Source: an uncultured Parcubacteria group bacterium (GTDB taxonomy: Bacteria; Patescibacteriota; Minisyncoccia; UBA6257; 2-01-FULL-56-20). Taken from it: a stretch of 52,345 bases of DNA. Below the pieces are notes generated by a model, which was not told the DNA's origin, searched no databases, and worked only from the letters and a program-made list of their open reading frames with translations. Of the stretch, positions 1 through 52,345 are shown in pieces (position 1 is the stretch's first letter; each line of letters starts with the position of its first letter). Made by a program: the position numbers and the translations under genes. The stretch covers positions 1-52,345 of the forward strand of contig CAIWCR010000017.1 of the NCBI GenBank assembly GCA_903911245.1. Direction: 5' to 3'.

Positions 1-1
1 A

Positions 2-556
2 TATAAAGATCTCGAACAACTTCTTATGGCACCCAAAGGCGACAGCTTGCGCGCACTTCGTGACAAGGCAATCCTTGAAACATTTTTTTCGACTGGTTTG
101 CGACTTTCCGAACTATGCGCACTCCCCCGCACCATCGATCTTAGACGTGGCGAAGTTTCCATTCGCGGAAAAGGAGATAAAATCCGCGTCGTATTCATCG
201 CCGATTCAGCACGCGAAGCAATACAAACCTATCTCAAAAAACGCGGCGACACCGAAGGCGCACTTTTTATAAGTATCAGTAAATCAGGAAAAGTTATCGG
301 AAAAATAACACCACGATCCGTTCAGCGCCTCATTGCCACACGTGCTCGCGAAGCCGGCCTTCCAAAACACGTTCATGCGCACGAACTCAGGCATAGCTTC
401 GCGACCGATCTCCTCATGAACGGCGCCGATCTCCGTTCTGTGCAGGAACTTCTCGGACATTCCAATATCTCAACCACGCAAGCATATACCCACCTCACCA
501 ACAAAGCTCTCCGCGAAGTCCATAAAGCATTTCACGGCAAAAGAAGAGACGGATAA
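2..556 (+). CDS. Tyrosine recombinase, XerC/XerD family (5' truncated by window edge)
   Basis: Catalytic motifs TGLRLSEL, RGKGDK, HELRHSFAT, LLGHSNISTTQAYTH; the frame is open from base 2 (YKDLEQLLM...). Confidence 0.93.
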   Translation, partial: YKDLEQLLMAPKGDSLRALRDKAILETFFSTGLRLSELCALPRTIDLRRGEVSIRGKGDKIRVVFIADSAREAIQTYLKKRGDTEGALFISISKSGKVIGKITPRSVQRLIATRAREAGLPKHVHAHELRHSFATDLLMNGADLRSVQELLGHSNISTTQAYTHLTNKALREVHKAFHGKRRDG

Positions 557-598
557 TAGAAGTTAGAAAACAGAATTTAGAATATAGAATATAGAATA
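557..598 (+). repeat. Six degenerate tandem heptamers (TAGAATA-like)
   Basis: tagaagt tagaaaa cagaatt tagaata tagaata tagaata directly after the recombinase stop codon. Confidence 0.75.
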
Positions 599-627
599 CT
601 GTTCGAAAGCCAAAAAACATTCCCTTC

Positions 628-724
628 TGTCATCCTGGAATTTCGAGTCTTCGAGAAATATCCAGGACCCAGGACTAACTCATTCTCTCTCCTCTGTCAT
701 CCTCCGACTTGGTCGGAGGACCCA
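628..724 (+). repeat. Two tandem REP-like palindromes (TGTCATCC...GGAYCCA), 628-671 and 695-724
   Basis: tgtcatcctgga...tccaggaccca and tgtcatcctccgacttggtcggaggaccca; the same end motifs recur at five other sites. Confidence 0.8.
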
Positions 725-757
725 TGCTTCCAATCTTTCTTCCACAAAAACAAAAAA

Positions 758-888
758 TCGCCATAAGGCCATGGGTCAAAATAATTGGATAGACAAACCG
801 CGGAGCGGTGTTTTAGAGGAGAGAGTTTTAAAATCTCGCACTACTCCTCTGTTTGATTCCATCATTCTGACTCACAGCCTTATGGCGA
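758..888. other. 131-nt imperfect rod-like inverted repeat (RNA hairpin or DNA cruciform)
   Basis: Perfect 12-bp arms tcgccataaggc/gccttatggcga, nested near-complementary arms (gtcaaaataat/atcattctgac; ggagcggtg/cactactcc), and AGAGGAGAGAG at 815-825 near the apex. Confidence 0.75.
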
Positions 889-1007
889 CAATTTCCAAAA
901 TATCTTATATCGAAACCGCTTTCATTTCAATAATGAAACTGATCTCAAAAAAGATGGGAAGTTTTTAAAGGACTTCCCGGAACCTTTGCGGCTCCTTTTT
1001 GATGCGC

Positions 1008-1238
1008 TCAAAAAGGATAAAAGATATTTCGGTTCGCTGCCTCGTGCAGCAAAGCTGAAATACCAAGCAATACCGCAATCGAGATGTAGTAATAATACAT
1101 CTCGAGTAGGAAAACAGGATTCACTTTCTGCAATTCGGTTACGGGAAAATTCCCGAACTCGATTACAAAAACAATCCCAGCGACAAAGCCTGCAATGAGC
1201 AGACACGCATTTGCCGCAGCGCGAAAAGCTAGTGCCAT
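1008..1238 (-). CDS. Small 76-aa membrane protein (two hydrophobic segments), unknown function
   Basis: Strong SD (aaggaggtg) upstream of ATG 1238; hydrophobic stretches ACLLIAGFVAGIVFVI and YYYYISIAVLLGISALL. Confidence 0.7.
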   Translation of the reverse strand: MALAFRAAANACLLIAGFVAGIVFVIEFGNFPVTELQKVNPVFLLEMYYYYISIAVLLGISALLHEAANRNIFYPF

Positions 1239-1284
1239 TTTAAGCACCTCCTTTCTCCGTTTTAACGTTACCGGCAACGTTGTT

Positions 1285-1365
1285 CTGTTTCGCCCTTTGC
1301 GCTTCGCTTACCAAGAGGTAGCGAATACTTGGGCTCATCAGGCATAGACACGCACTCTGCGACAG
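1285..1365 (-). ncRNA. Hammerhead ribozyme, type III
   Basis: Minus strand: CUGUC^gcagagugcgugucuaugc-CUGAUGA-gccc...gggc-GAAA-cag. The core is complete; stems III (cug/cag), I and II all form; loop I UGCGU pairs with GCGCA in the stem II internal loop. Predicted cut between 1361 and 1360. Confidence 0.9.
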
Positions 1366-1535
1366 GGAAGTTTTTCAGAGAAAAACTTCCAAAACTCTTT
1401 TTTAACCCTGTCCGTTCGGAACCACCCGAACGGATTATATTGTCGCGAATGCGACAACGATTTTGAAACTCTGCCGTTTCCCGACTCGCCATTTGCTTAA
1501 GGTGCAAACGGTGACAAAAACCTTTATGAAATTAA

Positions 1536-1558
1536 CGCCGAGCTAACCTAGCTCGGCG
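1536..1558 (-). terminator. GC hairpin overlapping the stop codon of the 256-aa ORF (terminator or processing stem)
   Basis: cgccgagcta-acc-tagctcggcg perfect inverted repeat with only a weak U-tract (ttaattt) on the minus strand. Confidence 0.45.
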
Positions 1559-2313
1559 AATTTTGTCGGCAGTCTCCTGCCGACTACGACCGCCCTTTCA
1601 GAAGGGCGGACGTCGTAGATGAACCGCACCAGCTCTTCGCCGGTGTAGTTATCTGCAATTTTTTTTACGATGCCGCTTCCGGCATCGTATTCTAACCGGC
1701 AAATCTGCCGGTTAGTCGACACTTCTTGACCTCGTCCGCGGTCATAAAATGCCGCAGATGGAAATGCCGTCGGGTCTTCCGAAAAGACCCGAGCCCAGAA
1801 TTCGTCGGGCGTGTTCGCCCACCCGACGCTTTCAATCCAGAGTGCTTTTAACACTCCAGAATCTTGAAGTGGTGGCAACGCTTCAAGATATTTTCCTATA
1901 TCGGCACGGGGGATAATCCATCCCCGCGAGCCCATACAGGAATGATCTCTGACCGCAATTTCGTCGTCAAAGACGACGATATTGCAATCCATCCCGCCGA
2001 CGGCATGTACCGTCGGCACACCCGCGTAACGCAATGCGACACGCAAGCGTGGCCATGAAGCGGCCAGTTGATTGAAAGTCCCTCCTCGAGACTTTCGGAT
2101 AAAGCGGATGTGTTTACATCCGCCAAGAGACTCGTGGAGCCCCTCCACGATTGCAATAACTCCCACGTTGGGAGTTATTTTCGTGAAACCGTTTTCTAAC
2201 GGCTCCACTTTTGCAAGACATTCAATCCCATCAGGGATCATGTGTCTAACAAAAAATTTTTCACTCGGGTCGATCGTAATAATCGACCCTCTTTCGTTAA
2301 TCTTTCTGGCCAT
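1543..2313 (-). CDS. Hypothetical protein (256 aa)
   Basis: Long ORF; start moved to ATG 2313, which follows aaaggagg. No family recognised. Confidence 0.8.
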   Translation of the reverse strand: MARKINERGSIITIDPSEKFFVRHMIPDGIECLAKVEPLENGFTKITPNVGVIAIVEGLHESLGGCKHIRFIRKSRGGTFNQLAASWPRLRVALRYAGVPTVHAVGGMDCNIVVFDDEIAVRDHSCMGSRGWIIPRADIGKYLEALPPLQDSGVLKALWIESVGWANTPDEFWARVFSEDPTAFPSAAFYDRGRGQEVSTNRQICRLEYDAGSGIVKKIADNYTGEELVRFIYDVRPSERAVVVGRRLPTKFAELG

Positions 2314-2392
2314 AATAATATGACCTCCTTTCTTATTGCCCATTTTAGCGGGCACCCCGTCGCCTGTCTGACGATTGCGGGGTTTTGCCGGA

Positions 2393-3187
2393 CTAAGCGA
2401 GTCCGGCTTTTTTCATCGCTTCGGCAAGAGTGCCGAGCGATTCGCCACCTACGCTTGGCTGGTTTACATTGCCGAAATGAACTTCGGCAATATATCCAAC
2501 CACGCGGTTTGGGTCCGCGCCCCCGAAGAATTCGGGATTTCCCGAAACTTCTTCGAGGTGTCGACGCACCCGATCCCTACCGCAAACGAGGACGATATGC
2601 TCGTCCAATACTGCAGCAGGTAACGCCGCAACTCTCGCCATAAACTGGCGAGCACTCTCTTCATTTCCTTGAAAGGCAATGAAGAGAGCTCTTGGGACAT
2701 CGCTCTCCATTTTTGCCAGATCGAAATCCGGCGTATAGGAGATTGTCTGTCCCGGGTAGTCTCGCTCGTCTATAAATTGACGAGCGATGTTCTCCGCCCA
2801 ACCGAGCGGAACGGAGACGAGCGACCACATCTCGCCTCCAGACCCATGACTCGTCGAAGCTTTTGAAAGCTCACGAGTCTCGGGACCAAACACAACCGAA
2901 AAGCTCGGCCAGCGTTTGGCCCCACACCCGTTCCGATACTGTTGTACCAGAACGAGTTCCCGTTGTGCTGTCTCCTCGCAAGGAGCTATCACAACGCTTC
3001 CGTCCACGATGGCAACATGGACCACGTCCAAATTGCCATCAACAGACGACGAACCGAGAAGCCCGACATCATATCGGGTCATCCCCGAGTTCGGAGAAAA
3101 AGGAATCTGACCATCTTTGATCAGAATTCCCTTGTTTACGCTCCGACCACGGAGCGTGAGGGAAACGTGCGCTGTGCTCACAGCCAC
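2393..3187 (-). CDS. Hypothetical protein (264 aa)
   Basis: Long ORF with GTG start after ggagg, overlapping the end of the upstream ORF. No family recognised. Confidence 0.8.
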   Translation of the reverse strand: MAVSTAHVSLTLRGRSVNKGILIKDGQIPFSPNSGMTRYDVGLLGSSSVDGNLDVVHVAIVDGSVVIAPCEETAQRELVLVQQYRNGCGAKRWPSFSVVFGPETRELSKASTSHGSGGEMWSLVSVPLGWAENIARQFIDERDYPGQTISYTPDFDLAKMESDVPRALFIAFQGNEESARQFMARVAALPAAVLDEHIVLVCGRDRVRRHLEEVSGNPEFFGGADPNRVVGYIAEVHFGNVNQPSVGGESLGTLAEAMKKAGLA

Positions 3188-3699
3188 TCGCCTCCCCCAT
3201 TTGAAACTTTTTCAAGCGCCAGGCGAGCCTGGCGTTTTTCTGGCGTTTCCACACGCCAGGATCCATTCATCCACGCATACCACGTGGATGAATATTTTCC
3301 ATCGAGCCGGAATTCCGCTTCCGGCTCGATAATGGCGAGAACTTCCTCGCCATTTCCACAACGACCGGCATCGCCAAAAGCGAAGATGCCAGCCGCGATT
3401 TCCATGACACCAACAGCATCATGGATTTCATACCGGCGGCCTTTTGAATAGGCGCCGGTTGCGTTTATGATCGCGAGACAGCGCGTCTCGCTTTCATAAA
3501 CGCCCCTGACGAGGACGATGTCGCCCTCGTCGCTTTTTTTCGCCCGAACCTCGGGCCCATCCCCAATAATAGGGATGGTCTTTTCAGTCCTGCCCCTTCC
3601 TCTCTCTCCGAGGACAATCTCAGAGAGAGGCTCTCCGTCCTTCTCCAGTTCGACCAGAACTGGAGACTCGCCCGGAAAGCCAATTTTATATAATTTCAT
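3178..3699 (-). CDS. Hypothetical protein (173 aa) with LGERGRGR and AFGDAGRCG motifs
   Basis: ORF with purine-rich RBS (aagggggaaaa-ATG); co-oriented in the operon. Confidence 0.8.
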   Translation of the reverse strand: MKLYKIGFPGESPVLVELEKDGEPLSEIVLGERGRGRTEKTIPIIGDGPEVRAKKSDEGDIVLVRGVYESETRCLAIINATGAYSKGRRYEIHDAVGVMEIAAGIFAFGDAGRCGNGEEVLAIIEPEAEFRLDGKYSSTWYAWMNGSWRVETPEKRQARLALEKVSNGGGEWL

Positions 3700-3767
3700 T
3701 TTTCCCCCTTGCCCGTGCGGTAAAATTTTGCCATTTTTTTTGGCAACCGCATGGGCGAAAAAGATTT

Positions 3768-4718
3768 TTATCGGAGTACAAACTCCGACCGGCGGAGGTG
3801 CCTATCAATGACCTCCTCCACCGTGTTGGGCGTGAGTTTTGAACTCACGCCTTGAGGCGATCCACCGATAGTCGGCGAACCACCCCAACCGGGCTCGAGA
3901 GCAGAGAGCTCTGCGAGCGCGGCTTTTATGTTTACAAACCGCTCCTCGAAGGAGCAGATCGTAAACTTTCGGTGGGGTTCCCCACCGCCTAGCCGGAAAG
4001 CTGGGTTGAGCGCGATTACGACCGGGGCCAACGCATAGCCTACGGTCGTCGCCGCCCGGTGTGTCGATTCGACGACAGCAATTCTGCCGTCGAATCTCGC
4101 CTTAGCTTTGATCGCGCCGCTTTCCAGTGCCGCAATCATGTCGAGTCGTTCGCGCTCGACGTTGGAGCGGTATTGCTCGGGCTCTTCGCCCGTAAGCAAC
4201 CATCGCTCCATTACCGCAACGCGGTCGGCAATAGGGACTTTGAAATCCGCTACTGCCGCCGCAATCGCGGCAAGTGGCCGAGAAGATTCTGCCGAAGCAG
4301 ATTCTTCCGGCCACGGATCTTCTCTGGTTGGTAGAGGCTTAGGCCCCTGCCAACCGCCGCGCGCGAACTTGTCCGCCATTGCGACGGACAAAATCCGTTC
4401 GTGGCAAACAACGATATCCTTACCCCCAGAACGAAGGCAGAGTACCGCCATCGCGCCGACCGCATCGAGGTCGGCGCGAACTGTGACAAGAGTTGCGCCA
4501 ACCGGCGGCAACTCTGCATCCATCGCGGCTTCGATCGCCGCGATGGACACACTTCCCGCAACACCATGTTGCGGGTCGAGGTTTTCGATACACCGACTCG
4601 CGAGAGCCGGTATCGTAACCTCAATTCCGTAAACACCAACCGTGCTGGCGAATACGGCATTGTTGGCTTCGATCGCGGCCGGAATCGGCCGCGGGTCTAA
4701 CAACGCAAAATTAAACAT
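3768..4718 (-). CDS. Hypothetical protein, possibly a permuted DHH-like phosphoesterase (316 aa)
   Basis: SD aaggag; motifs NLDPQHG, RADLDAVGAMAVL and C-terminal GWGGSPTIGGS. The ORF is secure; the product is inference. Confidence 0.6.
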   Translation of the reverse strand: MFNFALLDPRPIPAAIEANNAVFASTVGVYGIEVTIPALASRCIENLDPQHGVAGSVSIAAIEAAMDAELPPVGATLVTVRADLDAVGAMAVLCLRSGGKDIVVCHERILSVAMADKFARGGWQGPKPLPTREDPWPEESASAESSRPLAAIAAAVADFKVPIADRVAVMERWLLTGEEPEQYRSNVERERLDMIAALESGAIKAKARFDGRIAVVESTHRAATTVGYALAPVVIALNPAFRLGGGEPHRKFTICSFEERFVNIKAALAELSALEPGWGGSPTIGGSPQGVSSKLTPNTVEEVIDRHLRRSEFVLR

Positions 4719-5437
4719 AAAATAATCTCCTTACCCCGACGCTCTTTTGTCGTCCGCAGGCATGCCACTTCATACAAGCAGCATTCTGGATACCACAAAT
4801 TGATATTCAAAATGCTACTCATACAAGTAACAAAAAGGAAATTAAATAAAGAACTTCAACACACCGCTCATAGCTCGGACGCTCCCGTGTAATAATCCGC
4901 GAACGTATAATCGCTACGAACAAATATATTGCTTATTAAGTTTTCAAAGAACTACTATCCCTCATCCAATCTATACTCTCTCCTCTAACTGATTGATTAC
5001 AGATTGCCTCTCCTCTATTTCAGGAGATTTTTGCCGTGAAGCGGTGGGTTAGACCGTTTCGCCGGCAACGTATCTCACGAAAAGAAACGTTGTAGCGCCA
5101 TGGATCATTATGATCAACGCGACATTGAAGACAGAGTCGTCGATTCCCTTTTGTCTTCGTTGCCGCTCTCGCTTATTTTCTGCGATGACATGCGCTGCGA
5201 CGAATAATAGATACAATGCCTCATGCGGTAACTCTCTCCTCGAGACCGATACCGACGGGCACCTATCGTTTATAAAAGAGCTGATGAGAATCACTTACCC
5301 GGATTCTCCTAGGTCTCTCTCCTCTAAGAAAGAAGTATGGAGGCGAATTTGGTTCCCCTGCATGCTTCTTTCTTTCCTTTGATCGCTCACTGTTCTTATT
5401 TGAAGTTGTGATGATCTTTTCCTTCTCTCATCCTCGC
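4719..5437 (-). ncRNA. Putative ~720-nt structured 5' leader or ncRNA with GAGGAGAG repeats
   Basis: Lies between a consensus promoter and the first convincing ORF; many hairpins; repeats at 4976-4986, 5008-5017, 5232-5241, 5315-5325. Confidence 0.55.
4941..4952 (-). promoter_or_regulatory. boxA-like antitermination sequence GTTCTTTGAAAA
   Basis: Matches the Firmicute-type rrn boxA and is oriented with the operon; a weaker gttcttta lies near 4847-4854. Confidence 0.55.
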
Positions 5438-5443
5438 AAGAGT

Positions 5444-5472
5444 ATTGTAGCATGGTTAGAAATATTTGTCAA
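5444..5472 (-). promoter_or_regulatory. sigma70 promoter TTGACA-17-TACAAT with extended -10 TG
   Basis: Minus strand ttgaca aatatttctaaccatgc tacaat. Confidence 0.8.
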
Positions 5473-5678
5473 GGACTTGTGGAGATATTTCTTGTAATCC
5501 TAGCTAGACTATATAAAATATGACGTTTTTCGCTTATTTTATTACTATATTTTGTCACAAAACCGTGAAAGCTATATAAACAAAGGGGGCGTTTTCATAC
5601 CTTTGAAATATTTTTGTAATAAAAAATATCACATGGTATTATCTCTATAGGACTTACGAAAAATTATAAAACCCTCTC

Positions 5679-5810
5679 TGTCATCCTGGAAAACGCGAGT
5701 TTTCGAGCGTTTATCCAGGATCCAGGCTTGTATTTTCTTTGATTAAAGAAATGCAGATTAATCCTGGTTCCTGGATACTCCGACCAAGGAGTCGGAGTTC
5801 CAGGATGACA
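5679..5810. repeat. Inverted pair of REP-like palindromes (5679-5724 +, 5765-5810 -)
   Basis: tgtcatcctgga...tccaggatcca and tggttcctgga...tccaggatgaca. Confidence 0.8.
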
Positions 5811-5874
5811 AAGGGGAAAACAAAGAAGTGTAATTTTTCGGAATTTTGCTTAAGTCTTAATCTATAATAAAGAT

Positions 5875-6648
5875 ATGTACGAACAAACACTTACCCAAGC
5901 AGGGCTTTCAGAGGATCAGGCTCGTGTATATGAAACGCTTCTCAAGCACGGAAACTCCCCCGCGAGCAAAATAAGCACCTATACAGGACTCAAACGAGGC
6001 CTTACGTATAAGGTTCTTGATGAACTCGAAAAGGCAGGGCTGATTATAAAGCACGAAAAAGAAGGATCAGTCGCGCAATTCGAACCGGCGCATCCTTTGA
6101 AGCTCAAAGATCTTGCCGACAAAAAGACGCGCGAAGCAGCGGATGCCCACGTTGCGCTTGATGGGATCATAAGTCCGCTTATTTCTGATTTTAATCTGGT
6201 TTCGGGGAGGCCCGGCGTTCTTGTTTATGAAGGTCTTGATGGTATAAAAAAGGTTCTCAACGATACTCTCACGTCAAAAACCGAAATTTGTTCATATGGC
6301 GATATTGAAGCAATTGTAAAAAACTTCGGCGACATAAATAAAGCGTATGGAATAAAAAGAGAGAAGCTCGGCATTAAACGCAGAGGCCTCCTTCTCGACA
6401 CCTTGTTTGCACGAGAATATCTCAAAGATTATCACTCTGCAGTAACTGAAAATCGATTTATTCGCACCGAAGCAGTGCCATTTAAAAGCATTATGAATAT
6501 CTATGACGAAAAAATTGCTTACATCACACTACAGCCAGAAAAAATAATATGCGCGATCATTGCCAATAAAGATATTTACGAAATGCATCAATGCCTTTTT
6601 GAGTATCTTTGGAACATTACCGAACAAATCAAGCCACTTCACGAATAG
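5875..6648 (+). CDS. TrmB-family transcriptional regulator
   Basis: N-terminal GLSEDQARVYETLL...GLKRGLTYKVLDELEKAGLI winged HTH; C-terminal YEGLDGI and IYDEKIA effector-binding region. Confidence 0.88.
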   Translation: MYEQTLTQAGLSEDQARVYETLLKHGNSPASKISTYTGLKRGLTYKVLDELEKAGLIIKHEKEGSVAQFEPAHPLKLKDLADKKTREAADAHVALDGIISPLISDFNLVSGRPGVLVYEGLDGIKKVLNDTLTSKTEICSYGDIEAIVKNFGDINKAYGIKREKLGIKRRGLLLDTLFAREYLKDYHSAVTENRFIRTEAVPFKSIMNIYDEKIAYITLQPEKIICAIIANKDIYEMHQCLFEYLWNITEQIKPLHE

Positions 6649-9340
6649 TTTTCGATGTCTTTTTAGTCGGCTTCATCTTTTCAAAAACACAATAGGTTTG
6701 TCCATCATTTTCAAAATAACGAGTAAGTGCGTAACCCTCCTGAAGTAATGAAAAATCGGGCCGGATGCCAGCAGGACATGTCATTGCAGTTATGTTTTCG
6801 CCTAAGTCTTTTTTTAATTTTATATCCCTCACAAGCTCCTCGATATTTAATCCCTTTGAAGAAAATAGTTTTTCTGCGTCGGGAAGTATTTCTATAGAAA
6901 AACCTGATACTCCTTTAAACTCGGACTCTTTTACTGCGATAAATCCTAATTCATTAATATATTTTTTTGCAATCGGTGCCATTGGACTACAATCAGCAAT
7001 AATCGGAACACCAAACGCTTGCTGTTCAAGAAGTGCTTGCTCAACCATGGTTTCTCCTACTTTACCTTGCCAATAAGCCTGACTCGCATTAAAAGATCCT
7101 GCATAAATAGAGTCGAGCGTGCCGTCGTCGCGATATTTATAATCAAATCGACAAAATGCCGCAACCACACCCTGATGTTTCAAAAGATAAAAACGGGTGT
7201 TTTGATTTTCGAGAGAATCATCAAATATTTTTATAAGAGCATCGCTAAATTCCTGCGAAAAGCTAGTACGGTCACGATAGTTTTCGCGATAAATGTGATG
7301 CATCTCATCAATTGTTGCCTTTTGTTTCTTAAGGTCAGGTGCATCAAGTACGTCAAATTGAGCAAGAGCAAGCTCGCGCAAATCAAGAATACGAAAATCC
7401 TGATTTTGATGTAATGCCTTAAACGTACTCGTAAAAAGCATTGCCTCGGCTTTTACAGTATCGAGTTTTTCGAGAAGAGAAGAAATATCAGCATTCGCAT
7501 CAACCTTATCGGCAAACGATTTCAAAAGCTCATTGCCACGATGAAGAAGATTTTGCGCCGCTTGATTGACGAGCTTTTCATCGGGCTTTTTTTCAGATTG
7601 AAAAGTCTCATTCAAATATTCACGCACGCCATCAACGGCGCTTGCGATTTCTGCATATTTTCCGAACAGCTGCTTAGCAATGTCAGGGTCGAGTTTTTCG
7701 GCAAGTTTGATTATCGCTTGCGAATATGTTTTTTCGTCTTCAGTGCAAGCAAGAAACGCCTTCGCGACATCAATTTTGTAGTCTTTGCAATTACTAAGCG
7801 CATCCTGCATTTCTTTCACTTCATCAACCGTGCGGCCATTGATATATTTGAGAAATTGCACCTGCGAAGAAAGAGGAAGTGCTGATATCTCTATTCCAAA
7901 ATCATCTTCAATTACTTTTCGCATATTCAAGCGCATCAAGTACTCATAATTATATGTTACATCTTCCGATGCCCCGCCAGCCGGAAAAAGACGTTGCAGG
8001 TATTCTTCTCGAGTAAGAGATTTTACCTGATCTTTTTCCCCCTCAATGGACTTAATATATTCTTCGTTATTTTGAAGTATATCGTTCTTCGTAGACGATT
8101 GTAATGCTTCTAGGTCTATGCGACTCGTGTCAAAAAAGAATTTTTGTCCGGTCTCTTTTAGTTTTTGTTCAAAAAAGAAAATATCGAGCCATTGCTTTCC
8201 GGGATTATGGCTCCCCTTGCTAAGCTCAATTGATTCCCTTAGGTCATCATAAATATGATCATTAGATGAGTCATTTTGAGCTATAAACTGTTTTTCATCA
8301 ATAGATCTCTTTGTCGCATTAGATGCCTTTAAAATAAAATCGAGCTTTTCACCTTTATACTTTCCCAAATAGCCTGGAGCAATAGGAATCACCATTTCCT
8401 TTATGAGAGTTCCCTTGTTAATGCCATATTGCAAACGAAAATCATATGATTCTTGCATGTGTCGATAGGCATAAATATGCGCATCATCTACTCCTGGTCC
8501 GATGATAAGACTGCCATGCTTAGCTATGTCTTCAAGGAAGACTCCACGCTCGCCAGCGTTGTTTAAGTGTTTTTTAATAAGATAATTTTCGCATATCGGG
8601 GCAATCTTTTTTACAAATTCTTTTGAAAACCGTATTGCAAATCGATCATAAAGACGGCAAGATTCATCGCGGCCTAGATTCATATACGTAAGACCTTCTA
8701 GTGTTGCAATATCAGCACTTAAAAAATCGATTATTTTATGCATTAGTAAGTTGCCTTCTGGAGTATTAACACGCACAAGAGCTTCTATCTTATTTTTGAG
8801 TTCATCAGAAAACGAATCTTCTGTTTTTTCAAGATTTTTGGCAAGTTTTTTCGTAAGCAGGCTCACCTCTAAATATCGCCTAGATTCACTTAGGGCCGCC
8901 AGAAGAGGGAATGAAAGAGGTTTTTCTTGTAATGAGATAATTTTTTCTACGGCGACAATGCGCTTCTCTTTTTCTTCTTGTGTGTCTCCCTGATAAATAA
9001 ATGATACGAGCTTGTTTTCTTTGCTTTGCTCATTATCCCATAGTGCCTCAATAATCAACTCCATATCCGACTCTAAAATTATCTCGTCTGTTTTCTTGTT
9101 ATTAATAACGAGGTCTGCAATTTCATTTATATCAGCTTCTGAAAGCGTATTTTCAATAGACTCTTCTTTTTCTTGTTGATTCTGGATTGCCTTTTCGCGC
9201 CGAACACCCGAAAGACGCACGTTTCGTAATAGTCCTACCAATTCCTTGCGTTTCTGCTCTTCTTCAGCTGACCGATTTTCCACTAAATCAGGCCGTAGTT
9301 CAGCGTTTGAATCCGAAGGCACATTTTTCTCTTTAAACAT
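6629..9340 (-). CDS. Large hypothetical protein (~903 aa) with C-terminal GNAT-like domain
   Basis: Long ORF; RFYLLKHQGVVAAFCRF...GSFNASQAYWQGKVGETMV resembles GNAT motif A. Start placed at ATG 9340, downstream of a promoter. Confidence 0.7.
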   Translation of the reverse strand: MFKEKNVPSDSNAELRPDLVENRSAEEEQKRKELVGLLRNVRLSGVRREKAIQNQQEKEESIENTLSEADINEIADLVINNKKTDEIILESDMELIIEALWDNEQSKENKLVSFIYQGDTQEEKEKRIVAVEKIISLQEKPLSFPLLAALSESRRYLEVSLLTKKLAKNLEKTEDSFSDELKNKIEALVRVNTPEGNLLMHKIIDFLSADIATLEGLTYMNLGRDESCRLYDRFAIRFSKEFVKKIAPICENYLIKKHLNNAGERGVFLEDIAKHGSLIIGPGVDDAHIYAYRHMQESYDFRLQYGINKGTLIKEMVIPIAPGYLGKYKGEKLDFILKASNATKRSIDEKQFIAQNDSSNDHIYDDLRESIELSKGSHNPGKQWLDIFFFEQKLKETGQKFFFDTSRIDLEALQSSTKNDILQNNEEYIKSIEGEKDQVKSLTREEYLQRLFPAGGASEDVTYNYEYLMRLNMRKVIEDDFGIEISALPLSSQVQFLKYINGRTVDEVKEMQDALSNCKDYKIDVAKAFLACTEDEKTYSQAIIKLAEKLDPDIAKQLFGKYAEIASAVDGVREYLNETFQSEKKPDEKLVNQAAQNLLHRGNELLKSFADKVDANADISSLLEKLDTVKAEAMLFTSTFKALHQNQDFRILDLRELALAQFDVLDAPDLKKQKATIDEMHHIYRENYRDRTSFSQEFSDALIKIFDDSLENQNTRFYLLKHQGVVAAFCRFDYKYRDDGTLDSIYAGSFNASQAYWQGKVGETMVEQALLEQQAFGVPIIADCSPMAPIAKKYINELGFIAVKESEFKGVSGFSIEILPDAEKLFSSKGLNIEELVRDIKLKKDLGENITAMTCPAGIRPDFSLLQEGYALTRYFENDGQTYCVFEKMKPTKKTSKTIREVA

Positions 9341-9364
9341 AATAGAATATCTTGATTTAATCTT

Positions 9365-9426
9365 AGCATACCCTCCCGCCAAAGCAGAGTCAAAAACCTT
9401 GACAAATCCTTACTATATGGTAGTAT
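9365..9426. promoter_or_regulatory. Back-to-back divergent sigma70 promoters
   Basis: Plus: TTGACA(9399)-16-TAGTAT(9421) with TG. Minus: TTGACT(9393)-17-TATGCT(9370). Confidence 0.65.
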
Positions 9427-9475
9427 TTGGGCAGTAGCGCGAAGGCGCAAAAATTGAAAAAGGAAGGTGAAAACC

Positions 9476-10570
9476 ATGAGACAATTGGTAACATTTCTTT
9501 CGTTGATAGTCATTGCCATGATGGCAATGGTAATTGGAACGATTTCTGGGAGTTTCATCATTGCCTGCGGATCTTTTGCTGGAATTCTCGGATTTTTTAT
9601 CAGTCAGGGACTTGCTGAAATCCCGGCCTCTCCGGCAAATAAAGGAATTTTGATGACTGGCGGGAAACTCGAAAACAAATTGCTTCCTCCAGGATGGTAT
9701 TTTCTTCCACTGCGAAGCAAGTTGTCCTTCGAAATAGTATTGGTTCCCGGAATTGAGGTCGCCCTCCGGTTCCCTGTAGAGATTAGGACTCCAGACAGTC
9801 ACGACATCAATATCCCCTTCTTTATTTACTTCATCGTGGACCCACGCAATCCCAAAGCATTTATTGATGCTGGCGACATGGACGAAGTAAAGAAAAAAAT
9901 CCAAGACCAGATCGAAGAAATTCTTCGGGAATGGATCACGTCACCGAATAAGGGTCCTCAAACATGGCGTGAAGCAAGAAAAGCAACCGAAGAAACGGCA
10001 AACATCATTCTTGAAATGATGTTTCACGCGAACTTCCCGAGAATCTCAGAAGAATTCCCCACGGAAATCCTCTTCAAGTATTTCGACGAAAGATTAACAA
10101 AAGACGATGAGAAAAAATGGGGCGAACGTCTCAATAATCTTAATGAAACAGAAAGAGAAAGATTAAAGATTGTCCTGGTAAAAAGAATCCAGGACATCGA
10201 GGAAATTAAGACGGGAAGACAAAGCCTCAGCCTCTGCCTCGATATGCTTGGGGTGAGAGTAACCCGCATTGGCTTAAGCAATATCGAACCAATTGGAGCA
10301 ACCGCTGATGGCGTCAATAAAGTTGCACTTGCGCAACTTAATGCTGATGCCGCAAAAATAGACGCGGGAAACTTTCAAGAAGAAGTTGGAGATCTCAAAG
10401 AAATTCTTGGCGATGCAAAAGAAGCACGGAAAGCAGCAAGTGTTCGCCGCGGAATCACCAAGGAAGAGATTAAAGAGAGTCAATTTTCTCTGTCGCCAGA
10501 CATGACAAAAGTGGCTGAGGGAGTTGCCCTTGAGCTCATTCGCACGTTTGCGAAGAAGGGAGAAAGATAA
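9476..10570 (+). CDS. SPFH/band-7 domain membrane protein
   Basis: Two N-terminal TM helices, GILMTGGK...LPPGWYFLP, LGVRVTRIGLSNIEP and a coiled C-terminus; SD aaggaagg. Confidence 0.72.
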   Translation: MRQLVTFLSLIVIAMMAMVIGTISGSFIIACGSFAGILGFFISQGLAEIPASPANKGILMTGGKLENKLLPPGWYFLPLRSKLSFEIVLVPGIEVALRFPVEIRTPDSHDINIPFFIYFIVDPRNPKAFIDAGDMDEVKKKIQDQIEEILREWITSPNKGPQTWREARKATEETANIILEMMFHANFPRISEEFPTEILFKYFDERLTKDDEKKWGERLNNLNETERERLKIVLVKRIQDIEEIKTGRQSLSLCLDMLGVRVTRIGLSNIEPIGATADGVNKVALAQLNADAAKIDAGNFQEEVGDLKEILGDAKEARKAASVRRGITKEEIKESQFSLSPDMTKVAEGVALELIRTFAKKGER

Positions 10571-11034
10571 TGGCAACGAAAAATCCGACACCAACCCCAA
10601 AAACACCGCAGCAGTGGATCAAGAAAATTTCGACTTATATATTAATCCTATGCGTTGCGATTTGGACGTATAACTGGGCATATGATCGGATGACGCAGAA
10701 GCCTGCGGCGGCCACCATAAATTATCGTCCGGTGACCGTATGCAGCGATGCATGGGAAAAAGACATGAACTATGAAAGCTTCACCGGAAAATACATTGAC
10801 GTGAAGCTACAAGAAGGCTGCTGGGGGGGGCAAATTACGCTCCCCAAGAAATGGACGCGAAAATGGTATTTCCAGCATATCAACGAAAACCAAAATTCAT
10901 GGATTGCGTTTAGTTGGCCAAATCCATATTCGCCATCAGGCCCCTATAAAGGGTACGTAACGGTAGATCTCACCAACCACCCTATGAAGTTCCGACTTCA
11001 AGGAGAAGGAACTGTTCGGTTTTATGGAGAATAA
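10570..11034 (+). CDS. Membrane-anchored hypothetical protein
   Basis: Coupled by taatg overlap; one N-terminal TM segment and a beta-rich domain with two Cys. Confidence 0.8.
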   Translation: MATKNPTPTPKTPQQWIKKISTYILILCVAIWTYNWAYDRMTQKPAAATINYRPVTVCSDAWEKDMNYESFTGKYIDVKLQEGCWGGQITLPKKWTRKWYFQHINENQNSWIAFSWPNPYSPSGPYKGYVTVDLTNHPMKFRLQGEGTVRFYGE

Positions 11035-11046
11035 TTTCTCCAAGCT

Positions 11047-11083
11047 CCCCGACGCTTTTATAGCGATCGGGGATTTTTATTTT
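11047..11083 (+). terminator. Intrinsic terminator
   Basis: ccccgacgct-tttat-agcgatcgggg followed by atttttatttt. Confidence 0.65.
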
Positions 11084-11092
11084 ATGCTGTGC

Positions 11093-11143
11093 GCCGCGAA
11101 GCTCATAGTTATTACTATGAGCGAAGTGGTGCCCTCGGGAGGA
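11093..11143 (-). repeat. 51-bp exact duplicate of the tRNA-Leu 3' end plus trailer (other copy 11438-11488)
   Basis: gccgcgaagctcatagttattactatgagcgaagtggtgccctcgggagga occurs twice, 345 bp apart. Confidence 0.92.
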
Positions 11144-11471
11144 ATTTCACTGCTCGGCCCCGACAAAGCTCGGCCTGCGCTTTGAAACCCCTCGGTTGAT
11201 GAATTCAATTCATAAATTGGTTCGCTCGGAAAAAATAAATACAAAACACTTATTTTCTCCTCGCTGCCAATTTTCAATTCTTCAGCAATGGACCACCGCC
11301 TGCTCCGTCAGGCGGATATTAATAGATTGTTCTCGGCTTTTGCGAGAATCGGTTTTCCGACCCTTTCCCCGTTCAAATCCCCCCTCGATCTTGCACAAAT
11401 AAAAATCCCTAGGCTGGGGATTTTATTTGTACTGCGTGCCGCGAAGCTCATAGTTATTACTATGAGCGAAG

Positions 11472-11556
11472 TGGTGCCCTCGGGAGGATTTGAACCTCCA
11501 ATCCTTTCGGAATACGGTCCTAAGCCGTACGCGTATACCAATTCCGCCACGAGGGC
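11472..11556 (-). tRNA. tRNA-Leu(UAG), CCA encoded
   Basis: gccctcg acceptor stem, anticodon arm tacgg-ctTAGga-ccgta, long variable arm, ggttcaaatcc T arm, terminal acca. Confidence 0.96.
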
Positions 11557-11669
11557 ATTATCTTTCATGCATCGTCAGTACTATTTCATAATAATGCTAA
11601 TTGGTACATTTGGTAAAGATAAATCAAAAAACCCCTTGCGGGGCTTTCTGAGGTTTTATAAACAAAAGC

Positions 11670-11969
11670 TTATTGGATGGTACCAATATTAGTACCAAGA
11701 AGAGTCGCTACAATTCCAGGGACTGCCTTTGCAATAATGCCAACAGCTATCGCAACACATGCATAGATAAGCATATGTCCGGCCGTCTTTACTTTTTCTG
11801 GATCTCCCGCGGCAAAAAGATATTTAAATGCCGCATAGAGAACAAATATGATTGCCAGAAGAATAAGGAAGTAAAACGCCCAGTTAAAGATGGTAAGAAG
11901 CATTGTTCCTACGCTACCAATGCCGCCATTCAAAATGGACGACGGCGGTGTGATTGGTGGATTATTCAT
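11670..11969 (-). CDS. TrbC/VirB2-like (CPR) pilin
   Basis: Two TM helices around YLFAAGDPEKVKTAGHML. Confidence 0.85.
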   Translation of the reverse strand: MNNPPITPPSSILNGGIGSVGTMLLTIFNWAFYFLILLAIIFVLYAAFKYLFAAGDPEKVKTAGHMLIYACVAIAVGIIAKAVPGIVATLLGTNIGTIQ

Positions 11970-12021
11970 TTTTTCGTTTGGTTTGAAAAATACTTCGACC
12001 TTTCAGAAAGGTTCTTTAATA

Positions 12022-12049
12022 ATTGTACCAGCTTAAAAAACAAGGTCAA
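12022..12049 (-). promoter_or_regulatory. sigma70 promoter for the last pilin gene
   Basis: TTGACC-16-TACAAT with TG extension. Confidence 0.6.
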
Positions 12050-12055
12050 TCAAGA

Positions 12056-12457
12056 CTAGGAAGAACACGCGCCCGTACCTGATGCTCCAAACATACTTCC
12101 GATGACGCCCGGCACCGCCTTTGCAATAAGCGCCACAATAATTCCAACAACCGCATACGTTATCGTCTTTGTAGCCTTCGTCACTTTATCAGAATCATCT
12201 TGCGCCCTCATATAGGTAAAAGCAGCCCATAATACATAGAAGATAGAAACAATCATTAATATATAGAATGCCCAATCAAAGATGGGGCAAAGCACGTTTT
12301 TACCGATGTCATTAAAGGAGGTTAATGATACTCCCGACGCTGCATTCGCGCGAACCGTGGAAAACAATATGGCATTCGATAAAGCCACGGCCACCACTCC
12401 TGTTACTATCTGTATTTCTTTATTAAAACGATAAAGACAATGTATTATTGTTCTCAT
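12056..12457 (-). CDS. TrbC/VirB2-like pilin
   Basis: Signal-like N-terminus; YMRAQDDSDKVTKATKTITYAVVGII. Confidence 0.82.
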   Translation of the reverse strand: MRTIIHCLYRFNKEIQIVTGVVAVALSNAILFSTVRANAASGVSLTSFNDIGKNVLCPIFDWAFYILMIVSIFYVLWAAFTYMRAQDDSDKVTKATKTITYAVVGIIVALIAKAVPGVIGSMFGASGTGACSS

Positions 12458-12547
12458 TTTATTTTTATTTATCTTTTGACTTTTTTTGATTATACCATAA
12501 TAAGCCTCCTAGAAAAAGCGTATTCCTCTAGCAAAATCGCCCCATCA

Positions 12548-12895
12548 TCAAAACATATTACTCAAAAGGCCTGACACGCTATTCGCAAGAAGAATCACCA
12601 CAAAGCCAATGCCGGCATATAATATTGTTTTTCTTCCCGTCGAAACCTTTTCTGGGTCTCCCTCGGAAGTCATCAATAAGAATCCACCCCAAAGAACCAT
12701 GATGGCGCAAAGCGGCGCTGCAAGCATAAGAATGAAATTGATTATCTTTGGAACAACACAGCTCACATTGTCACAGCCAAGAGGGTTTGGAAGTTCAATC
12801 GATCCACCAGAGCCTGCTGCCGCGAAGGAACGAGTATATATACCAAGAACCCCGAAAACAAACAGCCACCAGGATTTTTTAATATTTTTCATCAT
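12548..12895 (-). CDS. TrbC/VirB2-like pilin
   Basis: LPNPLG...LMTSEGDPEKVSTGRKTILYAGIG; start moved to ATG 12895. Confidence 0.87.
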   Translation of the reverse strand: MMKNIKKSWWLFVFGVLGIYTRSFAAAGSGGSIELPNPLGCDNVSCVVPKIINFILMLAAPLCAIMVLWGGFLLMTSEGDPEKVSTGRKTILYAGIGFVVILLANSVSGLLSNMF

Positions 12896-12915
12896 TGTCT
12901 CTATTATATCACAAA

Positions 12916-13497
12916 TTACTGAAATGATTGATTGCAAAAACTCAGAGGAAACGACTTTCCGGAAAGTGAATTGGTCGCATCGTAATAGATACCAGAAGAT
13001 GCCTTCAGCTTGCATGCGTCGGTTGCGTTTATCTGAAGAACACTCAAAAAGTCCTGCTCTGCTGCCTCGCGCCATTTATCAAAAGGAGTTCCTATGATAA
13101 CAAGCCAAAAACTCGAATCGGTGCTCGCATATAGTATCGAATAATTTTGCGTCTGTTTTACAACAATCGATCCCCCTTCGGAAACGTTAGGGTTTGATAA
13201 ATAAAAGTTTTTGATTCCAACACTTCCTTCAGAACTGCCGATGGTGAGTATTGGATCTTTTGGAAACTTCTCCAAAACCTGCGAAGCCGAACCAATAACG
13301 TCAGATGGCGAAGCTGTTCCTGCACTATTTGTCGTGTTCTGATTTGACGTTTCTGTAATAGGAAGATTACCGCCAACCAATGACGTTTCGGTCGTATTGC
13401 TCTTTGAAGATGATTGACCCTTTAGAAGGGTAAAGAAGAGCGCTACTACGACACCAATAGCCAAGATCGCGACCGTAATGATGATTATTTTTTTCAT
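12916..13497 (-). CDS. Membrane-anchored hypothetical protein in the pilin cluster
   Basis: N-terminal TM segment, S/T-rich linker, C-terminal domain with two Cys. Confidence 0.8.
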   Translation of the reverse strand: MKKIIIITVAILAIGVVVALFFTLLKGQSSSKSNTTETSLVGGNLPITETSNQNTTNSAGTASPSDVIGSASQVLEKFPKDPILTIGSSEGSVGIKNFYLSNPNVSEGGSIVVKQTQNYSILYASTDSSFWLVIIGTPFDKWREAAEQDFLSVLQINATDACKLKASSGIYYDATNSLSGKSFPLSFCNQSFQ

Positions 13498-13518
13498 GAT
13501 TGAAAAGCCTTATCTTTT

Positions 13519-14373
13519 TTAATAGCGAGACCAAATATGCAAATGTCCACCAGTTCCATATTTAGTTTGCGCTCCGTTGCAACCTGTATATTCATTAAAT
13601 GAGGTAGCGCCACATTCACTAACAGCAGACTGAAGCGCAGCAACCTGACCACACGTTGCATCCGCGTTTATCGCAGCATCGACACAGCTTCCATTATTAT
13701 GACATTTATCCTGATGAGAACTACTTGGAGGCATTGCCTCGGTTATTATAATGGGAATTTTAGCATTATTCATGACGCCCTGAACGCATTGAAGTGTTGA
13801 TGCCATGCCCTGGGTGGCCTGACAACCGTTTTTACACTCTACCCCAGCAAGAGAAACACAATCTTTCCCCTCCTCACATGTTGCAAGTGGTCCCATAGGA
13901 GTGCCGCCAGTGTCCCATCCGAGCAAAGAAAGAAGAGAAACAATCGGAGAGGTGACGGCCGCAGGATTGGTGGCTGCTTGATTAATTGGTAATGGCGAGA
14001 GCGTCGGCAGTTGGCACTTTGCAAGATCAGGATTAATAGTATTCAAAACAAGATGAGCGCTTGCCAGGAGAACGAGCCCCAAAAGCGCGCCCATAATCCA
14101 ATCTTTTCCATCTGATTGTGCAGAAGGATTCCCTGCAGCAATTGCATATTTCACGCCACCCCAAACAATTGCACCGAACGCAAGAATGCCGCTTATCAAA
14201 AGCGCAAACCAATAAAAGTTAATAACCATGACGCAAGGATTATTCGCCGAGGCGGCTTGGGCCCCAGGAATATCAACGCTGATCACCGTATTCGCGAAAA
14301 CAAGAAAAGGAGTCGCCACACCGACGAGAACACAAAGAAAAGAAATGATTTTTGTCTTGGAAAAAAGATTCAT
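13519..14373 (-). CDS. Pilin fused to a putative M15/Hedgehog-type zinc peptidase domain
   Basis: Pilin motif YAIAAGNPSAQSDGKDWI...LNTINPDL; C-terminal CHNNGSCVD (H-x6-D) and GGHLHI (HxH). Confidence 0.75.
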   Translation of the reverse strand: MNLFSKTKIISFLCVLVGVATPFLVFANTVISVDIPGAQAASANNPCVMVINFYWFALLISGILAFGAIVWGGVKYAIAAGNPSAQSDGKDWIMGALLGLVLLASAHLVLNTINPDLAKCQLPTLSPLPINQAATNPAAVTSPIVSLLSLLGWDTGGTPMGPLATCEEGKDCVSLAGVECKNGCQATQGMASTLQCVQGVMNNAKIPIIITEAMPPSSSHQDKCHNNGSCVDAAINADATCGQVAALQSAVSECGATSFNEYTGCNGAQTKYGTGGHLHIWSRY

Positions 14374-14440
14374 AAAAATTTTATAACTTTGGAAATCAAT
14401 TCTAAAAATATTTTCTATCAATTTGCGTTTATATCACCGT

Positions 14441-14932
14441 TTACCAAAGTTTTCCGTTTGCATCATAATAACCGGGACTACCGCCACCTGACGAAACACT
14501 ACATGTTCCCGTTCCAAATCCACCAACGCTCCCCGATAACCCAAGAGCACCGACAAATGTATTTACAATAAGCCATGCGCCGAGAGTGATGACAACGCCA
14601 AGAAGTGTTTTGGTTAAAACACCCTTCGCCTTACTGATTCCGTCTGGACTACCACGTGAAACCATATACATAATACCTCCCCACGCAAACAAAACCGGTG
14701 CGATAATAAAAACAACAACGGAAATACCAAAATAAATAATATTCTCGATGGTACTAATAAGATCGCACAAACTTGTACAAGGAGGCAATGATCCGTTGGT
14801 ATAATTCCCTGAACACGATAGCAATGGCCCCCAAAATCCTGTCGGCCAAACATTTGGTACGGCAGCTGAGGCGAATGAAGGGAGGGTAATTGCGACGAGA
14901 GCAACGAGATAAAAGATTTTTTTCTTTGTCAT
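14441..14932 (-). CDS. TrbC/VirB2-like pilin
   Basis: Signal peptide, Cys pair, YMVSRGSPDGISKAKGVL. Confidence 0.85.
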   Translation of the reverse strand: MTKKKIFYLVALVAITLPSFASAAVPNVWPTGFWGPLLSCSGNYTNGSLPPCTSLCDLISTIENIIYFGISVVVFIIAPVLFAWGGIMYMVSRGSPDGISKAKGVLTKTLLGVVITLGAWLIVNTFVGALGLSGSVGGFGTGTCSVSSGGGSPGYYDANGKLW

Positions 14933-15031
14933 TTTGATAGTATATTAGATTCTATCTTTGCCATCGCTCTTTGGGATAATAGCGTGGATAGTCCGCCTTC
15001 GCGGACTATGAAAATATATAAGAATATATTT

Positions 15032-16342
15032 TTATCTTACCATAAGCGCGTTTACGGCGCTCTGTGCAATATTCAAAGACTCCTCCGCGCTCACCGAGCC
15101 AGAAAGAGTGTTTTGAATCATAGAGTTGAAAATAGCATCAACCCTTTGACTGTCGGGTTCATGCCACGATCGCGCTGAAAGCGCCTGTGAGGCAAAGATG
15201 GAAAGATTGGGGTTTCCTTCTTCTGCTGCTATCGCAATCCTCTGCGCTGGCGGCTTACCGGTATCCCTTATATACATATTCTCGCCGTCGGCATAGGTCG
15301 TAAGATAAAGAACGAAATCCCATGCTGTTGCCACCTCTCCCTGTTTCGAAACAGCGAGTCCTTGATATTTTGGATAGTTCACCGCAATGGTAGCATCTTT
15401 CGGCTGAGGCATGGCAGCGACACCAATATTCAAGAATGGTGCCTTTGCTTTTATATTAGCGATTGCCGATTGATAATCAAAAATAACTGCGGTCTTCCCC
15501 TGAATAAAGCTCTGGGTAGCATCACCCATCGCATCGTTCCATGTGTAATAGGGTGACGAAGCATTAGCAAACTCAAGATAAAAATTGAAAGCGCTCAAGC
15601 CGGTGCTTGAAAACCGATTTCCATTCGCAAATTGCGCCGAAGAAAAATCACTTGCCATCATTACCGTACCGTTCTGCAACATTAAAAGAGAGAGAATATC
15701 GGGAGCATTCACAATGCTTTTTTCGCTTCCACCAAGAGCAACTGCGGCACGCGTAATCTGTCCCTGTCCATTCAAAACGCGGAGCTTGGGAATATCATTT
15801 TGAAAATCGGTCCACGTTTTCGGCGGCGTTGCGATTCCAGCGGAATCAAAAAAATCACGATTGTAAATCATCGCCAAAGTATCGATTGAAAGCGGGAGTG
15901 CATAAATCTGGTCATCTACGGAAAAATCATTCTGAACGACGCTCGGGAAATAACTTTGCAATTTTGCAACATCAAATTGCGCCGCAAACGTCGATGTCGG
16001 CATATACGCAAGCGTTGATTTCCATCTCGGAAGATCGCGATTCCCTATTTCAAAAACATCGGGGCCGTTTCCAGCAGCGAGCGCGGAAAGAATTTTGCTA
16101 TCATATTCTGCAGGATCTATAAAAGTATATGAAATCGTAACATTCTTGCGATACGTACTATATGACGAAAGAAGATTGTTAAAAATAGCTGGTGATTCCG
16201 TTCCCCATACGGTAAGTGTTACTTTTTGCTGAGATTGCCGCTGCACAATTCCACCGATAGAAAAAAGATAAACAAGACCAAGCGCTGCCACGCCGAGGAC
16301 GGCGATAATAATGATTTGTTTCTGAGTAAATTTTTTGAACAT
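15032..16342 (-). CDS. Extracellular solute-binding protein (sugar ABC family 1)
   Basis: LTVWG, LAAGNGPDVF, IYALPLSIDTLAMIYNRDFF, PPKTW. Confidence 0.88.
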   Translation of the reverse strand: MFKKFTQKQIIIIAVLGVAALGLVYLFSIGGIVQRQSQQKVTLTVWGTESPAIFNNLLSSYSTYRKNVTISYTFIDPAEYDSKILSALAAGNGPDVFEIGNRDLPRWKSTLAYMPTSTFAAQFDVAKLQSYFPSVVQNDFSVDDQIYALPLSIDTLAMIYNRDFFDSAGIATPPKTWTDFQNDIPKLRVLNGQGQITRAAVALGGSEKSIVNAPDILSLLMLQNGTVMMASDFSSAQFANGNRFSSTGLSAFNFYLEFANASSPYYTWNDAMGDATQSFIQGKTAVIFDYQSAIANIKAKAPFLNIGVAAMPQPKDATIAVNYPKYQGLAVSKQGEVATAWDFVLYLTTYADGENMYIRDTGKPPAQRIAIAAEEGNPNLSIFASQALSARSWHEPDSQRVDAIFNSMIQNTLSGSVSAEESLNIAQSAVNALMVR

Positions 16343-16386
16343 AATTTTAATGTCCGATATTTCTTCTCGTCACCAGCCACCCAACT

Positions 16387-18813
16387 CTAAATAATAATGA
16401 CAGCCGCCAACCGATCGCCGCTCTTCAAATTCATAATCCGCACGCCTTGCGCCGCACGCCCCGTTTCTCGAACCGTTTTCAACTCTGTGCGAATCATTTG
16501 TCCTTTTGCTGAAAGCGCAAATATTTCATTTTCTTTCGTTATTACGTGCGCCGAAACAAGTAATCCCGTCTTGGGCGTAATCTTTGCGGTTGCAATTCCC
16601 GAACCACCTCGATTTTGCGACTTGTAATCTTTGAGTGAAGTTTGCTTCGCAAAACCATTTTCCATAACCACCAGCAACCGTGCATCGGCTACTTCTTTTA
16701 TTATATCAAATCCTGCAATTTCGTCATTTTGTTTTTTGAGTTTTATAGCGCGAACGCCAGCCGCCGTTCTCCCCATTGGACGCGCCTGCTTTTCATTAAA
16801 TCTGATTGACTGACCATAACGCGTTGCAAGTACCGCCTCGCTTGATCCGTCGGTAAGCTTTGCCCATTTCAGATAGTCACCTTTTTTCAAAGAAATCGCG
16901 ATGATGCCCGTGCGACGAATATTCGTAAAATCGCTCAGCGGTGTTTTTTTCATAATACCCTGCTTGGTTACCATCATAAGATATTTTGCTTTTTCGCCTT
17001 TATCAGAATAATTCACAATGGCATTCACGTTTTCCTCCGCCGGCAATTCCAAAAAGTTTTGAATTGCTTTTCCTTTCGAGATACGTGTCGCCTGGGGAAT
17101 TTCATATACCTTCGTCTGAAACACGCGACCACGATCGGTGAAAAAAAGAACGTTGTCGTGCGTTTTTGCACTGAAAAAATGTGAAAGGAAATCATCATCG
17201 GCAACTTCCGATCCGATAAGTCCCTTACCACCACGATGCTGCACCTTGAATGTGTCTGGCGGAAGGCGCTTGATATAACCACCAGCAGAGACCGTGACGA
17301 TCGCGTCCTCTTCTGGAATAAGATCCTCGTCGTTAATTGCTTCTACGGCGGCCCCCACTACTTTCGTCCGGCGCTCATCGCCATATTTTTCTTTAAGTTC
17401 AGAAACTTCATCCGTAATAATTTTCAAAATCTTCGTCGGACTCTTCAAAATAAGTTGGAGCTCGGCAATGAGCGCGCGCTTCTCCTTGAGCTCGTCAGCA
17501 ATCTTGTTATATTCGAGCGCAGCCAACGTCTGAAGTCGCATTTCAAGAATAGCGGTCGCCTGCAAATCGGAAAGTTTGAAAATCTTCATCAAGTTCACAT
17601 GCGCCTCTTCTTTGTCTTTTGATTTCTTAATTGTCGCAATCACGCGATCAATAGCGTCAAGCGCAATAATCAACCCGTCGAGAATATGAGCGCGGTCTTG
17701 CGCCTTCTTGAGATCAAATTGCGTTCGACGTCGAATAATTTCTTTTCGATGAACGAGATATGCATCCAAGAAATCCCGCAATGGCAAAAGGCGCGGCTCG
17801 ACCCCATTTACCAATGCCAACATATTCATATTGAAGTTCTTCTGCAGGTCGGTGTGCTTATAAAGCCAATTCAAAACTTTTTGCGGCGGAACATCATTTT
17901 TAAGTTCGATCACAATACGCATTCCTTCACGATCTGATTCATCACGTAAATCACGAATACCCTCGATTTTTTTCTCCTGTGCATATTCGGCAATTGATTT
18001 TACAAGCTCTGACTTATTTACCTGGTACGGAATTTCGGTAATAACAATATCAAATTGTTTACCACTCTTTCGTTCCACAATCTCCGCCTTGGCGCGCGTA
18101 AGAATACCACCGCGACCAGTGATGTATGCCTCTTTGATTTCTTTCGTTCCATAGATAATGCCGCCTGTCGGAAAATCAGGACCTTTCACAAATTTCAAAA
18201 GGTCTTCAGTTGTTGCATCGGGATTCTCCGCAAGATAAAGAATGGCATCGCATACCTCGTTCAGGTTATGAGGTGGAATACTCGTTGCCATACCAACCGC
18301 AATACCAAGCGATCCGTTCAAAAGCAGGTTCGGGAGTTTTGCAGGGAGCACCTTCGGCTCATCACGCGTTGCGTCATAGTTTGGCATCCAATCCACCGTG
18401 TCCTTATCGATATCAAAAAGCATTTCGGCGGAAATCTTGGAAAGTCGTGCTTCGGTATAACGCATTGCCGCCGGCGGATCACCATCAATTGAACCAAAGT
18501 TTCCTTGTCCCTGCACCAAAAGATAACGCAAAGAAAAATCCTGTGCCATCCTCACCAGCGTGTCATAAATAGCGCTATCGCCATGCGGATGATATTTGGC
18601 CATAACTTCACCGACGACATTCGCCGACTTCCTGAACTTGCTCGAATTCGTAATACCAGCATCCCACATCGCCCACAACACACGTCGATGCACCGGCTTT
18701 AATCCATCGCGCACGTCAGGCAGGGCGCGCGAAACAATTACCGACATTGCGTAGTCAAGATACGATTCTTGCAGCTCTTTGGTTATGTCTCTCTTTTTCG
18801 CTTCCATACTCAT
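16387..18813 (-). CDS. gyrA: DNA gyrase subunit A
   Basis: [43 protein letters not shown], GyrA-box QHRGGKG. Confidence 0.98.
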
Positions 18814-18853
18814 TGGTTAATTCGGAAACCCTATATTGTTTTGATTTATAAAA

Positions 18854-18988
18854 TTACTGGGAAAACGTATTGAAATAGCTAAGCCATACATAAATAATAA
18901 CAATCATGCAGACAATGGAAACAATCACGATTATTTTCTGCTTTGTTCCTTCGTCCGATTCTCGAAGTCGCTTCAATAACTTGTCCAT
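18854..18988 (-). CDS. Small single-TM protein (44 aa; absent from ORF track)
   Basis: Manual translation MDKLLKRLRESDEGTKQKIIVIVSIVCMIVIIYVWLSYFNTFSQ; fills the gap between co-oriented genes. Confidence 0.65.
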   Translation of the reverse strand: MDKLLKRLRESDEGTKQKIIVIVSIVCMIVIIYVWLSYFNTFSQ

Positions 18989-18992
18989 GATA

Positions 18993-19568
18993 TTACATTG
19001 CTTTCAATATCACTGGACGACCTTTCTCTCCTATAAGATCCTTCTGCTTGAAAACAAACTTTTCAACAGGATCCGATTTTTTTCCTAACGCCTTTAGAAA
19101 CTCGCTGGAATCTTTCGTAAAACTTGGAATGGCAATTTTCGCCTCAAGCTGTTTTACCATCTTCGCTGCAACCTCGGGCTCAAGAAAGTGCCCACCATCC
19201 GCCGGCAAAAAAAGAATATCGGGTTCAAAAAACTCCTCCATTAATGAAGCTGAAAGAGGACGAGAAAGATGACCAAGAAAAACGAATTTCATATCTTCCC
19301 ACTCGACGACATACGCCGTTTTCAAAAATTTCTCTGACGATTCTTCGGTTATCGGAAATCCCGTAATCTCAATTCCCTTTGTTTCATATTCACCAGGAAA
19401 AGAAAGAATGCCCGCAGAAGAATCTTCTGCAATGGCCTCGCGCGTCGTGGACGCGAGCGTCTTCAAAACAACGTCTGCCTTGAGACGATTGTTTTCTGAA
19501 TCAATCAGAATTGCCGTGTCTCCGCTTTGCAAGCGAAAGCATTTATTTCCGAAGTAGGTAACAATCAT
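18993..19568 (-). CDS. Metallo-beta-lactamase-fold protein (Lactamase_B_3-like), metal motif apparently degenerate
   Basis: MIVTYFGNKCFRL, PGEYETKGIEITG, PDILFLP; no HxHxDH motif visible. Confidence 0.75.
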   Translation of the reverse strand: MIVTYFGNKCFRLQSGDTAILIDSENNRLKADVVLKTLASTTREAIAEDSSAGILSFPGEYETKGIEITGFPITEESSEKFLKTAYVVEWEDMKFVFLGHLSRPLSASLMEEFFEPDILFLPADGGHFLEPEVAAKMVKQLEAKIAIPSFTKDSSEFLKALGKKSDPVEKFVFKQKDLIGEKGRPVILKAM

Positions 19569-19618
19569 ATGGAGCTATTATAACAAAGAAAAAACGAAAA
19601 TTCCAGAGCAAAAACCAA

Positions 19619-20386
19619 TTAATATTTAATAATGTGATTCAAAGAAAGATTTGCAGGGTTAGTTTCTGCGCCTATTCGAGGAGTGCCATTAGCGCCATCT
19701 GCGATTGAATTTCCCACATACCAATAAGGAGGAGCCGCAACAGCATCGTTGCCGGCGAGAAAATTAATATCGCCGCCAGCCTGGGTAGAATACCCCACGC
19801 CATTAAAAGTTTGTCCACCCTGTCCTTTAATATTGTGATAATGTCCCTGAAATTCGTCGTTCTGATATGTTCCCAGGACTCCCGAAAAGGCTGCGCCATT
19901 CGCGTTAGTCAATTTTCCCGATGTTCCAGATCCCCTTACAAAAACACCTCTCAAATCAGGGAGGTTAAATGTCGTCGATCCGTCACCGACGCCATACGTT
20001 GTTCCGATCACCGCAAATAAATCGGCATACGTCGTCCGAGAAATTGCCGCACCGTTACAAATCAACCAACCTACCGGAGCAACCGAGCCACCATACGTAC
20101 TTATCAATCCAACCGGCATAACAAATCCGGTCTGGTCCTTTATTCTTCCATTAACTTCAAGTGCCGTACTCGGACTACTCGTTCCTATTCCGACGCTCCC
20201 GGCCGAATAATACATACTCGTTCCACTCAAAAGCCAAAAAACAGGATTGCCACTTGGTGGTTGATTAACACCGGGACTTGAGAAGGCAAAGACAGCAATC
20301 ATGCAAGCGCCTGAGCCTATAAGAGTACTAAAGAAGAGAATTTTGAGATTGTTCGACACAAAAGCTTTCGCCTTTTTTAGATTCAT
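19619..20386 (-). CDS. Exported protein with phage tail collar domain
   Basis: PVGLISTYGGSVAPVGWLICNGAAISRTTYADLFAVIGTTYGVGDGSTTFNLPDLRG; N-terminal hydrophobic segment. Confidence 0.87.
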   Translation of the reverse strand: MNLKKAKAFVSNNLKILFFSTLIGSGACMIAVFAFSSPGVNQPPSGNPVFWLLSGTSMYYSAGSVGIGTSSPSTALEVNGRIKDQTGFVMPVGLISTYGGSVAPVGWLICNGAAISRTTYADLFAVIGTTYGVGDGSTTFNLPDLRGVFVRGSGTSGKLTNANGAAFSGVLGTYQNDEFQGHYHNIKGQGGQTFNGVGYSTQAGGDINFLAGNDAVAAPPYWYVGNSIADGANGTPRIGAETNPANLSLNHIIKY

Positions 20387-20562
20387 TGCTTTTATTATAA
20401 CAGGAATTAGAGGAAAATAAAAAAATAAGGCGAATAATAACCATCCGTGCCAGTAAGGCCCTCTACATCGGAAACCCCTTGAGCTTCAAATTTCTAAGCT
20501 CGTGCCTCGCTAAGAAATTTTAGGCGCTTGCAAAAAACCAAATTTCCCATATAATGACTTTC

Positions 20563-21663
20563 ATGCAACAGACTGAAGAAAACAAGACAATACCATCAGC
20601 ACTTGCCCAGGCAATGAAAACGGAGCTCTCCGCGACCGATTGGCCCAAGGAAGGCAATGTTATCGACGCGACATTCATAAAAAAGATTTCCCACAAAGCG
20701 TACTTTGATATGGGCCGGTTCGGAACGGGCATCGTTTATGGCGTCGAGATAGGAAATGCAAAGGAATCTCTGCGCAATATAAAGGCAGGTGACAACGTTC
20801 ATGCAAAGATAGTCATGCTCGACGGGGAAGAAGGTCTTATCGAACTTTCCCTCTCTGAAGCCGGAAAGCAAAAAATATGGCAAGAGGCAAAAGAGCTTAT
20901 GGAATCAGGCGAGGTGGTTAAAGCTCACATCGTAGCAGCAAATGCTGGCGGACTCATGGCCGCACTTCAAAACGAAATCAAGGCGTTTCTTCCTGTTTCC
21001 CAGCTTTCACTTGAACATTATCCTAAGGTGCAAGACGGCGACCGGACACGCATCACCGAAGAACTCAAGAAGTTCGTCGGACAGGACTTGAATGTAAAAA
21101 TTATCGATGTCAATTCACGTAGCAATAAAATCATTGCTTCCGAGCGCGAAGTTCTCTCAACAAACGTAAAAGAACTACTTACCGCTTATACGGTTGGACA
21201 AATAATCGATTGTATTGTTTCGGGCGTTGCGGACTTCGGAGTATTCGTCCGCTTTGTCGATAATCCGGAAATCGAAGGAATGATCCATATCTCAGAGCTC
21301 GACTACAAACTCGTTGAAAATCCGAAAGATATCGTAAAAATTGACGATGCCATCAAGGCAAAAATAATAGATATCAAAGAAGGCCGCGTTTTCCTTTCTT
21401 TGAAAGCGCTCAAAGAGGATCCGTGGGAAAAGGCAGGAGATCAGTTTAAACAGGGTGACGTTGTCGACGGTCGCGTCCATAAACTCAATCAGTTCGGCGC
21501 CGTTGTCGCTCTTCCTGATAACTTCCAGGGAATGGTTCATATCTCCGAGTTCGGCGGACAGGATGAGATGAAAAAAGCAATCGCCCCTGGGCAGACCTAT
21601 TCATTCGTCATTGATGCCGTAAAACCTGACGAAAAAAGAATAACGCTGAAGATGAAGAAGTAA
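20563..21663 (+). CDS. rpsA: 30S ribosomal protein S1 (four S1 domains)
   Basis: AFLPVSQL, FGVFV...EGMIHISEL, LSLKAL, GMVHISEF; start placed 7 nt after TTGCAA-16-TATAAT. Confidence 0.88.
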   Translation: MQQTEENKTIPSALAQAMKTELSATDWPKEGNVIDATFIKKISHKAYFDMGRFGTGIVYGVEIGNAKESLRNIKAGDNVHAKIVMLDGEEGLIELSLSEAGKQKIWQEAKELMESGEVVKAHIVAANAGGLMAALQNEIKAFLPVSQLSLEHYPKVQDGDRTRITEELKKFVGQDLNVKIIDVNSRSNKIIASEREVLSTNVKELLTAYTVGQIIDCIVSGVADFGVFVRFVDNPEIEGMIHISELDYKLVENPKDIVKIDDAIKAKIIDIKEGRVFLSLKALKEDPWEKAGDQFKQGDVVDGRVHKLNQFGAVVALPDNFQGMVHISEFGGQDEMKKAIAPGQTYSFVIDAVKPDEKRITLKMKK

Positions 21664-21683
21664 TCTTTGTATATTATAGATTT

Positions 21684-21710
21684 TAAAACTCCCCAATTGG
21701 GGAGTTTTTA
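21684..21710 (+). terminator. Intrinsic terminator after rpsA
   Basis: aaaactcccc-aatt-ggggagttttt. Confidence 0.8.
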
Positions 21711-21779
21711 GTGTGCCTTATTTTATATCAAAACAATATTTAATAAATTTTAATGATGCCTTTGTTATACTTCCCGTAA

Positions 21780-22442
21780 ATGAAATGTGTGGCACAAAGA
21801 AAGGTTCATATTAAATGGTCGGACAATTTTGCCTATGCCATAGGACTTATTGCTTCTGATGGCTGCCTTTCTAAAGATGGGCGACATATTTATTTTACTT
21901 CAAAAGATAAACATCTCGTAGAAAATCTTAAAAATGCTCTGAGAATCAAAAATAAAATCTTTAAACATTATCGCGGGGATGAGAAAACAAAAAAATATTA
22001 TGCCATTAACTTTAGTGATGTTATTTTTTATAAATTTCTCAATAAGATAGGGCTCACTTCTTCAAAGTCGAAAACAATCGAAAGAGTTGTTGTCCCTCAT
22101 AAATATTTTGACGGATTTACAAGAGGTCTTTTTGATGGCGATGGAACTTTTTACACTTTTAACGACAAGAGATGGCCAAACGGCTTTGGTTATAAAACCT
22201 CTTTCGCGTCTGCAAGTACGTCATTTATACATTGGCTAAAAGAATCTTTTACTATATTTTATGGAGTAAATGGATATCTTCATAAGGGTGACGGTGTAAC
22301 TAATTTGGAATATACAAAAAATGATAGTAGGAAACTTTTCCGCTTTATGTATCATCAGAGTGACGTCTTGTTTTTGAAAAGAAAATACGATAAGATGAAA
22401 ATCGCCCTTGAATACGATGCAAAATTGCATCCAAATCGATGA
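21780..22442 (+). CDS. Free-standing two-motif LAGLIDADG endonuclease-like protein
   Basis: AYAIGLIASDGC and FTRGLFDGDGT. Confidence 0.85.
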   Translation: MKCVAQRKVHIKWSDNFAYAIGLIASDGCLSKDGRHIYFTSKDKHLVENLKNALRIKNKIFKHYRGDEKTKKYYAINFSDVIFYKFLNKIGLTSSKSKTIERVVVPHKYFDGFTRGLFDGDGTFYTFNDKRWPNGFGYKTSFASASTSFIHWLKESFTIFYGVNGYLHKGDGVTNLEYTKNDSRKLFRFMYHQSDVLFLKRKYDKMKIALEYDAKLHPNR

Positions 22443-22446
22443 TTTT

Positions 22447-22518
22447 GCCGCGGTAGCTCAGTGGTGGAGCGCTGCCCTGAAGAGGCAGGCGTCGGGTGTT
22501 CGATTCACCCCCGCGGCA
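22447..22518 (+). tRNA. tRNA-Phe(GAA), CCA not encoded
   Basis: gccgcgg/ccgcggc acceptor, ctgcc-ctGAAga-ggcag anticodon arm, gttcgattc T loop. Confidence 0.96.
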
Positions 22519-22567
22519 CAAGGTTCAAAAAGAAAATAAACAAGCGTAGTATTCTTTCGTAAGGCTT

Positions 22568-23485
22568 TTATTGTTTCTTCAAACAATCAGAAATATTCAA
22601 CACGGCTTTTATGGCGTCACCGGCAGAAATATTGTTTTGCTTATAAAGCACGTCCGTCACGTCCCCTGCTGCCCAAATGCCAGCGCATGACGTTTCTTGT
22701 GTTTTTGAATCAACAACAATCGCGCCATAATCATCACGCGCAACAATATCTTTTATAAAATCTGAATTCGGAATAAGGCCTATCTCAACAAAAACACCTT
22801 CGAGTGCCAGATCTTTTATCTCTCCCCCTTTCATATCCTTATAGCGAAGACCTGTCACAAATTTATCTCCAATAACTTCTTGTGGTGTCGCATTCAAGAC
22901 AACCTCAACGTTCGGATGTTGTCGCACCTTGTCCTGTGTCACGGAATCACCTCGTATAATTTCCGACCGCACCAGTAGATAAATTTTCGAAGCATATGGC
23001 AAAAGATCTATCACCGACTCGAGTGCTGAATTCCCGCCGCCAATCACCGCTACGGTTTTGTTTTTGAAAATCGGCGCATCACAGGTTGAACAATAAACAA
23101 CTCCTTTGCCATCGAATTCGTGCTCGCCAGGAATATCGAGTTTTCGCCGATGACTTCCCGAAGTTATAAGAAGATATTTCGTTTCGAATATTTTTCCGTT
23201 TTTGGTCACAACCGAAAACCCTCCATCAATTTTTTGCACGACACATACACCATCATCATCGACAATCTCGATCTCTTCCTGCGCGCGAAGATGTTCCTCC
23301 ATTTTTTTGGCAAGATCGTACCCGGAAATAGACTGATCTCCTATCCAATTACCAATCTCTGCTGAAATCATCGACTGACCACCAAATCCGTCCGTGATCA
23401 AAAGCGTCTTTATCTTTTTTCGGGCGGCGTAAATTCCCGCAGATACTCCTCCGGGCCCGCCGCCAATAATGATAAGATCGCGCAT
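22568..23485 (-). CDS. trxB: Thioredoxin reductase
   Basis: GGGPGG, YCSTCD, GGGNSA, AAGDVT. Confidence 0.9.
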   Translation of the reverse strand: MRDLIIIGGGPGGVSAGIYAARKKIKTLLITDGFGGQSMISAEIGNWIGDQSISGYDLAKKMEEHLRAQEEIEIVDDDGVCVVQKIDGGFSVVTKNGKIFETKYLLITSGSHRRKLDIPGEHEFDGKGVVYCSTCDAPIFKNKTVAVIGGGNSALESVIDLLPYASKIYLLVRSEIIRGDSVTQDKVRQHPNVEVVLNATPQEVIGDKFVTGLRYKDMKGGEIKDLALEGVFVEIGLIPNSDFIKDIVARDDYGAIVVDSKTQETSCAGIWAAGDVTDVLYKQNNISAGDAIKAVLNISDCLKKQ

Positions 23486-23491
23486 ATTTTT

Positions 23492-23728
23492 TTACTTCAT
23501 ACCCAGCGCCGCTTCAATGGCTCCCCTGTCAAACCCCACAACAATCTTCCCATCGATATCAATAACGGGAACTCCCATTTGTCCTGATTTTGCGAGCATT
23601 TCGTCACGCGCCGCATCATCTACTGCGATATCGTGTTCGCTGTAGGCAATATTATTCTTGGTAAAAAACTCCTTCGCCATTTTACAATACATACACGACG
23701 GCGTGCTATAAATCGTTATTTTTGCCAT
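23492..23728 (-). CDS. Glutaredoxin/NrdH-like redoxin
   Basis: YSTPSCMYC, SGQMGVPVI, VGFD. Confidence 0.92.
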   Translation of the reverse strand: MAKITIYSTPSCMYCKMAKEFFTKNNIAYSEHDIAVDDAARDEMLAKSGQMGVPVIDIDGKIVVGFDRGAIEAALGMK

Positions 23729-23740
23729 AGTTTGATTATT

Positions 23741-23914
23741 TTATTTTTTTGACACCGGCTCTTTCCCGAAAAGCAGCCATACATTCATGAGTATCAGCAC
23801 GAGACCACACAGAACATTGCTCCACTTCATGATGGCAACGGTCGAAAATCCAAAAAACCAAGGAGAGAGCATAACCCAAAATCCAAGAACAAGGCCCGTC
23901 CAACGTTCAGACAT
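23741..23914 (-). CDS. SPW-repeat small membrane protein
   Basis: LGFWVMLSPWFFGF...WSNVLCG. Confidence 0.8.
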   Translation of the reverse strand: MSERWTGLVLGFWVMLSPWFFGFSTVAIMKWSNVLCGLVLILMNVWLLFGKEPVSKK

Positions 23915-23930
23915 AAAATGCAATATCCCT

Positions 23931-24722
23931 TTATTTTATTAAAGAATCTTTCAATGTCTTGAAGGTCGCATACGGCTCTGCTCCCATAATCTGCTGACCA
24001 TTAACAAAGAAAGAAGGAGTTGCGTTTACGCCATACTTTACCGCTTGATCAGACTCCTGCTGTATATTCGACGAATACTTTCCAGAATCAAAACAAGAAG
24101 CAAATGCGTTCTGGTCCATATTCAACGTCTTTGCGATATTCATGAATGCCTCCTTGTTTAAATTGCCGTTATTTTCCGAAGCCTGCTGATTTGTCGTTTC
24201 GTCCTTGAATTCGAGCTGAGACAATGCATCATGGAATTCCCAGAACTTGTTCTGATCTTTTGAACATTCCGTAGCAAGCGCTGCATTATGAGATTCGTGC
24301 TGTGTCGCCGAGCGGTCGTTCACGATCAAGTTTCGAAAAACCATCTTTACCTTTCCGGTATCAACATAATTCTTTACGATGAGCGGCTGAGTCTCTGTGA
24401 AAAATAAATTGCAATACGGGCACTGATAATCACCATATTCAATAATGGTGACTGGCGCATTCGCATCGCCAAGAATAACGTCGTGACTCGTCAGCTTCAT
24501 TGCCTCGGCAGAATTTACTGCCGCACCAGGATTATTTGATGCACCGTTAGAACCGCCTTTGTAGGTCATTGCAAAAACGATTGCTCCCGCAACAAGAACG
24601 CCAGCGACAACAATACTCACCGGAAGAAAGTAATCCTTTTTTATTTCATTACCACTCTCAACCGATACTTCCTTAAAAATCTGCACTTCTTCTTCTGTTA
24701 TTTTGTGTTTATTTTTTTCCAT
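23931..24722 (-). CDS. DsbA/thioredoxin_4 family oxidoreductase
   Basis: GDANAPVTIIEYGDYQCPYC, GVNATPSFFVNG. Confidence 0.92.
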   Translation of the reverse strand: MEKNKHKITEEEVQIFKEVSVESGNEIKKDYFLPVSIVVAGVLVAGAIVFAMTYKGGSNGASNNPGAAVNSAEAMKLTSHDVILGDANAPVTIIEYGDYQCPYCNLFFTETQPLIVKNYVDTGKVKMVFRNLIVNDRSATQHESHNAALATECSKDQNKFWEFHDALSQLEFKDETTNQQASENNGNLNKEAFMNIAKTLNMDQNAFASCFDSGKYSSNIQQESDQAVKYGVNATPSFFVNGQQIMGAEPYATFKTLKDSLIK

Positions 24723-24808
24723 ACCATAAAGTCTACCCTACTATACCGGCAAGTCAAATAGACTGAAAAATCTTCCCATTGCTGCGCTTTTTGTGTTAAG
24801 ATAAATCA

Positions 24809-26140
24809 ATGAAAAAGGGGAAAATATTCGGAATTGCTGCGCTTTTCTTGGGGGATATCGCCGCGCTCTATCTGGCGCTCTTCGCCACGCTTTTCATCCG
24901 TTACGGCAATGATTTCTACGACCAACTCGTAAACACCCATTTCACACCGTTCAGTATTATTTTCGTGTTGTGGATTATCGTTTTCTATATCGCAGGACTT
25001 TATGATCTTCGACGGTTGCGCAATAACCTTGATTTTATGAAAACGCTTACCCTCACGCTTGTCGTAGATGCGACGATTGCTGTCCTTTTCTTCTACCTTG
25101 TTCCAGTTTTCGGCATCACACCAAAGACAAATCTCTTTATTTTCCTCGTTCTGTTCGCGGCAATAGAGGTCTTTTGGCGACGTACGTCAAATATATTTCT
25201 TGCGCGAGGAGAGGCTCCCAATAGAATCATCCTTATTGGCGAAAGCGAAAGCGCCCACGAGATCACGGAGATCATCATGGAAAATCCGCAACTCGGATAT
25301 GCAATCATAAAACAAATATCCGAAAAAGATATTTATGAAAACCCTATTCTCCTCGAAAAGATAGTTAAAGAAACGCGCGCAAATACTATCGTTGTTCCGC
25401 ATCATTTAAAACAATCAAAAAATTTTGCTTTCGCACTTTACTCGTTCTTCGGAAAAGGAATTTCTGTTATCGATATGATAAGTCTTTATGAGCGCATCCT
25501 ACGGAAAATACCGCTTACCGACATCGAGGAAGTATGGTTCATCGAAAATATAAAGAGCTCCGGTCAATATTACGATTCTCTCAAGCGCGCCGGAGAATTT
25601 CTCCTCGCTCTTATTTTTGGCATTGCGCTTCTCCCCTTGGAGATACTCATTGCTCTTCTCGTAAAACTTTCATCACCCGGTCCTGCTCTTTATAAACAAA
25701 CACGCGTGGGACAAAACGGTAAACTCTTTACGCTCTATAAGTTCCGAACCATGAGAGAATCTGAAAAAAGCACGTGGCTTAAGGAAGAAAAAAATCGCAT
25801 TACCGGCATCGGGAAAATACTCCGTGCGAGCCACCTCGATGAACTCCCGCAATTCATCAATCTTTTGCGCGGAGACGTTTCGCTTGTTGGTCCACGACCG
25901 GATTTTATCGACTTCTATAATGAGCTAAAGGATGTTATCCCCTATTATTCAATTCGTACCATCATAAAACCCGGCATCACCGGGTGGGCACAAGTTGCCT
26001 TTCCGATAACGGAATCACTCGAACAAACAAAAGAACGATTGTGCTATGACATCTATTATCTCAAAAACCGCTCGCTCGTCCTTGATATTCTTATAATCTT
26101 AAAGACGCTTAAAACGGTTCTAAGTGCCGCTGGAAGATAA
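24809..26140 (+). CDS. Polyprenyl-phosphate sugar phosphotransferase (WbaP/WcaJ family)
   Basis: YKFRTM, LDELPQ, SLVGPRP, KPGITGWAQV; N-terminal TM segments. Confidence 0.93.
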   Translation: MKKGKIFGIAALFLGDIAALYLALFATLFIRYGNDFYDQLVNTHFTPFSIIFVLWIIVFYIAGLYDLRRLRNNLDFMKTLTLTLVVDATIAVLFFYLVPVFGITPKTNLFIFLVLFAAIEVFWRRTSNIFLARGEAPNRIILIGESESAHEITEIIMENPQLGYAIIKQISEKDIYENPILLEKIVKETRANTIVVPHHLKQSKNFAFALYSFFGKGISVIDMISLYERILRKIPLTDIEEVWFIENIKSSGQYYDSLKRAGEFLLALIFGIALLPLEILIALLVKLSSPGPALYKQTRVGQNGKLFTLYKFRTMRESEKSTWLKEEKNRITGIGKILRASHLDELPQFINLLRGDVSLVGPRPDFIDFYNELKDVIPYYSIRTIIKPGITGWAQVAFPITESLEQTKERLCYDIYYLKNRSLVLDILIILKTLKTVLSAAGR

Positions 26141-26173
26141 AATTTTCCGTGTACTCCATGATATACTGAACAC

Positions 26174-27169
26174 ATGAATATTATTGTTACAGGCGGTGGC
26201 GGATACATTGGAAAGCTGCTTATCAAAAAATTATCCGGTGATGATTCCGTCAAAAGCATTATCGGCATCGATACCATTCCTCAGCCAGAAGATATAAAAC
26301 AAATTTCAAAGGTTGCTTGGATTCAGGCCGATCTTGCGACAAAAGGATGGGAAGAAAAACTGCCGCCACAACTACCCATTGATGTCGTTATTCATTGCGC
26401 ATTCAAAATCAGAAATCCATATGGGGAAAAAAATATTGTTAAAAAAGAGAATTTTGCCTCTGGTCATGCCGTTTTTGGTTTTTCAATCCGGCGCAATGCA
26501 TCAAAGATAATCTATCTCTCTACCGTTTCAGCATACGGCGCAAAACCGGAAAACATCGGCAAACTCCTTTCTGAAAACGAACCGCTTTCCGAAAAAGAGA
26601 ATCCATATGGCTGTCAAAAAATCGAAGCCGAAAATGATCTCACGGCCCTTATAAAAAAGACTAATTCGAAAACGCAAGCGTTCATTCTCCGACTCAACAG
26701 CATAACCGGGCCAGTTGGACAAAGCATGGGGAGCAAGTTTGGTCTTATTACTTTTCTTAAAAAACTATTACCATTTATCATCGAAGCAAATCCTTATTGG
26801 GCACGGCAATTCGTACACGAAGAAGATCTTGTTGAAATAATCTATCTTTTAACGGTCAAAAATATCCTACAAACAGGAAGAAATCCTGAAGTCTTCAATA
26901 TTGCCCCTCCTAATTTTCTCACTGCGCGTGATATGAGTAGGCTTCTTAATAAGAGGATCCTCAAAATTCCGGCGTGGTCGGTGAGGCCGCTCTTTTCCAT
27001 TGCATGGCACGGATCTCTCGGCCGCATCCCCACACGGCCCGATTCTGCGATGGGCCTTATCTATCCTATTAATGTTGACGGCTCGCGCATTGAAAACGTA
27101 TTGGGATTCCATTATTCCCATACTGCACAAGAGGCATTTCTTGCTCAAAATAATAAATTAATACAATAA
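26174..27169 (+). CDS. NAD-dependent epimerase/dehydratase
   Basis: TGGGGYIG, YGCQK. Confidence 0.88.
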   Translation: MNIIVTGGGGYIGKLLIKKLSGDDSVKSIIGIDTIPQPEDIKQISKVAWIQADLATKGWEEKLPPQLPIDVVIHCAFKIRNPYGEKNIVKKENFASGHAVFGFSIRRNASKIIYLSTVSAYGAKPENIGKLLSENEPLSEKENPYGCQKIEAENDLTALIKKTNSKTQAFILRLNSITGPVGQSMGSKFGLITFLKKLLPFIIEANPYWARQFVHEEDLVEIIYLLTVKNILQTGRNPEVFNIAPPNFLTARDMSRLLNKRILKIPAWSVRPLFSIAWHGSLGRIPTRPDSAMGLIYPINVDGSRIENVLGFHYSHTAQEAFLAQNNKLIQ

Positions 27170-27175
27170 CCAATT

Positions 27176-28117
27176 ATGAAATTGATTGTTACTGGCGGCG
27201 CGGGATTTATCGGCAGCCATCTTGTCGATCGGCTTATAACTGATGGTCACGACGTTCTTTTACTCGACGATCTCTCATCCGGAAAATTAGAAAACTTTCA
27301 ACATCATTCGGAAAATCCAAAATTCAAGTTCATAAAAATAGATATCACCGAGCAAGAGGCCGTGAAAAATATCTTTATTGAATTCAAGCCCGAATGCGTT
27401 TTTCATCTTGCTGCAAATGCGGATATCGGGAAGAGCGCTCATGACGCCTCAGTCGATCTGACAAAAACATTCGCAACAACTATTTCAGTCCTCGAGGCAA
27501 TGAAGGCATCTGAAGCGAAACAAATTATCTTCTCTTCAAGTTCGGTGGTATACGGCGAACTTCCCGGACCCGTCACAGAATCAAGCGGCCCACTCCTTCC
27601 AATATCGAATTACGGAGCAGCAAAACTCTCTTCCGAGGCGTTCATTTCATCATATGCCGATACGTATGGTTTCCGCGCGTGGATATTTCGGTTCGCAAAT
27701 ATTTGCGGCCCCCGAATCTCCCATGGAGTTTTCGTTAACTTCCTACGATTTATCAAAGAAGACCCGACTCGGATTACGGTAGCCCAAGATGGGACGCAAG
27801 CGAAGCCGTATGTTTATGTTGAAGACCTGATAGATGCCATCATGATAGGATGGAAAAATGGAAAAGAAAAAATAAATATCTTTAATGCAGGAAACTCACC
27901 TCTTGTCTCGGTCAATGAAATTCTTGATATCATTCTCAAAGAAAAAGGCATTCCTAAAATCCAAATCAATTATACCCACGAGCCAGCATGGGCAGGCGAC
28001 ATCAAAACCTATGCATTCGACAATACAAAATTAGAATCTCTCGGCTTCCATCCCAAATACAATTCTCTCGAAGCAGTCACCCTGACCATACAGAAAATCG
28101 CGGACACCCTTGATTAA
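27176..28117 (+). CDS. NAD-dependent epimerase/dehydratase (GalE-like)
   Basis: TGGAGFIGSH, HLAA, YGAAK. Confidence 0.9.
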   Translation: MKLIVTGGAGFIGSHLVDRLITDGHDVLLLDDLSSGKLENFQHHSENPKFKFIKIDITEQEAVKNIFIEFKPECVFHLAANADIGKSAHDASVDLTKTFATTISVLEAMKASEAKQIIFSSSSVVYGELPGPVTESSGPLLPISNYGAAKLSSEAFISSYADTYGFRAWIFRFANICGPRISHGVFVNFLRFIKEDPTRITVAQDGTQAKPYVYVEDLIDAIMIGWKNGKEKINIFNAGNSPLVSVNEILDIILKEKGIPKIQINYTHEPAWAGDIKTYAFDNTKLESLGFHPKYNSLEAVTLTIQKIADTLD

Positions 28118-28665
28118 TGCCCTCTTTTTTTACTACGCACTAACGAAGCCTTCGAATTATTCCTCAATGGAGCTGTTTTCTTTTTCACTGCCTTCTTAAC
28201 ATAGCTCCCCAAAAGCCACGAACTTGATTGTATTTTTCCCCCAGCACCGACGTTGAACATCATCTTACATCCAATTTTGCGACATACTGGCACTTCGGGA
28301 ATATTACCCAACTTCCGATCACCGCCATTAGCAAAGATGTCGGGCTTGATTTCGGCAAGCTCACGACACACGCTCATATCGTCAGTCCCTGGTTCGTGTT
28401 TGGTCAGAAAGACCCGATCAACACCGCGTAGAGCTTCAATTACTTCCGCTCGTTCATGATCGGGCATAAAAACATGCTCCTTCTTCTTTTTGAGCCAATT
28501 ATCGTTATTGAGAATTACCACCAACTCATCGCCAAGCGCCCGGGCCCGCTGAAAAAGCCTGACATGTCCGATATGGATCGGATCGAAACCGCCACTTACC
28601 GCAACAACCACTCTTTTCTTTTTTGCTGTTTTTTCTGCCAACTTCTTTATGATTTTTTTATTCAT
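28114..28665 (-). CDS. HxGH cytidylyl/adenylyltransferase (RfaE2/TagD-like)
   Basis: SGGFDPIHIGH, KPDIFANGGDR, SSS. Confidence 0.85.
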   Translation of the reverse strand: MNKKIIKKLAEKTAKKKRVVVAVSGGFDPIHIGHVRLFQRARALGDELVVILNNDNWLKKKKEHVFMPDHERAEVIEALRGVDRVFLTKHEPGTDDMSVCRELAEIKPDIFANGGDRKLGNIPEVPVCRKIGCKMMFNVGAGGKIQSSSWLLGSYVKKAVKKKTAPLRNNSKASLVRSKKRGH

Positions 28666-28739
28666 ATTAATTTTTGAGAAGCATCGTTTACGAAAGGCTT
28701 GATTTGATATATTCTAGATACATTGACCCCTTTATTATA

Positions 28740-30221
28740 ATGTCGACTATCAAAAAGATAAAGTCTTTTCTCTTCGAGAACAAGACCACAAAACAGACGA
28801 TTGCAAAGAATACCGCATGGCTTTCGATTTCGAATTTCGGGGGCCGCCTTTTTAAGGCAATTATCATAATATATGCTGCCCGCGTTCTTGGAGCGGCCGG
28901 CTACGGCGTTTTTTCCTATGCCGTAACACTTGCTGGATTTTTTACCCTTTTTACCGATCCAGGAGTTGGCGCCATTCTTATTCGCGAAGGATCAAAAGCG
29001 AGCCTCGAAGAACAACGACTACTTTTCTCGGCGTCGTTCCTCCTTAAAACCGTTTTTGTCGGACTGAGCGTGATGCTTGTGCTTTTTGTCGCGCCACTCT
29101 TTTCCACGCTTCCAGGGGCACGAGAACTCATCCCGCTTGTTGCTCTCATTATCCTCTTTGATAGCATCCGCGAACTGTTCTCCTCTTTTTTCCGCATGCA
29201 GGAAAAAATGCAATGGGATGCCGCAGCATTTCTTTTGGCAAATATCGGCATTGCCATAATTGGTTTTATTTTTATAAACATTAATCCGTCTCCCATCTAT
29301 TTCGGATGGGCCTATGTCATAGGAACTATGCTCGGCGCTATCGCCGCAATTTGGTTTATGCGTCACAATATAAAACATTTATTTGTGCACGTTCCATGGA
29401 GTCGTCTTAAAAGCATTCTTTCTGCAGCATGGCCATTCGCCATCATGGGAGCCCTGGGCATTCTTTTTACCAACACCGATATCATTATTATCAGCTGGAT
29501 GAAAACAGCAACTGACGTCGGCGTTTATTCTGCAGCAATTCGAATAATACAGGTACTTTATGTCATCCCCATGATTATCCAAATGAGCACACTGCCAGTT
29601 TTTGCACGTTTTGCCGGTAAAAATAACGTGGTATTTCGACAAGGGCTAGAAAAAACCCTCGGTCTTATCTTCCTTATTTCAATACCGCTTTCTCTTGGTG
29701 GCGCGATTCTCGGAACGTCAATTATGCAATTCGTTTTTGGAACACCTTATGCAATTGGCGGCCTGGCGTTTTCTATCCTTATGCTTGGTCTTTTCTTTGA
29801 TTATGCCGCTGGCGTCATTTCAAACGCCATCTTTGCGTATAACCATCAAAAGAGCCTCATAGCATCATCGGCAATTGGCGGAACAGCTAATATTGTTTTA
29901 GATGTCATCCTCATTCCGATCTTTGGCATTGCTGGATCCGCTATTGCAACACTCATAGCTCAGATATTAAGCAATACATACTTGTGGTATGCCATGAAGA
30001 GAATAAATCCATTTTCGGTATTACCTCATGTTAAAAAAATATTTGCAAGTGGCATCGTGATGGCGGCCATAACGATTACCCTCGCATTGCTTCATGTTAA
30101 TGTCATCATAAATATTGCAATTTCCGGAAGCGTCTATTGCGTCATGCTTCTTGCCTTGCGCGAGAACCTCCTCTTTGAAATGAAGAATATTTTATTTGGA
30201 GAAAAAGCTGAGGCCGTGTAA
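28740..30221 (+). CDS. Wzx-type flippase
   Basis: AKNTAWL, ARVLGAAGYG, VGVYSAA, many TM segments. Confidence 0.9.
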   Translation: MSTIKKIKSFLFENKTTKQTIAKNTAWLSISNFGGRLFKAIIIIYAARVLGAAGYGVFSYAVTLAGFFTLFTDPGVGAILIREGSKASLEEQRLLFSASFLLKTVFVGLSVMLVLFVAPLFSTLPGARELIPLVALIILFDSIRELFSSFFRMQEKMQWDAAAFLLANIGIAIIGFIFININPSPIYFGWAYVIGTMLGAIAAIWFMRHNIKHLFVHVPWSRLKSILSAAWPFAIMGALGILFTNTDIIIISWMKTATDVGVYSAAIRIIQVLYVIPMIIQMSTLPVFARFAGKNNVVFRQGLEKTLGLIFLISIPLSLGGAILGTSIMQFVFGTPYAIGGLAFSILMLGLFFDYAAGVISNAIFAYNHQKSLIASSAIGGTANIVLDVILIPIFGIAGSAIATLIAQILSNTYLWYAMKRINPFSVLPHVKKIFASGIVMAAITITLALLHVNVIINIAISGSVYCVMLLALRENLLFEMKNILFGEKAEAV

Positions 30222-30274
30222 AGCTTTTAAAAGCATCCGAGAAATCAAACAAGGGATGTCGTGTCTCTCCTTTC

Positions 30275-30301
30275 TGTCATCCTGACGAAAGCCAGGATCC
30301 A
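30275..30301 (+). repeat. REP-like palindrome
   Basis: tgtcatcctg-acgaaagc-caggatcca, between convergent genes. Confidence 0.75.
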
Positions 30302-30303
30302 GA

Positions 30304-31512
30304 TCAATTCTCTTCTTTTCCCACAATCTTTTCGATCACGGTCTCAACATCTTTTACCGAAGTCTTTTCTATATCAAGAATTTTCATTGTATCGACGATT
30401 GGCAACATAATGCGCGCATCGGTTGGAAATCGCTTCTGAGAAAATCCCTTTATATAGTAGGAATCCTTATTTACCAAGACAATTGATTGGCGATTGCATG
30501 CCAGCGACAAATGCGCAGGGAACGAATCAATACCAACAAAGAAGGTCGCGCCTTTCATAAGCGCACCAAACTCTTGAATTTTCATATCAGTAAGAATATG
30601 AACACTATCTTTGTTTGCCGGAGAAACAAGACCTTCTAGATATTCTTTCTGCGATGGCATTCCCGTTAACGCAACCAAAAAGCCTTGAGAAATGAGAAAT
30701 GTTATCAATTGCTGCCAATTTCCTTTCTTCCACGTCCGCTCAACATCAAAAGAAACCGGGGAAATAACGACATACGACCCCATTGCATTCATAAGATTTG
30801 CCGCTTCATTGTTATAAAATTCCTCGCAGAATTCCGCATGGGAAATATCAATACCCAGCGGTCGCAAAAGATTAAGATAATTCTTCCATTCTTCTTCTTC
30901 GAGATTATAATCAGCCCAATAGTCTGCAAAGAAGCTTTGTTCTGAAATATCAAAAGCAATCAGCGCGCCACCCAATTGACGCCATGGGATATTCGAGCTC
31001 GGTGGATAGGCGCGCGTATTGATTACCGCATCGTAGTGTCGTTTTTTTAGCTCACAAAGCACCGCATCATTTCTTTTCATAACGGCCACAATTCCTCCCG
31101 TTTTATTTTTTTCCCGCCCCATGAGCGACAACAAAAATGGATCTTCCCAGAAATAAATATTTGCAATATGTGAATTTTTTTCGAGAAGCGGCTTTGTTTT
31201 TGGATTGATAAGATAATCGATTTCGAGATCGGGATATTTCTTTTTGATAATCGACAGAAGAAAAGTCGAAAAAAGTACATCGCCAAACTGATCTATTTTC
31301 ACAATCAGAATGCGCCGCGGATTAGTCAATGTTTTTTTACCAAGCCGCATCCAGAAAAATAAAAGGTCCCCCAACAATTCAAACGGCCACTCAATGAGAA
31401 GATAAAAAAACTTGATGAACTTGGTAAGCTGCTTTTTCCAGCCGAATCGGCGACGCATGATATTGCCGCAGAATTTCCGCAATAGTTTCCAATGCTTTTC
31501 GAATATTTCCAT
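30304..31512 (-). CDS. GT9 glycosyltransferase (heptosyltransferase family)
   Basis: ILIVKIDQFGDVL, VGIDSFPAHLS. Confidence 0.88.
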   Translation of the reverse strand: MEIFEKHWKLLRKFCGNIMRRRFGWKKQLTKFIKFFYLLIEWPFELLGDLLFFWMRLGKKTLTNPRRILIVKIDQFGDVLFSTFLLSIIKKKYPDLEIDYLINPKTKPLLEKNSHIANIYFWEDPFLLSLMGREKNKTGGIVAVMKRNDAVLCELKKRHYDAVINTRAYPPSSNIPWRQLGGALIAFDISEQSFFADYWADYNLEEEEWKNYLNLLRPLGIDISHAEFCEEFYNNEAANLMNAMGSYVVISPVSFDVERTWKKGNWQQLITFLISQGFLVALTGMPSQKEYLEGLVSPANKDSVHILTDMKIQEFGALMKGATFFVGIDSFPAHLSLACNRQSIVLVNKDSYYIKGFSQKRFPTDARIMLPIVDTMKILDIEKTSVKDVETVIEKIVGKEEN

Positions 31513-31554
31513 AAGGGTATGGTATCATAAAGCAATAAATCATAAAACAAGAAA

Positions 31555-32133
31555 ATGGAATCAAACGAAGCCGCCATTGAGCATGTCTTTGCTGAACATC
31601 TCGCCGTAACAGAAGCAACGAAAACCGCTATTCCGACAATTCTTTCCATAACACAAGCGCTTTGCGATCTCATTGCGCAGGACGGAAAACTGCTTATCTG
31701 TGGCAACGGCGGCTCCGCAACCGACAGCGGACATTGGTCAGCAGAGTGGCGCGTCCGATTCAAAAAAGACCGACAGGCGCTTCGTGCCGAATCACTTGTC
31801 GCCGACGTTGCAACCATTACAGCAGCAGGAAACGATCTTGGATTTGAAACTATCTTTTCGCGACAAGTGGAGGCATCAGGTAGACCAGGAGACGTTCTTC
31901 TTGCAATCAGCACCAGTGGTAACTCAGCAAATATCCTCGCCGCCGCACAACAAGCAAAAAAACAAAACATAACGGTTATTGCGTTTACCGGCGGCACTGG
32001 GGGCGAACTTGCAAAGCTCGCCGATATTTCATTTATCGTTCCTTCCACCATTACTGCTCGCATTCAGGAAATGCACGAACTCGCAATGCACATCATTTGT
32101 GAATTAATAGATAAAAATCTCGGAGTGGAATAG
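31555..32133 (+). CDS. gmhA: Sedoheptulose-7-phosphate isomerase
   Basis: CGNGGSA, GND, STSGNS, RIQEMH. Confidence 0.92.
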   Translation: MESNEAAIEHVFAEHLAVTEATKTAIPTILSITQALCDLIAQDGKLLICGNGGSATDSGHWSAEWRVRFKKDRQALRAESLVADVATITAAGNDLGFETIFSRQVEASGRPGDVLLAISTSGNSANILAAAQQAKKQNITVIAFTGGTGGELAKLADISFIVPSTITARIQEMHELAMHIICELIDKNLGVE

Positions 32134-32199
32134 TTGTTTATATAAAAACCCCATGGACCCTGGGCAGTGACCCTCCCTTGCCATCCTCCGACTCCCCAT

Positions 32200-32229
32200 T
32201 GTCATCCTCCGGTTTAGCCGGAGGATCCA
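32200..32229 (+). repeat. REP-like palindrome overlapping the GT9 stop codon (half copy at 32179-32193)
   Basis: tgtcatcctccgg-tttag-ccggaggatcca. Confidence 0.78.
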
Positions 32230-33350
32230 AACATCGATTTCAATTTCTCATAAACCTCCTCAGTCGATATCGCTTGCATATTGGGACAAGGATAGGGACA
32301 TCTGCCATAAGTACAATGGTGGTTTTTTTCTCTACCCAGAATGACAACGCTATTCTTGCCGAGCGGGCGCCATCGTTTTTCATCCACAACAGAATTCATA
32401 AGATCAAGGGTTGGTATATCAAGCGCGCCCGCAAAATGGGCTAATGCGGAATCGTTCCCCAAAAACGTCTTTGCTTGAGAAATTATAAAATAAGAGCCTC
32501 GAAGAGATAATTGTCCAATTAAATTCTTTATGCGCCCATCATGAACTGAGTTAGCAATATAATCCCCTATTTCTTTCTCCTCCTTGCTCCCGAGTAAAAT
32601 AATATTGCCAGCATATTCATCAAGCGTCCTGCGAATAATTTTCGCAAAATATTCTTTGGGCCAAATTTTATAAGACAGGCCGGCACCTGGATGGATAACA
32701 ATATATTCTGATCCACCCTCCTTTTGTATCAATTTTTTACCATTTTCTTTTTCAACATCAGTCAGATAGATACGTGGTTGCCATTCAGTGACGCTCCCAC
32801 CAAGCGATGAAATTATTTTTTCATAGCGCTTACTCTCGTGAACGCTTCTGTCATACTGAAGTGGGATCGTATAAAGAAATCCTCCGACTTCTTCCTTTTC
32901 AAATCCAATCCGATTTGCCGCTCCGCTCAAAAATCCCAAAAGCGCCGCAAACGGCTCCCCGCGAAGATCAATGGTTAAATCATATTTTTTTCTTCGGATG
33001 ATTCTGATAAGCGCAAAAAGGTCTTTCATTTTTGCCGGCGTCTTCCCACGATACATTCGAGGATAGTTAAACTTTATAATCTCTTCAACGAACGGATTAT
33101 TTTCGAAAACCGCCGCAGAACTTTCTTGGCACACTACATCAATATTTGCATTCGGAAATACATTTTTCAGATGTTCAAAAATAGGAGTGCTCAAAAAACA
33201 GTCCCCGAGTTGATCGAGCTTGATGATGAGAATCTTTATTGAAGCATTCCTATTTATGAGAAGCGTTTTTCCCCTTAAAAAAAATCTCCCGATGGCGTCA
33301 ATGACATTGGCGCATCGCGCAACGGTTGTATTGGTATAGCTATATTGCAT
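32214..33350 (-). CDS. GT9 glycosyltransferase (heptosyltransferase family)
   Basis: KLDQLGD, IHPGAG...KIWP, GNDSALAHFA. Confidence 0.9.
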   Translation of the reverse strand: MQYSYTNTTVARCANVIDAIGRFFLRGKTLLINRNASIKILIIKLDQLGDCFLSTPIFEHLKNVFPNANIDVVCQESSAAVFENNPFVEEIIKFNYPRMYRGKTPAKMKDLFALIRIIRRKKYDLTIDLRGEPFAALLGFLSGAANRIGFEKEEVGGFLYTIPLQYDRSVHESKRYEKIISSLGGSVTEWQPRIYLTDVEKENGKKLIQKEGGSEYIVIHPGAGLSYKIWPKEYFAKIIRRTLDEYAGNIILLGSKEEKEIGDYIANSVHDGRIKNLIGQLSLRGSYFIISQAKTFLGNDSALAHFAGALDIPTLDLMNSVVDEKRWRPLGKNSVVILGREKNHHCTYGRCPYPCPNMQAISTEEVYEKLKSMFGSSG

Positions 33351-33425
33351 ATTCTTTTAAACCACGAAGGCGAAATTTTTAAATGCCTAAAAAATCTTCT
33401 CGCGCCATATCTAGCTCTTGGCGCT

Positions 33426-34307
33426 TCATTTATCGGTCAAAACATTTTCAACCCTTGCTTTTATATCACTAGTTGTGAGATGGAAAAAAGCGTCGAGATC
33501 ATTCACTGTTCCGTAACAGTGCGGAAATTCACGAGGCACTCCTATGTACACTATCTCAACGGCTCGCGGAGCAACAGCAGACGAAATATCGACCGCACAA
33601 GCACCACTGTAGTATGGCTCACAGACAATTATCTTATCTCCATTGATATTCTCTCGTAATGCTTCATGATCAAACGGTTGCAATGTCGTGTAGTAAAGAA
33701 TAGTGACGTCCAAATCCCTGCAAGCCTCCTCGACTTTCTGAAGCATTGGACCAACGGCAATAATAGTCGCCCTCCCCCCCTTTTTAATAACATTTGCCTT
33801 CCCGAAAACAACCTCGCGGCTCTCGGGATTATTCTGAGTGGCTAATCTGAAATACGTCGGGCAGCCATTATCATATGACTGTTTAAAAAGAGAGTCGAAC
33901 TCCTTGTCCGTACCAGGAATGACAATTTCCATTCCCGGAATATTTTTCAAAATCCCAACATCTCCGGGGCATTGATGAGTACAACCCCATGACGCCATAT
34001 CATATGAGGCTCCTGTGCTTACAAAGTTTCCGCCCAGCTTCTGATAGCCAAAATCAATTTTGATTTGCTCCAAGGCCCTCTCTACCATAAAAGCATTAAT
34101 GGTATGCACAATCGGAATAAAATCTTGCAACGCCAATCCCGCTGCTATACTCACCATCGATTGTTCGGCAATACCAACATTAATAACTCTATCTGGAAAT
34201 TCTTTCTTTGAATTTCTAAATCCAAACGTTCCTACGTCAGCAAATAAAAGAATGGTACGGTCGTCTCTGATCACCTCCTCAATTGTAAGCGGAAACTGTT
34301 TTTTCAT
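33426..34307 (-). CDS. Transketolase, C-terminal subunit
   Basis: NVGIAEQ, GCTHQ. Confidence 0.9.
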   Translation of the reverse strand: MKKQFPLTIEEVIRDDRTILLFADVGTFGFRNSKKEFPDRVINVGIAEQSMVSIAAGLALQDFIPIVHTINAFMVERALEQIKIDFGYQKLGGNFVSTGASYDMASWGCTHQCPGDVGILKNIPGMEIVIPGTDKEFDSLFKQSYDNGCPTYFRLATQNNPESREVVFGKANVIKKGGRATIIAVGPMLQKVEEACRDLDVTILYYTTLQPFDHEALRENINGDKIIVCEPYYSGACAVDISSAVAPRAVEIVYIGVPREFPHCYGTVNDLDAFFHLTTSDIKARVENVLTDK

Positions 34308-35032
34308 AATTCTTTTATCATGTCCTCTAATTGTTCTGGGGTGGGATATTTATGCGTCCATTCTGGATTATTTTCCATGATTTTAATCCCCTTTCCTTTA
34401 ATTGTTTCGGCAATAATCGCCGTCGGCTTATCAATACTGCCATGCGTCAGCGCTTTGCATATTTCCTCATGATTATGGCCATCAATCGAGACCGCATACC
34501 AACCAAATGCCTCAAATCTTTTTTCCAAATCATGCGGGTTCAACGCCTCGTCCAATGAATGATTTTGATCCACGATCAAATAAAGATTATTAAGCTTGTG
34601 ATGTGCCGCAATCGCTGCCGATTCCCATATTGTTCCCTCGTTGCATTCACCGTCACCCACAATAACATATACTCTGCCATCTGATTTTTTTATTTTAATC
34701 CCTAAGGCCTCACCTACTGCTATCGGAAAACCATGCCCAAGCGATCCAGTAGACGCCTCAACAGGAAGCTTTGTTCGATCGGGATGCCCCCCAAATCTAC
34801 TTCCATTTTTTCCAAAGTTATCCAACTCTTTAATATCAAAATATCCTTTTTCCGCTAAAGTCACATAAAGCCCTATTGAAGCATGACCCTTGCTCAAAAT
34901 AAATTTGTCATTTTTTTGGAGAATTTTGTCATGCAAGACCCACATCAAGTCCAGGCATGAAAACGCAGCTGGGATATGCCCCTCTTGTGCTTTTGTTGCT
35001 ATTCTTAAGATTTTTTCCTTTAGGTGTTTCAT
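34304..35032 (-). CDS. Transketolase, N-terminal (TPP-binding) subunit
   Basis: LSKGHA, STGSLGHG, GDGECNEG, TIKGKG. Confidence 0.92.
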   Translation of the reverse strand: MKHLKEKILRIATKAQEGHIPAAFSCLDLMWVLHDKILQKNDKFILSKGHASIGLYVTLAEKGYFDIKELDNFGKNGSRFGGHPDRTKLPVEASTGSLGHGFPIAVGEALGIKIKKSDGRVYVIVGDGECNEGTIWESAAIAAHHKLNNLYLIVDQNHSLDEALNPHDLEKRFEAFGWYAVSIDGHNHEEICKALTHGSIDKPTAIIAETIKGKGIKIMENNPEWTHKYPTPEQLEDMIKEL

Positions 35033-35060
35033 AAATCAACAGCGAAATTATCCTACAAGA

Positions 35061-36098
35061 TCATTGTAAATCTATCATAATCCTTCCAGCCTGCCCCTTC
35101 CGAACCAAAGCAATCGCCTTATTAATATCTTTAAGCTTCACCCAATGCGAAACAATACCATCAATTTTCAGAATACCAGCATTATACAACTTGATATAAC
35201 GAGGAATTTCGACTGAGGGGGAAAATCCACCACCCTGCGTCGCCTTAAGCACCTTACCAACGCCGCCAAAAAAATGGTTGGCGTTTTCCAGCTCAACGGT
35301 CGCGCCTGGCTTCGGCTGGCCGATCATGATAAACCTTCCCGTGCCACTCAAAAGCGGTATAGTTTCTTTCATACTAGCTGGATTGCCTGACGTATCGATA
35401 ATAACATCAACTTCTTTGATGCCAAGTTTTTTATCAAGCGTTTCCCGTATTTTTTCTTTTTTAACATTAATAAAAAGCGTAGCACCAAGTTCTTTTGCTA
35501 CCTTTCTTTTATTTTCGTGGATATCAATCGAGATAATAGGATAGGCACTCACTAATTGAGCCGCTTTTATTAAATTAATCCCGAGTCCGCCGGCACCAAC
35601 AATCATCACGCTTTCGCCAAGCTTCAAGTCGGCTTCATTATTAATGGTTGCAAGAGCAGTGGAAAGACTACAACCGAGAAGAGCACATAACTCATTAGAA
35701 GTATCTTTCGGCACTGGCGTAATTCGATTTTCCGAAACAATTGAGTATTGGCTAAACGTCGTGATCTTGCCACTCCGTATTGTTTTCCCTTTGAACGTAT
35801 AGGTGGGGAAATCCGATTCAATACCATCGCCCTTGCGCCAATGCATTACCACCTTGTCTCCTTTCTTCACTTTAGTAACTCCAGGACCAATGGACTCAAC
35901 AATGCCACACCCTTCATGGCCAAGTAAATGAGGGACAAAGGCAGCATTGCCTTTATTTCCGGCAATTTCCTGAAGCTGTGAACCGCAAACGCCGCTCACT
36001 AAAATCCTGACCAAAACCTGGCCAAAAGATAAATCACCAAGACCCACTTCAGTAACCGTAAGAGGGTCGTCTATCTTCTCCAAAATAGCAGCCTTCAT
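35061..36098 (-). CDS. Zinc-binding alcohol dehydrogenase family protein
   Basis: GVCGSQ, LGHEGCG, GAGGLG. Confidence 0.88.
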
Positions 36099-36146
36099 TA
36101 TTGAAAAAGTTTGTTTCCTCGTCCATTTTAGGCTAGAATCAACTCA

Positions 36147-36854
36147 ATGTCTAGCGTTGTCCTCTATCAGCATTTGGATCTCGGCGATGAGATTATTTGC
36201 AATGGGCTAGTTCGCGAATACTGCAGACACTACGATCAAGTAACCATTTTTGCGAAATTTCACAACTATGCATCAGTAGTATTTATGTTCCGCGATCTGC
36301 GAAATCTCACCATAATAAAAGGCGACCGGATATTCGCTAAAATATTTATTTTCGTAAATGCATTTAGAATTGGCACCTCTAAATATGATGAAGTAAAAAC
36401 GATTGGCTTCCCCAACCTTGATTGGGACGGAGAGCCGTTTGAAAAACAATATTATAAAAACGGTGGCGTTGATTTCATAAAGAAATGGGACAGCTTTTAC
36501 GTCAAACGAGATTTTTCGCGCGAACAGGCTCTTTTCGATAAAATTGCACCAAGAGAAAACTATGCCTTTCTTCATGATGATTCATCACGAAATTTCACCA
36601 TTGATCGAAAAAGAATTGACCAAAAATATACTGTGATTTTCCCCGAAAGAAATCTGACCGATAATGTTTTTGATTACTGCACCCTAATAGAAAAAGCAAA
36701 AGAAATACACGTCATCGATTCCTCTTTTATGTTTTTGATTGACTGTCTCCCCTATCACAATCCCAGCCAAAAGCTTTTCGTGCATCGCTATGCTCGAGTA
36801 GGCCCTATCTGGACACTTCCCGTGCTCAAGAAAAACTGGCAAATTTTATCTTGA
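36147..36854 (+). CDS. Hypothetical protein, possibly a divergent GT-B glycosyltransferase
   Basis: HLDLGDEII and HVIDSSF echo GT9 motifs; product is inference. Confidence 0.55.
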   Translation: MSSVVLYQHLDLGDEIICNGLVREYCRHYDQVTIFAKFHNYASVVFMFRDLRNLTIIKGDRIFAKIFIFVNAFRIGTSKYDEVKTIGFPNLDWDGEPFEKQYYKNGGVDFIKKWDSFYVKRDFSREQALFDKIAPRENYAFLHDDSSRNFTIDRKRIDQKYTVIFPERNLTDNVFDYCTLIEKAKEIHVIDSSFMFLIDCLPYHNPSQKLFVHRYARVGPIWTLPVLKKNWQILS

Positions 36855-36886
36855 TCTTAAGCCAGCTATGACAAAAAACACCCGGC

Positions 36887-37069
36887 TCATCGGGTATTTT
36901 TCTTGTCATAGTAATTGAATAATCCATAAATGGAAATAAAAGCTTTTCGTACTTTCGGAAAACGCCTTATGAGCCACCACACAAGGAGTATTGGCGAAAA
37001 AAAGATATAGCCCCAAGCCAATAATATTTTTTCATAAATATCTTCGACTCTATTCCCCTTCTTAATCAT
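36887..37069 (-). CDS. Small hydrophobic protein (60 aa)
   Basis: ATG 7 nt after the FkbM stop; one hydrophobic stretch. Confidence 0.4.
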   Translation of the reverse strand: MIKKGNRVEDIYEKILLAWGYIFFSPILLVWWLIRRFPKVRKAFISIYGLFNYYDKKNTR

Positions 37070-37076
37070 ATTCTCG

Positions 37077-38018
37077 TTATTCGTTTCTCTTACAAAAAAC
37101 AAAATTTTCGAAATCTCGAACGTTCGCGAGATCAATATCAGATATCCGCTCAAGGTCTCCTTCGTAATTTATAGCCCATGATTCATAGCCAAGTTCATAA
37201 AGCTTATCAATAGCGTTACGGGAAAATTTCTTTCCCTTCTCTCCGCCCCAAACTTCCATAACAAGGAGAGGAGAATTATTTTTGAAAAACTCCATCCCGC
37301 CATCTATTACTTTGCCTTCCCCTCCCTCCACGTCCAATTTTATAACGGTCGGCTTCTGATGTTTTTGTAGGTAGGATTGCAGCGTCGTAGATCGAATGCT
37401 CATCTCTTTTATGGTTTCGTTTTGATATGTCTTTGCAACATCACCAATCGTAGTGCCAAAGCCAGCCTTATCGCCCACTTCGTATAAAACCATATCATCT
37501 TCACGGTCCGACAAAGCAATTTCATTTTTATGAAGATTTTTCAATCCCTCAAGGTTTCCCGTGAGGATTCTGAATACGTCGGGCATTGGCTCAAAACAAT
37601 GTATCTCACCCTTCGTAATCAATTCTCCCGCCAACAGAGAATAAAAACCAACACTCGCCCCGATATCGTAAAAAATATCGTCCTCCTTTAGGTATTTAAT
37701 AAAAAACTTAATAAGTCTAAATTCCGGAGGGTCAAAGATAAAACCATAACGCAAGCTACTATCCTTGTTGACGAGAATCTTTTTCCCAAAAAAAGTTGTT
37801 GTTTTTGTTTTCAAAAAACGGAACTTGGTCAATTTTTGAAAAACATACCAAATATATTTTTCTCTCAGAAAAATAATTCTTTTAAATAAGTTTTTATAGC
37901 CTGGCCCGATATATGTATTCCAAAGGGCAAAACGGCTTTCTCTCTCTTTTTCACCAAGAAGAGAAAGGAGGCGCGAGGCCACTCCATCTAATGCCTGATT
38001 ATTGTTATAAGGTCTCAT
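37077..38018 (-). CDS. FkbM family methyltransferase
   Basis: YDIGASVG, FEP, KLDVEGGE. Confidence 0.9.
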   Translation of the reverse strand: MRPYNNNQALDGVASRLLSLLGEKERESRFALWNTYIGPGYKNLFKRIIFLREKYIWYVFQKLTKFRFLKTKTTTFFGKKILVNKDSSLRYGFIFDPPEFRLIKFFIKYLKEDDIFYDIGASVGFYSLLAGELITKGEIHCFEPMPDVFRILTGNLEGLKNLHKNEIALSDREDDMVLYEVGDKAGFGTTIGDVAKTYQNETIKEMSIRSTTLQSYLQKHQKPTVIKLDVEGGEGKVIDGGMEFFKNNSPLLVMEVWGGEKGKKFSRNAIDKLYELGYESWAINYEGDLERISDIDLANVRDFENFVFCKRNE

Positions 38019-38037
38019 TTAATTATATTCTACCACA

Positions 38038-39207
38038 TCAAAACCGTGTTTCCCAAGCTTTAATAACACCACCTGCAACACAATCCCATGACAATCCTTC
38101 CGCTGTTTTCCGAGCGTTCGTTCCAAGCCTTGAACAGAAATCTCCATCGCCAACAAGTTGTTTCATATAAAACGCTATCCTTTTTACATCGGCTGGATCA
38201 TCCAGAAAAAGGCTATCGTTTCCATTTTCAAGACACTCACACGCACCAGCAAATGCCGGACCAGACGTTATAACGGGAATCCCTGCTGCCATTGCTTCGA
38301 TGATAACCACTCCAAAAATATCTTCAAGTGTCGGAAATACAAATGCATCAGCCGCGGCGCACCAATCCTGAAAATCACTTCGCGCCCCAATAAAGAAAAC
38401 TCTATCTTCGATGTGAGAATTTTTTATTATTTCCCTAAGCGACTCAGGACTATCCTTTCCTGCAACAATTAACTTCACTTTCCGATCACTAACTTCCGCG
38501 AGCGCCTCAATGGCATATTTCAATCCCTTTCTTTTAAATTCATGCCCCGAAAACAGAAAGAGGAAATCATCTTCGGCAAACCCCTCTCTTTTCCGAAGAC
38601 TTTCTCTCATGGCCTTGTTTGGCGAAAATCCCCTTGAATCAACGCCCGTATAAACAACCTTAATTTTCTTTTCTCTCACGGCATACGCTTTTATTATCTC
38701 CCCCTTTGCCTTATTCGAAATCGTAATAATCTGCTTGGCGCCAAACAGAGCGGCAAACCCCTCAATGGCTATAATTACAATATTAAGAGGATATACTGTC
38801 CGTCCACAACGACGCAGAAAACCTTTTATCGTCTTCGGCTCCCTCTCGTTCGAAGCCCTAACTGATTGGCGATGTACGCTATGCATAACAAAAATATCGC
38901 AAAAAAACGAAGGGAGCCCACTTACTATAAACAATCCGTTCGGACTTTTGTTCTTAAATCGAAAATAAAGATAAGAAACTTTTACGGCATTCACCAAAAC
39001 GGTAAGCGGGCGAAAAAAAAGATTGGTATGAAGCTCGATGACTCCATCAAGATCCTTCATGTCGTAGTCGATTTTGGTGACAATTACTGAAACACTATGC
39101 CCAGCACGCCGCAATGCCTGTGCCACTTCGACATTATAGCGTTCAATACCGCCAAGTTTATTGTAACGACCCGCCGAAATACAAATTGCCTGTTTTGTGG
39201 CGTTCAT
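38038..39207 (-). CDS. GT4 glycosyltransferase
   Basis: KRKGL, EDIFGVVIIEAMAAGIPVI. Confidence 0.9.
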   Translation of the reverse strand: MNATKQAICISAGRYNKLGGIERYNVEVAQALRRAGHSVSVIVTKIDYDMKDLDGVIELHTNLFFRPLTVLVNAVKVSYLYFRFKNKSPNGLFIVSGLPSFFCDIFVMHSVHRQSVRASNEREPKTIKGFLRRCGRTVYPLNIVIIAIEGFAALFGAKQIITISNKAKGEIIKAYAVREKKIKVVYTGVDSRGFSPNKAMRESLRKREGFAEDDFLFLFSGHEFKRKGLKYAIEALAEVSDRKVKLIVAGKDSPESLREIIKNSHIEDRVFFIGARSDFQDWCAAADAFVFPTLEDIFGVVIIEAMAAGIPVITSGPAFAGACECLENGNDSLFLDDPADVKRIAFYMKQLVGDGDFCSRLGTNARKTAEGLSWDCVAGGVIKAWETRF

Positions 39208-39229
39208 ATAACCGTTTCTAATGTCGCGT

Positions 39230-40138
39230 TTATTTTTTCGGACGACATTTATTTAAAAATCGATAAAATCCATACGGAAAACACGAAAGAAGAAGCAAAA
39301 ACATCGATCGTGTGCCCCCTCCTCTTTTTAACGATTCTGAAAAATATTTCCTCGCGTCTCCGGTTCGTCCGGCAAGCATACAAAGATGTCCAAGCTGTTG
39401 CTGTCGGAAAATGACCGCCTTTTTATCTTGGGATATAATTGAAAAATTCTTTTCCAAAACATATTCCAGAGCGCTTATCTGCATACCGAGCTTCTTAGAC
39501 ATGTTTTCCTTGCTTATATTTCCAATATGGAGATTATAGGTCACCAACGGCTCATCCAAATAATATCCTTTCAAAAAATGTCCGCGCACCGTCCAATCGT
39601 TATCTTCCATGGTATATCTGAGGTAGGTATTTTCATCAAATAATCCAATCTTATCAAATGAGCTTTTTCGATAAAGAAGCGAACTTAGCGCACCCATGCT
39701 GATGCCCGCAAGCTTGCTTGGCGAAAGATCGGCAACAGGATGAAGTCTCTCGATTTTTCTTTTTCCTTTTTTCTCATCAAAAACAACATTGGCGGTGTAG
39801 CAAAAATCATATTCCTTATATCGCTCCATAACCGCAATCTGTTTTTCCAATTTCTCCGGCAACCACTCGTCATCAGAATCAAGAAAAGCAAGGTATTCCC
39901 CTTTTGCGCTCCTAATTCCAACATTACGCGCCGTACCCTGTCCGCCATTCTCTTTGTAAAGATAGTGGACACGAGGATCCTTCTCACAATACGCCTTCAT
40001 GACTTCTGCCGTACCATCTTTAGATCCATCATCAACTACAAAAAGTTCCCAATCTTTGTATGTTTGGCCAAGTATGCTTTCCACGGCTTTCGATATCAAT
40101 CTTTCGCGATTATAGGTTGGGATTACGATACTAATCAT
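39230..40138 (-). CDS. GT2 glycosyltransferase
   Basis: ISIVIPTYNR, VDDGS, FLDSDD. Confidence 0.93.
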   Translation of the reverse strand: MISIVIPTYNRERLISKAVESILGQTYKDWELFVVDDGSKDGTAEVMKAYCEKDPRVHYLYKENGGQGTARNVGIRSAKGEYLAFLDSDDEWLPEKLEKQIAVMERYKEYDFCYTANVVFDEKKGKRKIERLHPVADLSPSKLAGISMGALSSLLYRKSSFDKIGLFDENTYLRYTMEDNDWTVRGHFLKGYYLDEPLVTYNLHIGNISKENMSKKLGMQISALEYVLEKNFSIISQDKKAVIFRQQQLGHLCMLAGRTGDARKYFSESLKRGGGTRSMFLLLLSCFPYGFYRFLNKCRPKK

Positions 40139-40203
40139 AAAATGATAGCTGTTATTTTATGTAACTATTATCTATAGTACTCTTTGTGTTATAACATAAC
40201 TCA

Positions 40204-41055
40204 TTATTTGAACAAAATATTGTCAGATTCCTTGCGGTTTTTAAGGCGGGATATCGTTTCAGGAACTTCGTTTCCGTCTTTATCAATCGCATAAAGCGAA
40301 TATCCCATTTCCAAAAGCACGTCCACGGCCTTGAAATATGTTTCCTCTGGTAAAAATTCCATAACGATCTTTGGCTTATGTGAAAGCGTTAAAGACGCAC
40401 CTTTTATAACATCATTTTCTCCTCCTTCTACGTCAACCTTCATAAGGGTGGGAAATATCTTTTCACAATAACAATCAAGGGTGACAACTCTTACTTTTTT
40501 GATTTCGTGCTTGGAGCTCTTCTCTTCTTTCCCAATGCTTACCAATAGCCCGTTGTGCTCTTTTCCAGAATCCAATGAAAGAAAATCTGCCTCTCCGTCA
40601 AATGCGCCAACCGCGGCATTATTCAGAATAGCGTTGGGACAGTTTTTCGATAAAATTTCGAACACTGAAGAGGTCGGCTCGAATGAATGTGCCCGTGCGC
40701 CAAGACGGCTAGCAATTACTGTATAATAACCATAATTGGCGCCGATATCAAAAAAAATATCGTCCTTGTTTAAGTTTTTTATAAGATATTTCGCCAATCT
40801 GATCTCTGGATCGGCGCTCAGAAGTCCACACAAATAAAAATCCATGTAATATCCCTCCGTAAAAAACGAGTCTCCCGTGAAGAGCCTATTTTTGACAACG
40901 TATCTCAACTGAAACGCCTTATCAAGAAATTTAGAAAAAACTATTCTGAGAGGATATTTTCTTATTTTTTCCAATGGACCTGTATTAAAAATCCCTTTCC
41001 CTTTTTCATATTTTACAACAGCCTCCTCAAGAGAGGACAAAAGATTTTGTTCCAT
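40204..41055 (-). CDS. FkbM family methyltransferase
   Basis: FDIGANYG, FEP, KVDVEGGE. Confidence 0.9.
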   Translation of the reverse strand: MEQNLLSSLEEAVVKYEKGKGIFNTGPLEKIRKYPLRIVFSKFLDKAFQLRYVVKNRLFTGDSFFTEGYYMDFYLCGLLSADPEIRLAKYLIKNLNKDDIFFDIGANYGYYTVIASRLGARAHSFEPTSSVFEILSKNCPNAILNNAAVGAFDGEADFLSLDSGKEHNGLLVSIGKEEKSSKHEIKKVRVVTLDCYCEKIFPTLMKVDVEGGENDVIKGASLTLSHKPKIVMEFLPEETYFKAVDVLLEMGYSLYAIDKDGNEVPETISRLKNRKESDNILFK

Positions 41056-41074
41056 AAAATTCCTGTATTTCTAA

Positions 41075-41821
41075 TTATAAAGGCTTACATATAAAAACCT
41101 CTTCACAATCACAATAGAGCTTGCAATCATAAGGCGCGATCTCGTTCAGAACCCTGGGGAGCTCGGTTTTATCTTCCGGTTTGTGATAGGCAGACATGGC
41201 AATAATTGGTTTGCATCGTTTTATTGTCTCAGCAGCACCCTTCAAGACGTTTGCTTCATAGCCTTCGGTGTCGATTTTAATGAAGTCAACGGAAAAACTT
41301 AGAGAATCAATGGTCTTCATTTGAATAGGAGTTCCGCCTTCGCCGATATGATTCTGTCCCGGATCGGAAGTAATGACAAAAGACGACATTCCATCCTTTT
41401 CGCCAAGAGCAGAACCAAACACCTTTATATTCGAATAATAACGTGCGTTCTCTTTTAATGCTTCAAGTGTTGCAGGGGTCGGTTCAAAAGCATAGATAGT
41501 CGCGCCAGCATACTTCGAAGCGACAAAAACGGAAAACATGCCTAGATTCGCTCCTGCATCAATAACAATTGCGCCATCTTTTATCAACTCGGCATGATAC
41601 TGATTTGAATCAACTATCTCTTGCTTCAAAGAAGCGAACCCAAAATCCCCCCCATCGGGAACAATGAATTGGTTGCCAAATAATTTCTTTATTACTCTTC
41701 TTTTTTCCTTTATAGAACGCCAAGAATACGGAAGAAGGGCCTGATAAAAATCAAAAAAAGAAACCTTCCCTTGGAGGAAAAATTTCAACGCATAATATCT
41801 GAACATTATTCTCTTTTTCAT
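41075..41821 (-). CDS. FkbM family methyltransferase
   Basis: IDAGANLG, FEP, KIDTEGYE. Confidence 0.9.
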   Translation of the reverse strand: MKKRIMFRYYALKFFLQGKVSFFDFYQALLPYSWRSIKEKRRVIKKLFGNQFIVPDGGDFGFASLKQEIVDSNQYHAELIKDGAIVIDAGANLGMFSVFVASKYAGATIYAFEPTPATLEALKENARYYSNIKVFGSALGEKDGMSSFVITSDPGQNHIGEGGTPIQMKTIDSLSFSVDFIKIDTEGYEANVLKGAAETIKRCKPIIAMSAYHKPEDKTELPRVLNEIAPYDCKLYCDCEEVFICKPL

Positions 41822-41843
41822 ATTGGCTTCATATTACCATGAC

Positions 41844-42575
41844 CTAGAAAGTAAGAAAACTAGGATTTTTTCTAAGATATTCTTCCACCTCCTTCCATTT
41901 TTCAAACGTGTCAATCCCCTTTGAATAATCAATGCATTCGTATGCGTAAAACAATTCCCCGCGGAAAAGTATATTGGGCAACAATTGCCTTCCGATTTCA
42001 TAATATTTTTCAGAGGGAACGTCTGCGAGAATTTCTTTTTGTAAAATAAAAATCCCGCGCATACGATAAGCATTTGAATAGGTCCTCGAATGAGGCTTCG
42101 GATGGACAGCAATAAATTTTTCGTTTTGATCAATCTCGGCGACATCAGCATCGTCATAATGTTCCGTCTTTGTCATTCTCTGCATTCCAATAGCGCACTT
42201 CTTTTCATTCCACGCATCCTCCATCCTTCCATAATCAACCAAACTGAAAGTATCCCCATATATCAAGAAAAAGCTATCATCAAGCATCTTTTCGAAGCTT
42301 TTCACGCCTCCGGCAGTGCCCAATATTTCCGGCTCAAAATGATAATGTATTTTTACACCCCACCGGGAACCGTCACCAAAATAATCCGTAATAACATCGG
42401 GCAAATAGTGGAGGTTTATAAAAAACTCTTGGACACCGTATTTCTTGAATTGCATAATGTGCCACTCAAGCATTGGCTTGCCAAGAATCGGAATCATCGG
42501 CTTCGGCATTGTGTCGGTATATGGACGCAAACGCGTACCAAGTCCCGCACAAAGAATGACTGCCTGTTTAATCAT
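41844..42575 (-). CDS. Sugar-1-phosphate nucleotidyltransferase (HddC-like by context)
   Basis: LCAGLGTRLRP...PKPM, LGTAG, YGD. Confidence 0.85.
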   Translation of the reverse strand: MIKQAVILCAGLGTRLRPYTDTMPKPMIPILGKPMLEWHIMQFKKYGVQEFFINLHYLPDVITDYFGDGSRWGVKIHYHFEPEILGTAGGVKSFEKMLDDSFFLIYGDTFSLVDYGRMEDAWNEKKCAIGMQRMTKTEHYDDADVAEIDQNEKFIAVHPKPHSRTYSNAYRMRGIFILQKEILADVPSEKYYEIGRQLLPNILFRGELFYAYECIDYSKGIDTFEKWKEVEEYLRKNPSFLTF

Positions 42576-43156
42576 TTTTTTGTTTCTCTTTTAATAATTG
42601 TAGCTGCTGTAAGAATGTTTTTTGCTATAAAATCAGGCTTCCCATTATGCTGCCATGAATCTCCTCCTCCATGTCCCGTCTTTACCAATATCATTTTTAC
42701 TTTCGCACGATTGCCGGCCAAAACATCTTGAGTGCTATCGCCAATAAGAAAACTTTTTTTGAGATCGATAGAATGTTCTTTTGCGGCCTCCAAAATCATT
42801 CCTGGTTCAGGTTTCCTACATGTACAAACTACGCGATATTTTTTCAGATTAGCATTCGCATGATGAGGGCAAAAATAGAAAGCATCGATGCGGGCATCCT
42901 TTTTTGAAAGCCTTTTGACAAGAACATCATGAATATGTACCACTTCGTTTTCCGTAACAATACCGCGCGCTACCACCGGCTGATTAGTAACAACGATAAC
43001 CAAAAATCTAAGCTTGTTAAAAAGTTGAATTGCCTCTGCGGCGCCAGGAATAAGCCTTATTTGATCTGTTCGAGAAAGAAGCTCAACTTGGTGAATAATG
43101 GTCCCATCTCGATCAAGAAAAATCGCTGGATGCCTTACTTTTGTATTAATTCCCAT
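42572..43156 (-). CDS. gmhB: Heptose 1,7-bisphosphate phosphatase
   Basis: FLDRDGTI, TNQP, CPHH...CRKP, GDS. Confidence 0.9.
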   Translation of the reverse strand: MGINTKVRHPAIFLDRDGTIIHQVELLSRTDQIRLIPGAAEAIQLFNKLRFLVIVVTNQPVVARGIVTENEVVHIHDVLVKRLSKKDARIDAFYFCPHHANANLKKYRVVCTCRKPEPGMILEAAKEHSIDLKKSFLIGDSTQDVLAGNRAKVKMILVKTGHGGGDSWQHNGKPDFIAKNILTAATIIKRETKK

Positions 43157-43740
43157 GTTCCTTTCCTAGACTGAAACTTCGGATGAGACACAATAAGATG
43201 CAACACGACCGACTGAAACGCTTCAGAATGCGGGGTTACTGTATTGGGATTTACAACGGGAACAATAACGCACGCATCGGCAATTTTTGCAGTATATCCT
43301 CCATCACGACCAACAACGCCAAAAATTTTCGCCCCAACTTCTTTTGCAAATTTTAATGCTTCAACAATATTGGTACTTATATTACTATCCAAGCTTCCTC
43401 CACCAACCGACAAAACGAGCACCGCGTCATTTCCGCTAAGACGACTAACCGAAAGCCAATTGGAAAACGCCGTATGAAACCCATCGTCATTCGTTCGTGC
43501 GGTAAGCTCCGATACATTATCAACCGGCGTATACGATTCGATTGAAGCAAGTTTTCGAAAATCATTTACTGCATGACTTGCTTGCCCGGCACTCCCACCA
43601 ACGCCCAAGAAAAAAAGTCTCCCCTTTCGATCTCGAAGATCCCTTAGCATCTCTATCATTTTGTTGATTTCATTCTGATCAAGCTTTTCCGCAATAGCCT
43701 GCGTCTCTTTTAAATAAGAATCGATATAATCTTTATACAT
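43135..43740 (-). CDS. SIS-domain phosphoheptose isomerase (second GmhA-like)
   Basis: GVGGSA, HAVND, TND, SVGGGS, HSE. Confidence 0.85.
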   Translation of the reverse strand: MYKDYIDSYLKETQAIAEKLDQNEINKMIEMLRDLRDRKGRLFFLGVGGSAGQASHAVNDFRKLASIESYTPVDNVSELTARTNDDGFHTAFSNWLSVSRLSGNDAVLVLSVGGGSLDSNISTNIVEALKFAKEVGAKIFGVVGRDGGYTAKIADACVIVPVVNPNTVTPHSEAFQSVVLHLIVSHPKFQSRKGTWELIQK

Positions 43741-43751
43741 ATTTTTATAAT

Positions 43752-44480
43752 TTATGATTCATAAAGGGTATATCCGACTTTCTGCCCGTCATCATAAAAC
43801 ATTTTGACCGTTTGTACCGAAAACTCATGGAGATCGAGTCCAATATTTTCCATTTTTTTCAAAATGTCGGGCGATACCGTAATAATATCTGAACCGGCTT
43901 CTTCGGCATGATAAATATTCAAAAGCTCACGCGGACTTGCCCAAAGAAGCTCAAAATTCGGGTTATCGGCCAATAGCGCCTTTGCTTCTTTCATCACTGG
44001 AAGAGGATCAATTCCCGTATCTGCGATACGACCGGCAAAAACAGAAATAATTGCGGGAACATCAACACGCAATGCCTTTTTTGTATTCTCAACCTGCTGA
44101 AGCGTAAAAATTGCCGTGACATTCAGTTTTATTCCATCATGAGAAAGCTTTTTAATAAGATCGTACGACGGCTCCTTTTTGGTGTTCATAACCGGAATCT
44201 TTACATAAACATTCGGCGCCCATGAAGCAATCAACCGCGCCTGGCGTTCCATCTCAACAAAATCATCCGAAAAAACCTCGAACGAAACCGGTCTGTCTTT
44301 TATCTCTGCAAGAATTTCTTTCGCGAATCCAGCGTAATCAGTAACTCCCGCCTTACGCATAAGCGTCGGATTCGTAGTAAATCCTTTTATAAGGGGGTCA
44401 TTGGCAAGTTCCAATATGCTCGCCTTCTCTGCCCCATCAGCAAAGATTTTTATATTCAGTTCCTCTATTTTTTTAGGCAT
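43752..44480 (-). CDS. tal: Transaldolase (short type)
   Basis: FADGA, GFTTNPTL, YVKIP, NVTAIF, SVFAGRI. Confidence 0.88.
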   Translation of the reverse strand: MPKKIEELNIKIFADGAEKASILELANDPLIKGFTTNPTLMRKAGVTDYAGFAKEILAEIKDRPVSFEVFSDDFVEMERQARLIASWAPNVYVKIPVMNTKKEPSYDLIKKLSHDGIKLNVTAIFTLQQVENTKKALRVDVPAIISVFAGRIADTGIDPLPVMKEAKALLADNPNFELLWASPRELLNIYHAEEAGSDIITVSPDILKKMENIGLDLHEFSVQTVKMFYDDGQKVGYTLYES

Positions 44481-44490
44481 GATATGGAAA

Positions 44491-45477
44491 TTAAAGGTCG
44501 ACAAGAATTTTTGATCCTTCAAAATCAAAGCGATATCTCATTTCACGCAAACCAAGCTTTCTCATCTCCTCGCGAAACGCGCGATGATTATTCGGAACAT
44601 AAAAAGCGAAAAAGCCTCCTCCTCCAGCGCCAGAAATCTTGCCACCCAAAGCGCCATGCGAAAGCGCCTCGGCATAAATTCTATCAAATTCAGGATTGCT
44701 CATTTTATTCGATATCTTCTTCTTGTGCTGCCAATGAGCATCAAATTTTCGGCCCACCATATCAATATCACCGCTTTCCACGGCTTCAAGAATCTCATAG
44801 CCGATTTCTTTGATGTAATGCATGCTTCCAATCACTTCTTTCTTGTCCTCCGCGGCCGCTTTCGTTTGTTCGCTCAAAATTATATCGGCGCTTCGCGTAA
44901 CGCCGGTAAAGAAAAGGAGGATGTTTTGATTAAGTTCGTCAGCAACCTCCATAGAAACATTCGCTTTGCGGACTTTCACGCTGCCATCTTTTCCGATATC
45001 AATAACCGTGAGACCCCCAAGAGCTGCCATATATGGATCCTGTTTTCCGATTGGACGCTTCAAGATTTCCGCCTCAATTTTAAAATCTTCTTCCGCAAGC
45101 TGACTGAGAGAAATATATTCATGTTTAAGCGCGTGTATCGCGTGAAGCAATCCTACAGAATAACAACTCGATGAACCAAGGCCAGTTCCAGCGGGAACAT
45201 CCGCAAGAGAACTTACGTCAATATTGTTTTCTATTCCAGTAAACCGAAGAACTTCTTTTGCGATGTCATGCTGAAGATCATTAATGTGTTCTACGGTTTC
45301 CGATTTTGAATACTTAACACGGACCAGAGAGTCGACAAAGGGCCGGGCCACATCAATAAACATATACTTATCGATTCCAGCGGCAAAGATAAATCCCCCA
45401 TGTTTTTCGTAATACGAAGGTAGGTCAGTGCCACCGCCGCCTAATGTTACCCGAAAAGGGGTTCGCGTAATAATCAT
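44491..45477 (-). CDS. hddA: GHMP kinase, heptose-7-phosphate kinase (HddA-like)
   Basis: TPFRVTLGGGGTD, PAGTGLGSS, GKQD, GAGGGG. Confidence 0.85.
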   Translation of the reverse strand: MIITRTPFRVTLGGGGTDLPSYYEKHGGFIFAAGIDKYMFIDVARPFVDSLVRVKYSKSETVEHINDLQHDIAKEVLRFTGIENNIDVSSLADVPAGTGLGSSSCYSVGLLHAIHALKHEYISLSQLAEEDFKIEAEILKRPIGKQDPYMAALGGLTVIDIGKDGSVKVRKANVSMEVADELNQNILLFFTGVTRSADIILSEQTKAAAEDKKEVIGSMHYIKEIGYEILEAVESGDIDMVGRKFDAHWQHKKKISNKMSNPEFDRIYAEALSHGALGGKISGAGGGGFFAFYVPNNHRAFREEMRKLGLREMRYRFDFEGSKILVDL

Positions 45478-45591
45478 TTAATTTATATATTTCATATTAT
45501 TACCTTATATCACGAATGGTAAACCCGTTTTATCAATTTGTAAACCTAATAAATTTTTGCATATTCCCATCTTTTTGCTATACTCTTTCGG

Positions 45592-45978
45592 ATGACTATC
45601 GATGAATTCCAAAAAGTCGACCTACGGGTCGGAAAAATAATTTCAGCGGAACGCGTAGAGGGCTCGGAAAAGCTCTTAAAGCTGCAGGTTGATATCGGGG
45701 AGAAAAAATCGCTCTTACCAGGCGCTGATGAGGAGATTTCGCCAGACGGCAATGGGGAAGAAATTCCTACAACGCGACAGATTCTTTCTGGCATTGCAAA
45801 AGCATACGCTCCGGAAGATATGATCGGAAAAGAAGTAGTCGTCATCGTAAATCTTGAGCCACGCATGATGATGGGCATGGAAAGCCAAGGAATGCTTCTT
45901 GCGGCGCACGGCGAAAATGGAGAACCAGTACTTCTCGGAGTCGAGCGAGAAGTGAGTCCTGGGTCGAAGATCAGTTAA
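45592..45978 (+). CDS. tRNA-binding OB-fold protein (MetRS C-terminal/Trbp111-like)
   Basis: FQKVDLRVGKI, RQILSGI, NLEPR, SQGMLLA. Confidence 0.88.
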   Translation: MTIDEFQKVDLRVGKIISAERVEGSEKLLKLQVDIGEKKSLLPGADEEISPDGNGEEIPTTRQILSGIAKAYAPEDMIGKEVVVIVNLEPRMMMGMESQGMLLAAHGENGEPVLLGVEREVSPGSKIS

Positions 45979-46006
45979 AAGAAGTTAGAAATTGAGACTG
46001 GAAGCA

Positions 46007-46033
46007 TGGATCCCGGCCTTCGCCGGGATGACA
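46007..46033 (-). repeat. REP-like palindrome
   Basis: tggatcccggc-cttc-gccgggatgaca. Confidence 0.78.
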
Positions 46034-46078
46034 GAAGGGAAAATAAAGAAAAAAGAAGAAATACAAACTCTAAAAACT

Positions 46079-46570
46079 ATGAAAAAGTCGATAAATATTA
46101 TTATTTTTATTGTGCTCGGCATTGCGGTCATTAGCATTGGTATGTGGTATAACGGAAAAGTTTCAAACGAGAATCAGGCTGTTGCCACCGAACAAGGCAT
46201 GGCTGCAAAACAAGCACAATCACAAATTATGGAAAACCTCAAAACTGAAGATTTAGTCGTCGGTACGGGCGCAGAAGCAAAAAATGGTGACACGGTCAGT
46301 GTAAACTATGTCGGCACACTCGATAACGGCACAAAATTCGATAGTTCATACGATCGGAATCAGCCGTTCAGTTTCCTCTTGGGAGCTGGACAGGTAATTA
46401 AAGGATGGGATATGGGCGTTCTCGGCATGAAAGTCGGAGGAAAGCGCACGCTTACCATCCCCTCGGAACTCGGCTATGGCGCAAGTGGAGCCGGTGGCGT
46501 CATTCCCCCGAATGCAACATTGCATTTTACGGTTGAACTTTTGTCGGTCGGAACAAGTACTGCAAAATAA
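46079..46570 (+). CDS. Membrane-anchored FKBP-type peptidyl-prolyl isomerase
   Basis: FDSSYDR, VIKGWD, ELGYG, IPPNATLHF. Confidence 0.93.
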   Translation: MKKSINIIIFIVLGIAVISIGMWYNGKVSNENQAVATEQGMAAKQAQSQIMENLKTEDLVVGTGAEAKNGDTVSVNYVGTLDNGTKFDSSYDRNQPFSFLLGAGQVIKGWDMGVLGMKVGGKRTLTIPSELGYGASGAGGVIPPNATLHFTVELLSVGTSTAK

Positions 46571-46589
46571 TAATTGCATTTTCGGATTA

Positions 46590-46621
46590 TAAAACAGCCG
46601 CCCATGTGGGCGGCTGTTTTA
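46590..46621. terminator. Bidirectional intrinsic terminator
   Basis: aaaacagccgccc-atgt-gggcggctgtttt between convergent genes. Confidence 0.85.
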
Positions 46622-46631
46622 TTTTTAAGCA

Positions 46632-47888
46632 TTAAAGCGGGTAACGAATAATAACAATACCCGAGCCGCCAGCACTGCCACTATTTGGGCTACCAGCACC
46701 ATCTCCTCCATTACCAGTATTAGCAGCACCACTGCTTGCTCCTCCCCAACCATCACCACCACCGTTACCACCAGTGGCATACATAACGGACGATCCGCTA
46801 ATAGAATATGCTAATCCAGAGCCTCCGGTGGTATATCCTCCATTATTCTGAACTGAGTTAGAACCAACCGAACCAGCTCCACCGCCACCGCCACCTGTCT
46901 GTGCGGTTGTTGCAGAACCATTAGCATATCCTCCTGAGTTTCCCTGACCAGAAGTACCCACTCCGGGATTTCCTGGGTTCGAATATCCAGAGGCGCCGCC
47001 GCCAGACCCGCCGGTAGCGCCACTTCCACCAGAATAGTTACCGCCTCCGCCTCCGCCTTTTGCCGTTATGCTTGAAAAAATGGAATCTCCGCCGTTTGGA
47101 GCTGAACCGCCATTCGATGTTGCCCCTGCGCCACCAGCACCGACGGTAATCGTATAGCTCCCTGGTATGACCGAAAGAGAAGAGACATAAACCAACCCTC
47201 CCGCGCCACCGCCACCGCCGACAACAAGTGCCTCAACATTACCACCGTTGGTGACCGTAAAAGTGCCGCTTGTCGTAAAAGTATGAATGCGATACCCCCC
47301 GACATCAGCAACTGTGCCGCCGGTTGCAGAAAAAGAGCCAATACCAATCCACGATCCATTATAGTATTCAATTTTCCCTGTGGTTGTATTCAGTCGAATC
47401 ATTCCACTTGCAGGACTCGAAGGACGCTGCGCGGTCGTTCCGGCAGGGATTTTTATAGAACCCGTACCGGCAATATCCAGGCTGGCAGCCGGACTCGTTG
47501 TTCCAATACCAACACTACCAGAATTGGTTACTGTTATAGCAGAAGTTGAACTCCCACCGTTGTAAACATCAAGATTGAATCGATTACTGGTATCGGTACG
47601 AAGCCCCCAATAGCCGTTACTGCCCAGAAACTCGCCACCCAAGGCGGTATCTGATTTTGCCTTGCTGGAATAGACCGTTCCCGTCACTTCAAGCTTCTGA
47701 CTCGGGCTATTCGTCCCTATCCCCACATTTCCTGCGGTGTAGTACATAGAGGTTCCACTCAAGAGCCAGAAGATGGGATTACCATTGGGAGGTTGATTAG
47801 ATCCAGGACTTGAGAAAGCAAAGCTTGCTATCGCTCCTGCAAAGGAGCCTATGAGGATACTTAAGAAAGGTGTTTTGAGCTTATTCAT
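46632..47888 (-). CDS. Exported fibre-like protein with VGIGT repeats and a glycine-rich C-terminal domain
   Basis: N-terminal hydrophobic segment, GNVGIGT/GSVGIGT, IHTFTTSGTF...VVGGGG...GGSGIVIIRY. Confidence 0.8.
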   Translation of the reverse strand: MNKLKTPFLSILIGSFAGAIASFAFSSPGSNQPPNGNPIFWLLSGTSMYYTAGNVGIGTNSPSQKLEVTGTVYSSKAKSDTALGGEFLGSNGYWGLRTDTSNRFNLDVYNGGSSTSAITVTNSGSVGIGTTSPAASLDIAGTGSIKIPAGTTAQRPSSPASGMIRLNTTTGKIEYYNGSWIGIGSFSATGGTVADVGGYRIHTFTTSGTFTVTNGGNVEALVVGGGGGAGGLVYVSSLSVIPGSYTITVGAGGAGATSNGGSAPNGGDSIFSSITAKGGGGGGNYSGGSGATGGSGGGASGYSNPGNPGVGTSGQGNSGGYANGSATTAQTGGGGGGAGSVGSNSVQNNGGYTTGGSGLAYSISGSSVMYATGGNGGGDGWGGASSGAANTGNGGDGAGSPNSGSAGGSGIVIIRYPL

Positions 47889-48044
47889 GAAGATACAAGA
47901 GCAGAAGCGGTTGATTATAGGAATTATTATACTATAGATGAAGAAAAAAATATTCATTTTTATACACATCTCGCATAAAATATGCAAAACAATGGACCGA
48001 AATCATATTGGCCCAACGACCTAGAAAATGGTATTCTTCTCTAT

Positions 48045-48587
48045 ATGTCGATAACACCAAGTAATGAAAAGCCCCGCGAGAAAATCACAACCAAGAAGCA
48101 GGTAGTGGCCGGCTTTGTGGTCTATCGAAAAACAAGTGACGGCATAAAATATTTACTTCTTTATAAGCGCGGTAATTATTGGAATTTTCCAAAAGGACAT
48201 TTTGAAGCAGGGGAACGAAGCATCGATGCTGCTCTCCGAGAACTTGAAGAAGAAACTGGCATCAAAAAGTCCGAACTGCGAATCGTTCCAAATTTCCGTG
48301 CTTATGAGCGATTTTATTTCCGCGTCGGCAATGAAGGCATTCATGATACCGTCATCCTTTTCCTCGCAGAAAGCCATAAGGCAGAAATAAAAATCGCTCC
48401 GCGCGAACATAGCGGTTTTGCATGGTTCCTCTACCGCGACGCATTGAATGTCGTTGGAAAAAAATATAAAGATACGCGAAAAGTGTTAAAACAAGCGAAC
48501 GATTTTCTGAATGCGCGGAGCGCCGCACGACACCGGGCGCCACATCCTCCAATTCCTGTTCCACCAAAGAAAAATCCCCTGCCATAA
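48045..48587 (+). CDS. NUDIX hydrolase (Ap4A-hydrolase-like)
   Basis: WNFPKGHFEAGERSIDAALRELEEETGI. Confidence 0.9.
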   Translation: MSITPSNEKPREKITTKKQVVAGFVVYRKTSDGIKYLLLYKRGNYWNFPKGHFEAGERSIDAALRELEEETGIKKSELRIVPNFRAYERFYFRVGNEGIHDTVILFLAESHKAEIKIAPREHSGFAWFLYRDALNVVGKKYKDTRKVLKQANDFLNARSAARHRAPHPPIPVPPKKNPLP

Positions 48588-48609
48588 GACAGGGGATTTT
48601 TCTTTCGTT

Positions 48610-48957
48610 CTATTTTTTTACAAACTCGACAACCTTTTTGAAGACCTCTGGTTCGTTTTCTGCAAGATCGGCAAGAATCTTCCGATCAATTATCACCTCT
48701 TTCTTTTTGAGTGCAGCAATGAACTTGCTGTAATTCATTCCTTCGGGTCGAATCGCGGCATTAATCTTTACATTCCATAGAGAACGGAAAGTGCGCTTCT
48801 TTTCTTTGCGCCCCTGAAACATGTGCGTCCACGCATGAAGCAATGCTTCTTTTGCTGCACGTTCTTTCGATTTGCGCCCCCACTTAAACCCCTTCGTACT
48901 CTTAAGGACGCTCCTTCGACGCTTATTCGCAATGGTACCGCGTTTAACTCGTGGCAT
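48610..48957 (-). CDS. rplT: 50S ribosomal protein L20
   Basis: MPRVKRG...FRSLW...INAA...DRKILADLA. Confidence 0.97.
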   Translation of the reverse strand: MPRVKRGTIANKRRRSVLKSTKGFKWGRKSKERAAKEALLHAWTHMFQGRKEKKRTFRSLWNVKINAAIRPEGMNYSKFIAALKKKEVIIDRKILADLAENEPEVFKKVVEFVKK

Positions 48958-48963
48958 AGTAGT

Positions 48964-49137
48964 TTAATAGCTTTTAAGTTTCTTCAACGGATAATCGAGT
49001 GATTGACTCTTTCTCAGTCCCTGGATAGCTCGTCCATTTTTTCGCGTTCGAAAATGGCTCGCGCCCATTCCGCGGCGGACCGCTTTTCCATTCTTCGTAA
49101 TTCGTATGCGTTTTGAAACGCTTTTTGCAATTGACAT
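48964..49137 (-). CDS. rpmI: 50S ribosomal protein L35
   Basis: KSVSKRIRITKNGK...H; directly upstream of rplT. Confidence 0.85.
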   Translation of the reverse strand: MSIAKSVSKRIRITKNGKAVRRGMGASHFRTRKNGRAIQGLRKSQSLDYPLKKLKSY

Positions 49138-49285
49138 AATTTTAGTTTGCCTATGAATACAAGAGGGAGTATATCGCAATGCCGCTTTATTTGCAAGCCC
49201 AATCTGAGTTTTTCAAAAGGTCTCATTTATACAAGCTCCGAGATGGAGCTTGTATAATATCGATTGCGAAATTTTGATAGCTAGT

Positions 49286-49954
49286 CTAATTTACCTTCTT
49301 AATGGTAGGCGGATTACCCTTCGGCACGCTCGATGACGCTTGCTGAGAAAGAAGTTGTGAAATCCCTCGCTGAACATTCTGGTCGCCTGGCCAATTGGCT
49401 AAGATCCTGCTTCCAATAGAGAGTGCATTTGGAACATCTCCTTTCATGCGATAAACATCGAAAAGCCCATAAAGCACCTGAGGACGATTAGGACCAAGCG
49501 CCACTCCTTGTTCATAGTATTTCTGCGATGCCACAAGATAGACTTTATCACCCGTTCTCGTATATGCCATTTCATTCATTACTCCCATAAGATAAACATC
49601 TTGCCCGAAGCTCATTCCCTTTCCTCTCGCAAGGATAGGATTGAAGTAACTCGTAACATAATCAACAAGTTTTGCGGTGGTGGTCGCATCGTTGCTGCGC
49701 TGAATAAAGCTAAGAACGCTATCTGCCATATTACGAACGATTTCCTCCTGTCCTATAGGAGAAGATGAATCGAGCGGAATCGAAAGCCTTGTCTGAAGAT
49801 CCAAAAGAGAAGAAACAGGGTTTGTCTGCATGCTCTGCAACGTTGCGATATAGGTCTGAGCTTTTCGCATCGGCGAATACGAGCCGTACCACGCAACAAA
49901 AAGAATGAAGATCGAAAGGAAAACGGCGATAATTTCTTTAAGAGTGCGATCCAT
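49286..49954 (-). CDS. Membrane-anchored TPR-like protein
   Basis: N-terminal TM segment; helical repeats (YYEQGVALGPNRPQVLYGL). Confidence 0.7.
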   Translation of the reverse strand: MDRTLKEIIAVFLSIFILFVAWYGSYSPMRKAQTYIATLQSMQTNPVSSLLDLQTRLSIPLDSSSPIGQEEIVRNMADSVLSFIQRSNDATTTAKLVDYVTSYFNPILARGKGMSFGQDVYLMGVMNEMAYTRTGDKVYLVASQKYYEQGVALGPNRPQVLYGLFDVYRMKGDVPNALSIGSRILANWPGDQNVQRGISQLLSQQASSSVPKGNPPTIKKVN

Positions 49955-49972
49955 GATTATATGAAATAAATA

Positions 49973-51439
49973 TTACGCTTGTTTTTTATCGGCAGAAAAA
50001 TAATATTGGGCAAAGGCAAGGAATAAGAAAAGGGAAAGATACATCGGCAGCACATCGAAAATCGCGACGCCCTGACCGAGGTATGCTACCGGAAGAGAAA
50101 GAATAATTCCACGCTCAAGATAGTGTTTAATATCTTTTGCGTTTCCGGCATTCCTCTTTCGGCTTCGGAAAAATTCATAATAAAAAATTACGAATATTGC
50201 GAGATAAGAAAGCAGGCCAACAATTCCGACTTCTGAGAGATAATCAAAGAAGACGCTGTGTGCGCGATCAAACCATGTCTCTGAAGATTGCCCCGGGTTA
50301 TAAAATTTCGGATTGAAGAATTTATCATAAACCGCAGTAAAGTTTTCTGAACCCCATCCCAAGGCCGGTCTCTCCAAAAAACCCTGCCACGCCTCGCCCC
50401 AAACCCAAAGACGAGTCTTTGCTGTTTGATCAGAAAGGCTCAGCTGTAAAAGTCTGCCCGGAGGCAAGCTCTGCACAAAGGCACTATCCTTAAAGTAGAA
50501 AGCGACACCGCCCAAGACGGCGAGCACCAGGAAGATACCAGCGGACCATTTTCTAATAGAAGTATTTTTCGAAAAAATGAGGTAGACAATCATAACCAAA
50601 ACACTCGCTCCAAGCCCGAGGAACGCGCCACGCGTCTGGCTTAAGATAAAGAAGAAAGCAAAGATTGTGATGAGGGTGCCATAAAAGAAGGCGCGGGCTT
50701 TCCCTTTTGTCCTCGAGAAACCATCTCTCGCAATCCAAAGATAGGCAGCATAAAACATAGCGAAAATAAGATAGGGCGCAACATAAGCCGGATTTCCCAA
50801 TGATCCCTGAAAACGACCATCAATAAGAGTGTGGAAAAAACCGGCAGGAGTGGTACCGCCGCTATAGGGACCAATAAATCCCTGGGCGCCGAAATTCCCA
50901 AACAGGCCGTAAATAATCATCATCCCCGTGGCGATAAGCGAAAATTTGAAAAGATTCCGCCACTCCTCTTCCTTCTTGAAGAAAAGAGAAAGCAAAACAA
51001 AAAAGATATAATAATGAATCGCCTGAAAAACCCCTTCGCCGCGCTCATAGTTTGACCAAAACGCAGCATGTGAATCATATGAAAAAAGCGCTGAGAGACA
51101 GAGAGTGGAAACAAAAACCGAAACCGCAATGAAAATTGGACTTTTTACCACTGACATTACCAACTTCTTTACTTCGCCATCCTTTGCCTCGAATGCCCAC
51201 CATAAGATGAACGATATGAGACCAAGCTCAACCGCAAATCTGAAAAACCAATCTTTTCCTCCTATAAAAGGAAAGAAGATGGAAGTCATCACTATTGTCA
51301 CGGCAAAGACAGCGGTATAGCAATACCACTTTGCAATTCTTGCGAGCGATTGGCCGCGCACCTTTGCAATGATGCCCAGCAATGGGAGTGCTGCAATTAC
51401 CATGAGCACAAACGGATGACTAAAAATAGTATCGGTCAT
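49973..51439 (-). CDS. O-antigen ligase family (Wzy_C) membrane protein
   Basis: SLGNP, SQTRGA, RLWVW...GWG, DRAHS. Confidence 0.88.
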   Translation of the reverse strand: MTDTIFSHPFVLMVIAALPLLGIIAKVRGQSLARIAKWYCYTAVFAVTIVMTSIFFPFIGGKDWFFRFAVELGLISFILWWAFEAKDGEVKKLVMSVVKSPIFIAVSVFVSTLCLSALFSYDSHAAFWSNYERGEGVFQAIHYYIFFVLLSLFFKKEEEWRNLFKFSLIATGMMIIYGLFGNFGAQGFIGPYSGGTTPAGFFHTLIDGRFQGSLGNPAYVAPYLIFAMFYAAYLWIARDGFSRTKGKARAFFYGTLITIFAFFFILSQTRGAFLGLGASVLVMIVYLIFSKNTSIRKWSAGIFLVLAVLGGVAFYFKDSAFVQSLPPGRLLQLSLSDQTAKTRLWVWGEAWQGFLERPALGWGSENFTAVYDKFFNPKFYNPGQSSETWFDRAHSVFFDYLSEVGIVGLLSYLAIFVIFYYEFFRSRKRNAGNAKDIKHYLERGIILSLPVAYLGQGVAIFDVLPMYLSLFLFLAFAQYYFSADKKQA

Positions 51440-51516
51440 TGAGTGAAATTATACATTAGTTTTTAAAACAAATCTACGCAATACAAACTCAGCTGCTTTA
51501 GGATACCAGAAACCTT

Positions 51517-52344
51517 TTATCTTGCATACTCCACAGCCCGCACCTCGCGAATGACGTTTACTTTTATGTCGCCGGGGTATTTCAATTCCGACTGAATTTT
51601 ATCGGCGACCTCTCGTGCAAGCTCAAGTGCTCGAAAATCATCGATCTTTTCAGGAGTGACAAAAATACGCAACTCGCGACCAGCTGAAATAGCATAGGCA
51701 CTCTTCACTCCCGGGAATCCCATAGCAATCTTTTCGAGATCGCCAAGACGCTTTATATAGTTTTCAATCGTGCCACGGCGAGCGCCAGGACGTGCCGCAG
51801 AAAGAACATCAGCGGCAGTAACAATATATGCTTCGGGGCGTGAATACGGATAGTCCTCATGATGCGACTGCATTGCTTCAACAACCGCCTCATTCACGTT
51901 ATATTTTTTGAGAATCTTTATTCCAAGCTCGACATGCGTTCCCTCAACCTCATGATCGATTGATTTTCCAATGTCATGTAAAAGCCCGCCGCGTTTCGCA
52001 ACGTCAGCATTCAATCCAAGCTCCCGCGCCATCATCTCGCTCAAATATGCCACCTCTATAGAGTGCATAAGGACGTTCTGCCCGAAGCTCGTTCTGAAAT
52101 TCAAGCGACCGATGAGCTGTAAAAGTTCTTTGGGAATGTCATAAATACCAAGATCTTGTGCGGCTGAGTCGCCAATCTCCTGCATGCGCTTCGTAAGCTC
52201 CCCCTTTGCTTCTTCAACCTTCTCTTCTATTTTGGCAGGCTGTATTCGTCCGTCTTTCATGAGTTTTTCGAGCGCAAGCCTGGCGACTTCGCGACGATAC
52301 GGATCAAATGACGAAATAATAACGCCATCCGGAGCTTCATCAAT
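51517..52344 (-). CDS. rny: Ribonuclease Y (5' truncated by window edge)
   Basis: SSFDPYRRE, RTSFGQNVL, LLHDIGK, ADVLSAARPGAR, AGRELR. Confidence 0.96.
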   Translation of the reverse strand: MDEAPDGVIISSFDPYRREVARLALEKLMKDGRIQPAKIEEKVEEAKGELTKRMQEIGDSAAQDLGIYDIPKELLQLIGRLNFRTSFGQNVLMHSIEVAYLSEMMARELGLNADVAKRGGLLHDIGKSIDHEVEGTHVELGIKILKKYNVNEAVVEAMQSHHEDYPYSRPEAYIVTAADVLSAARPGARRGTIENYIKRLGDLEKIAMGFPGVKSAYAISAGRELRIFVTPEKIDDFRALELAREVADKIQSELKYPGDIKVNVIREVRAVEYAR

Positions 52345-52345
52345 A

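Follow-up and report, generated by a model that had tools for sequence, protein, structure and literature searches.

What bacterial hammerhead ribozymes are for is a question that gains a new setting in a small accessory operon located on the minus strand of the window, the whole stretch of 52,345 nucleotides of DNA from an uncultured Parcubacteria group bacterium that was analyzed here. A preliminary description of positions 758–5472 had listed a promoter, a repeat-bearing leader, several ORFs of unassigned function, a hammerhead and a rod-shaped 3' structure, and every one of these features is present in the window (Table 1), the majority of them recurring in other genomes. The elements exist, are conserved, covary and keep their order. 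About 31% of the stretch is non-coding by arithmetic from the ORF coordinates, in line with the "about a third" of structured non-coding sequence estimated before. We infer that 758–5472 is probably a single transcription unit framed by RNA elements, accessory rather than core, with one boxA-antiterminated transcript that would be cut by a ribozyme and would pair between its 5' and 3' parts in a leader-trailer-like manner.

Table 1. Features of the unit and of its divergent neighbor, in window coordinates.
Feature	Position	Strand	Basis or remark
Conserved 3' rod (758–888), then U run	745..888	-	apical CUCUCUCCUCUAA at 813–826
Terminator-like hairpin and U run 3' of O5	947..978	-	sequence and fold
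O5, 76-aa hydrophobic protein	1008..1238	-	only weak database matches
Type III hammerhead with long stem II insertion	1280..1369	-	Rfam HH3 and model R1
O4, 256 aa, rare protein	1543..2313	-	5 proteins including itself
O3, 264 aa	2393..3187	-	47 homologues; structure model pLDDT 83.1
O2, 173 aa, conserved partner of O3	3178..3699	-	83 representative homologues
O1, 316 aa, DHH/DHHA1-like predicted fold	3768..4718	-	structure model and Foldseek
Non-coding leader RNA, ca. 720 nt, conserved family member	4719..5437	-	fold z-score, lack of coding similarity, homologous leaders
boxA, copy of the genome's own rRNA-leader boxA	4933..4952	-	13-mer GTTCTTTGAAAAC shared
GA repeat 4, AGAGGAGAGAG	4976..4986	-	with flanks, 14-nt exact complement of 813–826
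GA repeat 3, AGAGGAGAGGC	5006..5016	-	
Leader hairpin, 7-bp and 12-bp helix, apical loop near CUAACCC	5017..5084	-	model R2, 56.3 bits
GA repeat 2, CGAGGAGAGAG	5232..5242	-	block CTCGAGGAGAGAGT identical in L073
GA repeat 1, AGAGGAGAGAG	5315..5325	-	
Sigma-70-type promoter, TTGACA-17-(TG)-TACAAT	5444..5472	-	11/12 positions match, TG present
TrmB-family regulator, divergent	5875..6648	+	Pfam TrmB, 1.5e-12

A structured leader with an rRNA-type boxA

The near-consensus promoter, reading from 5472 to 5444, held up as the best of 12 promoter-like sites in a scan of 400–6000, and its -35 context (G)ACTTGACAAA is also seen in the leaders of loci L073 and L037. It would start an untranslated leader of ca. 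720 nt and is divergent from the TrmB-family gene, as noted earlier; a TrmB homologue stands in this orientation at six of nine leader loci. The leader itself folds with a z-score of -7.97 (0/20 shuffles equally good) and contains no conserved ORF, with peptides of all six frames unmatched save for one stretch of L073 that matched in several frames and thus reflects similarity at the nucleotide level. Homologous leaders were found in L073, L037, L061 and L020, to which model R2 adds L032, L024, L021 and G139. All nine instances of the family lie on the gene strand, and in all nine loci the blocks follow the same order of promoter, GA repeats, hairpin, GA repeat, boxA-like block and genes.

Family members carry three to four AGAGGAGAGAG repeats. 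The four repeats reported for the window are indeed there: GAGGAGAG occurs 24 times on both strands of the 865-kb genome, four times on the minus strand within the leader, and this is the only such cluster in the genome. Across nine sequences, 13 of the 19 base pairs of the leader hairpin change on both sides, and 91.8% of cells pair compared to 36–49% with the partner slid. The pair counts given here and below come from alignments that were either chosen for their pairing (A6) or adjusted to the respective model (A11, A12). The G-U cells of the hairpin exceed what a DNA hairpin should tolerate. Covariation and folding against shuffled controls, both named beforehand as a check, hence came out in favor of the leader, and the sequence comparisons support its reading as a conserved, covarying structured RNA.

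The boxA-like block is kept across the homologous leaders, and the site suspected in the window turned out to be real: GTTCTTTGAAAAC is found twice in the genome, in the leader (at 4952) and on contig C23, ca. 100 nt upstream of the 5' end of the 16S gene. Together with a NusB encoded in the same genome, this identity to the organism's own rRNA boxA strongly backs a boxA function for the leader. BoxA has been described outside rRNA operons (PMC5725501), and pre-rRNA is described as forming a leader-trailer helix and a boxA complex (PMC10250234). We suggest that boxA would recruit NusB/S10 and thereby allow RNA polymerase to pass the numerous hairpins encoded in the unit. No Rho RNA-binding domain turned up in the genome, which is 98.8% complete, and the usual explanation of boxA as a safeguard against Rho may therefore not hold here.

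A conserved 3' rod complementary to the leader repeats

The 131-nt rod with arms of 33 nt (fold z-score of 740–1007, -8.19) recurs in L073, L061 and L037, i.e., in four loci including the window, with a covarying outer stem, and a U run follows it in the window and in L061. Upstream of the rod, the terminator-like hairpin 3' of O5 was missed by the terminator scan because its loop exceeds 8 nt. As in the preliminary description, the rod bears a complement to the leader repeat, CUCUCUCCUCU, which is located in its apical part, and the four loci share AAAA(C/U)CUCUCUCCUCU(A/U)A at this place. In the window, the exact complementarity extends over 14 nt (813–826 with 4975–4988). By contrast, the CU motif was not found (at up to one mismatch) in L032, L024, L021 and L129, all of which bear the leader hairpin.

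The unit would end in a conserved rod-shaped terminator displaying a sequence complementary to the leader repeats, and a 5'-3' contact comparable to that of pre-rRNA leader and trailer might form in cis while the transcript is intact or in trans once it is cut. As neither the GA nor the CU motif varies, the compensatory changes that would prove pairing are not seen. The likeness to an rRNA operon lies in a boxA downstream of a strong promoter and within a long untranslated leader, and in complementary sequences that bracket the body of the transcript (PMC10250234). Unlike in an rRNA operon, this body encodes proteins, the complementarity is to repeated leader motifs over 11–14 nt instead of forming a single extended helix, neither an RNase III site nor boxB/boxC was recognized in the unit, and Rho was not found in the genome.

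A Patescibacteria hammerhead between genes

The hammerhead in the spacer has a complete core (CUGAUGA...GAAA), and the position of its GUC triplet predicts cleavage between 1361 and 1360 with a 5'-OH at 1360. It shares this core, the triplet, three helices and an open stem III with Rfam RF00008 (Hammerhead_3), of which it is the only match in its genome. The Rfam scan thus did recover it, yet only below the gathering score (27.1 versus 48.5 bits; E 4.8e-4 for the genome), and the same is true for all copies of this Patescibacteria family. Model R1, built from 16 seeds that do not include the window, detects the hammerhead at 34.6 bits (E 6.3e-7) as the single match in the window's own genome. 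Searched against the window and 644 kb of related loci, it yields 26 matches, ten of them non-seeds, and in a sample of 151 Patescibacteria genomes it detects hammerheads in 19. Among 32 aligned matches, 96% of cells pair compared to 35–46% with the partner slid, and two-sided changes are seen in 163 cells. In related loci the ribozymes usually sit about 40–50 nt past gene stops (42–49 nt past the stops of O1 and O3), and the copy in the window belongs to a covarying family whose members punctuate genes there.

Cleavage would yield one RNA with O1–O4 and a 2',3'-cyclic phosphate end and a second RNA starting with a 5'-OH and carrying O5 and the 3' rod. The window's copy is the weakest of its class (most others score 50–78 bits), with one mismatch in stem I and with a stem III of only 4 bp and a stem II insertion of ca. 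45 nt that both set it apart from RF00008, and it may be slow or decayed. Leader, rod and hammerhead are separable, since L073 has leader and rod without a hammerhead and most hammerheads of the phylum sample lie in leader-less genomes (18 genomes with a hammerhead versus one other with a leader).

This separability is an argument for regarding the elements as unrelated neighbors in an ordinary accessory operon of a variable region, an explanation that we consider unlikely though the best of the alternatives. The leader would then act as an extended 5' UTR or as a cis-regulatory RNA connected with TrmB, and the hammerhead would be a degenerating member of a ribozyme class widespread in the phylum. 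The rod would serve simply as a terminator, the GA runs would be SD-like sequences, and the GA/CU complementarity would have no function as such. Besides the low score of the ribozyme and its absence from L073, this fits the different frequencies of hammerheads and leader hairpin (19/151 versus 2/151 genomes) and the SD-like character of GAGGAG, which is over-represented genome-wide (451 observed versus 290 expected). However, four loci with a protein identity of only 48–73% have the 13-mer and its complement letter-identical and in matching relative positions, the CU motif belongs to the apical section of a rod that covaries, the block order of the leader is conserved in nine loci, and the copied boxA speaks for elongation in a dedicated mode.

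Variable cargo and the origin of the unit

The four ORFs and the 76-aa hydrophobic ORF are open frames with SD-like sites, and O1–O4 are indeed richer in GC than the flanks (52–60% versus 35–44%). O1 has 915 homologues and no match in searches of Pfam, PHROGs, PADLOC and NCBIfam. Its structure model (pLDDT 87.4) resembles a DHH/DHHA1 fold, with Rv2837c, the TM1595 phosphodiesterase, NrnA and RecJ as top Foldseek matches (19 chains, probability 0.93–1.0, E 4.5e-5 to 1e-3). The predicted two-domain arrangement is like that of NrnA, Rv2837c/CnpB, the pApA phosphodiesterase TM1595, GdpP and RecJ, and a glycine-rich GGSP...GGSPQG block presumably marks the location of the GGGH-type motif of DHHA1. 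Unlike these enzymes, O1 matches no DHH or DHHA1 family of Pfam or NCBIfam, its profile matches no PDB sequence, TM-scores are low (0.25–0.43), and conserved acidic/His residues (NLDPQH, DLD, ADKF) are out of canonical motif order.

O2 adjoins or overlaps O3 at 25 of 32 O3 loci, making O2–O3 a conserved pair that is separate from O1; O3 has no PDB fold match at E ≤ 0.001, and O4 is absent from all related loci. Contrary to the idea of four co-occurring ORFs, O2–O4 are missing from all 44 loci fetched with O1, and the leader hairpin was undetected in 39 of 46 O1-bearing loci searched. The cargo rather appears modular and genome-dependent, comprising the DHH/DHHA1-like O1, the O2–O3 pair and other genes. 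The earlier interpretation is therefore supported in part, namely for hammerhead, leader, boxA and the complementary rod and not for a fixed ORF set, nor did the analysis give any indication that ORF products act on the RNAs.

Variable cargo would also suit a role of the repeats at the DNA level, with the GA motif and its inverted copy bound as double-stranded DNA by the TrmB-family regulator (looping) or, as end-like repeats, by a recombinase or transposase, and delimiting a mobile carrier of cassettes. O1 is patchily distributed (9/401 genomes, none of the listed genomes of the same order or class) and on average ca. 15 GC points above its host locus (31/33 loci), a tyrosine recombinase adjoins the unit, a tRNA lies 3' of the rod in L061, and a motif in both orientations is what a dsDNA-binding protein would recognize. 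We nevertheless find this quite improbable: no locus examined has a transposase or recombinase inside the unit, the leader copies all share one orientation, the inverted copy is in every case part of an RNA-type rod that contains G-U pairs and is located between promoter and U run, synteny with TrmB and an 800–917-aa neighbor extends past the repeats, and four DNA runs gave no excision joint (contigs, hence a weak test).

Hammerheads flanking variable genes have a published precedent in the clusters that surround single genes or short gene blocks of prophage-like regions in bacteria (Perreault et al. 2011, PMC3088659). As described there, these share with the present system several gene-strand hammerheads separating variable genes, most of them of unknown function, the proximity of a MarR-type regulator and of an integrase, and the proposed processing of a long transcript into gene-length RNAs. 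That the unit is likewise an early or anti-defense operon of an integrated phage-like element, with hammerheads processing its long transcript and a cargo of DHH-like phosphoesterase and elsewhere a Csx3-like protein degrading host signaling nucleotides, would agree with the integrases, prophage genes, ardA and marR gene near the published clusters (PMC3088659), the nanoRNase or cyclic-dinucleotide phosphodiesterase type of the predicted O1 fold, a Csx3-like ORF that recurs in related loci and the GC anomaly of O1, but is very improbable given that PHROGs matched none of O1–O4 and O5 only once and weakly (E 0.0041), that PADLOC matched none of O1–O5, that viral contigs scanned with O1 and O3 gave no confirmed relative, that the loci examined lack phage structural or replication genes, and that the DHH assignment of O1 is a modeled fold with unconfirmed canonical motifs.

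Compared to the clusters as described in PMC3088659, the boxA-antiterminated, ribozyme-cut unit favored here is set in Patescibacteria, its type III ribozymes have a family-specific stem I loop and all score below the Rfam gathering score, and its genes lie between a structured boxA leader of ca. 700 nt and a 3' rod with a complementary motif; leader, rod and the Patescibacteria setting appear to be undescribed.

Promoter, boxA and leader

The unit lies on the minus strand close to the start of contig C17 in a Patescibacteria genome of 865 kb (47 contigs, 98.8% complete) and comprises, in a conserved order, a promoter, a structured leader with GA repeats and a boxA, a variable cargo with hammerheads, and a 3' rod with a CU-rich loop. 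The promoter of the preliminary description is indeed present as a TTGACA-17-TACAAT site with TG upstream that ranked first in a scan of positions 400-6000, and the impression that the ORFs are GC-richer than their surroundings is borne out by values of 52-60% against 35-44% in the flanks. The leader folds better than shuffled controls (z = -7.97; 20 shuffles), and scores of -8.19 (200 shuffles) and -2.90 were obtained for the tail and the spacer, respectively. By blastn, no part of the sequence from 740 to 5668 recurs at another place in this genome. The palindromic sequences that bracket the unit are copies of a genome-wide repeat of the REP/MITE type with many blastn matches (one 13-mer alone has 45 genome matches at up to one mismatch); they lie outside the unit and form no part of it. 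Positions 5649-5866 are missing from one contig of run X1, suggestive of an insertion polymorphism. No excision joint removing the unit was found in four DNA runs, a weak test given that these runs were contigs, and, as regards an integron-like cassette array, which would call for an integron integrase and an attC site behind each cassette, the only integrase near the unit is a generic Phage_integrase-family fragment.

Coordinates of the features discussed (in the window unless a locus or contig is named)
Feature	Position	Strand	Remark
Palindromic repeats	600-740; 5668-5822		bracket the unit
Tail	740-1007
3' rod	758-888	-
CU motif	813-826	-	in apical part of rod
O5	1008-1238	-	76 aa, hydrophobic
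Spacer	1239-1542
Hammerhead	1280-1369	-
O4	1543-2313	-
O3	2393-3187	-
O2	3178-3699	-
O1	3768-4718	-
Leader	4719-5437	-
boxA	4933-4952	-
Leader hairpin	5017-5084	-
Promoter	5472->5444	-
TrmB gene	5875-6648	+	divergent from unit
Gene for 917-aa protein	6629-9382	-	convergent with TrmB
boxA copies in genome	C17:4952; C23:5168	-	C23 copy in rRNA leader
NusB	C7:7598-7978
Repeated ~130-nt element	L037:3530-3670; L037:4040-4170
Hairpin ahead of hammerhead	L037:4490-4530
ORFs with Csx3 match	L035:9832-10200; L073:4581-4895

The last conserved leader block in the window reads GTTCTTTGAAAACTTAATAAG. The site that had been called boxA-like, GTTCTTTGAAAAC, occurs exactly twice in the genome, and a TTGACA-17-TATAAT promoter and a small hairpin precede its copy on contig C23, which lies ca. 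100 nt before the 5' end of the 16S gene, in the usual place of an rRNA boxA; the leader thus carries the boxA of its own genome's rRNA leader. This sequence agrees at 10 of 11 positions with GYTCTTTAANA, the gammaproteobacterial consensus according to an excerpt of PMC5725501 that also documents boxA elements outside rRNA. The genome encodes NusB (PF01029, 107.7 bits), and at 98.8% completeness no Rho RNA-binding domain was found in it. Among the other leader-bearing genomes, that of locus L021 (G403) has TTGAAAACT in common between leader block and rRNA leader, and that of L020 (G402) shows no clear match between the two; a 16S search of the remaining three gave no match in G401 and G405 and only short 3' fragments in G404.

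Neither leader, spacer nor tail had a significant blastn or nhmmer match in the first 44 related loci, and homology of the leader came to light only via locus L073, which has the neighboring large protein, TrmB, O2, O3, and O1 in common with the window at 42-56% protein identity. The -35 context and the block CTCGAGGAGAGAGT are the same in the leader of L073, which has more copies of AGAGGAGAG and matches the window almost exactly over a block of ca. 50 nt, and the same block order recurs in L037, L061, and L020. The leader hairpin (7 + 12 bp) has a conserved apical loop and clear compensatory changes among these five sequences, and a covariance model built from it, R2, recovers the five seeds and four non-seeds, namely the O1-preceding elements of L032, L024, and L021 and a sequence in genome G139. 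Across the nine sequences, few as leader (and rod) instances are and partly model-fitted as their alignments are, 91.8% of cells pair compared to 36-49% when slid, and both sides vary in 13 of 19 pairs; the covariation on which the interpretation as structured RNA had been staked is thus found. A TTGACA-type promoter precedes the element in eight of the nine loci, TrmB is divergent in six, and O1 lies downstream in seven. Judged from its position, the TrmB-family protein probably controls the unit's promoter.

Counted over both strands, the genome has 24 copies of the GA repeat GAGGAGAG, and the four minus-strand copies noticed in the leader are the sole such cluster. Six-frame stop-to-stop peptides compared with 76 related loci revealed no conserved ORF from the promoter to the start of O1 at 4718; the single exception, a stretch of L073, was matched in several frames and on both strands and therefore reflects nucleotide rather than protein similarity. 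The leader is rare, being found with R2 in 2 of 151 genomes including its own and in 7 of 46 O1-bearing loci searched, so that most of these O1 homologues lack a detectable leader hairpin, an outcome that had been named as speaking against the proposal. Most metagenome contigs, it should be added, are short.

Two further observations concern the surroundings of the leader. The synteny of TrmB and the 917-aa protein, which has only a weak GNAT-like match, extends to at least four loci with a leader or O1, namely the window, L021, L037, and L073. In L037, an element of ca. 130 nt occurs twice between the leader and the first hammerhead, and each copy runs up to the start codon of a Cys-rich small ORF. 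The element may mark a cassette boundary or serve as a cis-regulatory 5' UTR that is repeated.

A hammerhead family in Patescibacteria

The proposed hammerhead has a perfect core (CUGAUGAG ... CGAAAC, containing CUGANGA...GAAA) and an NUH-type cleavage triplet, GUC^G, at 1361/1360. It forms three helices, two of them capped (stems I and II) and one open (stem III), and its alignments span model positions 1-54 of RF00008 and 1-58 of R1, the family model described below. Rfam at gathering scores reports two tRNAs and nothing else in the window; at relaxed thresholds, Hammerhead_3 matches 1282-1368 end to end at 27.1 bits, below its gathering score of 48.5, and this is its sole match in the genome (E = 4.8e-4). 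Relaxed matches to IS605-orfB-II (1362-1493; E = 0.16, 27.4 bits where the gathering score is 88) and to microRNA and snoRNA families were dismissed as chance. With a stem III of 4 bp, one mismatch in stem I, and an insertion of ca. 45 nt in stem II, the window hammerhead is atypical and could be slow or inactive.

The O1 gene of L037, whose TrmB is the closest among the loci, has a canonical type III hammerhead on each side, and a descriptor scan of 76 loci uncovered 19 further hammerheads, all of them encoded on the same strand as O1 or O3. At Rfam gathering scores, none of the scan-found hammerheads was detected in the 14 loci tested. Sixteen of them align nearly gap-free and became the seeds of R1, which yields 26 matches in 644 kb, 10 of them non-seeds; the window hammerhead is a non-seed match (34.6 bits, E = 6.3e-7) and the only one in its genome, and in a sample of 151 genomes of the phylum, 19 contain R1 matches. 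Over 32 matches, 96% of cells pair compared to 35-46% with the partner column slid, and 13 of 16 pairs vary on both sides, figures that lean toward structure because the seeds were picked for pairing and the alignment was fitted to R1; the family is better supported by the non-seed matches and by how varied the pair types are.

Family members are intergenic, with gaps of 42-49 nt to the stop codon of a preceding O1 or O3 and commonly of 25-60 nt to the next ORF, and the copy in the window is found 173 nt past O4 and ca. 40 nt ahead of O5. Many are preceded by a hairpin, such as the one listed for L037, in which the CU-rich 3' arm and the 5' strand of stem III overlap; pairing in this alternative way could hold back or control cleavage. 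Of 18 further hammerhead-bearing genomes, four (loci L120, L109, L118, and L115 in G037, G079, G142, and G075) have a TrmB-family gene that diverges from the hammerhead strand at a distance of 0.2-3.2 kb; the leader hairpin was undetectable in these four loci.

The 3' rod and a candidate frame for gene cassettes

The rod is followed by a U run, TTTTTTGTTTTT, and thus resembles a hairpin terminator; a U run also follows the rod of L061 and is absent in L073. Counted by motif search and from four aligned sequences, because an imperfect MAFFT alignment left the rod without a model, its counterparts are those of L073, L061, and L037. Their outer stems diverge in sequence yet still pair, and the apical part is conserved as (GAGGAG)U(A)GUG(C)GAGAUU...AAAA(C/U)CUCUCUCCUCU(A/U)A. 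In all four loci, the rod comes after the last cargo gene and downstream of any hammerhead. Its claimed complementarity to the leader repeat is exact over 14 nt in the window and recurs over 13 nt in L061, 11 nt in L073, and 10 nt in L037. GA and CU motifs are invariant and therefore offer no compensatory change to prove pairing, and no compensatory GA/CU variants were seen among the loci compared; the CU motif was not found in L032, L024, L021, and L129.

The architecture had been described as unrecognized, which holds in part. Perreault et al. 2011 reported groups of several hammerheads that flank a single gene or a short gene block, the genes differing from case to case and lying near integrases and prophage genes, and proposed that these ribozymes process long transcripts (PMC3088659, in the part concerned with these clusters), and an excerpt of a 2019 review calls the function of genomically encoded bacterial hammerheads still open (PMC6765202). 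The unit resembles the clusters covered in that part of PMC3088659 in having hammerheads beside variable genes and adds the leader and the rod, which appear to be undescribed. A full-text search of a limited literature collection returned no relevant report of hammerheads in Patescibacteria or the candidate phyla radiation. The analysis places a hammerhead family, the tested copies of which are all missed by standard Rfam annotation, in this phylum, links it to a defined transcript architecture of rRNA-type boxA, covarying leader hairpin, invariant GA repeats, and complementary 3' loop, and adds leader and rod as two candidate RNA families.

We infer that the unit would be transcribed as one RNA, with Nus-dependent read-through of its many hairpins and hammerhead self-cleavage at 1361/1360, and that the GA repeats may contact the rod loop by analogy to the leader and trailer of pre-rRNA, whose helix works in concert with boxA complexes (PMC10250234, in the passage on this point). 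Taken further, leader, hammerheads, and rod might form a previously unrecognized RNA frame by which Patescibacteria carry exchangeable cassettes of GC-rich genes, with pre-rRNA-like maturation, a reading that we consider unlikely as a whole. In such a frame, the boxA-modified polymerase would hold the GA-repeat leader near until synthesis of the CU-loop rod, leader and rod would then pair as in the pre-rRNA leader-trailer helix, and hammerhead cuts would free end-protected, gene-length RNAs that are possibly ligatable or circular. If true, a pre-rRNA-style maturation pathway would operate on mRNAs, and bacterial hammerheads would gain a defined role.

Modular cargo genes

O1-O4 have zero matches in Pfam, PHROGs, PADLOC, and NCBIfam. 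O1 has 915 homologues at E <= 1e-3 among 8000 candidates scored, and the best 120 (59-71% identity) are named "hypothetical protein" only. Its distribution is patchy in that 9 of the 401 genomes sampled across the phylum contain it and the listed genomes of the same order or class do not, and single-protein pattern scans found no relatives in genome contigs or viral contigs. The predicted model of O1 is confident (pLDDT 87.4; 26-sequence alignment) and has a two-domain DHH + DHHA1 fold, and its best PDB matches by Foldseek are all DHH/DHHA1 enzymes (Rv2837c, the TM1595 pApA phosphodiesterase, NrnA, RecJ, PggH, and GdpP; 19 chains at E <= 1e-3, with low TM-scores). Canonical members of this superfamily carry the metal-binding motifs DxD, D, DHH, D, and GGGH. 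No Pfam DHH/DHHA1 family matches O1 at E <= 0.1, and its profile finds only two insignificant PDB sequences (E = 0.26 and 0.64), neither of the DHH family; as sequence profiles miss the relationship, we call O1 DHH/DHHA1-like in predicted fold only. This nanoRNase-like fold would be compatible with many substrates, and nothing suggests for any of O1-O4 the action on the unit's RNAs that had been proposed. O1 adds a very widespread, unnamed, putatively DHH-like family of >900 members far GC-richer than their hosts.

O2 has 83 representative homologues and no usable Atlas entry, O3 has 47 homologues and a confident predicted model without a PDB fold match by Foldseek, and O4 has four homologues besides itself. 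An alignment-based scan found no O3 relatives in viral contigs, and a kinship of O2 and O3 was not detectable (hhalign probability 10%). The four ORFs do not travel as one set: by tblastn, O2, O3, O4, and O5 are absent from all 44 O1-fetched loci (18 of which have a TrmB homologue), and only 2 of 32 O3-fetched loci contain O1, while O2 adjoins or overlaps O3 in 25 of them. The genes are therefore combinable modules, namely O1, the O2-O3 pair, and others. O1 genes are on average 15 points GC-richer than the rest of their locus and exceed it in 31 of 33 loci (45-69% against 36-54% in the hosts; largest excess 26 points), which is unusual for a gene spread across many families of one phylum; O2 (9/9) and O3 (11/11) likewise exceed their loci.

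O1 homologues also occur on contigs labeled Actinomycetota, Flavobacteriaceae, and Gammaproteobacteria (L039, a Nesterenkonia flava contig, L030, L033, and L043), which could reflect mis-binning, contamination, or transfer. Very deep contigs (up to ca. 970, run X1) match the window only at 4447-4595, a conserved part of O1, and therefore represent related O1 genes of other abundant organisms in the same lake samples. A 2015 paper on twister-sister, pistol, and hatchet ribozymes reportedly contains lists of ribozyme-associated genes that might already include relatives of O1-O3. Finally, a family of small ORFs with a match to the Csx3 (ring nuclease) domain (PF09620, E = 8.2e-6) is found in L035, L073, and three other loci, and in L035 a hammerhead comes next.

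Follow-up and report, generated by a model that had tools for sequence, protein, structure and literature searches.

The stretch of DNA analysed here (the window, 52,345 nt from an uncultured bacterium of the Parcubacteria group) encodes on its minus strand, at positions 1365–1285, a type III hammerhead ribozyme of a lineage that recurs in the order and class of its host. With an insert in loop II that sets it apart from most of these relatives, it probably serves as a self-cleaving intercistronic element that processes the transcript or insulates its parts from each other. That the site is a genuine hammerhead, as a first-pass annotation had proposed in calling it a complete type III ribozyme, is well supported by covarying relatives, an independent covariance model built from them (R2), a homologue in another family of the order (in genome G440) and a natural allele. 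The ribozyme is thereby a real, fairly ordinary new example of a well-known class, and the newer lead is a possible class-wide cassette of which it would form part. Two minus-strand ORFs, 300 nt apart, enclose it, and the intergenic stretch and its borders hold the following features.

2355 or 2313 to 1543, minus strand: ORF of 270 or 256 aa, upstream of the ribozyme
1560–1391, minus strand: structured region with hairpins at 1558–1536, about 1514–1486, 1458–1439 and 1434–1411
1390–1366, minus strand: AU-rich hairpin GGAAGUUUUU-CUCUG-AAAAACUUCC, perfect over 10–11 bp, folding at −11.5 kcal/mol
1365–1285, minus strand: type III hammerhead ribozyme (sequence reading, RF00008 and R2 models, sole descriptor match of the genome)
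1363–1361, minus strand: GUC cleavage triplet (sequence reading)
1360–1342, minus strand: stem I with loop I UGCGUGU at 1354–1348 (sequence reading, natural allele, relatives)
1341–1335, minus strand: core CUGAUGA, C3–A9 (sequence; unvarying across 13 aligned relatives)
1334–1292, minus strand: stem II, GCCC at 1334–1331 with GGGC at 1295–1292 (minimum-energy and centroid folds)
1330–1296, minus strand: stem II insert of 35 nt, made up of the internal loop AAGUA/GCGCAAA and a hairpin at 1325–1303
1291–1285, minus strand: GAA (G12–A14) and the 3' strand of stem III, ACAG at 1288–1285, with GAAA spanning 1291–1288 (sequence)
1281–1264, minus strand: small hairpin AACGUU-GCCGGU-AACGUU, 3' of the ribozyme and 5' of the ribosome-binding site (fold)
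1251–1008, minus strand: GGAGG at 1251–1247, AUG at 1238 and a hydrophobic ORF of 76 aa ending at 1008

Read on the RNA strand from 1367 to 1285, the first half of the ribozyme is CCCUGUC/GCAGAG-UGCGUGU-CUAUGC-CUGAUGA-GCCC-AAGUA-UUCGCUACC-UCUU, and after the UCUU loop it continues as GGUAAGCGAA-GCGCAAA-GGGC-GAAA-CAG, ending at 1285. The GUC triplet, stem I, CUGAUGA, stem II with its insert and GAAA, all named by the first-pass annotation, could each be read on the minus strand at the positions listed above. Its stem III of three pairs (CUG/CAG) is likewise present but counts 4 bp, CUGU (1365–1362) with ACAG (1288–1285), because U1362 pairs with A1288 (U16.1-A15.1). Stem I pairs GCAGAG (1360–1355) with CUAUGC (1347–1342) in five pairs plus G1357·A1345, its sole mismatch, and the hairpin within the stem II insert has 9 bp, one bulged A and a UCUU loop. 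All core positions are intact, namely CUGAUGA, the GAA at 1291–1289, A1288-U1362 (A15.1-U16.1), C1361 (C17) and the G10.1-C11.1 pair. The topology is that of type III, with stems I and II closed and stem III open; RF00008 positions 1–54 are matched full-length, and the covariance-model match covers 1282–1368. Cleavage is predicted between C1361 and G1360, and the 122 nt from there to the AUG at 1238 agree with the distance to the 76-aa ORF given earlier.

Taken as a single sequence, the site scores 27.1 bits with RF00008 (E 8e-4 in a 351-nt search, 4.8e-4 in the genome). The Rfam search that had been proposed as a check therefore matches it under the gathering threshold of 48.5 bits, largely because of the stem II insertion, and a gathering-level Rfam scan of the window returned two tRNAs only, the hammerhead site being absent. 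A descriptor (CUGAUGA, UH, GAA and stems of at least 3/4/4 bp) matches once in the 864,685-base genome, at 1365–1285, and no second hammerhead was found in the genome by RF00008, the descriptor or a type II model search. The same descriptor matched in 4 of 60 first-order Markov genomes of equal size. A loose descriptor with such hits, a sub-threshold Rfam score and surroundings rich in hairpins are what would be expected if the site were a chance match to the hammerhead consensus within a hairpin-rich intergenic region. Since the single-sequence evidence is borderline, its identity was settled by comparison.

Among the other genomes of the order, 8 of 150 had RF00008 matches (E ≤ 0.01; two over the cut-off; controls 1 of 14), and for the class the figure at E ≤ 0.001 was 5 of 150 further genomes (controls 0 of 14). 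Thirteen sequences from these sites went into the covariation alignment and into R2. L033 was left out of both because MAFFT misaligned its 3' end, and the partial matches L040, L041 and L049 and the long-insert L047 were left out likewise. In the alignment 93.7% of the cells are paired (slid controls, 32–43%), 16 of 17 pairs have changed on both sides, and the covariation score was reached by none of 500 shuffles. The relatives are built alike. Stem I has 6 bp and is 100% paired in all 13, with both-side changes at each of its six pairs; stem II has 4 bp and reads GUCC-GAAA/AAAA-GGAC, which makes loop II of tetraloop size; stem III is short, and loop I is UG-rich and 5–7 nt long (often UGUGUA). 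Around stem III, CUGUC...GAAACAG is common to the window, L031, L032, L035, L036 and L044, and a long insert in stem II is found again in the class relative L047, a hammerhead of 103 nt.

R2, from which the window was excluded and whose calibration is rough, gives the site 32.4 bits although it has to accommodate an insertion of 33 nt (E 9.6e-8 for the window, 1.6e-6 for the genome), and its second-best match in the genome reaches 13.2 bits. A chance match is made very unlikely by this genome-wide E-value and the gap to the runner-up, by the homologous hairpin-plus-hammerhead module in G440, by the existence of a pair-restoring allele, and by stem lengths and a loop I type as in the 13 covarying relatives.

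Three further observations concern single relatives. The hammerhead-like site L046 (G322 contig C43, 1662–1716), which lies at a contig end, has a swapped A16.1/U15.1 pair and an AAC triplet and so departs from the U16.1 rule. On one contig (G381 contig C1), L049 (106821–106863) and L047 (108282–108384) are type III hammerheads on the same strand, 1.4 kb apart, each with a hairpin on its 5' side. The stem II insert of L047 contains a duplicated GUAAGUGC segment that permits alternative pairings.

A homologue came from a blastn search of 1240–1540 against 400 genomes of the order, in which G440, from another family of that order, matches 1401–1329 with 77% identity over 73 nt, a span that takes in the hairpin together with the hammerhead's 5' half; the same segment searched against 40 relatives gave short weak matches only. 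At the G440 site (L051), an AU-rich hairpin, GGGAAGUU...AAACUUCCC, stands directly 5' of the hammerhead, as it does in the window. The G440 hammerhead has stem I UCCAGA/UCUGGG, loop I UGUGUG, the canonical stem II GUCC-AAAA-GGAC and a stem III of 4 bp; its Rfam score is only 21 bits and in a different register. Because the two share this hairpin-hammerhead module, the window ribozyme looks like a G440-like module into whose loop II some 35 nt were inserted. The gene 5' of the G440 module (L051, 1577–1948, minus strand) encodes a Csx3-like protein (PF09620, 27.5 bits, cut-off 21).

The locus was found in five runs, none of them listed as RNA, and natural alleles of it occur in DNA contigs of lake or freshwater metagenomes from two studies, at a low depth of about 2. 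The contig of run X5 carries 1240–1390 with one change, T1345G on the plus strand (A1345C in the RNA), which converts the G1357·A1345 mismatch of stem I into a G-C pair, so that all six positions of stem I are paired; its sequence is kept up to 1535 and unlike beyond. The haplotype of run X1, 89% identical, also has A1345C, which thus occurs in two studies. The changes listed for this haplotype number two in 1336–1400 (A1345C and one at 1376 in the hairpin loop) and eight in 1401–1475, one of which preserves a pair as U-G. A variant of the 76-aa ORF was found with unlike sequence upstream of 1264.

The insert bears directly on the tertiary contact between stems I and II. UGCGU of loop I (1354–1350) can pair with GCGCA (1302–1298) through four Watson-Crick pairs and one G-U, so the 5-bp contact proposed by the first-pass annotation is feasible; it is not established, since random loops of equal sizes offer five contiguous pairs about 5% of the time (P ~0.05). 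The partner, moreover, is the 3' strand of the stem II internal loop and not a terminal loop. Stem I of the window ribozyme exceeds stem II by 2 bp, and type III hammerheads with this difference are often pseudoknotted according to the legend of Fig. S4 of PMC3088659 (companion of PMC3328659). A pseudoknot between loop I and stem II is in our view plausible. As the small loop II of the relatives is lost to the insert, the window ribozyme cannot make the loop-loop contact in the way they do, and judging from the sequence the insertion appears to have replaced the ancestral contact by the candidate pseudoknot.

A less favourable consequence of the insertion would be a hammerhead descendant that is now crippled, its stem I–II contact broken, cleaving slowly or not at all and persisting as a structured spacer only. 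It would fit with this that loop II is of tetraloop size in the relatives and not in the window, that stem I of the window has a G·A mismatch and stem III only 4 bp, and that folding the RNA by itself yields, at minimum energy, stem II with its extension and neither stem I nor stem III. The ribozyme is also the sole hammerhead of its genome, and extended relatives number zero in the 124 other family genomes searched with R1, a single-sequence model of the window's extended form, which gave no true relative and one weak match without the core. Yet the core nucleotides are all intact, the stem I pair is restored in the second allele, and the diverged haplotype preserves the hairpin, along with the ribozyme's 5' half, far better than the sequence just 5' of them. 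A 5-bp substitute contact is possible, with a stem-length difference as reported for pseudoknots in the legend mentioned above, and L047 shows that a long stem II insert occurs in another member of the class. We therefore regard loss of function as improbable and keep to the reading of a self-cleaving element whose contact was rearranged.

In engineered and natural ribozymes, the position of the stem II insert is one at which activity is modulated. Its hairpin is stable and stands apart, next to an asymmetric internal loop, and could accordingly suggest a regulated (allosteric) hammerhead, with cleavage switched by a protein or small molecule bound to the insert or by competition of the insert with the pseudoknot. 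This is quite unlikely, as no Rfam riboswitch or other family was matched at E ≤ 10 except RF00008 and, weakly, RF02998, and the R1 search of the 124 family genomes found no relatives of the insert. A pattern for the window's stem II had 0 matches in viral contigs.

What most consistently accompanies the ribozyme is structure on its 5' side. The hairpin at 1390–1366 abuts stem III with no spacer; its stability, at the 47th percentile for its GC-rich surroundings, is not unusual. It is the last of five successive hairpins over 1560–1366, 5' of the ribozyme, and the fold of 1560–1361 reaches −76.8 kcal/mol (z = −6.5), with none of 200 shuffles equally stable. The first of the five, at 1558–1536, is terminator-like with a weak U tail and overlaps the stop codon of the 256-aa ORF. 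In the order-level relatives, the 45-nt fold on the 5' side is in the lowest 1.2% of locus windows at 6 of 11 sites, and the downstream flanks are unremarkable in folding; in the class-level relatives, upstream folds of −14 to −24 kcal/mol were found at three of five assessable sites. A stable hairpin directly 5' of stem III, and not any particular downstream gene, is thus the recurring companion of these hammerheads.

Two similarities to parts of this upstream region were seen elsewhere. The 53 nt at 1521–1469, which include the hairpin at about 1514–1486, have a counterpart of 78% identity in G150, located 5' of a classical terminator, and at L050 (G558 contig C5, ~14041–14072) a hairpin with 91% identity over 31 nt to that at 1390–1366 occurs without a hammerhead after it. 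No sigma-70-like promoter was found in a scan of the minus strand at 1540–1370, and the TATAAT at 1439–1434 was rejected as a promoter, having no usable −35 and being altered at two positions in the variant haplotype.

The upstream region also gave a match to RF02998 at 1493–1362 (27.4 bits, E 0.01 in the 351-nt search) that ends exactly at CUGU, as if an IS605-type guide RNA (omega RNA, IS605-orfB-II) had its 3' part here. The score is to be read against a cut-off of 88 bits, and the alignment contains many deletions. A genome-wide RF02998 search missed the site, gave another place (20.9 bits) and matched 5 of 14 controls. The TnpB zinc-ribbon domain PF07282, present in 8 of 14 controls, was not found in the genome, and the neighbouring ORFs have no Pfam family. 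With a sub-threshold score, no genome-wide recovery and no TnpB, an omega-RNA identity was rejected, and what chance it retains is negligible.

The genome that carries the ribozyme is small (0.86 Mb) and 98.8% complete. Four ORFs upstream of the ribozyme on the minus strand (1543–4718) form a gene cluster, and the block at 1500–5000 has a GC content of 51–57%, against 42% for the genome; beside it, at the contig end, lies a truncated tyrosine recombinase gene (2–556, plus strand). The block is probably acquired DNA. The five flanking ORFs gave nothing meaningful in Pfam, PHROGs, NCBIfam and PADLOC. The 256-aa protein has 12 homologues, its own cluster included, and ESM Atlas was uninformative on its ORF; a homologue of a neighbouring protein was assigned to a Candidatus Moraniibacteriota MAG. 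At the eight loci with homologues of the 256-aa protein (L023–L030), no other gene of the window's cluster is shared, no hammerhead core with stem II was found (L023 was also scanned with Rfam), and no RNA similar to that of the window lies downstream of the homologue. For the 316-aa ORF, a DHH/DHHA1-like predicted fold and phage-associated neighbours appear in ESM Atlas only, as a lead, and no relative of it was found in viral contigs or, by tblastn, in GenBank phages. The 76-aa ORF has no relatives but itself, its matches to hydrophobic families being sub-threshold only, and a strong GGAGG stands 8 nt 5' of its AUG. Elsewhere in the window, two adjacent ORFs at 12056–13075 (minus strand) have type IV secretion pilin domains (PF18895), and an ORF of 917 aa (6629–9382, minus strand) has no Pfam family.

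In the reading that we favour, read-through from the upstream four-gene cluster would yield an RNA that carries the ribozyme, and this RNA would fold while it is transcribed and cut itself between C1361 and G1360. The upstream product would then close with the hairpin at 1390–1366 followed by CUGUC with a 2',3'-cyclic phosphate end, and the downstream product would begin with a 5'-OH G paired in stem I and continue through the ribozyme body, the small hairpin and GGAGG to the 76-aa ORF. Since the cut would part the upstream and downstream RNAs, these could meet separate fates, hence the proposed role as an intercistronic processing or insulating element. The earlier suggestion that the 5'-OH RNA would be uncoupled from the upstream genes is a reasonable hypothesis, to be qualified by what recurs beside the relatives' ribozymes, the hairpin and not a given downstream gene.

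RNase J and RNase Y are present in the genome, and searches of it returned no RNase E/G, no RtcB and no Rho over its cut-off. The gene for RNase Y itself lies partly in the window, its C-terminal half at 51520–52344 (minus strand) running off the contig end and its N-terminal half matching contig C28. A circular RNA formed with a second ribozyme was considered and rejected, as neither a second copy nor RtcB was found in the genome.

In Bacillus subtilis, the 5'-OH RNA product of the glmS ribozyme is degraded by RNase J (PMC3328962), and that system resembles the arrangement proposed for the window, with a self-cleaving RNA 5' of an ORF, an RNase J host and a 5'-OH end that decides what becomes of the cleaved RNA. 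In contrast, glmS is ligand-dependent and has an unrelated fold, and in the window the 5' nucleotide left by cleavage would be base-paired in stem I, which may shield it from decay by RNase J. For the downstream RNA, cleavage may therefore act in either direction, stabilising or destabilising.

The surroundings of the relatives help to narrow the role. According to mechanically called ORFs, the stop of a clear same-strand upstream ORF lies 43–56 nt 5' of the ribozyme at L031, L034, L036, L037 and L051. Small membrane-like ORFs follow about 25–170 nt downstream at L031, L036 and L041, and ORFs on the opposite strand are found downstream at L032, L033 and L037. With a recurring hairpin and varying downstream contexts, the relatives favour a role that turns on the cleavage as such and on the 3' end left upstream, rather than on any one gene downstream.

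Taken further, this would suggest a class-wide hairpin-hammerhead cassette that makes RNA 3' ends independently of protein: in genomes like this one, with RNase J and RNase Y but no RNase E/G, RtcB or above-cut-off Rho found, the ribozyme would cut read-through RNA a few nucleotides beyond a protective hairpin, RNase J would take the 5'-OH RNA in a torpedo-like manner, transcription units would thereby be insulated or terminated, and the copy in the window would be one whose contact was rewired after the insertion. We put this forward as a speculative lead that is more likely wrong than right by a good distance. Type III hammerheads do recur in these ultra-small bacteria, usually right after a stable hairpin, and should the cassette generally serve to form 3' ends or to insulate, the persistence of such ribozymes in reduced genomes would be explained. 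The window copy offers a clean case: it is the sole hammerhead of a 0.86-Mb genome, it borders a GC-rich cluster of probably acquired genes, and its stem I comes in a natural allele series.

Synthetic insulators of the RiboJ type place a hammerhead before the ribosome-binding site, and its cut trims away the RNA 5' of it, so that the new 5' end is defined and structured. The window arrangement differs in being natural, with an accessory hairpin 5' of the ribozyme and a second small hairpin 3' of it. Compared with RF00008 hammerheads (clan CL00010), it has the identical core, the three-way junction, an open stem III, GUC and G10.1-C11.1, and departs from the norm in its 35-nt loop II insert with an internal loop and in its sub-gathering score; it is DNA-encoded in a bacterium, unlike the hammerheads of viroids, satellites or eukaryotic retroelements. 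To our knowledge, little has been established so far about what DNA-encoded hammerheads do in bacteria.

Bacterial and prophage hammerheads between genes, with pseudoknot contacts and variable stems, have already been described (Perreault et al. 2011, PMC3088659). On the portions of that paper drawn on here, the window ribozyme is like them in its intergenic position, its proposed pseudoknot, its stem I 2 bp longer than stem II, and its place in a GC-rich, probably acquired cluster beside an integrase. It is unlike them in that their ribozymes come in clusters flanking genes and the window's is single-copy in its genome, and in that its candidate pseudoknot partner belongs to the stem II internal loop. 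Those portions make no mention of a hairpin adjoining stem III on its 5' side, such as recurs in our set. A 2026 paper (PMC13725137) describes type III as typical of circular RNA agents and DNA-encoded bacterial hammerheads as usually type I. A full-text literature search for hammerheads together with Candidate Phyla Radiation or Patescibacteria returned nothing on topic, judged by titles and the starts of abstracts.

A short element was also seen downstream of the relatives' hammerheads, where the motif found is UUCUUUGA-like. UUCUUU[G/A/U], a motif defined post hoc and often present as GUUCUUUGA, occurs within 35 nt after 7 of 19 hammerheads (L036, L037, L044, L045, L048, L049 and L039, with no rRNA genes there), against 2.9% of background windows. 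It resembles the boxA antitermination element of Gram-positive rRNA operons. The motif is absent after the window ribozyme, and AGUUCUUUGAAAACU stands at 4952–4944 on the minus strand, about 230 nt 5' of the 316-aa ORF.
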